From Leucoraja erinacea (Eukaryota), in the NCBI RefSeq assembly GCF_028641065.1, contig NC_073386.1:55242001-55306000 (forward strand): a DNA stretch of 64,000 bases, given 5' to 3'. The notes under the pieces were generated by a model. That model was given only the letters and a program-made list of their open reading frames with translations. It made no database searches and was not told the origin of the DNA. How positions within the stretch are numbered: the stretch's first letter is position 1; every line of letters starts with the position of its first letter. Positions 1-64,000 of the stretch are shown here, piece after piece. A program made the position numbers and the translations under genes.

Positions 1-760
1 GATACCCCACCACCTCTGCCTACCTGTCTGTCTTTTCGATAGGATGTGTATCCTTGTATATTCAGCTCTCATCTCTGATCTTCTTTCAGCCACGACTCTG
101 TGATGCCCGCAATGTGGTACCTGCCAAATTCTAGCTATAAGCTCATCCTTATTTTATGTTCTGCATGCATTCAAATAAATCATTTTTAGTTCAGTATTCA
201 CTCTTCTCGAATTGGCCCCCATGTTGCCTGACGTTAGACTCTTATCCCCTACTAAACTCCCAGTTCTATTTCTTATTCCTGAGACTTCAGTAACCTCTCC
301 TGTGCTCTCCTTCCATTTAACTTTAACCCAAACGTTTCCAATCTGAAATCTGCTGAAACATTCCACCATTTAATTTAATCCACAGCACCAGTTATGTGAT
401 TCGCCAGAACCCTGGTCCCAATAGTGTTCAGGTGGAGTCTGTCCCATCGGAACAGCTCCCTCCTTCCTCAATACTGATGCCAATGTTCCATGACTACTTC
501 CACACTAAACTTTGAGCCAGCCATTCATCTCTTTAATCTTATCACGCCTATGCCAATTTGCACAAGGCTCAGGTAGCAATCCAGAGCTTAATTCCATTTT
601 GGTTCTGATTTGTAATTTAATCCCTATCTGCTCAAATTCTCCCAGCAGAATCTCTTTCCTTGTTCCACTTCCATCAATGGTAGCCACAAGGACTCCGACA
701 ACTGGATCTTCCCCCCTCCCACTGCACATTAATCTGCAGGTCAGAGGAAATGGCCTGAAC
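1..760 (-). mobile_element. Old degenerate CR1 LINE (ORF1 / endonuclease start); continues at about 1157-1360
   Basis: IYLNACRT resembles CR1 endonuclease LYxNARS; GLHLNY-type SGNH remnant; many stops. Confidence 0.6.
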
Positions 761-804
761 ATTTGAACAAATGTCCTGAACATCTGTTCTGAAATGTCCT
801 GAAC

Positions 805-1156
805 AGATGCAGGAAGATTGTTCCCAATGTTGGGGAAGTCCAGGACAAGGGGTCACAGTTTAAGGATAAAGGGAAAATCGTTTAGGACCGAGATGAGAAA
901 CATTTTTTTCACACAGAGAGTGGTGAGTCTCTGGAACTCTCTGCCACAGAAGGTAGTTGAGGCCAGTTCATCGGCTATATTTAAGAGGGAGTTAGATGTG
1001 GCCCTTGTGGCTAAAGGGATCAGGAGGTATGGAGAGAAGACGGGTACAGGATACTGAGTTGGATGATCAGCCATGATCATATTGAATGGTGGTGCAGGCT
1101 CGAAGGGCTGAATGGCCTACTCCTGCACCTATTTTCTATGTTTCTATGTTTCTATG
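805..1156 (+). mobile_element. CR1 LINE 3' end
   Basis: FPMLGKSRTRGHSLRIKG...FFTQRVVSLWNSLP...; (TTTCTATG)3 tail. Confidence 0.9.
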
Positions 1157-2311
1157 AACTTGGGCACCAGGCAGGCAACAGCCTTTTGGGCTCTTGATCC
1201 TTGCGAGAATGAAACTAAATGTCATGGCCATCTCCTATATCTATTCCTGTATCTCCCGCTGGCAATTGGGAGGCCTGCAGGGTGATTGCACTTTTCTTAT
1301 TTTTGAGCTCTAGTCATATTGCTTTGGTATCCGCCGTTAATGCAATGCCACCACCTCCTTCTCCATCACACCTTTTTTTATTTTTTTTATTTATTAGAAG
1401 TACAATACAATGGTACAAAAATTATGCTAATATAATACATTCTCTGTACAACTTCCTTTTTTTTTGAAAGAGAAAAGTAAGAAGAGAAAAATAAGAAAGA
1501 GGTTGTGGAAAGTGAAAATGAAAAACAGATAGTGAAAAAAAAGAATAAGTGAAGAAGGAGAGCAGGAGGGAGTTTATTCAATCACCACAAGGAGATGAGT
1601 TTTTTATATTCTTTCACATCTGAAATATTAAAACGTGGGAACATTAAACTGCTAGACCCATCCCTCTCACAACTAAGACTCTGTAATGGTCACCACATCA
1701 TTGTTCCATGCACTGATGCAGGCTTTATATTCCTTCTTTACCCACATTACTCCTTGCATTTAAATAAACACACTTCAGCCCACCATACTCACCATGTTTA
1801 TTCATCTGTTCCAGCCTCTCATTCCTTTCAGACTTACTAAACATCTTCTTGTGACCATGTGTGTTTCCTCAAGGTGCTCCTGATTCTTGGCACATTCCAA
1901 AGCTGCGTGCATTGGTAGCTAACTGGCCACTGTAACCTGTCCATGGTATGTAGATGAACAGCAGAATCTGCAGTGAGCTGTTGGGAATGTGGTTTGAATG
2001 AAAAAAAGTATTAATATAGGATTAGTATAAATGGGTACTTGATAGTAAGTGTGTACTCAAAGATTCTGCTTCCATGTTCCAGATGGAAGTGTCTCAACTT
2101 TCCACATTCTTCCACAGATGCTCTATGACCGACCAAATTCAGCCAGCAGTTTAATATTTGACCCAGTCTCTCAGGTCTCCTGCTTCCATGCTGTATGACT
2201 CAATTAATGTATTTGTAAAGTTGTCCGCATCTTAAGAATTAATTTTTAAAAAGCCATTTAACTGAGGAAGAACTTGCACCGCAACATGGGCAAATAAGGA
2301 AGAATGGTTGA

Positions 2312-2977
2312 TTTTCCTGAATTGGCATATTTGGCATCACATTATCCTTTTTGAAGGAAGCATAATTAAATTGAGTATAGAAGCTGGGATGTAATGTTAA
2401 AATTGTACAAGGCATTGGTGAGACCAAATCTGGAGTATGGTGTACAATTTTCGTCGCCCAATTATAGGAAGGATGTCAACAAAATAGAGAGAGTACAGAG
2501 GAGATTTACTAGAATGTTGCCTGGGTTTCAACAACTAAGTTACAGAGATAGGTTGAACAAGTTAGGTCTTTATTCTCTGGAGCGCAGAAGGTTAAGGGGG
2601 GACTTGATAGAGGTCTTTAAAATGATGAGAGGGATAGACAGAGTTGATGTGGACAAGCTTTTCCCTTTGAGAATAGGGAAGATTCAAACAAGAGGACATG
2701 ACTTCAGAATTAAGGGACAAAAGTTTAGGGGTAACATGAGGGGGAACTTCTTTACTCAGAGAGTGGTAGCGGTGTGGAATGAGCTTCCAGTGGAAGTGGT
2801 GGAGGCAGGTTCGTTGGTATTATTTAAAAATAAATTGGATAGGCATATGGATGAAAAGGGAATGGAGGGTTATGGTACGAGCGCAGGCAGGTGGGACTAA
2901 GGGAAAAAAAGTTGTTCGGCACGGACTTGTAGGGCCGAGATGGCCTGTTTCCGTGCTGTAATTGTTATATGGTTATA
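2312..2977 (+). mobile_element. Young CR1 LINE 3' fragment (open RT C-terminus 2394-2900)
   Basis: LYKALVRPNLEYGVQF...[12 protein letters not shown]...FFTQRVVAVWNELP. Confidence 0.9.
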
Positions 2978-4054
2978 AATAAACATATTTTTTTACGAGG
3001 TGTATGCCTGGACACAGGAAAACAGTGAAAGTCACAGTAATCTACGCAGAAAACGATTCTACTTAAACAAAGGAATAAAAGAAATGCCGGAAGTTCTCCA
3101 GTTGTACAATTTTATTTATCGTTACCATCACACTGATGCAAAATGGAACAGTTTTCTATAATTTCACAGAAAATATGGAAATGATATTGAGCTAAATTTA
3201 AGGCAACTAGAACCTCAGCAAAATGAAATTAACAGAAATGTCATTTTATTAGAACTGAAAAATGCCTTTACTTGGAAATTCGACATTCTTGGCCCTATTT
3301 GTGCTTCACTTTGTGAATGAGAGGATGTGTGGTATTTGCTGAATGGAATTACCTCATAGATATTCTGAGAAATAAAGTTATCGAACTTGTTTCCCTTGGT
3401 TTATAAAACACAGGAAGTGTCAGGGAAAGGATATTTGGCAGAGCAATTGATCCAGAATAAATTGTTTTACCTCAGTTCCATCAATGTCTCAACTGTTCTT
3501 TTAAAGATTTATTCAGAAATCAAATACAATTATATAACCAAAAGGGCCTGTCCCACTTTCACGACCTAATTCACGACCTCTGCCGAGTTTGCCCTGGACT
3601 CATACTCGTAGCATGGTCGTCACGAGGTCATAGAAACATAGAAACATAGAAATTAGGTGCAGGAGTAGGCCATTCGGCCCTTCGAGCCTGCACCACCATT
3701 CAATATGATCATGGCTGATCATCCAACTCAGTATCCCGTACCTGCCTTCTCTCCATACCCTCTGATCCCTTTAGCCACAAGGGCCACACCTAACTCCCTT
3801 TTAAATATAGCCAATGAACTGGCCTCGACTACCCTCTGTGGCAGAGAGTTCCAGAAATTCACCACTCTCTGTGTGTAAAAAGATTTTCTCATCTCGGTTT
3901 AAAAGGATTTCCCCCTTATCGTTACGCTGTGACCCCTTGTCCTGGACTTCCCCAACATCGGGAACTATCTTCCTGCATCTAGCCTGTCCAACCCCTTAAG
4001 AATTTTGTAAGTTTCTATAAGATCCCCCCTCAATCTCCTAAATTCTAGAGAGTA

Positions 4055-5352
4055 CTAGACCAAGTGCAGACCCATTGGGTCTGTTCCCCCAACGTGTGGT
4101 TGTGGGGGGGGAGGCGGCATGCAGCGTCACACACTAACTACCCCCCCCCCCCCCGCACTCACGTTAATGGAGGGGAGGAGGGGGGGGAGAGAGGGGGAGA
4201 GAGGAGAGAGGGGGGAGGAGAGAGGGGGAGAAAAAGAGAGAGACAAAGAGAAGGGGAGGGGGAGAACGAGAGGGGGGAGGAGGGAGAGAGGGGGGGAGAG
4301 AGAGAAAGAGGGAGAGAGGGGGGGAGAGGGAGAGAGGGGGGTAGAGGAGAGGAGGGAAGGAGAGGAGGAGAGGGAGGGGGGGGGAGAGAGGGAGAGGAGA
4401 GGAGAAGGGGGGATNNNNNNNNNNNNNNNNNNNNNNNNNNNNNNNNNNNNNNNNNNNNNNNNNNNNNNNNNNNNNNNNNNNNNNNNNNNNNNNNNNNNNN
4501 NNNNNNNNNNNNNNNNNNNNNNNNNNNNNNNNNNNNNNNNNNNNNNNNNNNNNNNNNNNNNNNNNNNNNNNNNNNNNNNNNNNNNNNNNNNNNNNNNNGG
4601 GAGGAGAGGGGGGCCGGGTTTGAGGAGCATCGGGGAGAGGGGAGGAGGAGCTCTGGGAGAGAGGGGGGGAGGAGGCGTTTGGGAGGGGGGGGGAGAGAGG
4701 GAGGAGAAAGGATATAGGAGAGGGAGAGGGGGGGAGAGAGGAGAGGGGGGGAGTGGAGAGGGCGGAGAGAAGAGGAGAAGGGAGGGGAGGAGGAGGGAGG
4801 GGGGGAGACGGAGGGGGGGAGAGGAGAGGAGAGAGGGAACAGAGAGGGTGGAGAGAGAGAGGAGAGGGAGGGGAGGGGAGAGGAAGGAGAGGAGAAGAGG
4901 GAGGGGGGGGGGGGGAGAGAGTGCCTTTTTACTTCAACCAAACCCAAACAAACCAACCATTTGCAGGCAGTGCTTTTTTTTTTTTACCTCTAACCATATT
5001 TTCATTTTCAAACCAAATTAAGGGTACTCACAGTGCTGTAGACATTTGTCAGTGTCATTCAAAGCTTTGATTGAGGCACACCACTTGCAGAGACTGATTG
5101 AGGCACACCACTTCCTGGTTTTATAGTCCCTCCCCCTCCCTCCAGCAGGGGCAGCAGAGAGAATGGGGAATGTTGTAAAAACATTAATATCTCTGTCAAT
5201 TTTCATCGACGGGAAAAATCCTCGGCACACACACGGCGGAGGGGGGCTCTGAGCGAGGTGGCCAAAAATGACGGCCGTAAGTGGCGGCGTACTCTCGGAA
5301 ACAGCAGCACAGAAAGCCGAACCGTTCAAGAACAGAGTTTTAGTAATATAGA
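4055..5352 (-). mobile_element. Non-autonomous Helitron
   Basis: Minus strand reads A|TCTATATTAC...CAGACCCAATGGGTCTG hairpin...CACTTGGTCTAG|T; A^T target with no TSD; removing it restores contiguous CR1 sequence; GA/CT-rich interior spans an N gap. Confidence 0.88.
4415..4598. other. Assembly gap (others: 33038-33194, 33210-33338, 39627-39917)
   Basis: Runs of N. Confidence 1.
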
Positions 5353-5457
5353 TAAACCAAGTCTATCCAGTCTTTCTTCATAAGACTGTCCTGAAATCCC
5401 AGGAATTAGCCTGGTGAACTTTCTCTGTACTCCCTCTATGGCAATAATGTCCTTCCT

Positions 5458-5569
5458 CAGGATAGCAATGGTGGTGATATGTAGAAAGCCAAAAGGGTCA
5501 TTATATGAAGGACATGTTCTCATCTGTAACATATGAAGGGTCTTCATACCTGTCCTGTGCGGAATAGGT
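5458..5569 (+). repeat. 112-bp copy of nearby sequence 6971-7082 at a CR1 5' junction
   Basis: Direct comparison shows 1 mismatch. Confidence 0.9.
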
Positions 5570-7104
5570 CATAGGAGGTCGTGATGCTAGTCGTAGGTAC
5601 GCGTGGCATCATATATGTCGGGGCGTTTTTCTAGCCGGATGAAAAATGTCCACGAGTAAAAAAGGTTGTGAATTAGGTTGTGAAAGTGGGACAGGCCCTA
5701 AAGCAGGAAATATCCTTTAGCAATAACAATGATTTAAGCGATCCCTGTGTGCATAGGATTATTCGCTGAATCCAGGCAGAATCAGAAGCTATCACCGCAT
5801 CCCAACCACACCTGAAATGGGATTTAAAAAAGGCTTGGAGATTATATGAAATTTAAGATGCTGTCCATGTAATACTAGAGCTGTCATAGTCATAGAGTGA
5901 TACAGTGTGGAAACAGGCCCTTCGCCCCAACTTGCCCACATCGGCCGACATGTCCCAGCTACACTAGTCCCACCTGCCCGTACTTGGTTCAACCAGACCT
6001 ATCCATGTACCTATCTAACTGCCTCTTAAACGTTGGGATAGTCCCAGCCTCAACTATCTCTTCTGGCAGCTTGTTACATACACCCACCACTACGGGTGAG
6101 ATATTATCTTTTGAAAAGCTAGTTTTAGTTTCAAGCTGACTTCTGCAGGCACAGCAAACCCGCAAAGATTAATTGTTTTTGCACAGGAAACACATGGCAG
6201 TGCTGATGATTAATGTAGAAAAATCACACTGATTCCCAATAGGATTTCATGCACATTAAAATAAATTCTTTATCAACTTTTCCAATTTTGCTATCGCGAA
6301 TTGGAAGGGATCCAATATGAGTGCAGCCAACAAGTGCCATTAGCAGAGTGGGACAGGCAGCATCTCTGGAGAGATGGAATGCGTGATGTTTCGGTCGAGG
6401 CCCTTCTTTAGACGTCACCCATTCCTTCGCTCCAGAGATGCTGCCTGTCTCGCTGAGTTACTCCAGCATTTTCTGTCTATCCAGCTGACAGCGGGACAGC
6501 CATGATCACATTGAATGGCGGTGCTGGCCCAAAGGGCCAAATGGCCTACTCCTGCACCTGTTGTCTATTGTCTATTCAGTTTAAACCAGCATCTGCACAG
6601 GTGTCACCAATAGGTGCCATTAGCAGAAACATTTTGGATCTGAAAAGTCTAATTTTATGATCTACTGCCTGTAATTTTGTACACTCTTTCCATTGTCCAT
6701 GGGGGATTGCTATTGACTCAGAATAGGACCTACCTGTAATACACAGACTAGTCCACATTGTCAAGAATCATTTGCTTACCAAGCAGCAGTGGATGAGTGT
6801 CCAGTGTTGGACAATGTAAGTATCAAATGTAAAATCTGAGTAAATATAATACGTGGATCAATGGAATTTTCAGTCAATTTTGTGGCTCAGTAAAAATGTT
6901 TGGATTATCGCTGTATCTGTCATTATCCAGGAAGCACAACAGACTAAAAACGTGGAAAGCAAGGTCAATCCAGGATAGGAATGGTGGTGATATGTAGAAA
7001 GCCAAAAGGGTCATTATATGAAGGACATGTTCTCATCTGTAACATATGAAGGGTCTTCATACCTGTCCTGTGCGGAATAGGTTAATGGGTTATTTATATT
7101 TACC

Positions 7105-8150
7105 TCAAGTTTCACCCCAGCAGCCTCACATCATCCTCTGACATTTCCATCACCTTCAATGTGATCCCACCACAACTCACTCACATGTTCCCATCTCCAC
7201 CCCTTTCTGCCTTCTGCACAACTCCTTGGTTCACTCACCCCTTCCCAGCCAAATCCTCCCCCTCCACGGGTACTTTCCCCAGCAACGGCAGGAGATCTCT
7301 GGAACGCTCTGCCACAGAAGGTAGTTGAGGCCAGTTCATTGGCTATATTTAAGAGGGAGTTAGATGTGGCCCTTGTGGCTACAAGACAAGGCTCTGCAGA
7401 GAGTAGTGCGTTCGGCCGAACGCACTATGGGAACTTCACTCACCCCCCTGCAGGAACTATACAACAGGAGGTGCAACTCCAGAGCAAATAAAATCATGGG
7501 AGACCCCTTCCACCCCTGCAACGGACTGTTCCAGCTGCTACGGTCAGGCAAACGCCTCCGTTGCCATGCGGTGAGAACGGAGAGGTTGAGAAGGAGTTTC
7601 TTCCCAGAGGCAATTCGGACTGTAAACGCCTATCTCACCAGGGACTAACTCTACAGAACGTTTTTCCTTCCATTATTTATTATGTAAAAGAATATGTGTG
7701 TTATGATTGTGTTTATAATTTGTTTGGTTGTTTTGTTGTTTGTCTTTTGCACAAAAGTCCGCGAGCATTGCCACTTTCATTTCACTGCACATCTTGTATG
7801 TGTATGTGACAAATAAACTTGACTTGACTTGACTTGACTAAAGGGATCAGGGGGTATGGAGAGAAGGCAGGTACAGGATACTGAGTTGGATGATCAGCCA
7901 TGATCATATTGAATGGTGGTGCAGGCTTGAAGGGCCGAATGGCCTACTCCTGCACCTATTTTCTATGTTTCTATGTACCACCTGTCCTTATGCATCCTCC
8001 CTCGACTCCATTTAGATACCTCGCCAGTCCTTCCAGGTGAGGCAGAGTTGCACATGCACCTCCTCTAATCTCATCTACTGCATCAGATGTACCCAATATG
8101 GGCTCCTGTACACTGGCGAGACAAAGCATAGACTCAGCGGCTGTTTGTTG
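7105..8150 (+). mobile_element. Penelope-like element fragment (GIY-YIG region) interrupted by a CR1 3' end (about 7297-7975), itself interrupted by a Rex/Babar piece
   Basis: CTSSNLIYCIRC...LLYTGETK at about 8050-8125; CR1 tail split at GTGGCTA|AAGGGATC. Confidence 0.75.
7382..7838 (+). mobile_element. Rex1/Babar LINE 3' fragment with (GACTT)n tail
   Basis: KALQRVVRSAE...DPFHP..LFQLLRSGKRLR...RSFFPEAIR. Confidence 0.85.
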
Positions 8151-8819
8151 ATTACCAGGTCAGCTAATGTACCAAATATGTGAATTAGCACCAGGATCAT
8201 TCACTCCTTAAACCTGTTCTGGCATTTAATAATATCATAGCCAACCTAATCACAACCTCAACTTTGTATTCCCATTCACCAGTAACTTTTCATCCCCATA
8301 CTTATTATATATCTTCTGCCTTCAAATATTTAATGACTCTACTTTACTGTCCTGTGAGGAAGTGCGGTCTGAGAAGCACAAACCTCTCACAGAAAGTATT
8401 TCACTTCATCTCTGTTTTAAATTCAAAATCCCTTCTTTTTTTTAAATCAATGACAAGTCTCACTCACTCCCTCATCTCTCCACTCCCACCAGGCAAGAGG
8501 AACATAAGTGTGAAAACGCACACCTCCAGATTTAGGGACAGTTTCTTCCCAGCTGTTTTCAGGCAACAGAACCATCCTATCACCAACTAGAGAGCGGTCC
8601 TGGTCTACCTACCATCTGACTCATTGGAGACCCTCGGACTATCTGTAATCAGACTATTGGACTATCTTGCACTAAACGTTATTCCCATTGCTCCACAACT
8701 GTACACTGTGGATGGCTTGATTGTCATCATGTATAGGAAGGAACTGCAGATGCTGGTTTAAACCGAAGATACACACAAAATGCTGCAGAAATTCAGCATC
8801 TCTGGAGAGAAGGGCCAGT

Positions 8820-8847
8820 CTGAAGAAGTGTTTCGACCCGAAACGTC
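8820..8847 (+). ncRNA. Degenerate minimal hammerhead motif
   Basis: CUGAAGA...CCCGAAACGUC with weakened stem II. Confidence 0.45.
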
Positions 8848-9079
8848 ACTCAATTCTTCTCTCCAGAGATGTTGCCCGTCCCTCTGAGTTACTCCAGCAT
8901 TTTGTGTTTCTCTTGTAATCATGTATAGTCTTTCCGCTGACTGGATAGTACATGACAAAAAAGCTTATTGCTGTATCTTGGTACAGGCGACAATTAATTA
9001 TAGTAAACTAGATCTAGATTCTCCCACAAGAGGAAACATCCTCCACCCTGGACCCTGTCACAATCTCTATTTCAAATAG

Positions 9080-10140
9080 CTGCTCAGAATCAGAAAAGTC
9101 AGAATCAGAATAGTATTTTATTTGCCAAGTATGTTTTGCAACACATGAGGAATTTCATTTGCCAAGTTGGTCCTACAAATAAAAAGCAACAGAACACCCA
9201 AAACCCATTTTAACATGAACATCCACCACAGTGACTCCGACACATTCCTCACTGTGATGGAAGTCGAAATAAAGTTCAAGTCTCTTCCCTTTGTTCTTCT
9301 TTGTTGCTCCTCTTGACATACAATACAATACAAATGTATTTGTCATTTGAACCTCGTTGGGGTCCAAATGAAATGTTGTTTCTGCAGTCATACATACAAA
9401 AATAAAAAGACCCAAGACACAACACAATTTACACAGATCCATCACAGCGCATCTCCTCCTCGTTGTGATGGAAGGCAAAAACTTATCTCTCCCCTGCACT
9501 CCCCTCTTCCCCCCGATTGTCAGAGTCAAAGCCCCTGGCGGGCGATGGTAATTGTCCCGCGGCCATTAAAGCCGCGCCGGGTGATGCAAGACCGGGTCTT
9601 GTTGTTGGAGCCCCCGGCGTGCGCTAGCAAAGTCCCGCGGCCATTCCAAGCCGCGCGGGGCGATAATGTAAGGCCCCGCTCAAGGTAATCTTCAACCCCG
9701 CAACTCGGGCGGGAGAAGTCGTTGTTGCAGAAGCCCCGAAAAGCGGTCTCCCAGCAGGGACCCGCGGGCTCCCGGTGTTCCTGTCTGCCAGACCTGCGGT
9801 TGGAGCCTCCAAATCTCCGTGGGTCGGGTCACAGCAGCGCTCCACCACCGCTCCTCCCGCTCCGGACTCGGCCAGCTCCGCGATGGTGAGTAGGTCCGGA
9901 GCCCCAGGTCATTCCTGCTGGAGGCCGCTCCACGTTGCAGCCCCAACGACAACGGAGACCCGACAAAGAAAACGTTGGGTCTCCCGTGCAGGGGAAAGAT
10001 TTTAAAGTTTCCCCCGCCCCCCACACACACATACCCCGTCAAAAAAATTAATAAAAACTACATTAAAACGAGACAGAAAATAATAAAAAGACAGACGGAC
10101 TGCAGTGGCCGCTGTGACGTGAGTCGCGCCGCCCACCTTG
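9080..10140 (-). mobile_element. Non-autonomous LINE-like element(s) with GC-rich head and Rex-type tail
   Basis: CpG-rich body; similar architecture to 57715-58405. Confidence 0.55.
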
Positions 10141-10309
10141 ACATCCAGGTCATCTGGTAATTGTGAAGACAATTGTTATTTCCTGCTTCAGGAAAGTATT
10201 GAATAGAGATGGAAGTATTTAAAGAATGGAAGTTTTCAAAAAAGTACCACTACAATTGGTGGTAAGTGAAAACATATCACATTAAATTAGTAAACAGGGA
10301 ATAAGGTCA

Positions 10310-10979
10310 TTACAATCCATTAGGAAGCAACATCCCAAAAGCAGCCTCCACAGTCAAAAAGGTTAAAGAAAGCGCAACATAGGATGTACTTCCTGCAGCA
10401 GCTGAGAAAGCACAATCTGCCGCAGGCAATGATGGTCCAATTCTATACGGCATCGTAGAATCTGTCCTCACTTTCTCCATCATGGTCTGGTTTGGGCTCA
10501 GCCACCAAGCACGACACCTGGAGGCTGCAGCGAATCGTCCGATCAGCAGAAGGTTATTGGCTGCAACCTTCCCTCCATTGATGAACTGTACACTGCAAGG
10601 GCCAGGAAGCGAGCGGGCAAGATCATCTCTGACCCCTCTCACCCTGGCCACAAACTCTTTGAATCACTCCCCTCTGGAAGGCGACTCCGGACTGTCAAAG
10701 CTGCCACAGCCAGACATAAAAACAGTTTTTATCCACGAGTAGTTGCTCTACTCAACAGCCAAAAATCTGTAGCCTCCCTTTGATCTGGTATTTTGTTGGT
10801 TCACATGCTTGATCAATGGTGTTTTATCATTAATGTTTTATTATTATTAATGGTTAGTGTTTTCTGTAATTAGTAACTGTTACTGTATGTCATGTTGTTA
10901 CTTGTGGGCGGAGCACCAAGGCAAATTCCCTGTATGTGAATACTTGGCCAATAAACTTACTTACTTACTTACTTACTTG

Positions 10980-11014
<35 letters not shown>

Positions 11015-11035
11015 CTTACTTACTTACTTACTTAC
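10310..11035 (+). mobile_element. Rex1/Babar 3' fragment ending in an (ACTT)n microsatellite (10955-11035)
   Basis: Degenerate RT C-terminus (IVESVLTFSIMVWFG...DPSHPGH) and tandem tail. Confidence 0.8.
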
Positions 11036-11182
11036 TGTTTCTTAGTATTTACAAAAACATTTGACTTCAGGAATATGAAGCATGATTTCACGTCTGTAGT
11101 ACAGGGTATAGACAAAATTTAGGGCAATGTTCAATGAAGAGGAGAAATGTGCCAAGATACACAAGACATTAATAAAGTTGGC

Positions 11183-11505
11183 ATAGAGTCATAGTCAAAG
11201 AGTGATACAGTGTGGAAACAGGCCCTTCGGCCCAATTAGCCCACACCAGCCAACAATGTCCCAGGTACACTAGCCCCACTTGTGTGCGCTTGGACCATAT
11301 CCCTCCAAACCTATGCTATCCTTTTACCGGTCTAACTGTTTCTTAAATGTTGGGATAGTCCCAGCCTCAAGTACCTCCTGTGGCAGCTTGTTCCATACAC
11401 CCACCACCCTTTGCGTGAAAAAGTTACCCCTCGGATTCCTATTAAATCTTTTCCCCTTCACCTTGAACCTATGTCCTCTGGTTCTCGATTCCCCTACTCT
11501 GGGCA
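11183..11505 (-). mobile_element. CR1 3' fragment (similar copies at about 5885-6090, 17965-18185, 21570-22145, 22150-22415, 22965-23205, 24570-24793, 39975-40300, 47975-48590)
   Basis: RTRGHRFKVKG...FFTQRVVGVWNKLP. Confidence 0.85.
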
Positions 11506-14500
11506 TGAAGTTGCCATATTAATTTCATGTCAAAGAAAATGGTCCATTAGTTGGTGTCATTCCCCACACACAAGAAGTTAGTATAGTTGTAGGAAGTCAA
11601 TTATTCCAGCCAAAGCACATGAGGAATTAGAGGACAGTGTCCCACGACTATCTCTCTTCAGCTGACACATCATAAGGTTAATGGTTACATGGTTCAATAG
11701 TTTCTTTATTGTCATATGTACCGGGTACAATGAAATATATTTTTTGCATACAGATCAGCAAGACTACCCCCATATATCAAAAGTGAGGACTATCACTCAT
11801 GGCACTACAATATTCAATTGCATCGTTGACCCCTCTGAAAATGAAGCAATCCGCACCTGCATGCAACCAGACCTAGAAGGCATCAAGTATGGGCTGATAA
11901 ATGTAAGGATGTCTGTAGTTTATGCAATATAACCGTAGGCTGGTATGTCATCATATAGTGTTGGCTGTGCCCAGGTTAGATTTGGACCGCACACAAGTAA
12001 GGTAGAAGTTCTGTTTAAGATTGTTTGCTACTTTAGAACGTTCATTAAGTATATCTTCAGCCTCTGAATACACGATCACATTTTCTTTTCTTTCTTTATT
12101 TTATTTATCTGGGATTTTTAGGAGATGGGATACATCATCAAAGGAATTTAAAGGCTCTACTATTCTACTGGACATAAGATCCCCTGTCATTTACTGTTTT
12201 GTTTTAACTGCCCCAAGAAGATGTTGATGAGCTGGAATACCTCCAACATAGTAATCCCCACTGGCCTCTGGCAAATAAAACTCTGAGTTCAAGGTGGTCA
12301 TTGCAGTCAGTGTGCAAGTGCTCGGCAAAGCGCTCACCTCGTCTACGCTTAGTCTCTCCAGTGTAAAGAAGGCCACGTTGCAAGCACCAAATGCAATAGA
12401 CAAGGTTGGAGGGGATGCATGTGAATCTCTGATGTTTGGTGCCCTGGACGGTGGTGAGGGAGAAGGTATAGGAACAAGTGCATCATCCTATGGGTGCAGG
12501 TAAGAATGGGTGGGGCAGACAAATGGGACATGGAGTCAAACCAATAGGAAAGGTGGCTCAGCCGTGGCTAATCAATGTAAACGGGTTTATAAGTTTGCCA
12601 GAAAAAAATCCTGCGTTCAAGGACAATTACAAAATACACCAAGAGATATAAAAGGATAAAGTATTCAGAATTCAGTATTTTCAGTATTTACTTTAGTCAT
12701 TTTAACTGAGTACTTACATGCACAGAAGAAACAAAAAATTGTTTCTCAATCAGTTCCCATCTGTGCAGTTAATAAAAACAGAATAAATACATACAACTTT
12801 AAAATTAAAATTAACATATCTAAAAATAGGCCTAAAATTTGAACTAAAAACAGACAATCAGACCAAACAGTGGCTTGCTTTGACCAGTGTCCAGGTGTCA
12901 AAGCATGGGCGAGGTTAGATGTGTTGGTGTATGATGTATGGGGAGGGGACACAGTCCGTTAATCAGTCTTATTGCCTGTGGGAAGAAGTTGTGTAGCATC
13001 CTGCTGCTTTTGCAGCTGATACCCCTGTATCTCTTCCCAGGTGGCAGAATGGAGAATATGTGGTGTGATGGGTGATAGAGGTCCTTAATAAGAAAATAGA
13101 GTACATGGGTGGCCTAACAAGAAATATAAAAATATATTGTTAAAACGTCTGTCGTTATATGAAGAGGAAAATGTTAGCCAAAGTTAACGACTTTACAGAT
13201 GAGATATGTACATTTAATCTGTCTTCAGTTTTCACCAGCATCTGCAGCTCCTCCCTAACACATGTAAATTATATTGGAAGAATAGGAAATGACTGAAATC
13301 TTTTGTAGTTATGTTCACAGAAGAAGATGGAAATTATCCTGGAAATAGTCGGGAAAAGCAGTGCCAAATAAATAAGGAGTTGGAATAAATAACATTAGCT
13401 AAAAGTAGTATTAGGCAGATCAATGGAACAGATAGTCAACAAATTCTGATGACATGCATGCCAGGTTCTTGAAATAAGTCGACATGGAGATAGTGGATGC
13501 ATCAGCTGGCAGCTTCCGAAATTCCACAGATACTGGAACCATTCCCACAGACAAGATGGAGAGAGAGAGAACAGAGAAGAGAAAAAACAGGGAACTGTTA
13601 ACTAAATGGTCTGATATCAGTCGCTGCAACAATGGTAAAATCTATTACTAAGGGAGTGGAAACATAATAATATAATAATATCCAGCAGAGACAATTTGGA
13701 TTTATAAAAGAGGAACGTTTGATAAATTACTGGGAATATTTTGTAAATTCTCTTTTTAGGTTGTCACACAGAGATAGTAACTTGTAACCGGCTGAATAGA
13801 TAAGGGCAAAGATATTCACATGGTGTGCTTTGATTCTTACCATAAGGAATGAGCTGTGTGGTGAATCTGTGGAATTCTTTGCCTGTGGGGGGCTGTGGAG
13901 GCCATCAGTGGATATTTTCAAGGCAGGGGTGGGTAGATTCGTGATTAGTACGTGTGTCCGAGGTTATGGGGAGAAGGCAGGAGAATGGGGTTAAGAGGGA
14001 GAGATAGATCAGCCATGATTGAATGGCAGAGTGGGTTTGATGGGCCGAATGGCCTAATTCTACTCCTATTCCTTGGCCTTGTGACCTTATGATCTTGTCT
14101 CAGTGACTCATCCAAACTAAAGAAAAACAAAGCCATTTGCTGTTCAAAAAACGGAGCCTTTGTGAAACTGTGACTTGCAATTCCTGCAGTTACCATATTT
14201 CTTATTCAAGATTGTGATCAGGTTCATTGTTTTCCTCTCATGTACTTACTCAGGCCATGCCAACTGCCTGACTATGACAGCAGATATGATTTATATCACA
14301 GTTCAAACCTGGGCTGAAAACTGAACTGAACAATGACAGGAAAGTGCATGACCACAGGGTTATTTCCAAAATTACAACACTAGTCGAAACCAGAGTGGAA
14401 AGTGAATCTGCTGCCAATCAATCCTTCCGACCATGCCCCTGCAAACGGCTGCAACAGTTCTTATGCTGCCTATGAATATGATTAGGCTGGAAATATGGTT

Positions 14501-14949
14501 CGGCCAATTAGTTTGGAACTATCACAGCATGGCTTGGGGACAGCTCCATCCAAGACCGCAAGAAATAGCAGAGAAATGTGGACGCAGCCCAGACCATCAC
14601 ACAAATTGACTCCGTTTATACCTCACGTTGCCTCGGCAAGGCCAGCAGCATAATCAATGATGAGGCACACACTGGCCTCTCCCTCTTCTCCCATCTCCCA
14701 CCGGGCAAAAGGTATAGAAGTGTGAAAACGCACACCTCCAGATTCAGGGAGAGTTTCTTCCCAGCTGTTATCAGGCAACTGAAACATCCTACCACAACCA
14801 GAGAGCAGTGCTGAACTACTATCTTCCTCATTGGAGACCCTTGGACTATCTTTGATTGGACTTTACTGGCTCTATCGTGCACTAAACTTTATTCGCGTTA
14901 ATCCCTTTATCATGTATCTGTACTCTGTGAATGGCTCAATTGTAATCAT

Positions 14950-15485
14950 TCAATTTGAGTATAGGAGCAGGGAGGTTCTACTGCGGTTGTACAGGGTCTT
15001 GGTGAGACCACACCTGGAGTATTGCGTACAGTTTTGGTCTCCAAATCTGAGGAAGGACATTATTGCCATAGAGGGAGTGCAGAGAAGGTTCACCAGACTG
15101 ATTCCTGGGATGTCGGGACTGTCTTATGAAGAAAGACTGGATAGACTTGGTTCATACTCTCTAGATTTTAGGAGATTGAGAGGGGATCTTATAGAAACTT
15201 ACAATATTCTTAAGGGGTTGGACAGGCTAGATGCAGGAAGATTGCTCCCGATGCAGGAAGATTGCTCTCCTCTCCCCCTCTCCTCTCCTCCTCTCCTCTC
15301 CTCCCCCCTCCTCTCCCCCCCTCCCCCCCCTCCTCTCCTCCCCCCCCCTCCCCCCCCCCCTCTCCTCCCCCTCCCACCCCTCCCCCCTCCCCCCCCTCTC
15401 TCCCCCCTCTCCCCCCCCTCTCCCCTCTCCTCCTCTCTCACCCCCCCTCTCTCCTCCCCCCTCTCCCTCCCTCTCTCTCCTCCCC

Positions 15486-15521
<36 letters not shown>

Positions 15522-15581
15522 CCCTCCTCCCCTTCATTAGTGTGAGTGTGGGGGGGGGGGTAGTTAGTAGTGTGAGAGACG

Positions 15582-15612
<31 letters not shown>

Positions 15613-16080
15613 AACCACACGTTGGGGGAACAGACCCAACGGGTCTGCACTTGGTCTAGTAATCTCTAGAATTTAGGAGATTGAGAGGGGATCTTATAGA
15701 AACTTACAAAATTCTTAAGGGTTTGGACAGGCTAGATGCAGGAAGATTGTTCCCAATGTTGGGGAAGTCCAGGACAAGGGGTCACAGCTTAAGGATAAGG
15801 GGGAAATCCTTTAAAACCGAGATGAGAAAATCTTTTTACACACAGACAGTGGTGAATCTCTGGAACTCTCTGCCGCAGAGGGTAGTCGAGGCCAGTTCAT
15901 TGGCTATATTTAAGAGGGAGTTAGATGTGGCCCTTGTGGCTAAGGGGATCAGAGGGTATGGAGAGAAGGCAGGTACGGGATACTGAGTTGGATGATCAGC
16001 CATGATCATATTGAATGGCGGTGCAGGCTCGAAGGGCCGAATGGCCTACTCCTGCACCTAATCTCTATGTTTCTATGTTT
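14950..16080 (+). mobile_element. CR1 LINE 3' fragment(s) with Helitron piece, inserted in a Rex/Babar tail (14520-16165)
   Basis: [19 protein letters not shown]...[11 protein letters not shown]...; TTTCTATG tail. Confidence 0.88.
15268..15659 (+). mobile_element. Helitron 3' portion (same family as 4055-5352)
   Basis: CT-rich body, CAGACCCAACGGGTCTG hairpin, CACTTGGTCTAG|T end. Confidence 0.85.
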
Positions 16081-18900
16081 CATTGTCGTTCCGCCGACTG
16101 GTTAGCACGCAACAAAACATTTCCATTGTTCCTCGGTACACGTGCCAATTGTCTAAACTAAACAGTCTTTTGTTAAGTATATTTTCCTGTAGAAATTACC
16201 CTTATTTCCTTGAGGGTGATGGATGTAATTTTTGGTATTGAGTATTATTTGTACTATAAAGAGGCGTTGCTTTTCCTGTAAGTTAACTTTTTTTGATGTA
16301 AATCCAGTCACTTACCTTATCCTGCTTTTTTATGTGGTGGAAGGAACTGCAGATGCTGGTTTAAATCAAAGATAGACACAAAATGCTGAAGTAACTCTGG
16401 AGAGAAGGTATGGGTGATGTTTCGGGTTGAGACCCTTCTTCAGACTGTTCTCGACCCGAAAGGTCACCCATTCTTTCTCTCCAGAGATGCTGCCTGTCCC
16501 ACTCTGCTAATGTGTCTATTTTCTGCTTTTTTATTCATTGGCTGACGAAGGAGCTAAATTCAATTGAGACAATTCATATTCATAAACTTTTGCATTGGTT
16601 TGCACAGATATATTGGGTTGGAACAGAATGCACACTTGCCATTCACAGATCAGTGAATGTCAGATGGTGAGACCAAGTGGTTCTGTCATAAAGTGTGAGA
16701 TGCTCCTGCAGAAGGAATTTACGTAACTCAAGGAAGAGCAAGGGCCAAAAGAAAGTATCAAAATTTAATTAGTGCAGGTTCCAGGAAAAGTTGGACGATT
16801 TTGCATTTTAAACCTTTTTGTAGCCAAAGGCAATATGAAGAGAATAATTTGCTTTTGATCATTAAACAAAAGGTTTCCTGATCATTGTATAGCATTTTAT
16901 AGCTCCTGTTACTGTTACAGGATGACACAGCCCAACATGGGCCATGTTATTTCATCATTTGGAAATCTCTATCCTGGAGAGATGAACAATGAAATAGATT
17001 TAAGTCTGTGACCGATTTTTGGTCACACGGGGAGTGAAGAATTAGAAATGGGAAAGGAGTAGGATTGAAGGTCAAGATTAGATGATTTCATTGAAATGCA
17101 AGGCAGACTCAATGGACCCTCTGGACAACTACTGCTGCTGTTGGTTGTGTTCACATGAACTAGGAACATCAACATGAGACGGGGTTAGTATCAAAAACAT
17201 GAACATGAGATTAGTTTATCGTCACATGAACCCACGATCAGGAAATCTGGCAGAAATGCCAGTGGTAGAGACCGCCCCAAAATTACAGACCAGTCGGCGA
17301 TCGTTGCACAAAACAACAGCTTGCTCCATTTTTTTGCTCGCAGTCACTATGGAGCAGCCACCAGCGATGTTCTGCAAGAAAAGAAGATCTGTGGTTAAAA
17401 CCAAAAGTTGTTCCATCATGTTGGGATTGGGAGGCTATAAAATGATTTGGAATATAATTTAAATCCTAGCGTCATGGACAGATGGTATGAAACAAAACAA
17501 ACAAGGCCTGCTGGAACTGTAACTAACAACTCATATTTTTCTGGCAGCACAATGGTAAGAAAAATAGTCACAATGAAGGAAAATAACGTGTCTCGCAGAA
17601 AGAGAAGGGAAGCAAAAATCCACACAAATTGTGCGGACCTCAAGGTCAAAGGGACTAGGAAGCCTAACATTCCTTGCCTTGAGTAATCCTGGCCATGACA
17701 GTGTCCTGAGATTAGCCTTATCTCCTGCGGGTGATGTGGGGTGAGACTGATGGCTGCAAGAGGACTTAAATTAACTTAATTATGAGAATTGAAACAATAG
17801 CTTTTGTCCAAGTCAATAAACTTAATTTGATCAAAGGTTGGGGATAACAATTGGACTAGAAATGAAAATAAAGAAAAGCTTAGTCTTCCAGAATACACAT
17901 CAGGGTTGCCAATAAAACAGGAATTTATCGCTACCCTCCTTCTTACAATTGTCACAGGCTGTACATTATAGAGTCACAGAGTGTAGAAACTGGCCCTTCG
18001 GCCCAACTTGCCCACACCAGCCAACATGTCCCAGCTACACTAGTCCCACCTGCCCGCATTTGGTCCATATCCCTCCAAATCATGTGCCTGTCTAACTGTT
18101 TCTTAAATGTTGGGATAGTCCCTGCCTCTACTACCTCCTCTGACAGCTCGTTCCATACATCCACCCCCCTTTGTGTGAAAAAATTAAGGAATTCAAACCT
18201 GCTTCATATGGTTTTGCTGTAAACTTAAATAGAAGGAAACCTGTCCCTTGGCTTTTCTGAATAAATAAAGTCAGAATGCTCTGGATGAGAATTCTTATTC
18301 TCTGAAACTCTGAAACATCTGAAACAATTCAGAGCAATTTTACCAAGGAACGAATTGAGCAAATAAACCCGCACGTAGGCTATGGTGGGAGACTTGGTGA
18401 GCTTTTACCAAGACACAAATCTGTGACTTGTCGTTTCCTCCACAGTCTGTGAACTCATATATATTTGTAAATGAGACTAAACATGCTTCAAAATCATTCA
18501 CATTAGACTGTGCCAGCAACAATCTACCTTTATTTAATACTTTAAATCATCTTTTTAAATCCAAGGCATGTCCCAGAACTGCCAACATTTTGAGCTAAGA
18601 TATTTCGAAAATTTAAAAAAAAAACAAATCTGGAAATCTGACATAAAAAGCAATAAATGCTGGAAACACGCAACAGTACAAGCAGTGTGCTGTAAGGAGA
18701 GTTTTTCTTAACCCCCTTGGGAGGAATTTCGTTCAGAATATCTGTCCAAGGATATTTTCTGATTGGCTGGGTGTTCAACTTTTTGTGTGTGTGATTAAAG
18801 AGAGATGTTTCTGTCCAGATGTTGTATCTAATAGTCTGATAAGACAGAAACTATGCATGGTGCAAGGGTGCGGCTGCAAGGATATTTGCTTTTGGATGTG

Positions 18901-19130
18901 GGATGACAGATGGCGCAATGGGCTAAGTGTTCGGCTGGCGACCTGAAGGTAGCCGGTTCGAATCCCGCTTTGAGTGCATACTGTCATTGTGTCCTTGGGG
19001 CAAGACACTTCACCCACCTTTGCCTGTGTGTAAATGTAATGTAATTATGTGAAGCACTTTGGGGTCAATGCAAGTTGACTAAAAATGTGCTATATAAATA
19101 AGATTTATTATTATTATTATTATATTATTA
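18901..19130 (+). mobile_element. tRNA-derived SINE with CORE-like domain and L2-type tail
   Basis: A box TGGCGCAATGG, B box GGTTCGAATCCC, GTGTCCTTGGGCAAGACACTTCACC core, tail TGTGAAGCACTTTG...TGCTATATAAATAA then (ATT)n. Confidence 0.8.
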
Positions 19131-19413
19131 TGTAATGTTAGGGAACTCGGGAGACAACGATAAGGAGTTGGAAAAAACAATGTAAAGGTGATCAGAGGGC
19201 TGGGGGAGTTGGGTTGACGAGGGAATGGGTGGCAAAGACGGCAGGAAAGTGGCGAGGCCGGAAAATAGCAATCCACCACATTCACAAAATGCTGGAGTAA
19301 CTCAGCGGGACAGGCAGCATCACCGGAGAGAAGGAATGGGTTATGTTCCGGGTCGAGACCCTTCTTCAGACTTCTTCTGCCTGAAAAGTGACCCATTTCT
19401 TTTCTCCAGAGAT

Positions 19414-20140
19414 CATGGCCGTCCGAAGGGGGGGTGCGTTGGGTGCGACCGCACGCCCCTTTTTTCCCCACTAAGAAAAAAATCACACAAAAACAGAAGA
19501 AGAAAAAATCGGGGAAAAAAAGAAAGACAAAATCGGGGAAATAAAATCAACGTTCCCACTTTGGATATGGCCAATTCTCTGTTCTCCCGTCGCCGGGCAA
19601 GAGTGGGTGAACCCAACGGCTGTAATCCCAACACCAGACGTCGCTGTGGTGGAGCCCGCTCCGCTCGCCTCCCACGGCCGCCGGGGCCCAAGCCATCTTC
19701 CCCCCACACCACCCCTGCTGACCACCGCGGGCCCACGCCACTCCCGCTGGGCCCACACCACCCCCGCTGGGCCCACGCCACTCCCACTGGGCCCATGCCA
19801 CCCCCGCTGGGCCCACGCCACCCCCGCTGGGCCCACGCAACTCCCACTGGGCCCACGCCACCCCCACTGGGCCCATGCCACTCCCACTGGGCCCACGCCA
19901 CTCCCACTGGGCCCACGCCACCCCCGCTGGGCCCACGCCACCCCCGCTGGGCCCACGCCACCCCCACTGGGCCCACGCCGCCCCCGCTGGGCCCACGCCA
20001 CCCCCGCTGGGCCCACGCCACCCCCGCTGGGCCCACGCCACCCCCGCTGGGCCCACGCCACCCCCGCCCTGCCACCCCCGCTGGGCCCACGCCACCCCCG
20101 GGCACCCTCAAATATGCGTCAAGCCGATAGCCTAATCGTT
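19414..20140. mobile_element. Truncated DNA-transposon-like element (hAT-like CATGGCCGTCCGAAGGGGGG end) containing a minisatellite
   Basis: Abrupt junction with the preceding repeat; no matching right TIR found. Confidence 0.45.
19729..20100. repeat. 20-bp GC-rich minisatellite (GGGCCCACGCCACCCCCGCT)x~18
   Basis: Direct tandem units. Confidence 0.95.
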
Positions 20141-21200
20141 AAAGAGTTAAAAGATAGCCAAATCGATAAAGAGCTGAGAAGAGGAATCAGAGCTGCCAAG
20201 GAAAGGTACTCTGAGAAGTTGAGGAGCAAGTTCTCAGCTAATGACTCTTCTTCAGTTTGGAAGGGCATGCAAGAAATCACCAGCTATAAGAGGAAAGCCC
20301 CCCGCTCTTTGGACAATCGTCAGCTGATGAACGACCTGAATGAGTTTTACTGCAGGTTTGAAAATCAGAAACGTAACCCTGGTACCCCTTCCCCAACAAT
20401 CACAGCCAGACCCCAGTTTGCAAAGAATGGACCCTGCACCCTCTCCTTCCCATTCACCACTTCACACCTACTTAAGGTAAGACTCCAGTATGAAAAGAGT
20501 GGACCCTTTCCCACCACAACTAACACTTCACACCCACTCACAGCCTCACCTCAATCTGCAAAGATTGGGCCCTTCTACACCCACCCCACTCCAATCACCA
20601 CTTCACACCCAATTATTCATTTTTAACCAGTCCCTGCCTGCTTCAAAGTCTCCACTATTGTCCCTGTACCCAAAAAGGTAAGGATTACAGGTCTTAATGA
20701 CTACAGGCTTGTCGCACTGACCTCTGTAGTCATGAAGACCGTTGAAAGGCTTGTGCTGGCCAAGCTGGAAAATATCACAATCCCTCTGCTGGAATATCTG
20801 CATTTTGCATATTGTGGATGACGGAGTCAATCTGGGCCTGCACTTCATCCTCCAGCACCTAGACCGCCAGGGAACCTATGCGAGGATTTTGTTTTATTGA
20901 TTTTAGCTCTGCATTCAAAACCATTGTGCCAGAGCTACCACGCTCCAAACGTTCTGAGTCGACTGTGCCTGAACCCCTCAGTCGGTGGATCACCAGCTTT
21001 CTGATAGACAGGAAGCAGCATGTGAGGTGGGAAAGCATATCTCGGACCCGCAAACACTCAGCATAGGGGCACCGCAAGATGCATACTCTCCCCTCTCCTC
21101 TACTCTCGCCACACCAATGACTGCACCTCCACAGACACCTCTGTCAAGCTTCTCAAGTTTGCGGATGACACAACCCCGATTGGACTGATCCAGGATGGGG
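20140..21200 (+). mobile_element. Rex1/Babar LINE RT-region fragment (frameshifted, internally deleted)
   Basis: KELRRGIRAAKERYSEKL...VWKGMQEIT...LNEFYCRFE; IDFSSAF; LLKFADDT. Confidence 0.85.
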
Positions 21201-22637
21201 ATCTCTGTACTCTTTTCAGTTTGACATCTCTCCTATAACATGGTGCCCAGAACTGAACATAATATTCTAAATGCGGTCTCACCAAGGTCTTATACAACTG
21301 CAACATGACCTCTCAACTTCTATACTCAATACTCTGACTGATGAAGGCCAAAGTGCCAAAATACTTTTTGACCACCTGATATACCTGCGACACGACCTTC
21401 ATCAACCATTCCTCTGCCCACCTGGCTAATTGATCCAGATCCTGCTGCAATATTTCACAACCATCTTCACTATCTGCAAAACCACTCACTTCTGTATCAT
21501 CAGCAAACTGGTTAATCTTGCCCTGTTCTGTGACGTTTCACAGAGTGCTGGAGTAACTCAGTTGGCCAGGCTAAGTATAGAAGTTGGGAGGTCATGTTGC
21601 GGTTGCATAAGAAGTTGGTGAGGCCGCATTCAGAGTATTGTGTTCAGTTCTGGGCACCATGTTATAGGAAATATGTCATCAAACTGGAAAGGGTACAGTG
21701 AAGATTTATGAGGATGTTGCCAGGACTAGAGAGCCAGAGCTATAGGGAGAGGTTGAGTAGGCTGGGACTATTTCATGGAGCATAGGAGGATGAGGGATGA
21801 TCTAATAGAGGTGTATAAAATCATGATTTGAATAGATATGGTTGAGTCTTTTGCCCAGAGTAAGTGGATCGAGGAGCAGAGGACATAAGTTTAAGGTGAA
21901 GGGCAAAAGATAGGAAGCTGTGGGGTATGTTTTTCACACAAAGGGTGGTAGGTGTATGGAACAAGCTGCCAGAGGAGGTAGTTGAGGCAGGGACTATCAC
22001 AACATTTAAGAAACAGTTAGACAGGTACATGGATAGGACAGGTTCGGAGGGATATGGATCAAACGTGGGCAGGTGGGACTAGTGCAGATGGGACATGCTG
22101 GGCCAAAGGGCCTGTTTCCACACTGTATCACCCTATGACTCTATCTTTCCCTCTGAAACCCATTCTCCTGCCTTCTCCCCATTACCTCTGACACCCGTAT
22201 CAATCAAGAATCTATCAATCTCCTCCTGAAAAATGTCCATTGACTTGACCTCCACAGCTGTCTGTAGCAATGAATTCCACAGTTCACCACCCTCTGACTT
22301 AAGAAATTCCTGCTCATCTCCTTCCTAAAGGAATGTCTTTTAATTCTGAGGCTGTGGCCACTGGTCCTAGACTCTCCCACTAGTGGAAACATCCTCTCCA
22401 AATCCACTCCATCCAGGTTTTTACCAGGCTGGGACAGACGGCAACAGCTTCACACTGTGTCCCAAAGCTTGTGTCTGGTCCTGCATCACCCAAGGCAGCA
22501 GATATGTTATAGGAGAGGGCAAGCACCGTAACAAAGTAGCTCACGATGGTTTGGGTAACATTCAGGAATGTCTATGCATGTCACATCATGAATATTACTG
22601 AAGAACGGTCTTGACCCGAAATATAATCTATACCTTT

Positions 22638-22817
22638 TCTCCAGAGATGCTGCCTGACTCACTGAGTTACTCCAGCACTCTGTGACATGTCACCTATTCA
22701 TATTCTCTGCAGATGCTGCCTGACTCGCTGAGTTACTCCAGCACTCTGTGAAACGTCGCCTATTCATATTCTCCGCAGATGCTGCCTGACCCACTGAGTT
22801 ACTCCAGCACTTTGTGA
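22638..22817 (+). repeat. Triple tandem (~65 bp) of a Penelope-derived short repeat
   Basis: AGATGCTGCCTGACYCRCTGAGTTACTCCAGCACT occurs three times. Confidence 0.8.
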
Positions 22818-24868
22818 CTATTTTCCCTTCACCCATCTGCCCAAGCCCACTCCCCTCCTCCTTTCCTATGTTCCTTTCCACCCATAAACCTCTCTCTGCC
22901 TTTACATTTCACTCCTCTTTCAAATCTGCTCTACTTATCTACATGCATTTTTCTTCTTCACTTTTTAGTCATAGAATAATGCAGTATGGAAACAGGCCCT
23001 TCAGCCCAACTTGCCCACGCCGTCCCATCTAAACTAGTCCCACACACGCGTTTGGCCCATATCGATCTAAATCTGTCCTATGCATGTTCGTGTCCAAATG
23101 TCTCTTAAACAACAGGATAGTCCCAGCCTTAACTACCTCCTCTGGCAGCTCGTTACATACACCCAGCACCCTTTGTGTGAAAAAGCTGCCTCTCAGGTTC
23201 CTGTTAATTTCTGAAATATTGGTCATATATTTGGTGCAAAAATGCTCCAAAATAAGGCTCGCTGAGTTACTCCAGCATTTTGTGTCTATCTTCCGTGTAA
23301 ACCAGCGTCTACCGTTCCTTCCTACATATTGACGAAAAGGGCTATCTTCTATGACGGGCTGAAGGGAAGCAGGAGCGACCTATTGCGTGAGATTGGAAGT
23401 GTTTAAGAAGGAACTGCAGATGTTGGAAAATCGAAGGTAGACAAAAATGCTGGAGAAACTCAGCGGGTGCAGCAGCATCTATGGAGCGAAGGAGATAGGC
23501 AGCGTTTCGGGCCGAAACCCTTCTTCAGAAAGCGTTTTCAGTTTGGCAGGAAGACTAAAATGCTGGAGTAACTCAGCGGGTCGGGCAGCATCTCTGGAGA
23601 ACATGGATAGGGGACGTTTCAAGAACATTCCCTATACATACAATACTTTCGTTTTCATATCCCCTTTCAACACTTTTGTCATGAGTTATCTGATTTCTTT
23701 CATAATCCCCGGGACGTTTCATTCTCCGGCACTTCCAGACAGTGTGAAAGTACCTGGCTATCTATAACGTGCCTGTAACGTGACGATCCAGTTTGGGGGA
23801 TTTCGGCGGCGCTTTTGTTTGTCTCGGCGATGGAAAATGGACCATTCCCACAGGACCGCTGGAATTTTGTACAATCCGAAGATCAAAATCTGTCCAAAAG
23901 GAAGTTGAATGGTTGCTTGACCCAGAGGGAAGGGCGGGGGGGGGGGGGGGAATCCTACTTTGCAAACTAGTCTTAGTGGCGGAGATTTTTTCCGCTTCGT
24001 TTTGCACGTTAGAACCAAACCAAAAGAAATTTAAATACGAACAGCAAGCAGCTTAGTTCTATTTGTTGTGAAAAAAATCTAGATTTGTTGCAAACATGTC
24101 CTCATCACTTTGAAGCAAGCTTAATATTTTGCGTTGGACACCTGGCTTCTCGGCGGGTTGACGAGTTTGAATGAATATACTGCCAACCCACACACCTTGC
24201 AAACCCTCTCTCAGCGAGCAGTAGAGGCCTATTTTGGAGGTAAATTTGCAGCGGTCGATGAGGTCGAACTCTTTGCAGGTCATCTGGCAGACACCTGGCA
24301 AGTGGAGGCTTTCAAAAGTGAGTTAGCAAGAGCACAGGGGAACATGTTCATGTTAGGGTAATGGTCAAGGCTGGCACATTTACGCAAGCAACCCGACTCA
24401 ATCAGTGGAAGAATGGGATCGAAGGCTGGCCCTGACCGCTGGATGCAGATTGGGTCAACTCACCAGCTGTATCTTATCTCTATCAGTGACAAGTCAGCAA
24501 ACTACACCGGTCTCTGCTCTTGATTCCGCCCGGGTTATTTACTGAACGGTGCGAAATAAGGCCATAGGTTATAGGAGCAGAATTCGCCCATTCGGCCCAT
24601 CGAGTCTACTGCGCCATTCAATCATGGCTGATCCATCTCTCCCTCTTAACCCCATTCTCCTGCCTTCTCCCATAACCTCTGACACCCGTACTAATCAAGA
24701 ATCTGCCTATCTCTGCCTTAAATATATCCATTGCCTTGGCCTCCACAGCCTTCTGTGGCAATGAATTCCGCAGATTCACCACCCTCTGACTAAATCGATG
24801 GGCAACTTGGGTGCTGTACATTCCACCCTGAATCCCTGTTTGATTCCTGAATCCACGTGTCGTTGCAG

Positions 24869-25171
24869 CTCTGTCCGACACACTCATCGTGGAGACTGTG
24901 GGCAGCCTGGAAGTTGGCCAGAGGGGCTCCGTGAGATGTACGGTCCCCAAAGTCTACCCCGCTCAAGTGGAGGTGGAGTGGCTGAAAGGAACAACATTGC
25001 TGAAGACCGACAGCTTCCGTGACTACACAGAGGAAGAAACGGCGATGAACTTCACCTACGAACTGACGGCTGAATTGCGAGACTCGGGACAAGAGCTGAC
25101 ATGCCGAGTGCAATTACTCACGGAGAACCAACCACGCAAGGCCGAGGGGTCGCTAACGTTACAGGTTCACT
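24869..25171 (+). CDS. VCAM1-like Ig domain exon (domain 2/5 type), phase 1-1
   Basis: gttgcag|CT...CACT|gtaagt, 303 bp, open: LSDTLIVETVGSLEVGQRGSVRCTVPKVYPAQVEVEWLKG...DSGQELTCRVQL...LQVH, like VCAM1 D2 (GPLEAG...C.V.DVYP...LLKG...LVCRAKL). Confidence 0.85.
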
Positions 25172-25289
25172 GTAAGTATGGAGACAGAGATATAACATTG
25201 AGAACGGAATCACAGTCATAGACGCAGTCTGGACAATGGTTTAAGTCGCCCGCCTTTAATGTAGTGAATTATCCCATCTCCTTCTACAG

Positions 25290-25556
25290 ATGCTCCCACG
25301 GGGATTGACATTACTGCAGAGCCCTCTGCCACAGTGAGAGAGGGTCAGGATGTTCGGCTAACCTGTGCTGCAGACAGCAGCCCCGCTGCCACGATAGTGT
25401 GGAGCAAGTTATCCGCCGGCAACTGGTCAGTCGTGGCCGAGGACCGAGCGATTCTGCACCTGTCACCGGCCCTGTTCGGGGACACGGGAATGTACCGCTG
25501 TGAAGCCGGCAATAAACTGGGGACAATCACCAAGGAGGTGGAATTCCACGTTCAAG
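25290..25556 (+). CDS. VCAM1-like Ig domain exon (domain 3/6 type), phase 1-1
   Basis: ttctacag|AT...CAAG|gtgcgt, 267 bp, open: APTGIDITAEPSATVREGQDVRLTC...IVWSK...GDTGMYRCEAGNKLGTITKEVEFHVQ, like VCAM1 D3 (PSTKLQEGGSVTMTC...IFWSK...DSGIYVCEGVNLIG...KEVELIVQ). Confidence 0.85.
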
Positions 25557-25569
25557 GTGCGTGGGTTTC

Positions 25570-26025
25570 ACTATAGGGAGGTTTCACGGCAGTCGGGTCA
25601 CAACCCATGACCCATACTGTTTCCACGCTGCGCCAACTGGAGTACACGCGATGAACTGCAGGTAGGCAGTGACCATTGTTTCCAGCGTAGCGGGCCCGTT
25701 AAAACCCGCTGAAATTGTCAATTTTTGTGCTGTAAATAATTATGGAAATCGGGATAAGCATGAAAGACATTTATCCTACTTCAGAATTCCAAAATGAGGA
25801 GAAATTATGGTAGATAGAAGCGAGAGCGGAAGGGACAACAACAGCTGAAGTGCTTGGCGAACATTGGCCGTTTGCTCACTGCATTTCATCAAAAGTAAGG
25901 CATTAATTGTGTTTTTTCTTGATTCCTTTGGCATCTAAAAAGTTTCAGAAGTGATAAATCTGGCTGTAAAATTTTAAAATGGCCCATGGTTATCAAGTGG
26001 GGTTTTACATACAAAAATAAAACGC
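25570..26025. mobile_element. Unclassified DNA-transposon-like fragment just after the second VCAM-like exon
   Basis: Abrupt compositional change, starts TAGGGAGGTTTCACGGCAGTC; no right end identified. Confidence 0.35.
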
Positions 26026-28004
26026 CACTGAAGCAAAATTTACAGAGAAGATTTACCAGGATGTCGCCAGGGGTGGGAGGGTACCCATTGACTTGGCCTC
26101 CACAGCCTTCAGTGGCAAAGAATTACACAGATTCACCACCCTCTGACTAAATAAATTCCTCCTCATCTCCTTAAAGGAAAGGCCTTTAATTCTGAGGCTA
26201 TGACCCCTCGTTTTAATTCTCCCTTCTGCTTATCCACTTTTTTTGTTACATACAGTGTTTGCTGGCTTCCAAAGTCATTGTTTTGAGAAGGTGATAACGA
26301 CACAATGTACTGAACTGCTGCAATCTCCACGAGTCAGGGTGTTTCGGGGATTAGACGCGCCGACTCTTCAACTTCCAATTGTGCTTTTCCGAGCAATGTG
26401 CACTAATGCACTCGCGTGTTTCCTTGTCAGAAGTACCCCGTGACCCCCGTTTGAACAAGGCTAGCAGTTTACAGCAGTAAACATGGATTTCAAACATGCG
26501 TAGTATAATCAATCTCCCGTGGGAGATATGTCCTGTCATTTTGTGACAGATGGGCGTGTTGTTCCCCGAATAAGACTGAAGCGGGACTAACAAACGCCAA
26601 GAGTTCTCAGCAGCGCCAGGGAAGCAGCCGAGGGGGCTGCCGATGTGGACCCCCCAACTTGTCTCCTCCCTTCACACTTCTGTCCAAGAACTTGCCATTT
26701 GTTTTGCCAATGGATCAATTGACCCGCTGTAGTTGCTGAAACATGATGTTTGCAACCTGGACGTTTTGAGGCCGTTCTCCAACTAGTTTCACTGTCCTCC
26801 TCATTCATTTCACTGATTGTCACCTTCCCGTCAGCCAACCATGAACCATTTCCTTGATCAACGCCTGCTTTGATCTGTGGTTTTCACACCTTACCCTTCC
26901 ATATTTCTAGACTCCCATCTCCATTGATATGACTCACAGTCCCCAGAGATGCTGCCTGTCCCGCTGAGTTACTCCAGCATTTAGTGTCTATCTTCGGTGT
27001 ATAACCAATGTGTGCAGTTCCTTCTTACATATTTCGGCTTGGCTCGGTTATCTGGAACAAGCGGCCCAGCCGCTGCGGGGACTAAGATTGAGAGGGATGA
27101 TGACCCAGATTCAACTAGCTTCTAAATCATTCATTACTTACATAGTGCCTCCAAATGTCTGTGACTATCTGGGACCAGTCAGTGAAATATTACACAAGTA
27201 AAACATCTAGTGATTGGGATAATTATTAAAGGTCAGGGTCGATTTCAAAAGGAATTAAGAATTATTTTATATAAAAGTAAATTACAGGTGACATGCAGTC
27301 AAATTGGGTAACAGCAGTGCAGTCAAACGTAATGTTTCAGGTACACAAGAGACTGCGGACGCTGGAATCGTAAGCAAAAGGCAAACTGCTGGAGGAAACA
27401 CAAACTGCTTCAGTCTGAAGAAAGGTCCCGACCCAAAATGTCTGTCCAAATCTGCAGTTCCTTCCTGCACTGTTTTGAGGCAGTGTTTGATCATAATCTA
27501 CTCCTGCCCTATGGAGGTGTATTTTAACGTAGTCCCCTACCTTGGCTCACTTGCATTTCAAACCAGTCACATTTGAACCTATGCCTGATATCCCCACAAA
27601 TACATCTGCAGAGGGATCACTGGACAACAATGAACACATTGATCTCGCTGCAAGACCACTTCCCTCAGTAGGAAGAACATGGGTGGACTGAAACCTCTGT
27701 TCCTGACCTCAGGATATCCCCGAGAGCTTTCCAGCTAATTAAAGATTTCTGCAGTGAACACACTGTTCCCATATAGAAAACAGCACATGCAGTTTACATG
27801 CAAGTTCCCAGAATGGCGATATGATAATGATATGTCAGCTTGAGCTAGTGATTCAAATCAGTCTTAAATCATTATTACGTTCAGCTTAGAATATGTACAG
27901 CTCATTTAAAACCAAATATTCAAATCAATGTCACCAACTATTTGGATTTCCAAATATGAGCTTCAGTCAACATAGACCACTTTCAGGGACTCGAGGTGAA
28001 CAGG

Positions 28005-28500
28005 AGCGCCACTGTGGTGCAGCGGTAGAGTTACCTTACAGCACTTTCGATGCCGACTACGGGTGCTGACTGTACTGAGTTTGTATGATCTCCCTGTGAC
28101 CGCTTGGGTTTTTGCCGAGATCTTTTGTGTCCTCCCACACTTCAAAGACGTGCAGATTTGTAGATGAATTGACTTGGTATGAGTGTAAATTGTCCCGAGT
28201 CTGGTCGGCGCGAACTATCTCTAAACTAAACTACAAGAGTATTTGCAGTTTGTTTACCACATGCCATAATCTTGTAAAATCTCAAGGCATCTCAAGGCAC
28301 CGAGTCCCACCAGCCGAGTCCCACCAGCGATCACCCCCGAACACCAGCACCTACACAATTGACAGAAGCCAATTAACCTACAAACCTGTAGGCCTTTGGA
28401 AGGTGGGAGGAAAACCACGCGGTCACGGGGAGAATTAACAAACCCAATACAGTACCCGTTGACAGGATCAAGGCAGCAACTCTACCAGCGCGCCACCGTG
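28005..28500. mobile_element. Two HE1-like SINE fragments in opposite orientation (another at about 36480-36720, minus)
   Basis: tRNA-like head GGTGCAGCGGTAGAGTT; body CTCCCTGTGACCGC..GGGTTTT...CCTCCCACACTTCAAAGACGT. Confidence 0.7.
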
Positions 28501-28944
28501 CCGATATGTTCTCGATATTTCCCCCCGTGATCTAGAGGTAGATGCCCTGTCCATTTTCAAGGCCAGTGAGATGTAGGGGTATAAAATAAAACTACTCTGC
28601 TGCCAATCGAAAAACGGTTGGTGGAATGAGGAGCGGGTGAAAAAACATAAGATTGGTATAAATTGATGTCTGATGGTTTGAAGGGCCTGTTTTTTTCTGG
28701 AGCACGGGGGCTGAGGGGAGACTTGACAGGGTAATATATAATGTTGAGAACCTTTCTCCCGGGGTGGAAATGTCAAAGGCTAGAGGGGGTCGTATGTATC
28801 TGGAACGAGCTTGCAGGAGGGGGGGGGGCAGATACGATTGTGGTAGTTAGAAGGTTTTATGATAGACACAATGATATGCAAGGAATGGAGGAATATAGAT
28901 CATGTGCAGGCAGCACGGATCAACTAAACTGCACTTCAAGAGTA

Positions 28945-29038
28945 GGTTACACAAAAAAGCTGGAGAAACTCAGCGGGTGCAGCAGCATCTATGGAGCGAA
29001 GGAAATAGGCAACGTTTCGGGCCGAAACCCTTCTTCAG
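28945..29038 (-). mobile_element. Short Penelope-derived insertion with 17-bp flanking duplication
   Basis: ACTGCACTTCAAGAGTA at 28928-28944 and 29039-29055. Confidence 0.8.
29011..29038 (-). ncRNA. Minimal type I hammerhead ribozyme motif (Penelope-associated)
   Basis: CUGAAGA-A-GGGU(UUCG)GCCC-GAAACGUU. Confidence 0.65.
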
Positions 29039-32000
29039 ACTGCACTTCAAGAGTACTTCACTGGCTGCCTGGTGCAATCGAACCTACATGGAACTAACTG
29101 CCTCTGACTATTATTCAAATATATACTATTTATATCTCCAGCCACCTTGTTTCCTTGTAAGAATTGCCTTTGAAATATAATGGGGTACCAAAGAAATCTG
29201 TCACCATCCCTACAGCACTACTGGGGGAGAGGATTAACTCATGTCTGGCACAGACAGGGTTTATCTACAGTGCTGCACTGAATTGTGTTTCGTTTGCGAT
29301 TACTCTATTTACCAATGGAAGCATGATTGTGGGAGTGTTACCAAGGGCAATAAGGGACAACTTAAAATTCAAAATTTAATTTTAACAACCAATATATTCA
29401 TCAGATAATTGTTGGTTTACACTATTATTGGATTCTAACAATATTCAAATGACAGCGCTGTTGCCTGCAATACCTGGAAAAAATGTGTGTTAAACTGTCA
29501 TCCTTCAATCAAAACCTGCTGTTTACTGCCAACTCATTGCCACGTACTTATCCACTCACCACTAATCCTAAAATAGCACCCCGCCACTCCAAAAGTGCAC
29601 TGATATTGAGTTCTGAGCCTGATGGAACTGGTCGTGAGAAGAGGCAGCATCTTGGGAAGGCGCCAAGCACAACTGGAGCAGAGGAAGGCAAAGTGGCCCA
29701 GAGGTGCCACGGCTCCAGTTCCCAACCTCCCGCATCCAAACCCCCGGCCTCGGCTGCTGTGTGTGTGTGTGTGTGTGTGTGCAGAGGTGTAGTCTACGTG
29801 ATACACAGGTATACGCCGTATACGCACTAAGAAAGCTCCAGCATTTCCGTATGCCCACTTAGAAATGCGCAATGACACGTATCAACTTCGATAGTGACAG
29901 AAGTTCTGTTTATTTTATGAATGAAAGAATGACAGTTCTGTCACAGAAACCATCATACTTTCATTCATAAATTCAACCTGTGCACTGTGTCTCTGTCAGA
30001 GTCGCACTTTTCCTTGTCGGAAGTCGGAAAGTCCCGAGTTCCGAGTACAATGGAACGCAGCATTATAATAGCCATACAGAGGCTTCCGTCCATGGCCCGT
30101 GCCCGTGACCGTGGTGACCGCCCGTGACCTAGACCTGACGTCACGTCACCTAGACGACAGCGATATCAACTCAGTCGGCACCGAGGTGATGTCCAGCGGC
30201 TCAACAGTAAATATGAAGCGGAAGCAACAAACTACCCTTAGCCATTTAAAAAAAAAAGCAAAACAAGCCTGCTGCTGCCTCGGACGACACTCCAGCAGTC
30301 ACTAGGACGTTAGATGAAGAAGAGGGAACTACAGCGGAGCCTGATGCCAGCAGTGTATCGGGTAAGTGAAAGTCGTATACAAGTGAACTTTAGCAGATAT
30401 TAGACTACTAGCTACTAGCTTATAAGAGATTTCCCAAACTGAATGAATACCACACATATATTCACTAAACGGCCTTGCTAGCTCAATCTTGTTGTAGTAG
30501 TAAATAACGTAGTTATTACACATTTTACTGTGAGTGTGTGTGTGCTGAATATCTCCTTGTTCCTTCTAGATGATAACTCCTGGCCAGCCCTATGGACTGA
30601 GAGTCAGGCTAGGGAGTTTAAAAGCAGGCATTCTTGGTTAGAATGGCAGGACAGAAAGTTAGGTAAATATCAGTCAACTTGTAAAGCTGATATAAACACA
30701 TGGTCAACTTTATGCAAATGAGAGTATAGCTGGTTTATTTTCATCTTAAAGATACATTAATTTCACTTTTATACAATTAAATTATAATGATATTGTCACA
30801 GTGAAGCTTATTTACAGTTCATTCAATTATTTTGAATAGATTCTTATCCAGTTCAGAAGGTGTAATTGCTAATATAGATTCAAAAAAGACTACTTGTATG
30901 ATGTTAATTAGTCATGTCTTTGTTTACTTCCAGGTTGTGCTATTTGCAGCTCAACAAAATCTACTGGCGTCTTAACAGAGAAAAGAATTTCCATATCTGA
31001 GGAGTGGGCGATGTTTAAGATCCAGTCATCAGGCTCAAGCAGACCAACAGCACTGGCCTCCTTGAGAAACAAGATCAGACGGCATGAGATGTCCAGGGCA
31101 CACGAAATAGCTCAGGAGCTCACTGAAAAGGGTGGACAGGATTTACTTGGGAATCTTGTGAGAGCTGTGTCACACACTGTGTTAGCTGAGACAAATGCTG
31201 TATTCAGAACAGCATATTATCTTGCAAAGATGAACCGACCTTTCTCTGACCATGACGATCTCATTGAGCTTCAGGAAAAAAATGGTGTCACCATGGGCAC
31301 AAGTCTGCACTCAAGGTTCAGTTCAACAACAATTGTGGAACACATAGCAAAAAAGATGCAGACAAAAATAGTTGACAGCATTGTGTCATCTTCAAGCAAG
31401 CTGTCTGTTCTCATTGATGAGGCAACTTCTCTCAGCCATAAATCAGCCACGATTGTCAATGTGAAGGCCTCTTTAGATGGAGCTACTCCTGAATTTGTTT
31501 TTTTGGACCTGGTGGAGCCGGAAAGCCAGAGGGCAGAGTCTATAGAGGAAGCTCTATTAAACTGTTTGGACACTGCAGGCTTTAGTGAAGAGTGGCTTCA
31601 AAACAACTGGATCTCATTTGTTTCTGATGGAGCCAGTGTTATGTTAGGCAAAAACTCTGGTGTGGCAACCAGGCTGACTGCAAGGTACCCTAACCTCTTC
31701 ACATGGCACTGTATGAACCACCGTCTAGAACTGGCTGTAAATGATGCTGTGGATGAGGTTCAGGCAGTCAACCACTTCAAAGTTTTCATGGACAAACTCC
31801 ACAATCTCTACAGTCAGTCCAATAAAAATTCACGGGAACTTATGGAAGCAGCACAAGAAATGGGCTCACAAGTCCTGAAGATTGGCAGAGTTTTAAACAC
31901 CCGATGGCTTGCCAGCAGTTTCCGTTCTGTAAAGGTTGTGTGGAGGTCATACGAAGCACTTAACAGACACTTTGAGAATGCTGCAGGAGACTAAACAAGA

Positions 32001-32720
32001 AACGGCAAAGAGAGGCAAACCTACAGAGGCCTGGCACGTCGTATGCAAAGCAAGGAATTTCTTTGTGACCTTGGACATGTATGATGCACTATCTGAACTT
32101 TCAAACCTGTCCCAGCAATTACAGGCCCATTCAATCACACTTTTAAGAGCAGTACTGCTGCTGAAGCGCACCATCCGAGTGCTGGCATCATTTAAAGATT
32201 CTCCAGGAGAGAAATTGGAGGAAGCATTGAAAGCACAGGCTTTGGGACAGTTTGGATCAGTGTCCCTGGAGTCAAATGCTAAGCTCATGCTGATCAATAC
32301 AAAGCAGTTCCTACAAAGTCTGATCAACAACATGGAGAAGCGGCTCTCATTTAAGGATGAAATTCTTCATGATCTCAGCATTCTAGATTCAAGCACCTGG
32401 CCATCAATACCTGGCATACGGCACGGTGAGTCACAGGTAAAACGACTGTGCAGGCGATTCAATCTTTGTCAAGAACAAGCTGCCAATGGAATGAGAGATT
32501 TCATCGAGCACCCAGAGAGTGAACCTGAATGCCTCAAACCACTCATCCACTGCATGCAGACCATCCCTTGCAGCACTGCAGAGCAAAGATCCTAGAGGAG
32601 CAAGATAGACCACTCCTCCGAAATCCAATGGACTGACGTGTAGTACGTGACGGAACGTCGCGGCCGCCATTTTTTAATGCGATACGCGACTTCCGGTATG
32701 CCACCCGCTGTGATCCAAAG

Positions 32721-32751
32721 CAAAGATTATAGAACTCCGCTATAATCTTTG
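32721..32751. mobile_element. 31-bp fused-TIR relic (putative P-like excision footprint)
   Basis: ATCCAAAG-CAAAGATTATAGAACTCCGCTATAATCTTTG-ATCCAAAG. Confidence 0.8.
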
Positions 32752-34215
32752 ATCCAAAGCAAAGATCCTCGAGTATCTTGTAGCGGGAACAGCCCCCTCC
32801 TTTGCGTAGTTTCCCTTGCATTGTATTGTGCAGTTTCCCTTGTATTGCTTTAACACACACTGCACAAAATTAAATTTAATGTATACATATTTTATATATT
32901 TATATGAATGTGTGTCTGTGTGTGAGAGGCAAGTGAGAGATAATTAAGTTTATTCTCATGGATCAGAAGCAACGTTGATTTAAATAATCACTATTAATTT
33001 ATTTGTCTTGTAAGATGATATACATAAACCATAAAGGNNNNNNNNNNNNNNNNNNNNNNNNNNNNNNNNNNNNNNNNNNNNNNNNNNNNNNNNNNNNNNN
33101 NNNNNNNNNNNNNNNNNNNNNNNNNNNNNNNNNNNNNNNNNNNNNNNNNNNNNNNNNNNNNNNNNNNNNNNNNNNNNNNNNNNNNNNNNNNNNNCATATG
33201 GATACATTTNNNNNNNNNNNNNNNNNNNNNNNNNNNNNNNNNNNNNNNNNNNNNNNNNNNNNNNNNNNNNNNNNNNNNNNNNNNNNNNNNNNNNNNNNNN
33301 NNNNNNNNNNNNNNNNNNNNNNNNNNNNNNNNNNNNNNCCAACGATCAATAGATTTACGATCAGTTCCTGTGGATTGGAGGATAGCTAATGCTATCCCAC
33401 TTTTCAAGAAAGGAGCGAGAGAGAAAACGGGGAATTACAGACCAGTTAGCCTGACTTTGGTGGTGTGAAAGATGCTGGAGTCAATTATTAAAGATGTAAT
33501 AATGGGGCATTTGGATAGCAGTAAAAGGATTAGTCCAAGTCAACATGGATTTATGATTTTACAATGCATTTAAGCCTCTCCCATTTTTATGAGATGCATT
33601 CCTGGAATATGTAGGAAGTTTATTGTAACCTAGTGCTACATGCCTGAACAATGGATGATATATCACTTAAATGCAATTGTTTTCAGTTGTGTGGAGAGAC
33701 CTGTATATTGAAGATGCTTTTTGCCTCTAATATGTCAATTTACCTTAAATGTAGAAGAGCTTATTAAAATCTTCTTACAAAGACCATTAAGTATTTTCTT
33801 TCTATCCTCTTTTGGACCCAAGGCATAGCAGAGCTGCCAACTCTCACGAAGAGGTAAGGGAGGGAGAGATGGAAGGGAGGGAGAGAGGGAAGGGAGGGAG
33901 ATCGAGAGAAGAGAGGGGGGAGAGAGAGAGAGAGAGAGATCGAGAGAAGATAGGGGAGCGAGAGATGGAGAGGAAGAGAGGGAGATCACGAGAATTAGAG
34001 GGAGAAGGGGAGAGGGAGAACTGGGGGAGGGAGAAGGGGAAAGGGTGGGAGAGGGAGAGAAGGGGTGTGGGGGATCAGAAGGGGGGGAGGGAGAAGGGGA
34101 CAGGGAGAAGGGGGAGAGGGAGAAGGGGGAGAAGGGGAAAAGGGGGGACAGGGTGAAGGGGGACAGGGAGAGTGGAACGATAGCACATTATAACGCGCAG
34201 CCGTCCCATTCCGAC

Positions 34216-34251
34216 CAAAGATTATAGAGCAGAGCTCCACTAGTATCTTTG
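34216..34251. mobile_element. 36-bp fused-TIR relic without a clean TSD
   Basis: CAAAGATTATAGAGCAGAGCTCCACTAGTATCTTTG; flanks ATTCCGAC / ATTGCTGC only partly match. Confidence 0.6.
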
Positions 34252-34294
34252 ATTGCTGCCGCCGCCACCAAACCCCCCGGCCCACCATTGCACC

Positions 34295-34327
34295 CAAAGA
34301 TGATAGAGCAGAGTTGTATAATATTTG
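34295..34327. mobile_element. 33-bp fused-TIR relic (putative P-like excision footprint)
   Basis: ATTGCACC-CAAAGATGATAGAGCAGAGTTGTATAATATTTG-ATTGCACC. Confidence 0.78.
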
Positions 34328-35207
34328 ATTGCACCCTTCTTCACGGCGGGCTTGTGATCTTTGCTTGTGATGTCTTGACAATTCGAGGGATATAACGGGT
34401 AACAGCCGCCCATTCTCGGACTTGAATCTGAGCTCGAAAAATCTCCTGGTCACTGGACCTGATGTGTCCCGCGGGCCATATTGTGGAGACTAATCCCTTA
34501 CAAGAACAAAACCAAAAACGTACAGAAGTGTTAAAATTGTCTTTATTATTATGGTAAGTAAAGATCTATTAAAAATAAGTCTAATAACTTTCTAATGTAC
34601 CGTCAAACCCAGTTTCCCAATGGCCCGTTGATGGGAGAACAGAAAATATCATTTTCATGACAGAATAGCGACTGAAAATAATAAAAATATTTTCTCACCT
34701 TTCTTTTTTATTGGGGAACCTAAAGAATGGCAGGTCGGGTCGTTTAGATTTATGATTAGAATAATTGATAGCAGAGCAGTGAGATGAAATTTAGATAAGG
34801 ACCCCATGACAGTGTGGGGGAAGCCCAATAAATGCCTCGAAAAATGGCGTCGACGATCACACACGTCATACTACGCGTTTTTCGAGGTCTATCTTGCTCC
34901 TCTATAATCTTTGCTGCAGAGTGTGAAAGGGGCTTCAGTCTGATGAATATTGTGTACACAGACCAAAGATCTAGAATGTTGTTGTCTAGTGTCAGCAATT
35001 TGATGATGATCAGCATCAATGGGCCCCCTTGTAAGCCTTTTTGAGCCAAGCAAATATGTATCAACATGGTTAGGAAGCCATCGCTCTGCGACGCAAGCAA
35101 GAAGGCAGAGCACACCTCAGATGCCCGAGTACAAGCAAATTTGGAAAGTTTTGTAAACTAGCAGGCTACTACATTTAAAGTGAAAAACAATTGTTGACAA
35201 AATCCCT

Positions 35208-35280
35208 TTTAGTGGAGTACAAACACTTTTCCATACCTGCTGCAGTAGCAAGTATGGAAAAGTGTTTGTATTCCACTAAA
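35208..35280. other. 73-bp near-perfect palindrome downstream of the hAT transposase stop
   Basis: TTTAGTGGAGTACAAACACTTTTCCATACCTGCTGC-A-GTAGCAAGTATGGAAAAGTGTTTGTATTCCACTAAA; 36-bp arms with 3 mismatches. Confidence 0.9.
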
Positions 35281-36091
35281 TATCCCTCATGTAACTGTGT
35301 ATTCACCTTTGTTTGTGACTTTTTTACAATGAAGGGATTGTGGTGTTTGTTTTATTTTGCATGGGTCATGCGCCCTCCGCTGGTCGTTTTTGCGGATGTA
35401 CTGTTTTTCTTCTCTGTTAAACACTGAACAGATGTTATTTGCATAGGACTTACTGTGATTAAAAACGTGTATTTTGTGATGCTGTGTGATTGCTGTATTA
35501 AATATGAGTGTGAGACGTCTTAGAACAGTTGCTGATATGTTTTATTTATTTTAATTTATTATTTAAGTATTTTTGTATGGGAAACATAATTCTAAAGAAC
35601 ATGTTTTTATTTTGTATTTTTGCATTTATTGTTTCTTATATAGGGTATTTTATTTTATTGAGTTGTAATTGTTTCTGACAAATGACTAACTCTGTTTTTT
35701 CTTGTCTCAAAACTCTAAACAGAGCATGCAGCAGCAGCAGCAATAAATGTCCTGTGCAAAAGACTCAAGTATCCCGTCGTCTCCTTAGCACATTAGTACT
35801 GAGGCCAGGCCGGTTACATATACAGTAGTACAGTGTTTATATAGCCAACAGTTATTTATTTATTGATGCTTTATAGTTTATTTGATGCTAGTGCCTAATG
35901 GTGATTTTAATATGACTGTTTATTGTCCTAGAAACTGATGGCAATATCGAGTGTTGAATTATCTCAATTACTTATGGTGGTTGTAGGCTACTGTATGCGA
36001 CAGTGAGTGTGGCGGTGTTTATAGGATGGGTGTGGAAGAGGCTAGGAGGGAATCATCACAGTATACCCACTACATAAAACTAGACTACACC

Positions 36092-36125
<34 letters not shown>

Positions 36126-36998
36126 CAGCTCGGTCAATCTGTGGCCTTCTTGATTTCTTCCAAGTGCCACGGTTTCCTCTCGCAGATTACACGAGTGCCT
36201 CAATACTTAGAAAATAAAACAATTAAATGTTTGTCAGTATTCAATATCAGTATTTACTTTAATGTCATTTTAACTGAGTACTTACATACACAGATTGGTT
36301 CGGGATAACGTGAGAAATCACCATCTCTCGTGTTCCCGAATCCCAGGTATCTCCGAAGGCTCCTGAATCTAGACTACATAGTGAAATCTGCCCATCTGCC
36401 CATTTACCATTCCCGGCTTCCCCGCCGCCTCACAATCCTATATACTTTTTTATAGTCTATACAACTATACTATACTTATATACCTTCGGTCCACGCCGAC
36501 CAATGATTCCCCGCACATTAAATCTATCCAAAACACACTAGGGGTAATTTAAAATCATTCCAAGCCAATTAACCTACAAACCTGTACGTCTTTGGAGTGT
36601 GGGGGGTAACCGGTGCTCCCGGAGAAAACCCACGCAGGTCACGGTGAGAATGTATAAACTGCGTACAGACAACACCCGTGGTCAGAATCGAACCCGGCAC
36701 TCTGGCAGCAACTCTACTTCTGCCGACCTAGTTTCGATATGCATTCACCCACATCTCCTGCACCCGACAGCTCATTCTAACATGGAATGGTGCTGGAGTG
36801 AGGAGAGAGATCTTTTCACATTTCTCGTGAGATGAGTTTTTAACGGTGTTGCCTGTCTGTCAGATGGTATCCTGGACAGCTATGTAAATGCCCGTGAACT
36901 ATGAACCATTTAAAAGTAACCGAACTCCAATTGCAACAGAAGCAACATGCTAAAGGTAAGACCCCTGCCTCAAATTCACACTTGGCAGCGGTCAGCTC

Positions 36999-37029
36999 CA
37001 AAGATCTTAGATCTGCTCTAAGATCTTTG
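36999..37029. mobile_element. 31-bp fused-TIR relic (putative P-like excision footprint) in unique DNA
   Basis: GTCAGCTC-CAAAGATCTTAGATCTGCTCTAAGATCTTTG-GTCAGCTC. Confidence 0.82.
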
Positions 37030-37929
37030 GTCAGCTCCGTGCCAACAACGCGACAGTTTGCATCCGAAATGTTGGCGCAATTTATATACAGGAATCAGTT
37101 TTGAACATTGTGGCTGTAAGCGGCAGATCTTGGAGTGTGTGTATGCGCCCGACGCGACGCCTTTCCCTAATTCCCGGATCGCCGCCCCCAGGACTGCGCA
37201 TCTTGGGTGAGCCTTCAGAAAGGTGCTCGTGGTTCTGGATGAAAGCATCTTCTTCATCACTTAATCCAGAAAATATATATCTCTTACACAGTAAAAAATC
37301 TTGCTCCAATTTCAAAGCGTGGCTTGAGGGAGCTGCAAATCCAAGCAAAAGCTTCCGAAAATAAACCTTCTATAAAAGTGAAAAGTGACAGTAAGAAGAA
37401 ACTCCAGGTCGAACACCGAATTTCTGGCAATTGGTTGTCCGCCCCCTCCTCTAATCCGGCCAAGATCATGAGAGCGCACTTGGAATACCCTCGGATGTGC
37501 CCCCGAGTTTGTGTCGCCTGGGCCGGGGTGAGGCAGTCGGGATATCCGCGGGCATCTCGTTAACTGGCGTCCAAGAAATGCACGTTTTTGCTGGACAATT
37601 AATTTTCATTTAATATATTCATTTTATTTAATTTTCTAGCAGTCCATGCGCTTCTGAGGGGTGGGAGGGGTATATTAAGTCGGTCAGAGGCGTATCGTTG
37701 TACCATTATTACGATCTCCGTTGATTCGGGAAAACCAATAATACAGGAAGTCTCTGGAATTAAGGATGCTGGAAATTCAACGTTCGACCTGTAACTAAAT
37801 GTTCAAAGAAATGCATTTTTGGTTTTAGTCTCGCAGGGGAACTTATACACATTTTGAACACATTCTGGCATAATAAATAAAAAGGTGGGATGTGCCTCGC
37901 CTCCTTCCTTTGTATATGCGTGAAGATTT

Positions 37930-38113
37930 TCAAGATTCAAGATTCAAGAGAGTTTATTGTAATGTGTCCCAGATAGGACAATGAAATTATTGCTTTGCTT
38001 CAGCACAACAGAATATAATAGGCATAAATAAATACAGAACAGAGTATATATATATTGTGTATATACAATTGTATACAATTGTAATTATATATAGAGTATA
38101 TACAATTGTGCTG

Positions 38114-38152
<39 letters not shown>

Positions 38153-38670
38153 TGACATAAATAAACAGATAAAGTGCAATGGGCTATTAATGATCAGAAT
38201 TTTGTTTGAGTTGAGTTTAATAGGCTGATGGCTGTGGGAAAGCAGCTATTCCTGAACCTGGATGCTGCAGATTTCAGGCTCCTGTACCTTCTACCTGAAG
38301 GCAGCGGGGAGATGAGTGAGTGGCCAGGATGGTGTGGGTCCTTGATGATGCTGACAGCCTTTTTGAGACAGCGACTGCGATATATCCCTTCGATGGTAGG
38401 GAGGTCAGAACCGATGATGGACTGGGCAGTGGCTGCAACTTTTTGCAGTCTTTTCCGCTCCTGGACGCTCAAGTTGCTGAACCAGGCCACGATGCAACCG
38501 GTCAGCATGCTCTCCACTGTGCACCTGTAGAAGTTTGAGAGAGTCCTCCTTGACATACCGACTCTTGGTAAAACAATCGGAAGGTTTTTATTGAGGCCAG
38601 TCCTCCACACATCTTTATAAAGTCTGTAACGACTGTGGCGTATTCGTTCAGGTCCGCTGCCGAGTCCCTG
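37930..38670 (-). mobile_element. Rex1/Babar 3' fragment with (TA)n-rich UTR
   Basis: FYRCTVESMLTGCIVAWF...KDPHHPGHSLISPLPSGRRYRSL. Confidence 0.85.
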
Positions 38671-40425
38671 AAATGTTTAAATGTTGTGCAAAAAGGTGAA
38701 CTTTCAGACGGAATTGTCGTCTCCTTTTGACAGATCAAACCTAATTTCCCGACATAACTCCAGCAAATACATTTGAGAATTGCTTCTCAAGACCAGTTAG
38801 TCCAGAATTATGCAGCTCCAGAGGAGAAACAATATCCTTTCTTGCTTTTCGTTCGCCTAGATGCGTGAATTTCTTGTTAAGAGTAATAACCCTTGAAATG
38901 ATGGAAGCACTTTGCAGATCAGGCAGCATCTGTGGAAAGAGAAACAAATGTAACGTTTCAGTTGTACTATGTGCAATGACAATAAAGTTGAATCTAACCT
39001 ATCTAATCTAATCTAATCTAATGAAAGGTTTCAAATACAAAGTTTAACTTTGAAATGTATTCCAAAATTAGCAAGAAACGAATGTACCCGAATTCGTGCG
39101 TGGGAAGGGCTGACATTATCCAGGAGCGGTGTTATGTTCTTCCTCCCACACTTCACCGTGATATCTTTGCACTAAATGTTGTTCCCTCCATCCTTAATAC
39201 GTACAATGTCACCAGCTTGATGTATTCATGTATAGTCTTTGACCGAATAGCACTCAAATAAAAGTATTTCATTGTACCTCGGTACACTGAAATGTTGGTT
39301 CTTGTCTGGATCCAATCCGTGAAAGATTGACAATAAAATAGTAGGGACTGCACAGCGATTAGATTAGTTTAAAAAGTGCCCAGAACCCCGATTATTGATC
39401 TGTTGGTAAGAATTTAAAACCACCAAGACAGATGAGGGTTGAAATACATTAATTAAATAAATAAATGTCGAATTAAATGGGAGGATGTTCATGGAACTAC
39501 CGAACTCGAGTTAGAAAAAATAACATTTGCTTTATTACTGCCTCACCGCGCGTTCCCCTCCGGAACTAAACGCCCAGTGAGACTTTAAAAGTCAAGTGCT
39601 TCCCAACAAGAAGCCCAAACACACACNNNNNNNNNNNNNNNNNNNNNNNNNNNNNNNNNNNNNNNNNNNNNNNNNNNNNNNNNNNNNNNNNNNNNNNNNN
39701 NNNNNNNNNNNNNNNNNNNNNNNNNNNNNNNNNNNNNNNNNNNNNNNNNNNNNNNNNNNNNNNNNNNNNNNNNNNNNNNNNNNNNNNNNNNNNNNNNNNN
39801 NNNNNNNNNNNNNNNNNNNNNNNNNNNNNNNNNNNNNNNNNNNNNNNNNNNNNNNNNNNNNNNNNNNNNNNNNNNNNNNNNNNNNNNNNNNNNNNNNNNN
39901 NNNNNNNNNNNNNNNNNGGCCACAATCCTTGATTGGCCTTTGCTGACTTTACCTTGCACTAAACATTATTCCCATATAGAAACATACAAATTAGGTGCAG
40001 GAGTAGGCCTTTCGGCCCTTCGAGCCTGCACCGCCATTCAATATGATGTGGCTGATCATCCAACTCAGTATCCTGTACCTGCCTTCTCTCCATACCCCCT
40101 GATCCCTTTAGATACAAGGGCCACATCTAACTCCCTCTTAAATATAGCCAATGAACTGACCTCAACTACCTTCTGTGGCAGAGAATTCCACAGATTCACC
40201 ACTCTCTGTGTGAAAAATGTTTTCCTCATATCGGTCCTAAAAGATTTCCCCCTTATCCTTAAACTGGGATCCCTTGTTCTGGACTTCCCCAACATCGGGA
40301 TATCATATATCTACACACTGTAAATGGCTCGATTGTAATCATGTATTGTCTTTCCGCTGACACCGGTTAGCACACAACAAAAGCTTTTGACTGTACCTCG
40401 GTACACGTGACAATAAACTCAACTG

Positions 40426-40756
40426 AAACACACAGACACACATACAGACACACACACACACGCAAACTTACACCGACACACATACAGACACACGTATGCA
40501 CACACTCATACACACACTTACACAGACACACATACAGACACACGTAGGCACACACACACTTACACAGACACACATACAGACACACGTAGGCATACACACA
40601 CACCGACACACATACAGACACACGTAGGCACGCACACACTTACACATGCACACATACAGACACACGTAGGCACACACACACTTACACATGCACACATACA
40701 GACACATGTAGACACACACATATACACACTTACACAGACACACACACAGACACACA
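40426..40756. repeat. CA-rich ~40-bp minisatellite about 50 bp downstream of the GPR88 stop
   Basis: ACACACATACAGACACACGTAGGCACACACACACTTACAC-like units. Confidence 0.9.
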
Positions 40757-40808
40757 TATCGCCGGTAAATCAGCATGTGTAGTTGTAGTTACGTTTGGTT
40801 CCTTGTGG

Positions 40809-41831
40809 TCACCGGGACACTGCGTGTATCGCCGGCTCAGCCTCGACCTCCGCCCTGGACAGGTCGATGCCGAGAACGGTCCGCAGGGACTTCCTGAACT
40901 CCTGGTTCTTGCAGGTGTACACGTAGGGACTGAGGACGAAGAGCAGCGCGAAGGGCAGCCAGGCGAGGTTGCAGAGCAGAGCGGGCACCGGCTCAACCAG
41001 CCCGCAGAGCAACACCCACACCAAGGGCTCGGTGCTCAGCAAGAAGGCGCTCAGCACGAAGGAGACGTACAGGCGCAGTTTCTTGTCCTTCCTGGCGCAC
41101 GGGTAGGACAGGTTGTTGCCGTGGAAGTTGAGCACGCTGACCCTGTTGACGCTGACCTGCACCCGGCGCAGTATTTTGTAGTAGGCGTACAGCAGGACGG
41201 CGGTGTGGGCGAGGATGGAGGCGGCAGTGACTGCCGCAGCGTAGGGGCACAGTGTCAGGGAGCAGGAGCATCCACCACGGGAGGAGGCGGCGGCGAGGCC
41301 CGGGTAGAGCAGGCAAGCGCCGGGTCGGGGACGCCCCAGAGCCGCTGCCATCAGCCAGGGCAGCAGCAGCAGCACGGCAGCCGCTAGCCAGGAGCTGGCG
41401 ATCATTGCAGCCGCGTTCCTTCTGCGGTACAGGTCCCGGTAGGCGGCCGGAGCCTTGGTGATCAACGCGTAGCGGTTCAGGGCGATGAGCGAGTGCGAGA
41501 AGAGAGAGGCGAGCAAGGCAAGGAGCAGCAGCGCGGCGGCCAGCGAGCGCCAAGAGGCCGGGCCAGCAGCTGCCCGAGGCGGCCGAGACAACGCCAATGC
41601 CACCGCCTCCTGGGGCATCCACAGGCCGCACACCAGCAGGTCGGCGGCGCACACGTTGACGATGAAGGCGTTGCTGGCGCTGCGGAGTTTGCGGACCGAG
41701 TACACCAGGTAGATGACCAGGAGGTTCCCCGAGCTCCCGGCCACCGCCAGCAAGGCGTAGGTGACAGCCCAGGAGATGTTCTCGCCCAGCGCTCCGTCGC
41801 AACAGGTGGAAGAGTTGGAAGAGTTGCCCAT
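40809..41831 (-). CDS. GPR88: G protein-coupled receptor 88 (orphan class A GPCR), intronless CDS, 340 aa
   Basis: MGNSSNSS...GNLLVIYLVYSVRKLRSASNAFIVNVCAADLLVCGLWMPQEAV...SHSLIALNRY...RRVQVSVNRVSVLNFH...YTCKNQEFRKSLR matches GPR88 hallmarks (WMPQEAV, NRY, RVSVLNFH); 7 hydrophobic segments; lies next to CDC14A as in other vertebrates. Confidence 0.95.
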   Translation of the reverse strand: MGNSSNSSTCCDGALGENISWAVTYALLAVAGSSGNLLVIYLVYSVRKLRSASNAFIVNVCAADLLVCGLWMPQEAVALALSRPPRAAAGPASWRSLAAALLLLALLASLFSHSLIALNRYALITKAPAAYRDLYRRRNAAAMIASSWLAAAVLLLLPWLMAAALGRPRPGACLLYPGLAAASSRGGCSCSLTLCPYAAAVTAASILAHTAVLLYAYYKILRRVQVSVNRVSVLNFHGNNLSYPCARKDKKLRLYVSFVLSAFLLSTEPLVWVLLCGLVEPVPALLCNLAWLPFALLFVLSPYVYTCKNQEFRKSLRTVLGIDLSRAEVEAEPAIHAVSR

Positions 41832-41845
41832 TCTGCAGACCCCGT

Positions 41846-43421
41846 GTCCCGGTATCTGGGGACTGGAGGTCCCGGTGTCTGGACACTGGAGGTCCCGGTA
41901 TCTGGGGACTGGAGGTCCCGGTGTCTGGGGACTGGAGGTCCCGGTGTCTGGGGACTGGAGGTCCCGGTGTCTGGGCACTGGAGGTCCCGGTGTCTGGGCA
42001 CTGGAGGTGGCGGTGTCTGGGCACTGGAGGTGGCGGTGTCTGGGCACTGGAGGTCCCGGTGTCTGGGCACTGGAGGTGGCGGTGTCTGGGCACGGGAGGT
42101 CCCGGTGTCTGGGCACTGGAGGTCGCGGTGTCTGGGGACTGGAGGTCGCGGTGTCTGGGCACTGGAGGTCCCGGTGTCTGGACACTGGAGGTGGCGGTGT
42201 CTGGGCACTGGAGGTCGCGGTGTCTGGGGACTGGAGGTCGCGGTGTCTGGGCACTGGAGGTCGCGGTGTCTGGGGACGATGGAGGTCGCGGTGTCTGGGC
42301 ACTGGAGTACAGGTCCCGGTGTCTGGGCACTGGGGGTCCCGGTATCTGGGGACTGGAGGTCGCGGTGTCTGGGGACTGGAGGTCCCGGTGTCTGGGGACT
42401 GGAGGTCCCGGTGTCTGGGGACTGGAGGTCGCGGTGTCTGGGCACTGGAGGTCCCGGTGTCTGGGCACTGGAGGTGGCGGTGTCTGGGCACGGGAGGTCC
42501 CGGTGTCTGGGCACTGGAGGTGGCGGTGTCTGGGCACGGGAGGTCCCGGTGTCTGGGCACTGGAGGTCGCGGTGTCTGGGGACTGGAGGTCGCGGTGTCT
42601 GGGCACTGGAGGTCCCGGTGTCCCGGTGTCTGGGCACTGGAGGTCGCGGTGTCTGGGCACTGGAGGTCGCGGTGTCTGGGCACTGGAGGTCCCGGTGTCT
42701 GGGCACTGGAGGTCCCGGTGTCTGGAGCACTGGAGGTCCCGGTGTCTGGGCACTGGAGGTCCCGGTGTCTGGGCACTGGAGGTCCCGGTGTCTGGGCACT
42801 GGAGGTCCCGGTGTCTGGGGACTGGAGGTCCCGGTGTCTGGGGACTGGAGGTCCCGGTGTCTGGGCACTGGAGGTCGCGGTGTCTGGGCACTGGAGGTCA
42901 CGGTGTCTGGGCACTGGAGGTCCCGGTGTCTGGGCACTGGAGGTAGCGGTGTCTGGGCACTGGAGGTCCCGGTGTCTGGGCACTGGAGGTCCCGGTGTCT
43001 GGGGACTGGAGGTCGCGGTGTCTGGGCACTGGAGGTCCCGGTGTCTGGGCACTGGAGGTCCCGGTGTCTGGGCACTGGAGGTCGCGGTGTCTGGGGACTG
43101 GAGGTCGCGGTGTCTGGGGACTGGAGGTCGCGGTGTCTGGGGACTGGAGGTCGCGGTGTCTGGGGGCTGGAGGTCCCGGTGTCTGGGCACTGGAGGTCCC
43201 GGTGTCTGGGGACTGGAGGTCCCGGTGTCTGGGTACTGGACTGGACTGGCGGTCCCGGTGTCTGGGGACTGGAGGTCCCGGTGTCTGGGGACTGGAGGTC
43301 CCGGTATCTGGACACTGGAGGTCCCGGTGTCTGGGCACTGGAGGTCCCGGTGTCTGGGTACTGGAGGTCGCGGTGACTGGACACTGGAGGTCCCGGTGTC
43401 TGGACACTGGAGGTCGCGGTG
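41846..43421. repeat. 23-bp GC-rich minisatellite (CTGGAGGTCCCGGTGTCTGGGCA)x~68 immediately upstream of the GPR88 ATG
   Basis: Tandem units with variants (GGCA/GGGA; TCCC/TCGC/TGGC). Confidence 0.97.
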
Positions 43422-43579
43422 CACCGGCCGCCACTCTCCGCCTTGCAGACCAGGTGGACAGGGTGCCAGCCAGGCGTGTGTGCGCACTCGCCCTCCACTC
43501 CACCCCAGGGGCGCTCAGGTTGCAAACACACACACACACACTTCGCATCGTCTGCGGCAGCAACAGCCCCCGCCCTATC

Positions 43580-43995
43580 ACTAGTGCCAAAGCTACCGTC
43601 ACTCACAGTCCCAATGCCCATGATATTGAAAGTCCCAATGTTCCTGTCGCCCTGTTCCAGTGCCTCTGACACTGGCTGTTCCAGTGTCCCCATCACTGAT
43701 AGTCCAGTGCCTTAACACTCCACAGTGCCCCTCTCACTCAAAGATCCACTGTCCCTCTCACTGTCCCAATGCCTCTCACACTCCCAATGCCCCCGTCACT
43801 AATAGTCCCAGTGCTCTGTTACTCACGGTCCCAATGCCCCTCTCACTCAGTCCCAGGGCCATTTCACTCGAAAACCCAGCCCCCCTGACACTGACAGTCC
43901 CATTATCCCATTCACTAAACTTCCCAGTGCTCCATCACTACGCTCGATTGCACCTATCACCAACATGCTCGCTCGCAAATATTCCCAATGCCTTG
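43580..43995. repeat. Degenerate ~20-bp tandem repeat (CACTCACAGTCCCAATGCCC-like)
   Basis: Recurrent CCCAATGCC / CCAGTGCC motif. Confidence 0.65.
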
Positions 43996-46900
43996 TCATT
44001 ACGTGTCCCAACCTCGTCATCAGTTGTACCCTGTCGGTGAAAAACAGGACATATCTATTCCAGCCATTTCCCAGTAATTGGTTTGCTCTCAGTTATCAAC
44101 AAAGCAAGGAAGGGTGTCAGAGAGAATACTACCACAGGCGAACTCGCCAACAACCTGCTCATTACAGTCCAGCATGTGTTGACCAGGACCACCCTGCTCC
44201 AGAACTCATCACACCATTGTTCCAAATTGTACCACCCTAGCTCAATTCAGAGCTTAGGTGAGAATGGCTTCCTTGCCAAAAATCATTGCATTTAACTGAG
44301 TGTAGCATCAACGAGTCCTGGTAAATCAATGTGCACAAGAGAAAAAAAGTTGGGATTACATCATTATATGATGCGATGTCTGTTCGGGAATCTGGAAACG
44401 ACAGGGGAAAAGCTGTTCCTGAACCTGATGGCACAAGCTGGTTATCTTTTGTAACTTCTGCCCAATATAATAAAGAGGGGAGTGACTGGCCCTTGATTTA
44501 ATGGGCGGGTTTGCCAAGGCAGCTTGAAGTGTAGACGGAGTTGATTGGGGGAGGGGATGGGAGGGAAAGGGGATGGACACATGTCCACAATCCTCTGCAA
44601 ATTTTGTGTAGTCTTGGGCAGATCAGTTGCCAACCCAAGTTGTGTTGCATCCAAGGACGCTCTCTCTAGTGCATCTCTAGAATTTGCTAGGAATTATTGT
44701 GACATGTCGAAGTTACTTAGATTGGTACCCTGTGTGTGACTGAATTCTCTCACCACTGCAATAACATGGTAGCTTAATTTATATGCTCAAATGATGAGAG
44801 TGACCTTAAATTCATCACTTTCAAACAAAGCAGAGAATCTACCATCACTAAACATTTTATGTAAAATCAACATTTATCAATCTTGCAATCTATCAAAAAT
44901 AATCTTCTATTATTTTTGATAGGAGAGCGATCCTTTTCTTATAAATTGCATCTATTTGTTTACAGAAGTTAACAGTTGTCCAGACACCTGGAGTTCTAGT
45001 TAACTTTCGAAAAATTAGTTTTAGTTCAATGGTTTTGATAAGTAACTGGCAAAGATTGCAGCTGACCAGCAAAAACGTGACATGTTGGTATTGGATTCAT
45101 GAAGACATCACCCACCATAAGATCTGCATTGTAGTCCGTTAGTTTGGGCTTTGAGTGCTCAAAGCAGAAGTTTGGGATCAAGAGCCCTCCCAAGCTTTTG
45201 AATGCGACATTAGGTTTTTATTGGAGCAGTTGAACTTTTCCTGAAAAAAAAAGCTGCAGCTACAATGAGTTATCACAGTGTTCTGGAGAGTTGTGCTTCC
45301 TGCGATATTGAACGTGTTCTTAGAACTGAAGCCTTTAATATTTGTGCAGAATTCGATAGGGGTCTCCGACAATGAAGATGCTTCTTGTGACATGATTGGT
45401 AAGATGCTGTGACATGTGCTTCCTGCAGAAGATGCAAACCTCGGTGTCACCACATGTGACCTTCTCCTCAGCTCGTGATAGTAGTGAGGGGTTCCCCTGA
45501 ACGTGCGATTAGCCTTATTCCATGTCTCATTTCGTCAAATACTTGGTGGGTGTCATTAAAGGTGAGTTTCTCTTTGTTGATCATACCATCCTCCATAGAG
45601 TGGGTCAGGGTTCACACCTGAAAGAGAAGCAATCAAATCACAACAAGCAAAACAATAGAGATCAGACAGATGGTGGGCATCTCTACTACATGGATCTACA
45701 CGACCCGTCGAACGAGATGTGGAAAGGCTCATTGAGAAGTGGGGGCTCAAGCTTGTTTCACACCATATATAATTTTCAAATTATTGAAAAGTTCAGAAAA
45801 TTAAAGTGTCACCATCGGCTGCTGTTCTGCAATTGAAAGATGAACATATACAACAGAGACGGCTTAAACTATGACAGCATAACCCAACATTAAGACCATT
45901 GGAGTCATACACGGATAAGGAAACCGTATAACACCTTTACATTAAATATTAACCCACAGAAACATGGGATTTCAATCATTCTGCATATCACGTTTTGAGA
46001 AATCGCTTCCATATTTCACCTATTACTCTTTTTTTCCTCCCTTAGATACAAAATAAATGAAGAAACGAGTTTGAAGTAAAATAAAACATATTTCAAGTTA
46101 TAGAAAAGTTATGATCAACTCACTGGTAACTAACCATGTGCTGGGAAAGATGAAAATTCTGATGCTTAAGATTCTGGAAATCCTGAAATAAAATCTGATG
46201 GAAGGGCATTGGTCTAAACATTAGCGGATGCTCACTCTACAGATGTGGAACCGATTTGCTAACCATAATCTTACAAGCTAACTGTAGCTTAACTGTAACA
46301 TAGTTAAGTTACATGTTATAAAAAAAAGCTATTTCTGCGTTATTTAGGGGCTTTGTTTTTTTAAGTTGCATTGAGATTGATTATATTTTAAAACTTTATA
46401 ATTTTTTATTATTTTTATGTTTCTGTATGTTAGAGCCTTTCAGTGTTCTTGAAAAAAACGTTGAAAACTTTGCTTTCTATTAAAGTATTTCCACTGAACC
46501 ATTGCAGGTGAGGCTTTCCTAGCGCACCCATGTCACGCCATCATACAAGGCTCAAGGCCTTGCTCCTCTGCTCCAGGAAGTCTTGACTGGTGAGATGGGC
46601 CTCCTTTACCATAAGGAAGTAGATTTGAGAGATAGGATGATAGAGGTAGCCAGAACAAGCTGTCTCCTCTCAAGAAAATCCATTGGGAGCAAAGTGGGTC
46701 AAGCATGTGTAGAATCCAATATTATGTTAGGTGACAAAAGAGAAATTGAGGAACATTTGATAATAGCTTATTGAGACAAGAATCCTTTGCAGATTCTACT
46801 ATCAGATTTGAAGGAAGCAGGCACTGGATTTATAAAACATGATTAGTGGGGTATTTGTCTCATCTGGTAGTGGGTTCTGAAATGACTGGCGAAGTCAAAG

Positions 46901-47699
46901 TGGGATCCACAGGATCCACCATAACTGAAACATGAAGTAGGTAGACCGATAGTTTGTGGGGTGGTGACTTCTTGCCTCATTCACACCTGATATACAAACC
47001 TGAGGTTTCGACCTGAAACGTCATCTATTCCTTCACTCCATAGATGCTGCCTCCCCATCTGAGTTTCTCCAGCATTTTTATCTACCTTCCCAGTAGCATG
47101 CTCATTTTACATTTTGAGTTCCAACCAACCAGTGATTCCAAAGAATCAAGGGGGGGCATTTACTTTTGTAAGGAGGCTTTTAGTACATCCTTGAAGGTTT
47201 TCCTCTGTTCATCGGATAATTTGCCAGATTTTACAGAGGCAGCATTAGTTTTCTCTCTTGTGCATTAAGGTCCCTGCTATAAGTAATTTTAAGTCTCAGA
47301 ATTATACACACGGTGCGTATGACTGCTACCTGATAAAACAGGAGCTTTTTCTCATTTGATCTTCAAATACTCTTGCCATATGATGTTCAAAGACTGCTCT
47401 GGAACACTGAAAGGTAGGTGAATTAGAACATTGATGCCTGCCCTCTGTCCATAATGAGTTAAGTGAACCCAAAGTAATGGGAAGGAATTACTGTTTTCCA
47501 GGGAATCATCTCTTACGAAACTGATTTGTGTCTGATCAAATTTTTTGAAGAAGCCAAAAAGGTTAGAACAGGCTGGAGTAACTAAGCAGGTCAGGCAGCA
47601 TCTCTGGAGGACATGCTTAGGTGAAGTTTCAGGTCGTGACCCCTTCTTCAGATGAGGGCAAAGCCATAGATGTTGTCTACATAGACTTCCGCAAGGCAT

Positions 47700-47945
47700 T
47701 TGAGCAAAATATGAAGTGCTGCTCCTCCAATTTGCGCTGGGCTTCACTCTGACAATGGAGGAGGCCCAGGACGGAAAGGTCAGATTGGGAATGGGAGGGG
47801 GAGTTAAAGTGCTGAATAACTGGGAGATCAGGTAGGTTAAGACGGACTGAGCGTAGGTGTTCAGCGAAACGATCGCCAAGCCTGAGCTTGGTCTCGCCGA
47901 TGTACAGAAGTTGTCAGCTGGAACAACGGATACAGTAGATGAGGT
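47700..47945 (-). mobile_element. Penelope GIY-YIG fragment inside an old CR1 (a similar fragment lies at about 12300-12540)
   Basis: IYCIRCSS..LLYIGETKLRLGDRFAEHLRSV...KLEEQHFIF. Confidence 0.8.
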
Positions 47946-48849
47946 AGATGAGTACTGAACACCTCTGCTCAGTTTACCCAGGGTTTGGGAACAAAGAACT
48001 AGAGGACATAGGCTTAAGTTGAGTAGGAAAAGATTTAACAGGAACCTGAGGACAACATTTCACACAGAGGGTAGTGGGTTTATGGACCGAGTTGCAGGAG
48101 ATAGTTGAGGCAGGTACTAGAACAAAATTTCAAAAACATTTGGACAGGTGCATGGAGGGGAATGGTTTAGAGGAATGTGTGCCAAATGTGGGCAGGTGGA
48201 ATTAGTGTAGATGAAACATCTTGTTTGGCACGAAGTTGGGGTGAAGAGGCCATTTCAGTGCTTTACGACTGTGAATCATTGTGGACCTTTGGCCTCAGGT
48301 AGCACAGGTGGCAGATTAGTAAAGCACCTTTGTCTGCTGATATCAAGTAAAAGATCCATCCCTTTATCCTTCATTAAGGTGACAGGGGAAACATTTAATA
48401 GGAACATGAGGGGCAACTATTCCACAGAGGATGGTGGGTGTATGGTATTACTGCCAGAGGAACGAGGCAGGGACAATAAAAATGCATTTGGACAGGCACA
48501 TGGTTTAGAGGGATATGGGTCAAACATGGGCAAACTGAACTAGCTTTGATTGCATTGGTCAGCGTGGATGAGTTGTTTCCTTGCTGTATGATACGGATTT
48601 TGAATTATTCCAAATACATATTTACATGCATCACCTGCAACCACAGCTTGAACAGAGGTTGGGAAAATGTTGGTTCTGGAGTAAAAAGCATTTTACAAAA
48701 TTGCCCTGGATATGGGACCTTATCAAAACCTTTACTGTAATTCATCTAGACTACCTAACCACATTACCCTTATTGACCCCCTTTGTTAAGTCTTTGAAAA
48801 TTGAACCAAAGATACAGGTTTACTCTGGTTATTAGACAAATAATTAAAT

Positions 48850-50849
48850 AGGGATTTGGTAAAAAACACTTTATTATACATTAATACTGCAACTGATCTC
48901 AAACAGCTCAGCAACACAATGAAAGACCTTAGTTGCCAAAATAGTGCTATTGAAGCAGTAAAAGCAAACACAGACACAATTACTTATTTAAATTGCAACT
49001 TTAATTGGGTACTTTAAAAAAATACTGGCCTATGGTTAAGAAAATTAGCATAAAAAATTTAAAACCTCATGCCGAACATGGAAAACACAAGAGCTTCAAG
49101 CTCTCTATCAAATATCTTTTCAAGAGGTAGAATCTTGACAATACATTTCCGCTGCCTACATATTGTTAAAATATACAACCATTATTTCAAACAGAAATTC
49201 CAGATTACAATGAGAAAGTATATCACAAACAAACATTTCACAATGATTTTACAGCCATATTAAAATAGTTTTTTTATACAACACCACAAACAAGGTTTTG
49301 CTTAAGTTGATTTAAAATTTTCTTTAAAACACATATTTAAAAATCAAAGGCTTTACTTTGAATACCTAGCTGCTCGCATCCACAATACATCTCTCAACCA
49401 TGTTGTTTAAACAAAAGTTTTTTTTAGGTATCTTTCCAAGTTGCCTCACCACTTTATCAATTAGTCATTTGTACAAGCTAAAAATATTTTCCCAAATATG
49501 GACATAACCTGTCCAAAATATTTCATATTTTGAACTATACGGATCAGAAAGGGAGAAATAAAGAAATTACTTTTGATTTACTTTGTTGTTAGCTAAATGT
49601 AATGTTTACTTAAACAATGACAATACAATAGATCATCTGGAAAGAACAGACCAAGTCCAATATTTTTTATTTAAAATACCACATATATAATATACATAAA
49701 CTATCAAAGTGGGAAAAAAAGGTAAGAATTTTATAAAACAGACCTTTGAACCAAAAAATAAATCTAATTTCACTTTCCATGCAGGTGTCATATTTTACAC
49801 CTTACATTAAAAGTTTGTAACTGTACATTTACACACATCTTAAGTGAATTTTAAGTGCACAATTCAAAATAGGACTGAATTGTATAATCAGCTTCTTTAA
49901 AAAAAATAATTTCTGTAAATAAAATCTAATATCAGAAATCTGTTTATTGTTGTAAGTTGTGTTTTATTCTAATTGAAGATTAAACTTTCAATATAATTTC
50001 TGTCCATCTAATTTGGGAGCATGGTTTATGTTCAGATTTAATTTTCACTTCTACACTTTATCCTTTCTTCCATAATGCCTCTGATCATTGTGACTCACTG
50101 ATATTGTAGCTGACTGGACAATAGACGTGTGCACACTTAAAACGACATTAAATTGATCTCTGTTCTTCTGCTGCTACAGAGCACCATATGACGTAAAATG
50201 CTCCCTTACGCAGCATGGCTACAAATAGCTATATTGTGCAACGTGAGTGCCGCAAAGTGCAAGTGGCAGCAAACACTGGAAAGCAAAGATTGTTATGTCT
50301 TAAGACTGTAAAACCTTATGTCTTAAGACTGCATCCACCACTACTGCAACTGGGTTGTTGTTTAAGGCTATGGAAGAAGTACAGGATCATCTTCTACATT
50401 CTCATTGCTATAATGCACCTTGTTATGGTTCATTCGGTGTTACATAAGCTTTGGAGGTTTATTATATTCCTAGGTTTTATTTGTATTTAGGATCTTGCAG
50501 GATGCTTTCAAGAACCCAAAGTCTAGTCTTATTTGCAGCCATTCAGCTGTCAAGCTTCACTCGTCAGCTCATGTTAGTTAAATTACTGTTTATAACAGTG
50601 CAGCTAAAAGGAGAATTGATCATTGACTGGAATCTTATAGTTCAGCAATACTGATTTATCAGCTCCCAATACTTGATGCAGTCATGAAAAGTCATTTCCA
50701 AAGTATTGCTGGTGCAATGCAGCAATTTCTGACCCTTTACAAATTCTTAAAATAAAGGTTCCCTAGTTTCTAGCCCAAGAAGGTTAGTCTTCAGTTCAGT
50801 TTCCTTGCTTTTCAGCCACAATATTTTCCATTTTCAGCGTAGTGATGCT
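48850..50849 (-). other. CDC14A: Probable long AT-rich 3'UTR of CDC14A
   Basis: About 2 kb with no recognisable transposon after the stop codon; AATAAA on the minus strand near 48870-48875 and 49666-49671, ATTAAA near 49000. True 3' end unknown. Confidence 0.6.
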
Positions 50850-50879
50850 TTAGTACTGAACATATTCAGACTGAAGTGA
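50850..50879 (-). CDS. CDC14A: CDC14A terminal coding exon SLQSEYVQY*
   Basis: ttttgcag|TCA CTT CAG TCT GAA TAT GTT CAG TAC TAA; phase 0 fits the previous exon; human C-terminus is SLQSEYVHY. Confidence 0.93.
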   Translation of the reverse strand, partial: SLQSEYVQY

Positions 50880-53800
50880 CTGCAAAAGAAAAAAACTTCA
50901 GCTAAGAACATTTATATATTTTTTGAATGTTACAGGAACATTTGAAAGTGTTCAATAGTACGTCAACAAAATCAATGCACTGTACATGCTCAAAGGATTG
51001 ACTCAAGGGTTGTTAACACTCAGCCAGGTTGAACCGTCGAGTTTTTAACACTTAGCCAGGTTGAATTGTAAGGGAGAGGCAAACCAGCAGAGCTCAAAAT
51101 AGAAATACTGGGATGAAAAGTAGGGGAAAGACTTGGGAAGAGTTCCTGGTCCAGACTCTTAGCATTCTCTTCTGGAGATCCACAACAGATGTTGGCTTAA
51201 GTTTAGAAAACAGTGAGATTATGGATATCGCCATTAAATACATCCAAACTCAACATCCAGCCTCACTGTTGCTGGTTGGATATTTGGTGCTAGAAAAGGA
51301 ATGGGAGGCTAACTTGTCAATTATTTAATCATGTTGTAGAAACGAATTCATACCTTTAGTAGAAAAAGGAAATCAAACTAAGAATTAAGAAAAGTTAATT
51401 AAGGGTCTATTATTCAAGGGACACCATTTAATTTAGCTGCATATGTTATTTAAGACAGGAGGGTAATAATTAAGTAATTTTAAGATGGCTATCTTATGTT
51501 TGGCAGTTAGGAAACTATTAACATCTATTCTAAAAGGAGAATAATGTGCTTTCATTTAGAAATAGATTAATCATTAAAATCTATTCAAGGAAAAATAATG
51601 TGCTTTCATTTAGAAAGAGACGAATTAATCATGCATTTAACAGAAGTCTCATGTTGACTAACTTAATTGAATTTTTCAACGAGTTAACAAGAAGGGTTTG
51701 ATGTGTTCCACATAGATTTTAGCAAAGATTTTGATTAGATTCCAGTAGCAGCTTAGTCATAAAAGTGAAACCTTTTCTTTGTTCGCTGAGCTAGAGATTA
51801 TACGAGTAGGGATGCTACTCTGGAATTATATGTGACTTTACTGAGACAAGAGATTAAGTGCAGTGGCGCTGGTTGTATTACGGATAAGATGCAATTGTTT
51901 TCAAGAGAGATCAAAGAAAATTTAAGAGGACGTTGCAAGTATTGAAAAATTGTAGCTATGAGGAACGATTTCAGAGGTTAGGGTTGCGTTCGTTGAAAGA
52001 TAAAGCTTAAGAAATACACAATTTGGGTATAAAAAGTTGCAAAGTGCCCAGAAAATGTAGTGCCGTAGTTAAACAGCACGGAAACAGGCCCTTTGGCCCA
52101 CCTTGCCCGTGACAATCAAGCTGGCACACTGGGTTAGTCCATTTTTTTTGCATTAGGACCAATTCTTGTATCGGGGCAGCATGTTCCTGTCAGGGTGAAG
52201 TGAAAGGCAGGCAAGTTTAAGGAACCCTCAAAAGAGATGTTGAAGCTCTGACCAGGAAAAAGGAGACATACATCGTATTTGATTACCATGAATAGGAAGG
52301 ATCTACATTTCTTAGTAGCAGAGTTCAAATCTAGGCCTCTTAGGTTTTGTTTTTAAGTACTTGGTAAAAGCTAAGAGGGGAGAGGAAGAAAATGCTGTCA
52401 CTCATTACTTTCAGAGTGTATTTGAAGAGTCATGGACCTGCGAGCTCCAGCTCAAGTGCGAAAAGAAAACATTAGGTCGAATATAGTTTTTGTCTGACAT
52501 GGGCCGAAAGGCCTTCTTCTGCATCACAAATCATTAAAGTGTTAATAATTAATTCAAATTAGTGAAAAATCACTTGTTTTCTGAACTGTCCACAAAAAAT
52601 GAAACATCACACAAAAATATTAACTTCACAGATCAACCTTCAGAATGTAGGGACTTTTCACTACTGCTCACTGAGCAGCCAAACTCATAATATTTTGCTT
52701 GCCAGTGATCAAAGGTAATTTCTTAAATTAGAATAGATTTGTCTGGTCTTCCTCATTTCATACATTCTCCAAATATAAACAAAAAAGTTATAACATCGAT
52801 CAAAAAAGAATCCATTTAACTTGTCTACTCTGGCTTATTTCTTTCTTGCAAGTGACAGCACACATACGTTAAATGGTTACAGTTCTAGACCCAAAAAGGT
52901 GCAAAACTAGAAAGCAAAATACTGCAAATGTTGGAAAAATGAAATCAAAATGGAAAATACAGAAATATTCAGCAAGCCTGGCAGCACTGGTAGAGAAAGA
53001 AACTGCTAATGTTTCAGGTCAATGCCGTTTTAGAAGAGAGAAGGAATATCTGAGATGGGTTGGAGACAAAAGAGATATCAACTGATAGAAATTGTGGACT
53101 AGTGCGAGATAAGCTGGTGAATCCTTGCTAATTGCAGCAGATCTAGCAGGGGGTGGTATGAACGGAGAGGGGAAGGGGAACAATGCAAGGACTGAAAGAT
53201 ATAGATTTCTTTAGCAAGTGTCTGAGTTGCTTTGAACCAACATAAAAAAAAGCATGTGAATTAAGTGGTAATAATACATGACACATTTACATTTCTATAT
53301 ATTGTAGTGCATATTTAAATCGCACAAAGAACTTTAGGGCAAAAGAGTGATCAGGATCTTGGTAATTAGAAATGATTGACTGGAAGTATACACATTTCAA
53401 CTCTAGGTCACGATGAATACATAGCAAAGTGCTTTATAAATAGCACTTTAAAATGTTATTCAACGCCATATTAGCAAGTAGAATTTTGTTTCAGTGAAAA
53501 ACATCTACTGCTCAAAATGATAAAACGAATTACCAAGCAATTGGTTTTATACCTTAAGGAGATCATTGCACTCATGAAGACTTCAGTACATTTACAAAAT
53601 GCATTTCTTTTTTCAGGATTAAAAATTAATGAGGATGTAAAAAACATAATGCAAACAAGAACAAATAACATCTACAAGACTTTCCCACAGTTAACTACTG
53701 TTTATAGTTTGATCTGGAGTAATGTATTAACCTTGGGAACAGTTTTCCACAGATGGACAGTATCAATAATTGATAAACTGGCCACCCTACCTTCTAGGTT

Positions 53801-55058
53801 TCAAGATAATGAATGATCAGACACCTCATGTCTATCCACCTATTACTTGCCAGACCTTGTCTGGTCTCTTCCACCTTTCATTCCCCCCCCACTACAAACA
53901 TGAATTGATAAACTGACCACCCAACCTTCTATGTTACAGGATAATAACATGGAAGGCAGTGTGGAAAGTAATTGGCATATCAAAGCATTCCAGCAGACTG
54001 AAGGAGTTAAACCAAGATTTGAGTACTATTATACAAGTGACAGTGAGCCAGTTTTCTGGACTGCATGTCGCATTGTTTTTGATTGGAAATTCATCTGCCG
54101 GTGACAGCTAAACATGGTGAATTGACAATTTAATGGAAGAGAAATCCCACCCCCCCCCCTCCTAATGTGGGTCTCCGTAATGCTATTTGCATATGGTTAG
54201 CACAGTTACACTGTCATGCTAGATCATCAGTCCGTAAAGTAAATTATGTAATGCAGGTTTTGGGGCAGGACATACACACAAACATCACACAAAGTTATTT
54301 AAGTAGAACTAAGAGGAGGGCTCACATTACCTACTGTAAAAAAAGACACAATTACTAGAGTAATTCAGCGGACTAGGCAGTGCTTCTAGAGAACATAGAT
54401 AGGAGAGGTTGAGTTGAAATCCATCAGGTCAGAAACGTTGCCTATCAATGTTCTCCAGAGATGCCACCTGTTACTTCAGTACTTTGTGCCGGTATTGGCA
54501 AACCAACACCTGCAGTTTCTTATATCTACACTGTCTGCTGGTACTTTATTTAAGGGGGTAAATATAATTTAATGTATCTTAAAATTATTCTATTTTGTTA
54601 AAGCCTAGATCTGAAAAAAATCCACGAAAAAGTCAAATGCCATAAGCAGAGCAGAATATAAAGTCTGGGAGGTCAGAAGATTAATTCTTAATTCAAACCA
54701 CCCTAAATCTTGAGTCATATCATCTGTGGAGCATCAGTCCTTTACTGACACAGATTTGAATGGATTTCAGGAGACTGCTTCACACCCACGTGCAAGGTGG
54801 CTTGACATAAAGTTTTAATCAAGTAATTTACTTCAATGGCATCTCAGCAGAGCACAATTCTGCTGTAGTCACACGGCAATTATGATTTAAAAAAATTAAA
54901 ATTCTGATAAATTAGCAAATTTTATGTAAATTAAAATTCAAAGCGAAGAGCACTATTTTAGCTACTGCACATACAAGATGCCATTTTACCTCAATAAATG
55001 GTAAAACAATAAAAACCTTTTATGACAGCTTGTAAAGCACAAATGCATGTAAACTTAC

Positions 55059-55380
55059 GGGATGCGAGCGACTTAGGTATCGCATGGTGCCAGGACTGAG
55101 GCCACCGTAGGTGGTTCTACAGATGTAATCATCCTTCGGACGGGAACAAGGATTGATGGGGACAATGCAGGAAGTACCACTGTAGGATTTGCTGCAGTAG
55201 TTGTTGTTATTCAGTTCTTGGTACAATCTCGCAGGAATCTGCGAGTTGTTATACGGCTGGTTGGTGGAATAACCAGCTGCAAAACTTTGCCTAGGAGTTG
55301 ATGTCATGAAGTTGTCAGGTTCATCAGGGGCAGCATACAGATTCCCTAGTGAACTGCCTAGCCTGGAGTTTATGGAGAAG
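55059..55380 (-). CDS. CDC14A: CDC14A penultimate coding exon (322 bp, phase 2-0)
   Basis: atttag|CTTCTCCATA...CATCCC|gtaagt; encodes FSINSRLGSSLGNLYAAPDEPDN...YQELNNNNY...RYLSRSHP, matching human SINSRLASSLGNLNAA...YPELNNNQY...RFLSRSIP. Confidence 0.95.
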
Positions 55381-55864
55381 CTAAATGGGAAACAGACAAT
55401 GGGGAAACAGGACATAATGCACATGGAAAACAATTAAGATGAAACAAAAAAAAGCATTCACATGAAAAATTTATCAAAAATATACTTCAAATGCTAAAAC
55501 ATGGTGTAAAATTATTCAACATTTTAAACTCACAGCTGTAATCAAATTCAATAACTTTGTGACAAACATTTTTAGCTGTTAAATCTTACCATTTCAAATG
55601 TCACATTATGACAAACATACTAGATGTTCTAGAAGGAAGACAATGACAGCCATTCACGTATTAACAAAGATCCATCTCCCAGCAAGAAATGGTGCAACTT
55701 GCATTGCAACACAAGAGAAAAATAAATGTTTAGAAATTTAAAATACCATGCGCTAAAGATGATTATTTTTTGGAATTTTTGCTTAATGCTTACCAAAAAG
55801 AATAATTCGCCTATTTAGTAGAACAACAAATTATGAGGTAATGAACACTTCAAATTCTGCATTT

Positions 55865-57165
55865 TTGTTTAGAGATACAGCGTGGAAACAGGCCCTTCAG
55901 CCCACCTAGTCCACCCCAACCAACGATCCCCTACACCAATGTTTCTCAACCCTTTTACCCTTGCGGAACCCTTGAAATAATTTTCATGTCTCATGGAGCC
56001 CCTGAGTTTGGGGTTGACGGGCCTGCCGCCATTTTGACTCGCTTCACAACGGCAATCTCTGGCGTCACAACAGAGACCCATCAGCCGTGCCTGCGCAGTT
56101 GGGGGAGGATTGCGGGGCCGGGATCGCCATATCAACATCCAGCATTGTGTATAGGTGAGGGTGAATATTGCATATAGGTGAGTGGGAATATTGCGTTGGG
56201 AGGGGGACCCAACGGGTCCACACTTGATCTAGTTCAGGGGTGTCAAACTCATTTTAGGTCACGGGACGGATTAGGCAAAATGCAACTTCATGCGGGCTGG
56301 ATCAGTTGTGCACGCGCGAACTCACGCTCCCTCAGCTTTCGTTGCCTTCGTTTTTTCAACCTTCTCTCATGTGCCATAACTACAAAGTGTTTCACTTTTA
56401 CGAGTTCTTATAAAGAAGATTGCCTAGCAAACATTACTTACAAGAAAGTTGTGATGAGAGAGAGAAAAAGCGATGCTATTTTGGCTAAGATTGTTTTGGG
56501 AGCCACACCCTTTCCATTAATAAACCATTTGAAATCGAACATTAGCACACAAGTGTCAACCTAACGAAACAAATTGTTAGCGCTGGCATCCAAGAGAGAC
56601 TCCGGGTTGTGGCCTCACCCAGTCAGTGCGGGTTTCTGGGACGATCGGGATACAGGGAAAGGCCTAGAAGAGAAATGCTTTGCGGTCGGCTGAGCTCTCC
56701 CCTGCCATGCTGCTCCACACGGTGTAAAGAGAAAAGTATCCATCACGCAAGCCCGCATCGCTACAATGTTGTTTTTGTTTCCTCATAGCGTTCGAACCCA
56801 GCACCCAGCCGCTCCGCACTGCGCAGCCTAACTCCACTCAGCGCCCACCCCCTCCCTCATTGGCCATAGCTGACTGCCCAGAGGGTGGTACCTTCTCCTA
56901 TAGGGAGACAAACAAAGCATTACTTACAAGAAAGTTGTGATGAGAGAGAGAAAAAACGATGCTATTTTGGCTAAGATTGTTTTGGGAGCCACACCCGAAC
57001 AGCCCGTTTGTCTGGCTCTTGCCGCGGGCGGAACCCCCCCCAATGGAGCACCCAGAAAAATCCCACACGGCCACAGAGAGAATGAAGTCTATACAGACAG
57101 CACCTAGTCAGGATCGAACCTGGGTCTCTAGCACAAGGCAGCAACTTCACCACTGCGCCACCTCA
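55865..57165 (-). mobile_element. HE1-like SINE interrupted by hAT/Charlie-like MITE pieces (CAATGTTTCTCAAC near 55938; CAGGGGTGTCAAAC at 56235) and a Helitron end
   Basis: SINE tail 55865-55935 and tRNA-like head 57040-57165; Charlie-type termini; internal ~80-bp direct repeat at about 56430-56510 and 56918-56996. Confidence 0.6.
56020..56232 (+). mobile_element. Helitron 3' end fragment (related family)
   Basis: GGACCCAACGGGTCC hairpin followed by ACACTTGATCTAG|T; 5' limit uncertain. Confidence 0.65.
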
Positions 57166-57714
57166 GTGCACCACACTGGAAAACCAAGGCTATAATATGT
57201 TGTTCAAATTCTATTGACTACTCAATTCTCGACTATTCAAGAACACCAAAATCAGGTTAACTAGAACATGGCACTACTAATAGAAATGTTAATAAACTTA
57301 ATAACAAACAGAAGGAAATAAATTGAGATCTTCGAGGGCCTGTTAGGTTACATTAATTGCTTGGTATTTATCAGCACTTTCTAAAAACGATTAAGTTAAA
57401 CATCTAAGCCTTCCAAAAATAAGCCTTGCAATAGATTAAAATACAGAACGTTATCCATGATAGATTCAATAAACATGATTCATGAAGAATTTTCAGAAGC
57501 AGTTTCATTATGAAGGAAAAACTGAACCACTTCCAAAGTTTTGTATATTAATTCTGAGCGTTTACATACATTTTCAATAAACATATTTATGCAGTCAAAA
57601 GAGAGACTGTAAATAAAAATCAGGCCACTGAAGGTCTTGGTAGAGACAGGGGCCATCGATTAATCTTTTTAATTCATTTAGACAATTCCTTTGTCCTTGG
57701 ATAAGAACAGTCAC

Positions 57715-58405
57715 CACCGGGTGCCGCCAGCAGCGGCTGCCTCGCCAACAATCTGTGTGTGTGTGGGGGGGGGGGGGGGGGGGGGGGGGGGGGAGAGAGA
57801 GGGGGGAGTTGGGGGGAAACTTTCTAATCTCATACTTCGACGGAGATGCGATTTTTTTCCGTATCGTAACTCCGTCCGCACTGCGGCTTAACATAGAGGA
57901 GTTGCCGGCCTTTGCTGGGGACCGATTTCGAGAGCTCCACCGCGGGTGCCTGTGGACTTTAACATCATGGAGCCCGCAATCCGTTTGCTAAGGATCGACC
58001 TCTGAGCTCCACCACGGGAGTCTGCGGGACTTTAACTTCATGGAGCTCGCGGATTCTGGTCGGAAACAGACTTTGTGAACTCCAAGCTGCAGGAGTTTCG
58101 ACCGCCACGACGCAGGAACTTCGATTGCCCCGACGCGGAGGCTTCAACCTCTGGTTGCGGGACCATCGATCGTCCAGATTGTAGATGGTTCGACTGCCCC
58201 AACAATGGGAGAATATAAGAGGAAAAAGATTGGACTTTATTGCCTCCCATCATAGTGTGGAACATGGGGAATCCGCTGTGGTGGATGTTTATGTCAACTT
58301 TGATGTAGTTGTGTGTCTGGTTGGGGTTTTTTTTTTAGTTTGGCTGTATGGTAATTTGAATTTCACTGTACCTTAATTGGTACATGTGACAATAAACTAA
58401 CCTTG
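57715..58405 (+). mobile_element. Non-autonomous LINE-like element with GC-rich head, internal ~60-bp repeats and Rex-type tail
   Basis: GAGCTCCACC..GGG....TG.GGACTTTAAC.TCATGGAGC repeated; tail CACTGTACC...GGTACATGTGACAATAAA. Confidence 0.6.
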
Positions 58406-59020
58406 AGAAAGCAGTGTTTCAGTCACTAAAAAAAGCCACTATGTTCTTTTGAATGGGTAAATTTGCCACAATACCCTCTAACAATTCTTAATACAAATAC
58501 ATGTATCATACTTCACTTACTTAAAAATAAATCCAACTACTCTTGGTAGTTCAGCCAATGTAGCCAAACTCAATGTGAGCCTTGATAAGGGTCATCAATA
58601 TGCCATTTGGTCCCTTGTAGCGCAACTGATCCGGTATCATTTGAGACATTTGATAGAAACAAAGCAAGATTTTCTGGCTTCCCAAATCTTTACTTCACTA
58701 CCCTTTCAGGTCTGAGAAACTCGGGCAATAAACAACATCCATCGTTATAACAACCGAGTCGGTTATATAAAATAAAACAGCAATTTAATAAGAACTTCTT
58801 CTGCAATTTAGTCTACTCTTTGTCGTTTGAATAATTGAATGGTATACTGTATTCCATGTTAATAAAAAGCAGGTAAATTTTTTAAAAGTCAAATTATATG
58901 CCAAGTAAATTTACCCATGTTTTGATGAGGGAACAACAATAATGTCTTTAGTTTGTGTGCTTATGTCATTTAAATTAAGATTTTTCAGACATTATCTTAT
59001 TAAAAATAAAAGTGCTTCAC

Positions 59021-59146
59021 CTTTTGTTATTACTGTTTAAGGGCGAAGGGCTTCTGTTAATTCTCCTCGGACTTGCAGAAGCAATTGAGATCTTTGATGA
59101 TTTCAGAGGTGACATTGATCCTTGCCCAGCACTTAAATAATTGATC
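59021..59146 (-). CDS. CDC14A: CDC14A internal coding exon (126 bp, phase 2-2)
   Basis: ttttaacag|GATCAAT...AACAAAAG|gtgaag; encodes INYLSAGQGSMSPLKSSKISIASASPRRINRSPSPLNSNNK(S), similar to human LQGSAVTLKTSK...AKRINRT. Confidence 0.88.
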
Positions 59147-59767
59147 CTGTTAAAATAGTGCCGCACAATTAAACTTGCTTAAATTACAATAATAGATCAT
59201 AAACAAAAATATTTTCCATGTGAATCATTGCATTTGTTTTCTAAATCTGACCTCCGTTCACAATTATTGAAGTCAAGGAGCCACAACAAGAAAACACAAT
59301 AAAGGTTTTTTTATTAATTGTGGTAATTAATGTGCAATATGTAAATCAATTAATTGTAATGAATTAGAATTCTCTAAAGTAATTTCACCTTGAGAGTCAA
59401 TAGGATTTTTAGATTACGGTGAGCCAATAATTTGCATGTTTAGAAATAAACTTAAATAATAAGACCAATTATCCCACAGTTGTTTGTGGAGCTTAATCTG
59501 ATATTGGTTTACTATTGTCATGAGTACCGTGAGATACAGTGAGAACTTTGTTTTGAGTGGTGTCCAGGCAAATCATTCCGTACAATAAAACCCTACATGA
59601 GAGTAACAGGCAGTGCAAAAAAAGGAAGAAAACTGAGTGCAGTACAGCTGCAGAGAAATTGCAGATAAACAAAAAATTCAAGGGCCGCAACAAGGTAGAT
59701 CGGAAGATTGCGAATGCATTCTTAGTTTATGAGAGGTCCATCCAAGAGTCTGATAACAGTAGGGAAG

Positions 59768-60450
59768 GTAGATAAAAATTCTGGAGAAACTCAGCGGGTG
59801 AGGCAGCATCTATGGAGCGAAGGAAAAGGTGACGTTTCCGGTCGAGACCCTTCTTCAGACTGATGTGGGGGTGGGTGAGGGTGGGAAGAAGAAAGGAAGA
59901 GGCGGGGACAGTGGACTGTGGGAGAGCTAGGAAGGGGAGGGGAAAGAGGGAGAAAAGCAAGGACTACCTGAAATTGGACGTCAATGTTCATACCGCTGGG
60001 GTGTAAACTACCCAAGCAAAATATGAGGTGCTGCTCCTCCAATTTGCGGTGAGACTCACTCTGGCCATTGAGGCCCAGGACAGAAAGGTCGGATTCGGAA
60101 TGGGGGGAGTTGAAGTGCTGAGCCACCAAGAGATCAGGTTGGTTATTGCGAACTGAGTGAAGGAATTGGGCGAACCGATGTAGAGCAGCTGACACCTAGA
60201 GCAGTGGATGCAATAGATGAGGTTGGAGGAGGTGCAGGTGAACCTCTGTCGCACCCTCCCAACTCTCCCACAGCCCACTGTCTCCGCATCTTCCTTTCTT
60301 CTTCCGATCCCCACATCAATCTGAAGAAGGGTCACGACCCAAAACATCACCTTTTCCTTTGTTCCATAGATGCTGCCTCATCCGCTGAGTTTCTCCAGCA
60401 TTTTTATCTACCTTCGATTTTTTTCAGCATCTGCAGTTTCTTCTTAAACA
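59768..60450. mobile_element. Penelope-like element with inverted pseudo-LTR arrangement and 15-bp TSD
   Basis: GIY-YIG remnant FTCTSSNLIYCIHCSRCQLLYIG (minus); inverted arms at about 59765-59930 and 60260-60415; ATAACAGTAGGGAAG at 59753-59767 and 60451-60465. Confidence 0.85.
59831..59858 (-). ncRNA. Minimal hammerhead ribozyme motif (Penelope-associated)
   Basis: CUGAAGA-AG-GGUC(UC)GACC-G-GAAACGUC. Confidence 0.55.
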
Positions 60451-63247
60451 ATAACAGTAGGGAAGTTGTTTTTGAATCTGATGATACATGCTTTTGGCTT
60501 TTGTATCGTCTGGTTGTCACGTTTCCAGTATTACAACGATGACCACACTTCTGAAATTTACATTGCCTATGAAACATTTTGAGGCATTCTTTAAGTCATG
60601 AAAAGCATTGTATGAGACTCGGGAAGTTTTCCTCTTTCGAATGACATAACTGAACTGGTCAAAGCAGTCTGCAATAAACATTATGGTGGATTTCTTCTCA
60701 TGTCATACAATTTCCTGAACAACAGATGAGGGTAAGAAATTATCACATTCTCAGGAGGCCTGCCAGTGTCCTAGATATTCTGATTTAACAGAAAATAAAA
60801 GCAGACAAGTAGCAAATCCTCATTGAATCATGGTATAAAAGAACAACATGGAGTGCAGGAAATTAATTATTCCAAGTTTAGTTTAGTTTAAAGATACAGC
60901 GTGGAAACTGGCCCTTTTGGCCTACCAAGTCCGCGCCGAGCAATGATCACCCATACACTAGTTTACATCCCTACCACTATAGGGATGAAGATAAGGAGGA
61001 AGAGAAAACAAACTGTTTTGGATTTACCTACACAGTCCCTAGTTAAAAGCAAAACAAATTTGAAAATTCCAGCACTCGAGTCTTGTTACAAATGAAAAAC
61101 ATGCAGACACATTTTGTTTTGAATTATCACATAAAATCAAAAAATACTGCTTGCTAGACATGGGGGAAAAAAAATCTGATTTTCAGAACATATGCTCAAG
61201 ATATTGGCACATAAGATTTTGACATGGTGAGATGTTCGAGAGATACAGCAAAACATTCACAATAGCATAACCAAAAAAAAAAAAGATGGGCATACTCCAA
61301 TTGGGCAAGTAAGATGAGAAAACCCACAATCAAACAGTCACTGAGCTGGCTAGGTTCAGTACAACTATGGTGAGAATAGGTCTCAGGAGGGCTTAACGTT
61401 TAAAATGAGAACTGTGGAATTAAAATGGCAGGAAACTGAAAGCATGTGAAGGATAGGAAAGGATATGGTTTTTGGTTGAAGAATAAAAAGGGAGAATTGG
61501 CATTGAATAGAAATCAAGGCAGCTATTAGAATAGTTGAGTCTAAAGATTACATACAAGGATTTCAGTGGTAAAGGAGCTACAAATCAACAATGCCTAGGC
61601 TCTGTTCAAGATTATATCGAGATAACATGGTTTGGGCCACGATGACCAGAGAAAGATGGAATCACTGGTAAGGAGGAAGATTCTGCAAGGGGAAATCAAT
61701 AGAAGGAAATGTGAACTTGTATTCTGATGTTGATATCCCACTCTGCAACATTTCCTTGGGCGGCAATCTAAGACTTTTTTTTGCATGATGGTGACAAATC
61801 TGTATGCTCTAGCTTGTCAATATCAACCAGAAATGGAGAGAATGATAGGTCTGTGAGAGTTCATAAGTGTCAGGCCAAGAAACAGAAGTTATTATTGAGG
61901 ATATCCAGATCAAAATAGAATCAAACCAGTACAAATCTGCTGAGAAGGATGAAGGGCAGTGCAATCAATAACAGATTCCAACAAACAGGTGAAAGAAACA
62001 CACGTTTCTGAGCATCATGTATTTTTACAGTAAGACTAGCGTCACGTGGACTTCTTTTGGAAAACTAACCATTTCAGGTTTTGTAAGGCCACCCGTTGCT
62101 GTCACCATATACAGAATCTTTTCGTGGGCAGGTTTTCCTAACTACCTAGGTACAATTATGTAAAATCAAGGCTTTTGACAAATCAAAATAGTTTGATATT
62201 TTTAAAATGTAGAGGTTATATTAAATAAATCATATCAAAATCTACATAGGATGATTGAACCACATACTTTATTACCAGCAAGAAAGTCAAGTAGTGACAA
62301 TTATAGGTGAACAATAATAATCTGCAGAATCAAGAAACCGATAACCTGCAGAATCAAGTAGTAATTTCCAATTAAACAACACTTTTCATAGTGAACTCTA
62401 GTTAAAAATTTAGCCAGATTCTTTGACATGTTAAGCGAGGCTGTGATCAAGTCAAAATGAGAGCTCATATCCATTCTTTTGGTATCCCCTTAATTTGCCT
62501 TAATTGGTCTAACTCCCACTCTCTATGAGCCTAATCTATGCCCTGATCTTGCACTTGCATATGTTTTTCATCTATAGTGACTCCCAGCTCACCAACACCT
62601 TGATCTCATTACGTTTTGACTTTCCTCTAACTTTCTTTGAAATAAATTCTAAGTCGAGCATTTTAGGCTTCTTTCTTTGTGCTTCTCCATTGGCAGCCAT
62701 ACCTCCACAAAGAAAAACGGAGATACCTTGTTTCTCAAAAAGCGGAGCTACTCCAGTATTTTGTGCCTATTTGAGATATTTAGGCTGGAAATTGCAGTGT
62801 TTAGGCCTTGAATAACTGAAGGCCCTTCCCCATAAAGCTGTATCTTCAACCAAGCATCATTCCTTTAACTCAATATTCTTGTAACCCCTTTTTAAAAACC
62901 CAACATGCAGTGACTCAGTCAGGATTAGATTTTCATCCTTGTGTTATTTACAGCAGAAAGGATTGAAATTACCTCTAAATTAAGATCTGATACCATACCA
63001 TATGGAAACTGCATCAAGGTTTGGTTGGCAGACTTGAAACAGGTGTTTACTTTCCCTAAAATGTAACTTGCAAATATTGCAAAAAAGTAAAAAAGGTATA
63101 CTTCTATAAATAGTATAATCACTACAATCCATTTTTAAGGGGATTTGAAATGTGCAGTTTTGTTCAAAACTAGCTCAATTTCATCTTTACCTGTTCAGTA
63201 ATTATTTAATAATGTACTTAAGCCTGAAATACAATAAATACAGTTAC

Positions 63248-63295
63248 CTGAAGGGTTGCGATGGCGATCTTGAATGAATTTTCATATCTTCTAAC
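63248..63295 (-). CDS. CDC14A: CDC14A dual-specificity phosphatase, internal coding exon (48 bp, phase 2-2)
   Basis: Boundaries ttttaaag|GTTAGAAG...CCCTTCAG|gtaact; encodes (R)LEDMKIHSRSPSQPF(R), resembling the human CDC14A segment ending SQPFR; phase-compatible with the next exon. Upstream exons lie beyond the window. Confidence 0.85.
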
Positions 63296-64000
63296 CTTTA
63301 AAATAACAAACCATACTATAATTAATTCTTATAAATAGCCATCGTTCATTTATATTTTAATCCATGTTTGGAATACTGAACATGCATAAAGCCTCATCCA
63401 TGTAAAGATGACATTGCTTTGTTCCACTTTTATTTTTTGCAGGCAGGAAATGAAAACAGCAGATCATTTGTCTCTTCAAAATCCTTAACTACATTAGTGT
63501 AATCATCTTTCAAAATATACTGAAAGACTTCTTTGATCCCTGTAATTCGTACTGCATTCACCTTTGAAGAAACATTAACAAATAGGATAATGATAAAGAA
63601 TGACATCATTCTTTCCATTTAATTGAACTGCATTATGCAAATTGCAACTTGATTATTTCTAAAACTAAAGTGCGACCCTACATGAGGAAGATGAAAGACC
63701 AGACATTGGTGAACTAATGTTTGCCTTTTTTTTAAAAATAAACTAACAGTTTATTTTTGTGCAGTAGCTGCATTTTTTTAATTAAAAAAAAAAAAACAAT
63801 GACCAAAGACTTGGTGGATTGGATTCAAAATAGGCTTGGACATATAAGACAGAGTGTCGTAGTGGGGAGATGTTATTCTGACTGGAGGTTAGTAACTAAT
63901 GTTCTGCAGAGATCAGTGCTCCGACCTGTTTGTGGATGAAAACATAGGTGGGCTGATTTGCAGATGATGCAAACATTGGCAGAGATGCAGATTGTGAGGA

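What the first reader, a model, noticed from the sequence alone, without database searches (positions are those of the whole stretch)
32584..37037. Putative P-element excision footprints beside a P-like element: evidence for Drosophila-type staggered-cut transposition in a cartilaginous fish
Seen: a 2.3-kb element with CAAAG termini, 28-bp TIRs and an 8-bp TSD. Four 31-36 bp relics consist only of a left and a right terminus fused head to head (32721, 34216, 34295, 36999), three with perfect and different 8-bp TSDs (ATCCAAAG, ATTGCACC, GTCAGCTC). Each retains about 13-19 nt per side with heterogeneous junctions, roughly 14+17, 17+2+17, 17+16 and 14+17. Known: Drosophila P transposase cuts with a 17-nt stagger, so end-joining at the donor site leaves both TSD copies plus up to about 17 nt of each TIR; hAT and Tc1 elements do not leave such long terminal remnants. 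Vertebrate P relatives are mostly known as domesticated THAP9 or decayed copies. Inference: a P/THAP9-family transposase was active in this germline with the same cleavage geometry. Clustering within 4.5 kb (three relics inside the element itself) suggests local hopping or a hotspot. Such scars are too short for standard repeat annotation and would be a genome-wide record of past excisions.
Basis: partly seen in the sequence, partly recalled or inferred. Interest (0 to 1): 0.85.

Follow-up and report, generated by a model that had tools for sequence, protein, structure and literature searches.

The report
P-element excision scars in skate
Four tiny palindromes beside a broken jumping gene in a skate genome are most likely scars left when fruit-fly-type (P-element) jumping genes cut themselves out, which shows this family was mobile in a vertebrate germline and cuts DNA with a similarly long stagger.

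Summary
A roughly 2.3-kb element (32584-34913; length nominal because of two N gaps) has 28-bp inverted ends (26/28 identical) and an 8-bp duplication, CTGCAGAG. It splits a hAT transposase reading frame exactly. Four 31-36-bp relics made only of two fused termini are present. Three have perfect, different 8-bp duplications. The fourth has a decayed one, but related copies elsewhere lack exactly relic + 8 bp.

The P-element reading is supported. The element's right end (minus strand) carries the first 30 codons of a THAP domain, 87% identical to a Leucoraja erinacea protein. That protein's continuation overlaps a complete P-type transposase matching the solved Drosophila P transposase (E 3e-43). 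A hAT origin is rejected.

Relic junctions differ. The longer arm is always 17-19 nt and the shorter 13-18 nt, as in Drosophila end-joining products of 17-nt tails.

With about six relics I cannot fix the exact stagger, show a sharp cap, or test local hopping. No site was found with a full element in one allele and a relic in another.

This scan noted the same kind of relics earlier on other DNA of this genome (s1-141733, s1-876323).

More than 120 similar relics, mostly with 7-bp duplications, occur in metagenome contigs. Their source organisms were not identified.

The parts
32584..34913 (-). Non-autonomous, rearranged P-superfamily element. The transposase orientation is the minus strand. 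Nominal length 2330 bp, including two N gaps.
   Evidence: 28-bp inverted ends and an 8-bp duplication. The host ORF is interrupted exactly here. The right part is high copy, with summed contig depth 21,000-250,000 against about 10-30 for single-copy flanks.
32576..32583 (.). Left copy of the target-site duplication CTGCAGAG
   Evidence: corresponds to residues (T)AE of the hAT ORF, found on both sides
34914..34921 (.). Right copy of the target-site duplication CTGCAGAG
32584..32611 (+). Terminal inverted repeat at the 3' end of the element, taking the transposase orientation
   Evidence: pair I2 (93% complementary)
34886..34913 (-). Terminal inverted repeat at the 5' end of the element, taking the transposase orientation
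   Evidence: pair I2
34698..34787 (-). Decayed first 30 codons of the transposase THAP domain (SSHCSAINYSNHKSKRPDLPFFRFPNKKER), 126-215 nt from the element tip
   Evidence: tblastn with P0122 gives E 2e-10 and 26/30 identity, the only hit in the window. phmmer against 1.84 billion proteins gave 4 hits, all THAP proteins. Nearly all other copies read C where this copy has Y and S where it has P, which gives CSAINCSN...DLSFFRFP (places 34762 and 34730).
32721..32751 (.). Relic R1, 31 bp (13+1+17). Duplication ATCCAAAG at 32713-32720 and 32752-32759.
   Evidence: The long arm, CAAAGATTATAGCGGAG, matches the GGAG-type end of the full element.
34216..34251 (.). Relic R2, 36 bp (17+2+17). Decayed duplication ATTCCGAC / ATTGCTGC.
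   Evidence: Contigs of related copies skip exactly 34215-34258, which is 44 nt = 36+8, in three runs (table 5).
34295..34327 (.). Relic R3, 33 bp (19+14, with a decayed right arm). Duplication ATTGCACC at 34287-34294 and 34328-34335.
   Evidence: Related copies carry a single ATTGCACC and neither R2 nor R3 (table 5c).
36999..37029 (.). Relic R4, 31 bp (13+18), a perfect palindrome apart from its 5-nt centre. Duplication GTCAGCTC at 36991-36998 and 37030-37037. It lies in single-copy DNA.
   Evidence: (I16). Contigs of a second organism code (run X4) reach to 37025 from the left and start at 37022 on the right, so between them they cover most of R4 (table 8).
34351..34371 (.). Candidate minimal scar, CTTGTGAT-CTTTG-CTTGTGAT: an 8-bp direct repeat around a bare 5-nt terminus
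   Evidence: It is one of only 4 non-simple 8-nt direct repeats at spacing 5 in the window, and its spacer is the terminal pentamer. A 13-nt tandem duplication is an alternative.
32760..32780 (.). Terminus-like piece R0, CAAAGATCCTCGAG+TATCTTG, without a duplication. It directly abuts R1's right duplication. Nature uncertain.
   Evidence: It matches the element's left end at 13 of 14 positions.
30590..32583 (+). Host: hAT (KIAA1586-like, DUF4371) transposase ORF, the part upstream of the insertion. Decayed (one stop, frameshifts).
34922..35153 (+). Host hAT ORF, C-terminal dimerisation part, downstream of the insertion
33038..33338 (.). Two assembly gaps (33038-33194 and 33210-33338) around a 15-nt island, inside the element

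Best explanation
The segment 32584-34913 is a dead, non-autonomous copy of a P-superfamily cut-and-paste transposon that landed in a hAT transposase gene.

The four 31-36-bp palindromes are donor-site scars, formed in three steps:
1. A related element inserted at each site and made the 8-bp duplication.
2. A P-type transposase later excised it. This transposase has a THAP domain, a helix-turn-helix, and an RNase H fold split by a GTP-binding domain. It cuts one strand at the element's tip and the other strand about 17-19 nt inside. Each chromosomal flank therefore kept a 3' tail of about 17-19 nt of the element's end.
3. End joining sealed the break. It joined the two tails either whole (36 bp) or after trimming one to 13-14 nt (31-33 bp).

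Shown here:
- the anatomy of the element and the relics;
- the duplications;
- the P-type ancestry of the element's THAP exon;
- the high copy number;
- empty related copies for R2 and R3;
- the varied junctions.

Inferred, not shown:
- that full elements once sat at these sites;
- the cleavage positions;
- the repair pathway.
For: 1. P ancestry:
- The window's THAP piece is 87% identical to the N-terminus of L. erinacea XP_055522325 (P0122).
- P0122 residues 217-252 are 86% identical to P0132.
- Amblyraja P0128 has THAP plus a Tnp_P_element helix-turn-helix match just under Pfam's cut-off (22.7 against 23 bits), and is 74% identical to P0132 over 102 aa, E 5e-43.
- P0132 carries PF12017, PF21787, PF21788 (the GTP-binding insertion) and PF21789. 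It matches Drosophila P transposase 6P5A at E 3.4e-43.

2. The duplication is 8 bp at the element and at three relics.

3. Relic form matches Drosophila P end-joining products: duplication + up to 17 nt + 0-15 nt inserted + up to 17 nt + duplication (PMC2895639). The long arms here are 17, 17-19, 19 and 18 nt. A fifth skate-type relic recovered from run X18 is 17+2+17.

4. Junctions differ between relics. R1 and R4 share the 13+18 geometry although their arms and centres come from different subfamilies (GGAG and GCAG). That points to a shared mechanism, not common descent.

5. A 28-nt variant of R4 (14+14) is seen in 1-10 contigs per run. It is the product expected from a GC microhomology (table 4).

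6. R2 and R3 are insertions relative to other copies, which have single target sites.

7. In a wider set of relics with the same terminal motif, 92 distinct sequences occupy 111 sites. The recurrent forms are exactly those predicted by 2-4-nt microhomology between two long single-stranded tails.
Against: - Only about six skate relics were seen, so no length cap can be demonstrated.
- The end sequence of the GCAG subfamily beyond position 17 is unknown. Arms of 17 plus filler cannot be told from arms of 19.
- No site was found with a full element in one allele or species and a relic in another.
- R4-like relics are multi-copy: bin depth 69-627 against about 10-30 in the flanks. That would also fit amplification of the relic itself.
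- In the metagenome families, arms reach 19-21 nt, including one 42-nt perfect palindrome. Those contigs are not shown to hold P-type elements.
Confidence: 0.7

Rival explanations
1. The relics record excision or breakage of P-type elements, but they arose as extreme internal deletions. The route would be abortive gap repair (short synthesis from a sister copy, then end joining) or microhomology-mediated deletion between the two inverted ends. On this reading their arm lengths say nothing about the cleavage stagger.
For: In Drosophila most wild-type repair products come from incomplete synthesis followed by end joining (PMC2895639). Palindromic tetramers in inverted ends also act as direct repeats, so the recurrent 26- and 32-mers could arise by deletion. 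Arms of 19-21 nt exceed 17.
Against: Such deletions should give a broad range of sizes. Here all four relics fall within 31-36 bp although the element is about 2.3 kb. In 400 kb of relic-bearing contigs, only three other duplication-flanked elements with these tips were found, of 42, 42 and 99 bp, and none between 100 and 3000 bp.
Confidence: 0.15
2. The relics are themselves mobile: 31-38-bp micro-elements made of two ends that the transposase moves and copies. Each relic would then mark a direct insertion, not an excision.
For: Each has its own duplication. R4-like sequences occur in many contigs per genome. Identical 26-, 33- and 37-mers sit at several different sites in the metagenome set.
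Against: The relics are not uniform: there are four different sequences and lengths in the window, and 92 distinct sequences at 111 sites. The recurrent forms are the ones microhomology predicts, while the singletons carry odd inserts. In Drosophila, the transposase binding sites lie inside the element, beyond the terminal repeat (PMC7776569), so 17-nt stubs should not be substrates. This last point is inference for the skate family.
Confidence: 0.1
3. The family is hAT, not P. On that reading the relics cannot be ordinary excision scars, because hAT excision forms hairpins on the flanks and leaves no element sequence behind.
For: CAAAG fits the hAT terminal consensus YARNG, and hAT also makes 8-bp duplications (my knowledge). 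T is at position 2 in most of the duplications. THAP-hAT fusions exist, for example THAP12 (my knowledge). The element sits inside a hAT gene.
Against: The proteins that share the element's THAP exon continue into P-type domains (helix-turn-helix, RNase H, GTP-binding), not DUF4371 or hAT dimerisation domains. The host hAT gene has no such ends, and the element merely interrupts it.
Confidence: 0.03

Closest known systems
Drosophila melanogaster P element and its end-joining excision footprints
   Same: 8-bp duplication, about 30-bp inverted ends beginning with CA, and a THAP domain at the start of the transposase about 130-150 nt from the 5' tip. Relatives of the skate THAP exon have the helix-turn-helix, the split RNase H fold and the GTP-binding insertion. 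Footprints have the form duplication + up to about 17 nt of each end + a variable centre (PMC2895639; PMC7776569).
   Different: There is no sequence similarity in the ends. The host is a vertebrate. The arms may reach 19 nt. The scars here are old fixed germline relics read from a genome, not products of a laboratory assay. GTP dependence and the cut positions are untested.
Zebrafish Pdre2 / zfTHAP9
   Same: A vertebrate P-type element with an 8-bp duplication, subterminal inverted repeats and internally deleted copies. The transposase is active in excision assays (PMC10983969).
   Different: Pdre2 has 13-bp ends (CATACCTGTCAAC) and only about 50 related sequences. The skate family has 28-bp ends and roughly thousands of copies by depth. 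In the passages of the zebrafish paper that I searched, I found no cleavage stagger and no natural footprints reported.
hAT transposons
   Same: 8-bp duplication and YARNG-like tips (my knowledge).
   Different: The transposase lineage is not hAT. hAT footprints carry no element sequence (my knowledge).
MITEs (miniature inverted-repeat elements)
   Same: Short, non-coding, with inverted ends and a duplication. The 2.3-kb element's family behaves like a high-copy non-autonomous family.
   Different: The relics are 31-36 bp, carry no internal sequence, and differ from one another at their junctions.

Membership tests
P superfamily (P element / THAP9) | 7-8-bp target-site duplication | tested here: met
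   8 bp at the element and at R1, R3 and R4. Related copies lack exactly R2 + 8 bp.
P superfamily (P element / THAP9) | Terminal inverted repeats, with further subterminal inverted repeats | tested here: met
   28-bp ends, 26/28 identical. A second 17-nt inverted pair (82%) lies 74 and 57 nt inside the ends (pairs I2 and I12).
P superfamily (P element / THAP9) | Transposase with an N-terminal THAP domain, a helix-turn-helix, and an RNase H fold split by a GTP-binding insertion domain | tested here: inconclusive
   The window copy keeps only 30 THAP codons. Overlapping relatives link it to a complete P-type protein: P0122 at 87%, P0128, and P0132.
P superfamily (P element / THAP9) | Long staggered donor cleavage (17 nt in Drosophila), leaving element sequence at the donor site | tested here: inconclusive
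   Relic arms of 13-19 nt, with the long arm at 17-19 nt, are consistent with it. The sample is too small for a cap and there is no biochemical test.
P superfamily (P element / THAP9) | GTP as a cofactor | not testable with these tools
   Only the GTP-binding domain in the relative P0132 was seen.
hAT superfamily | Transposase with hAT catalytic and C-terminal dimerisation domains | tested here: not met
   Relatives of the element's THAP exon continue into P-type domains. The hAT ORF nearby is the interrupted host.
hAT superfamily | 8-bp duplication and YARNG termini | tested here: met
   CAAAG tips and 8-bp duplications. These features do not discriminate hAT from P.
Self-propagating micro-MITE | Copies uniform in length and sequence, related by descent | tested here: not met
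   Four different relics in the window. 28- and 31-nt variants of R4. 92 distinct sequences at 111 sites in the wider set.

The most novel reading that the evidence does not exclude
Fused-terminus relics may be a general fossil record, readable from genome sequence alone, of where P-superfamily transposases cut. On this reading, lineages with 8-bp duplications (skate, and one metagenome subfamily with arms never above 17 nt) keep about 17-19 nt per side. Relatives with 7-bp duplications, found in metagenome contigs whose source organisms were not identified, keep up to about 21 nt. The long stagger would then be ancestral to the superfamily, and it could be measured for uncharacterised transposases without biochemistry.
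Probability: 0.35. Interest if true: 0.75.

Novelty: new member of a known kind. Interest (0 to 1): 0.6.

Why it matters
The 17-nt staggered cut is a peculiarity of the Drosophila P transposase. In the passages of the zebrafish THAP9 paper that I searched, I found no cut positions reported for the vertebrate enzyme. My five literature searches found no report of natural P-type footprints in a vertebrate genome.

If these relics are excision scars, three things follow:
- A P-type family was mobile in the skate germline at high copy number.
- The long stagger is conserved between flies and vertebrates.
- Scars too short for repeat annotation record past excisions. This gives a way to count excisions against insertions and to study germline end joining in a vertebrate.

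It also warns annotators that 30-40-bp palindromes with flanking duplications may be transposon scars rather than regulatory hairpins.

Tried and rejected
- Pfam and PDB searches with the 31-aa THAP piece found nothing. The ESM Atlas gave THAP clusters only at 0.79, which is a lead and not evidence. The exhaustive phmmer search then succeeded.
- The search of earlier findings by sequence came back blank.
I therefore could not fetch DNA around P0122, P0123 or P0132, and could not see an autonomous copy's ends or more skate DNA.
Only 33339-37300 was laid, so the left end, R1 and R0 were not examined in reads.
- tblastn with the full P transposase P0132 found nothing in the window or in the 120 metagenome loci.
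- I considered that R2 and R3 are one event copied by a 79-bp local duplication, because their flanks look alike. I rejected this: related copies carry the intervening sequence with single target sites (table 5c).
- I considered that the hAT ORF is the element's own transposase. I rejected this.
- The shared-prefix estimate of arm length in the metagenome set is confounded by near-identical junction types. I do not rely on it.
- A contig of run X16 bridges the R4 site with 21 gap letters (table 8). I could not see where the gaps lie, so it says nothing about an empty or different allele.
- No microhomology explains R1, R3, R4 or the X18 relic, and R2 has at most 1 nt. They look like direct joins.


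Full report
**What is there**

The sequence shows an element at 32584-34913.
- The left end is CAAAGATCCTAGAGGAGCAAGATAGACC. The right end is its inverted copy and differs only at positions 8-9 (pair I2).
- CTGCAGAG lies on both sides.
- A second inverted pair (17 nt, 82%) lies 74 and 57 nt inside the ends (pair I12).

Four short relics consist only of a left and a right tip, head to head.

| Relic | Position | Length | Flanks |
|---|---|---|---|
| R1 | 32721-32751 | 31 bp | ATCCAAAG on both sides |
| R2 | 34216-34251 | 36 bp | ATTCCGAC / ATTGCTGC |
| R3 | 34295-34327 | 33 bp | ATTGCACC on both sides |
| R4 | 36999-37029 | 31 bp | GTCAGCTC on both sides |

This is far beyond chance:
- The 13-nt tip motif occurs 12 times against 1.85 expected, and ten of the 12 lie in this 4.5 kb.
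- Head-to-head pairs number 3 against 0.03 expected.
- Pairs flanked by a duplication number 3, against 0-1 in 30 shuffles, and none lies elsewhere in the 64 kb.

**The assembly gaps**

The element spans two runs of N (33038-33194 and 33210-33338). I did not fill them.

To test whether the two ends belong together I used the host gene.
- The element sits in a hAT (KIAA1586-like, DUF4371) transposase ORF.
- A homologue aligns up to 32583 (...IPCSTAE) and resumes at 34913 (AECERGFSLMN...). The three overlapping residues correspond to the duplicated 8 bp.

So both ends flank a single insertion site. The length of 2330 bp is nominal, and the interior is not proven continuous. It also contains unrelated repeats. 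By eye, 33339-33560 reads as the start of a LINE reverse transcriptase, and its depth is in the millions.

**Which family**

Tips of CAAAG and an 8-bp duplication fit both hAT and P, so I looked for coding remnants.
- On the minus strand, 126-215 nt from the right tip, lies SSHCSAINYSNHKSKRPDLPFFRFPNKKER.
- Pfam and PDB searches with this short piece found nothing.
- Contigs from four sequencing runs show that nearly all other copies of the family read C for the Y and S for the P (places 34762 and 34730). That gives CSAINCSN...DLSFFRFP, a proper THAP start.
- An exhaustive phmmer search of 1.84 billion proteins gave four hits, all THAP proteins.
- The best hit is a Leucoraja erinacea model, XP_055522325: 87% identical, tblastn E 2e-10, and the only hit in the window.

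After its THAP domain, that protein continues into the start of a P-type helix-turn-helix.
- Its residues 217-252 are 86% identical to P0132.
- Amblyraja radiata P0128 has THAP plus a Tnp_P_element match just under Pfam's cut-off (22.7 against 23 bits). It overlaps P0132 at 74% over 102 aa, E 5e-43.
- P0132 has the full P set: helix-turn-helix, RNase H N-terminal part, GTP-binding insertion, and RNase H C-terminal part.
- P0132 matches the solved Drosophila P transposase 6P5A at E 3.4e-43.

The element's parent was therefore a P-superfamily transposon.

The weak link is that P0132 comes from an unnamed assembly.

**Copy number and the status of R2 and R3**

On 33339-37300, summed contig depth of the element's right part is 21,000-250,000. 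The flanks of R4 give about 10-30. Depth is a crude measure, but it suggests roughly thousands of copies in each of the four runs, which carry four different organism codes.
- Single-copy-depth contigs in three runs skip exactly 34215-34258. That is 44 nt, or R2 plus 8.
- Other contigs replace 34212-34327 by 23-28 nt. They lack both R2 and R3 and keep one ATTGCACC (tables 5 and 5c).

So R2 and R3 are separate insertion-type events in this copy's lineage, and R2 once had an 8-bp duplication.

Contigs of run X4 (a second organism code) reach to 37025 from the left and start at 37022 on the right. Between them they cover most of R4, with about 2-3% divergence in the flanks (table 8). The scar therefore probably predates that split.

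**Anatomy of the relics**

Written with the long arm first:

| Relic | Long arm | Centre | Other arm |
|---|---|---|---|
| R1 | CAAAGATTATAGCGGAG | T | 13 nt |
| R4 | CAAAGATCTTAGAGCAG | A | 13 nt |
| R2 | ...GAGCAG | AG | 17 nt |
| R3 | ...GAGCAG | AG | 14 nt |
| X18 relic (another locus, run X18, table 5c) | ...TAGCAG | AG | 17 nt |

- R1 carries the GGAG variant of the full element. Its match ends at position 17.
- The other four share GCAG followed by A or AG. This is probably positions 18-19 of a sister subfamily's end, which would make those arms 18-19 nt.
- No arm exceeds 19 nt, and totals are 31-36 bp.
- R1 and R4 share the 13+18 geometry although their arms and centres differ. That fits a common mechanism better than common descent.
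- A 28-nt form of R4 (14+14, three letters missing at 37012) occurs in 1-10 contigs per run (table 4). It is what a GC microhomology would give.

**Comparison with the known mechanism**

Drosophila P transposase cuts with a 17-nt stagger (PMC7776569). This leaves 17-nt non-complementary 3' tails on the donor. Sequenced repair junctions read duplication + up to 17 nt + 0-15 inserted nt + up to 17 nt + duplication (PMC2895639). The skate relics have this form.

In the passages of the zebrafish THAP9 paper that I searched, excision is shown but no cut positions are given.

**A wider sample**

An exact pattern for such relics, capped at 38 nt, hit more than 120 metagenome contigs.
- There are 111 distinct sites and 92 distinct relic sequences.
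- 60 sites have a perfect 7-bp duplication and 4 have a perfect 8-bp duplication.
- Within one subfamily the lengths run 26, 29, 30, 32, 33, 35, 36, 38 and 42 nt.
- The forms seen at several sites are exactly those predicted by 2-4-nt microhomology between two roughly 21-nt single-stranded tips: the 26-mer at 8 sites, the 33-mer at 4, the 32-mer at 3, and the 29-mer at 2. Singletons are direct joins or carry odd inserts.
- By my reading of the sequences listed, arms never exceed 17 nt in the five relics of the CAAAGATAATAGG... subfamily, four of which have a perfect 8-bp duplication.

This argues against a uniform self-copying micro-element. It also explains recurrence without transposition of the relic.

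Three caveats apply:
- The search was length-capped.
- These contigs hold no P-type coding sequence and resemble the skate element only at the tips.
- Their source organisms were not identified.

**Other candidate relics**

- 34351-34371 is CTTGTGAT-CTTTG-CTTGTGAT. It is one of only four non-simple 8-nt repeats at spacing 5 in the window, and its spacer is the terminal pentamer. It may be a minimal scar or a 13-nt tandem duplication.
- 32760-32780 resembles a left tip (13 of 14 positions) joined to a short right tip. It has no duplication and abuts R1.

**Verdict**

The P-family assignment is well supported, and the excision-scar reading is the best explanation (0.7).

Not established:
- the exact stagger (17 against 19 nt);
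- a sharp cap;
- any full/relic allele pair;
- local hopping.

Rivals:
- deletion by abortive repair (0.15);
- mobile micro-elements (0.1);
- hAT (0.03).

Earlier notes of this scan describe the same kind of relics and P-type copies elsewhere in this genome (s1-141733, s1-876323, s1-141732, s1-878340). I used them only as leads. The family assignment and the relic anatomy above rest on my own calls.

Noticed in passing
L001-L120 (metagenome contigs), e.g. L081:2731-2772, L050:1218-1255, L035:1953-1978: More than 120 contigs hold 24-42-bp fused-terminus palindromes with the same CAAAGAT..TAG tips. Most are flanked by perfect 7-bp duplications and a few by 8-bp ones. Many junction types occur per subfamily, and the recurrent types match microhomology predictions. 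The source organisms are not identified. From memory, the project ids may be marine gutless-worm symbiont metagenomes; this is unchecked.
   Followed up: partly
window 30590-32583 and 34922-35153 (+): The interrupted host is a decayed hAT (KIAA1586-like) transposase. It is 83-89% identical in protein to copies in distant teleosts and 77% to a hagfish protein. That is unusually high for such divergent hosts, so horizontal transfer is possible.
   Followed up: partly
P0122 / P0127 (Leucoraja erinacea XP_055522325 and LOC129716485): Gene models named TRIM55-like begin with the P-transposon THAP domain, linker and start of the helix-turn-helix, then switch to a B-box and TRIM coiled coil. This is either an exonised transposon fragment or a chimeric prediction.
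   Followed up: no
window 34351-34371: CTTGTGAT-CTTTG-CTTGTGAT: an 8-bp direct repeat around the bare terminal pentamer, 24 bp from R3. It may be a minimal excision scar or a 13-nt tandem duplication.
   Followed up: partly
window 32760-32780: CAAAGATCCTCGAG+TATCTTG matches the element's left tip at 13 of 14 positions and is joined to a short right-tip-like piece. It has no duplication and directly abuts R1's right duplication. Possibly an older scar that R1's parent landed beside.
   Followed up: no
window 35208-35280: A near-perfect hairpin (34-nt arms, 94% complementary, 5-nt loop) just downstream of the hAT stop codon. Nature unknown.
   Followed up: no
window 36531-36663 and 33339-33604: Two short segments have summed contig depth in the millions in all four runs. 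They are extremely abundant repeats. The second reads by eye as the start of a LINE reverse transcriptase, and it borders the assembly gap.
   Followed up: no
window 33764-34499: Several other copies of the element family replace this 736-nt stretch, which holds the GA-rich repeat, R2, R3 and the minimal scar, with 21 nt (CAATACCATGCCTGCCTTACG). This copy's interior is therefore atypical.
   Followed up: no
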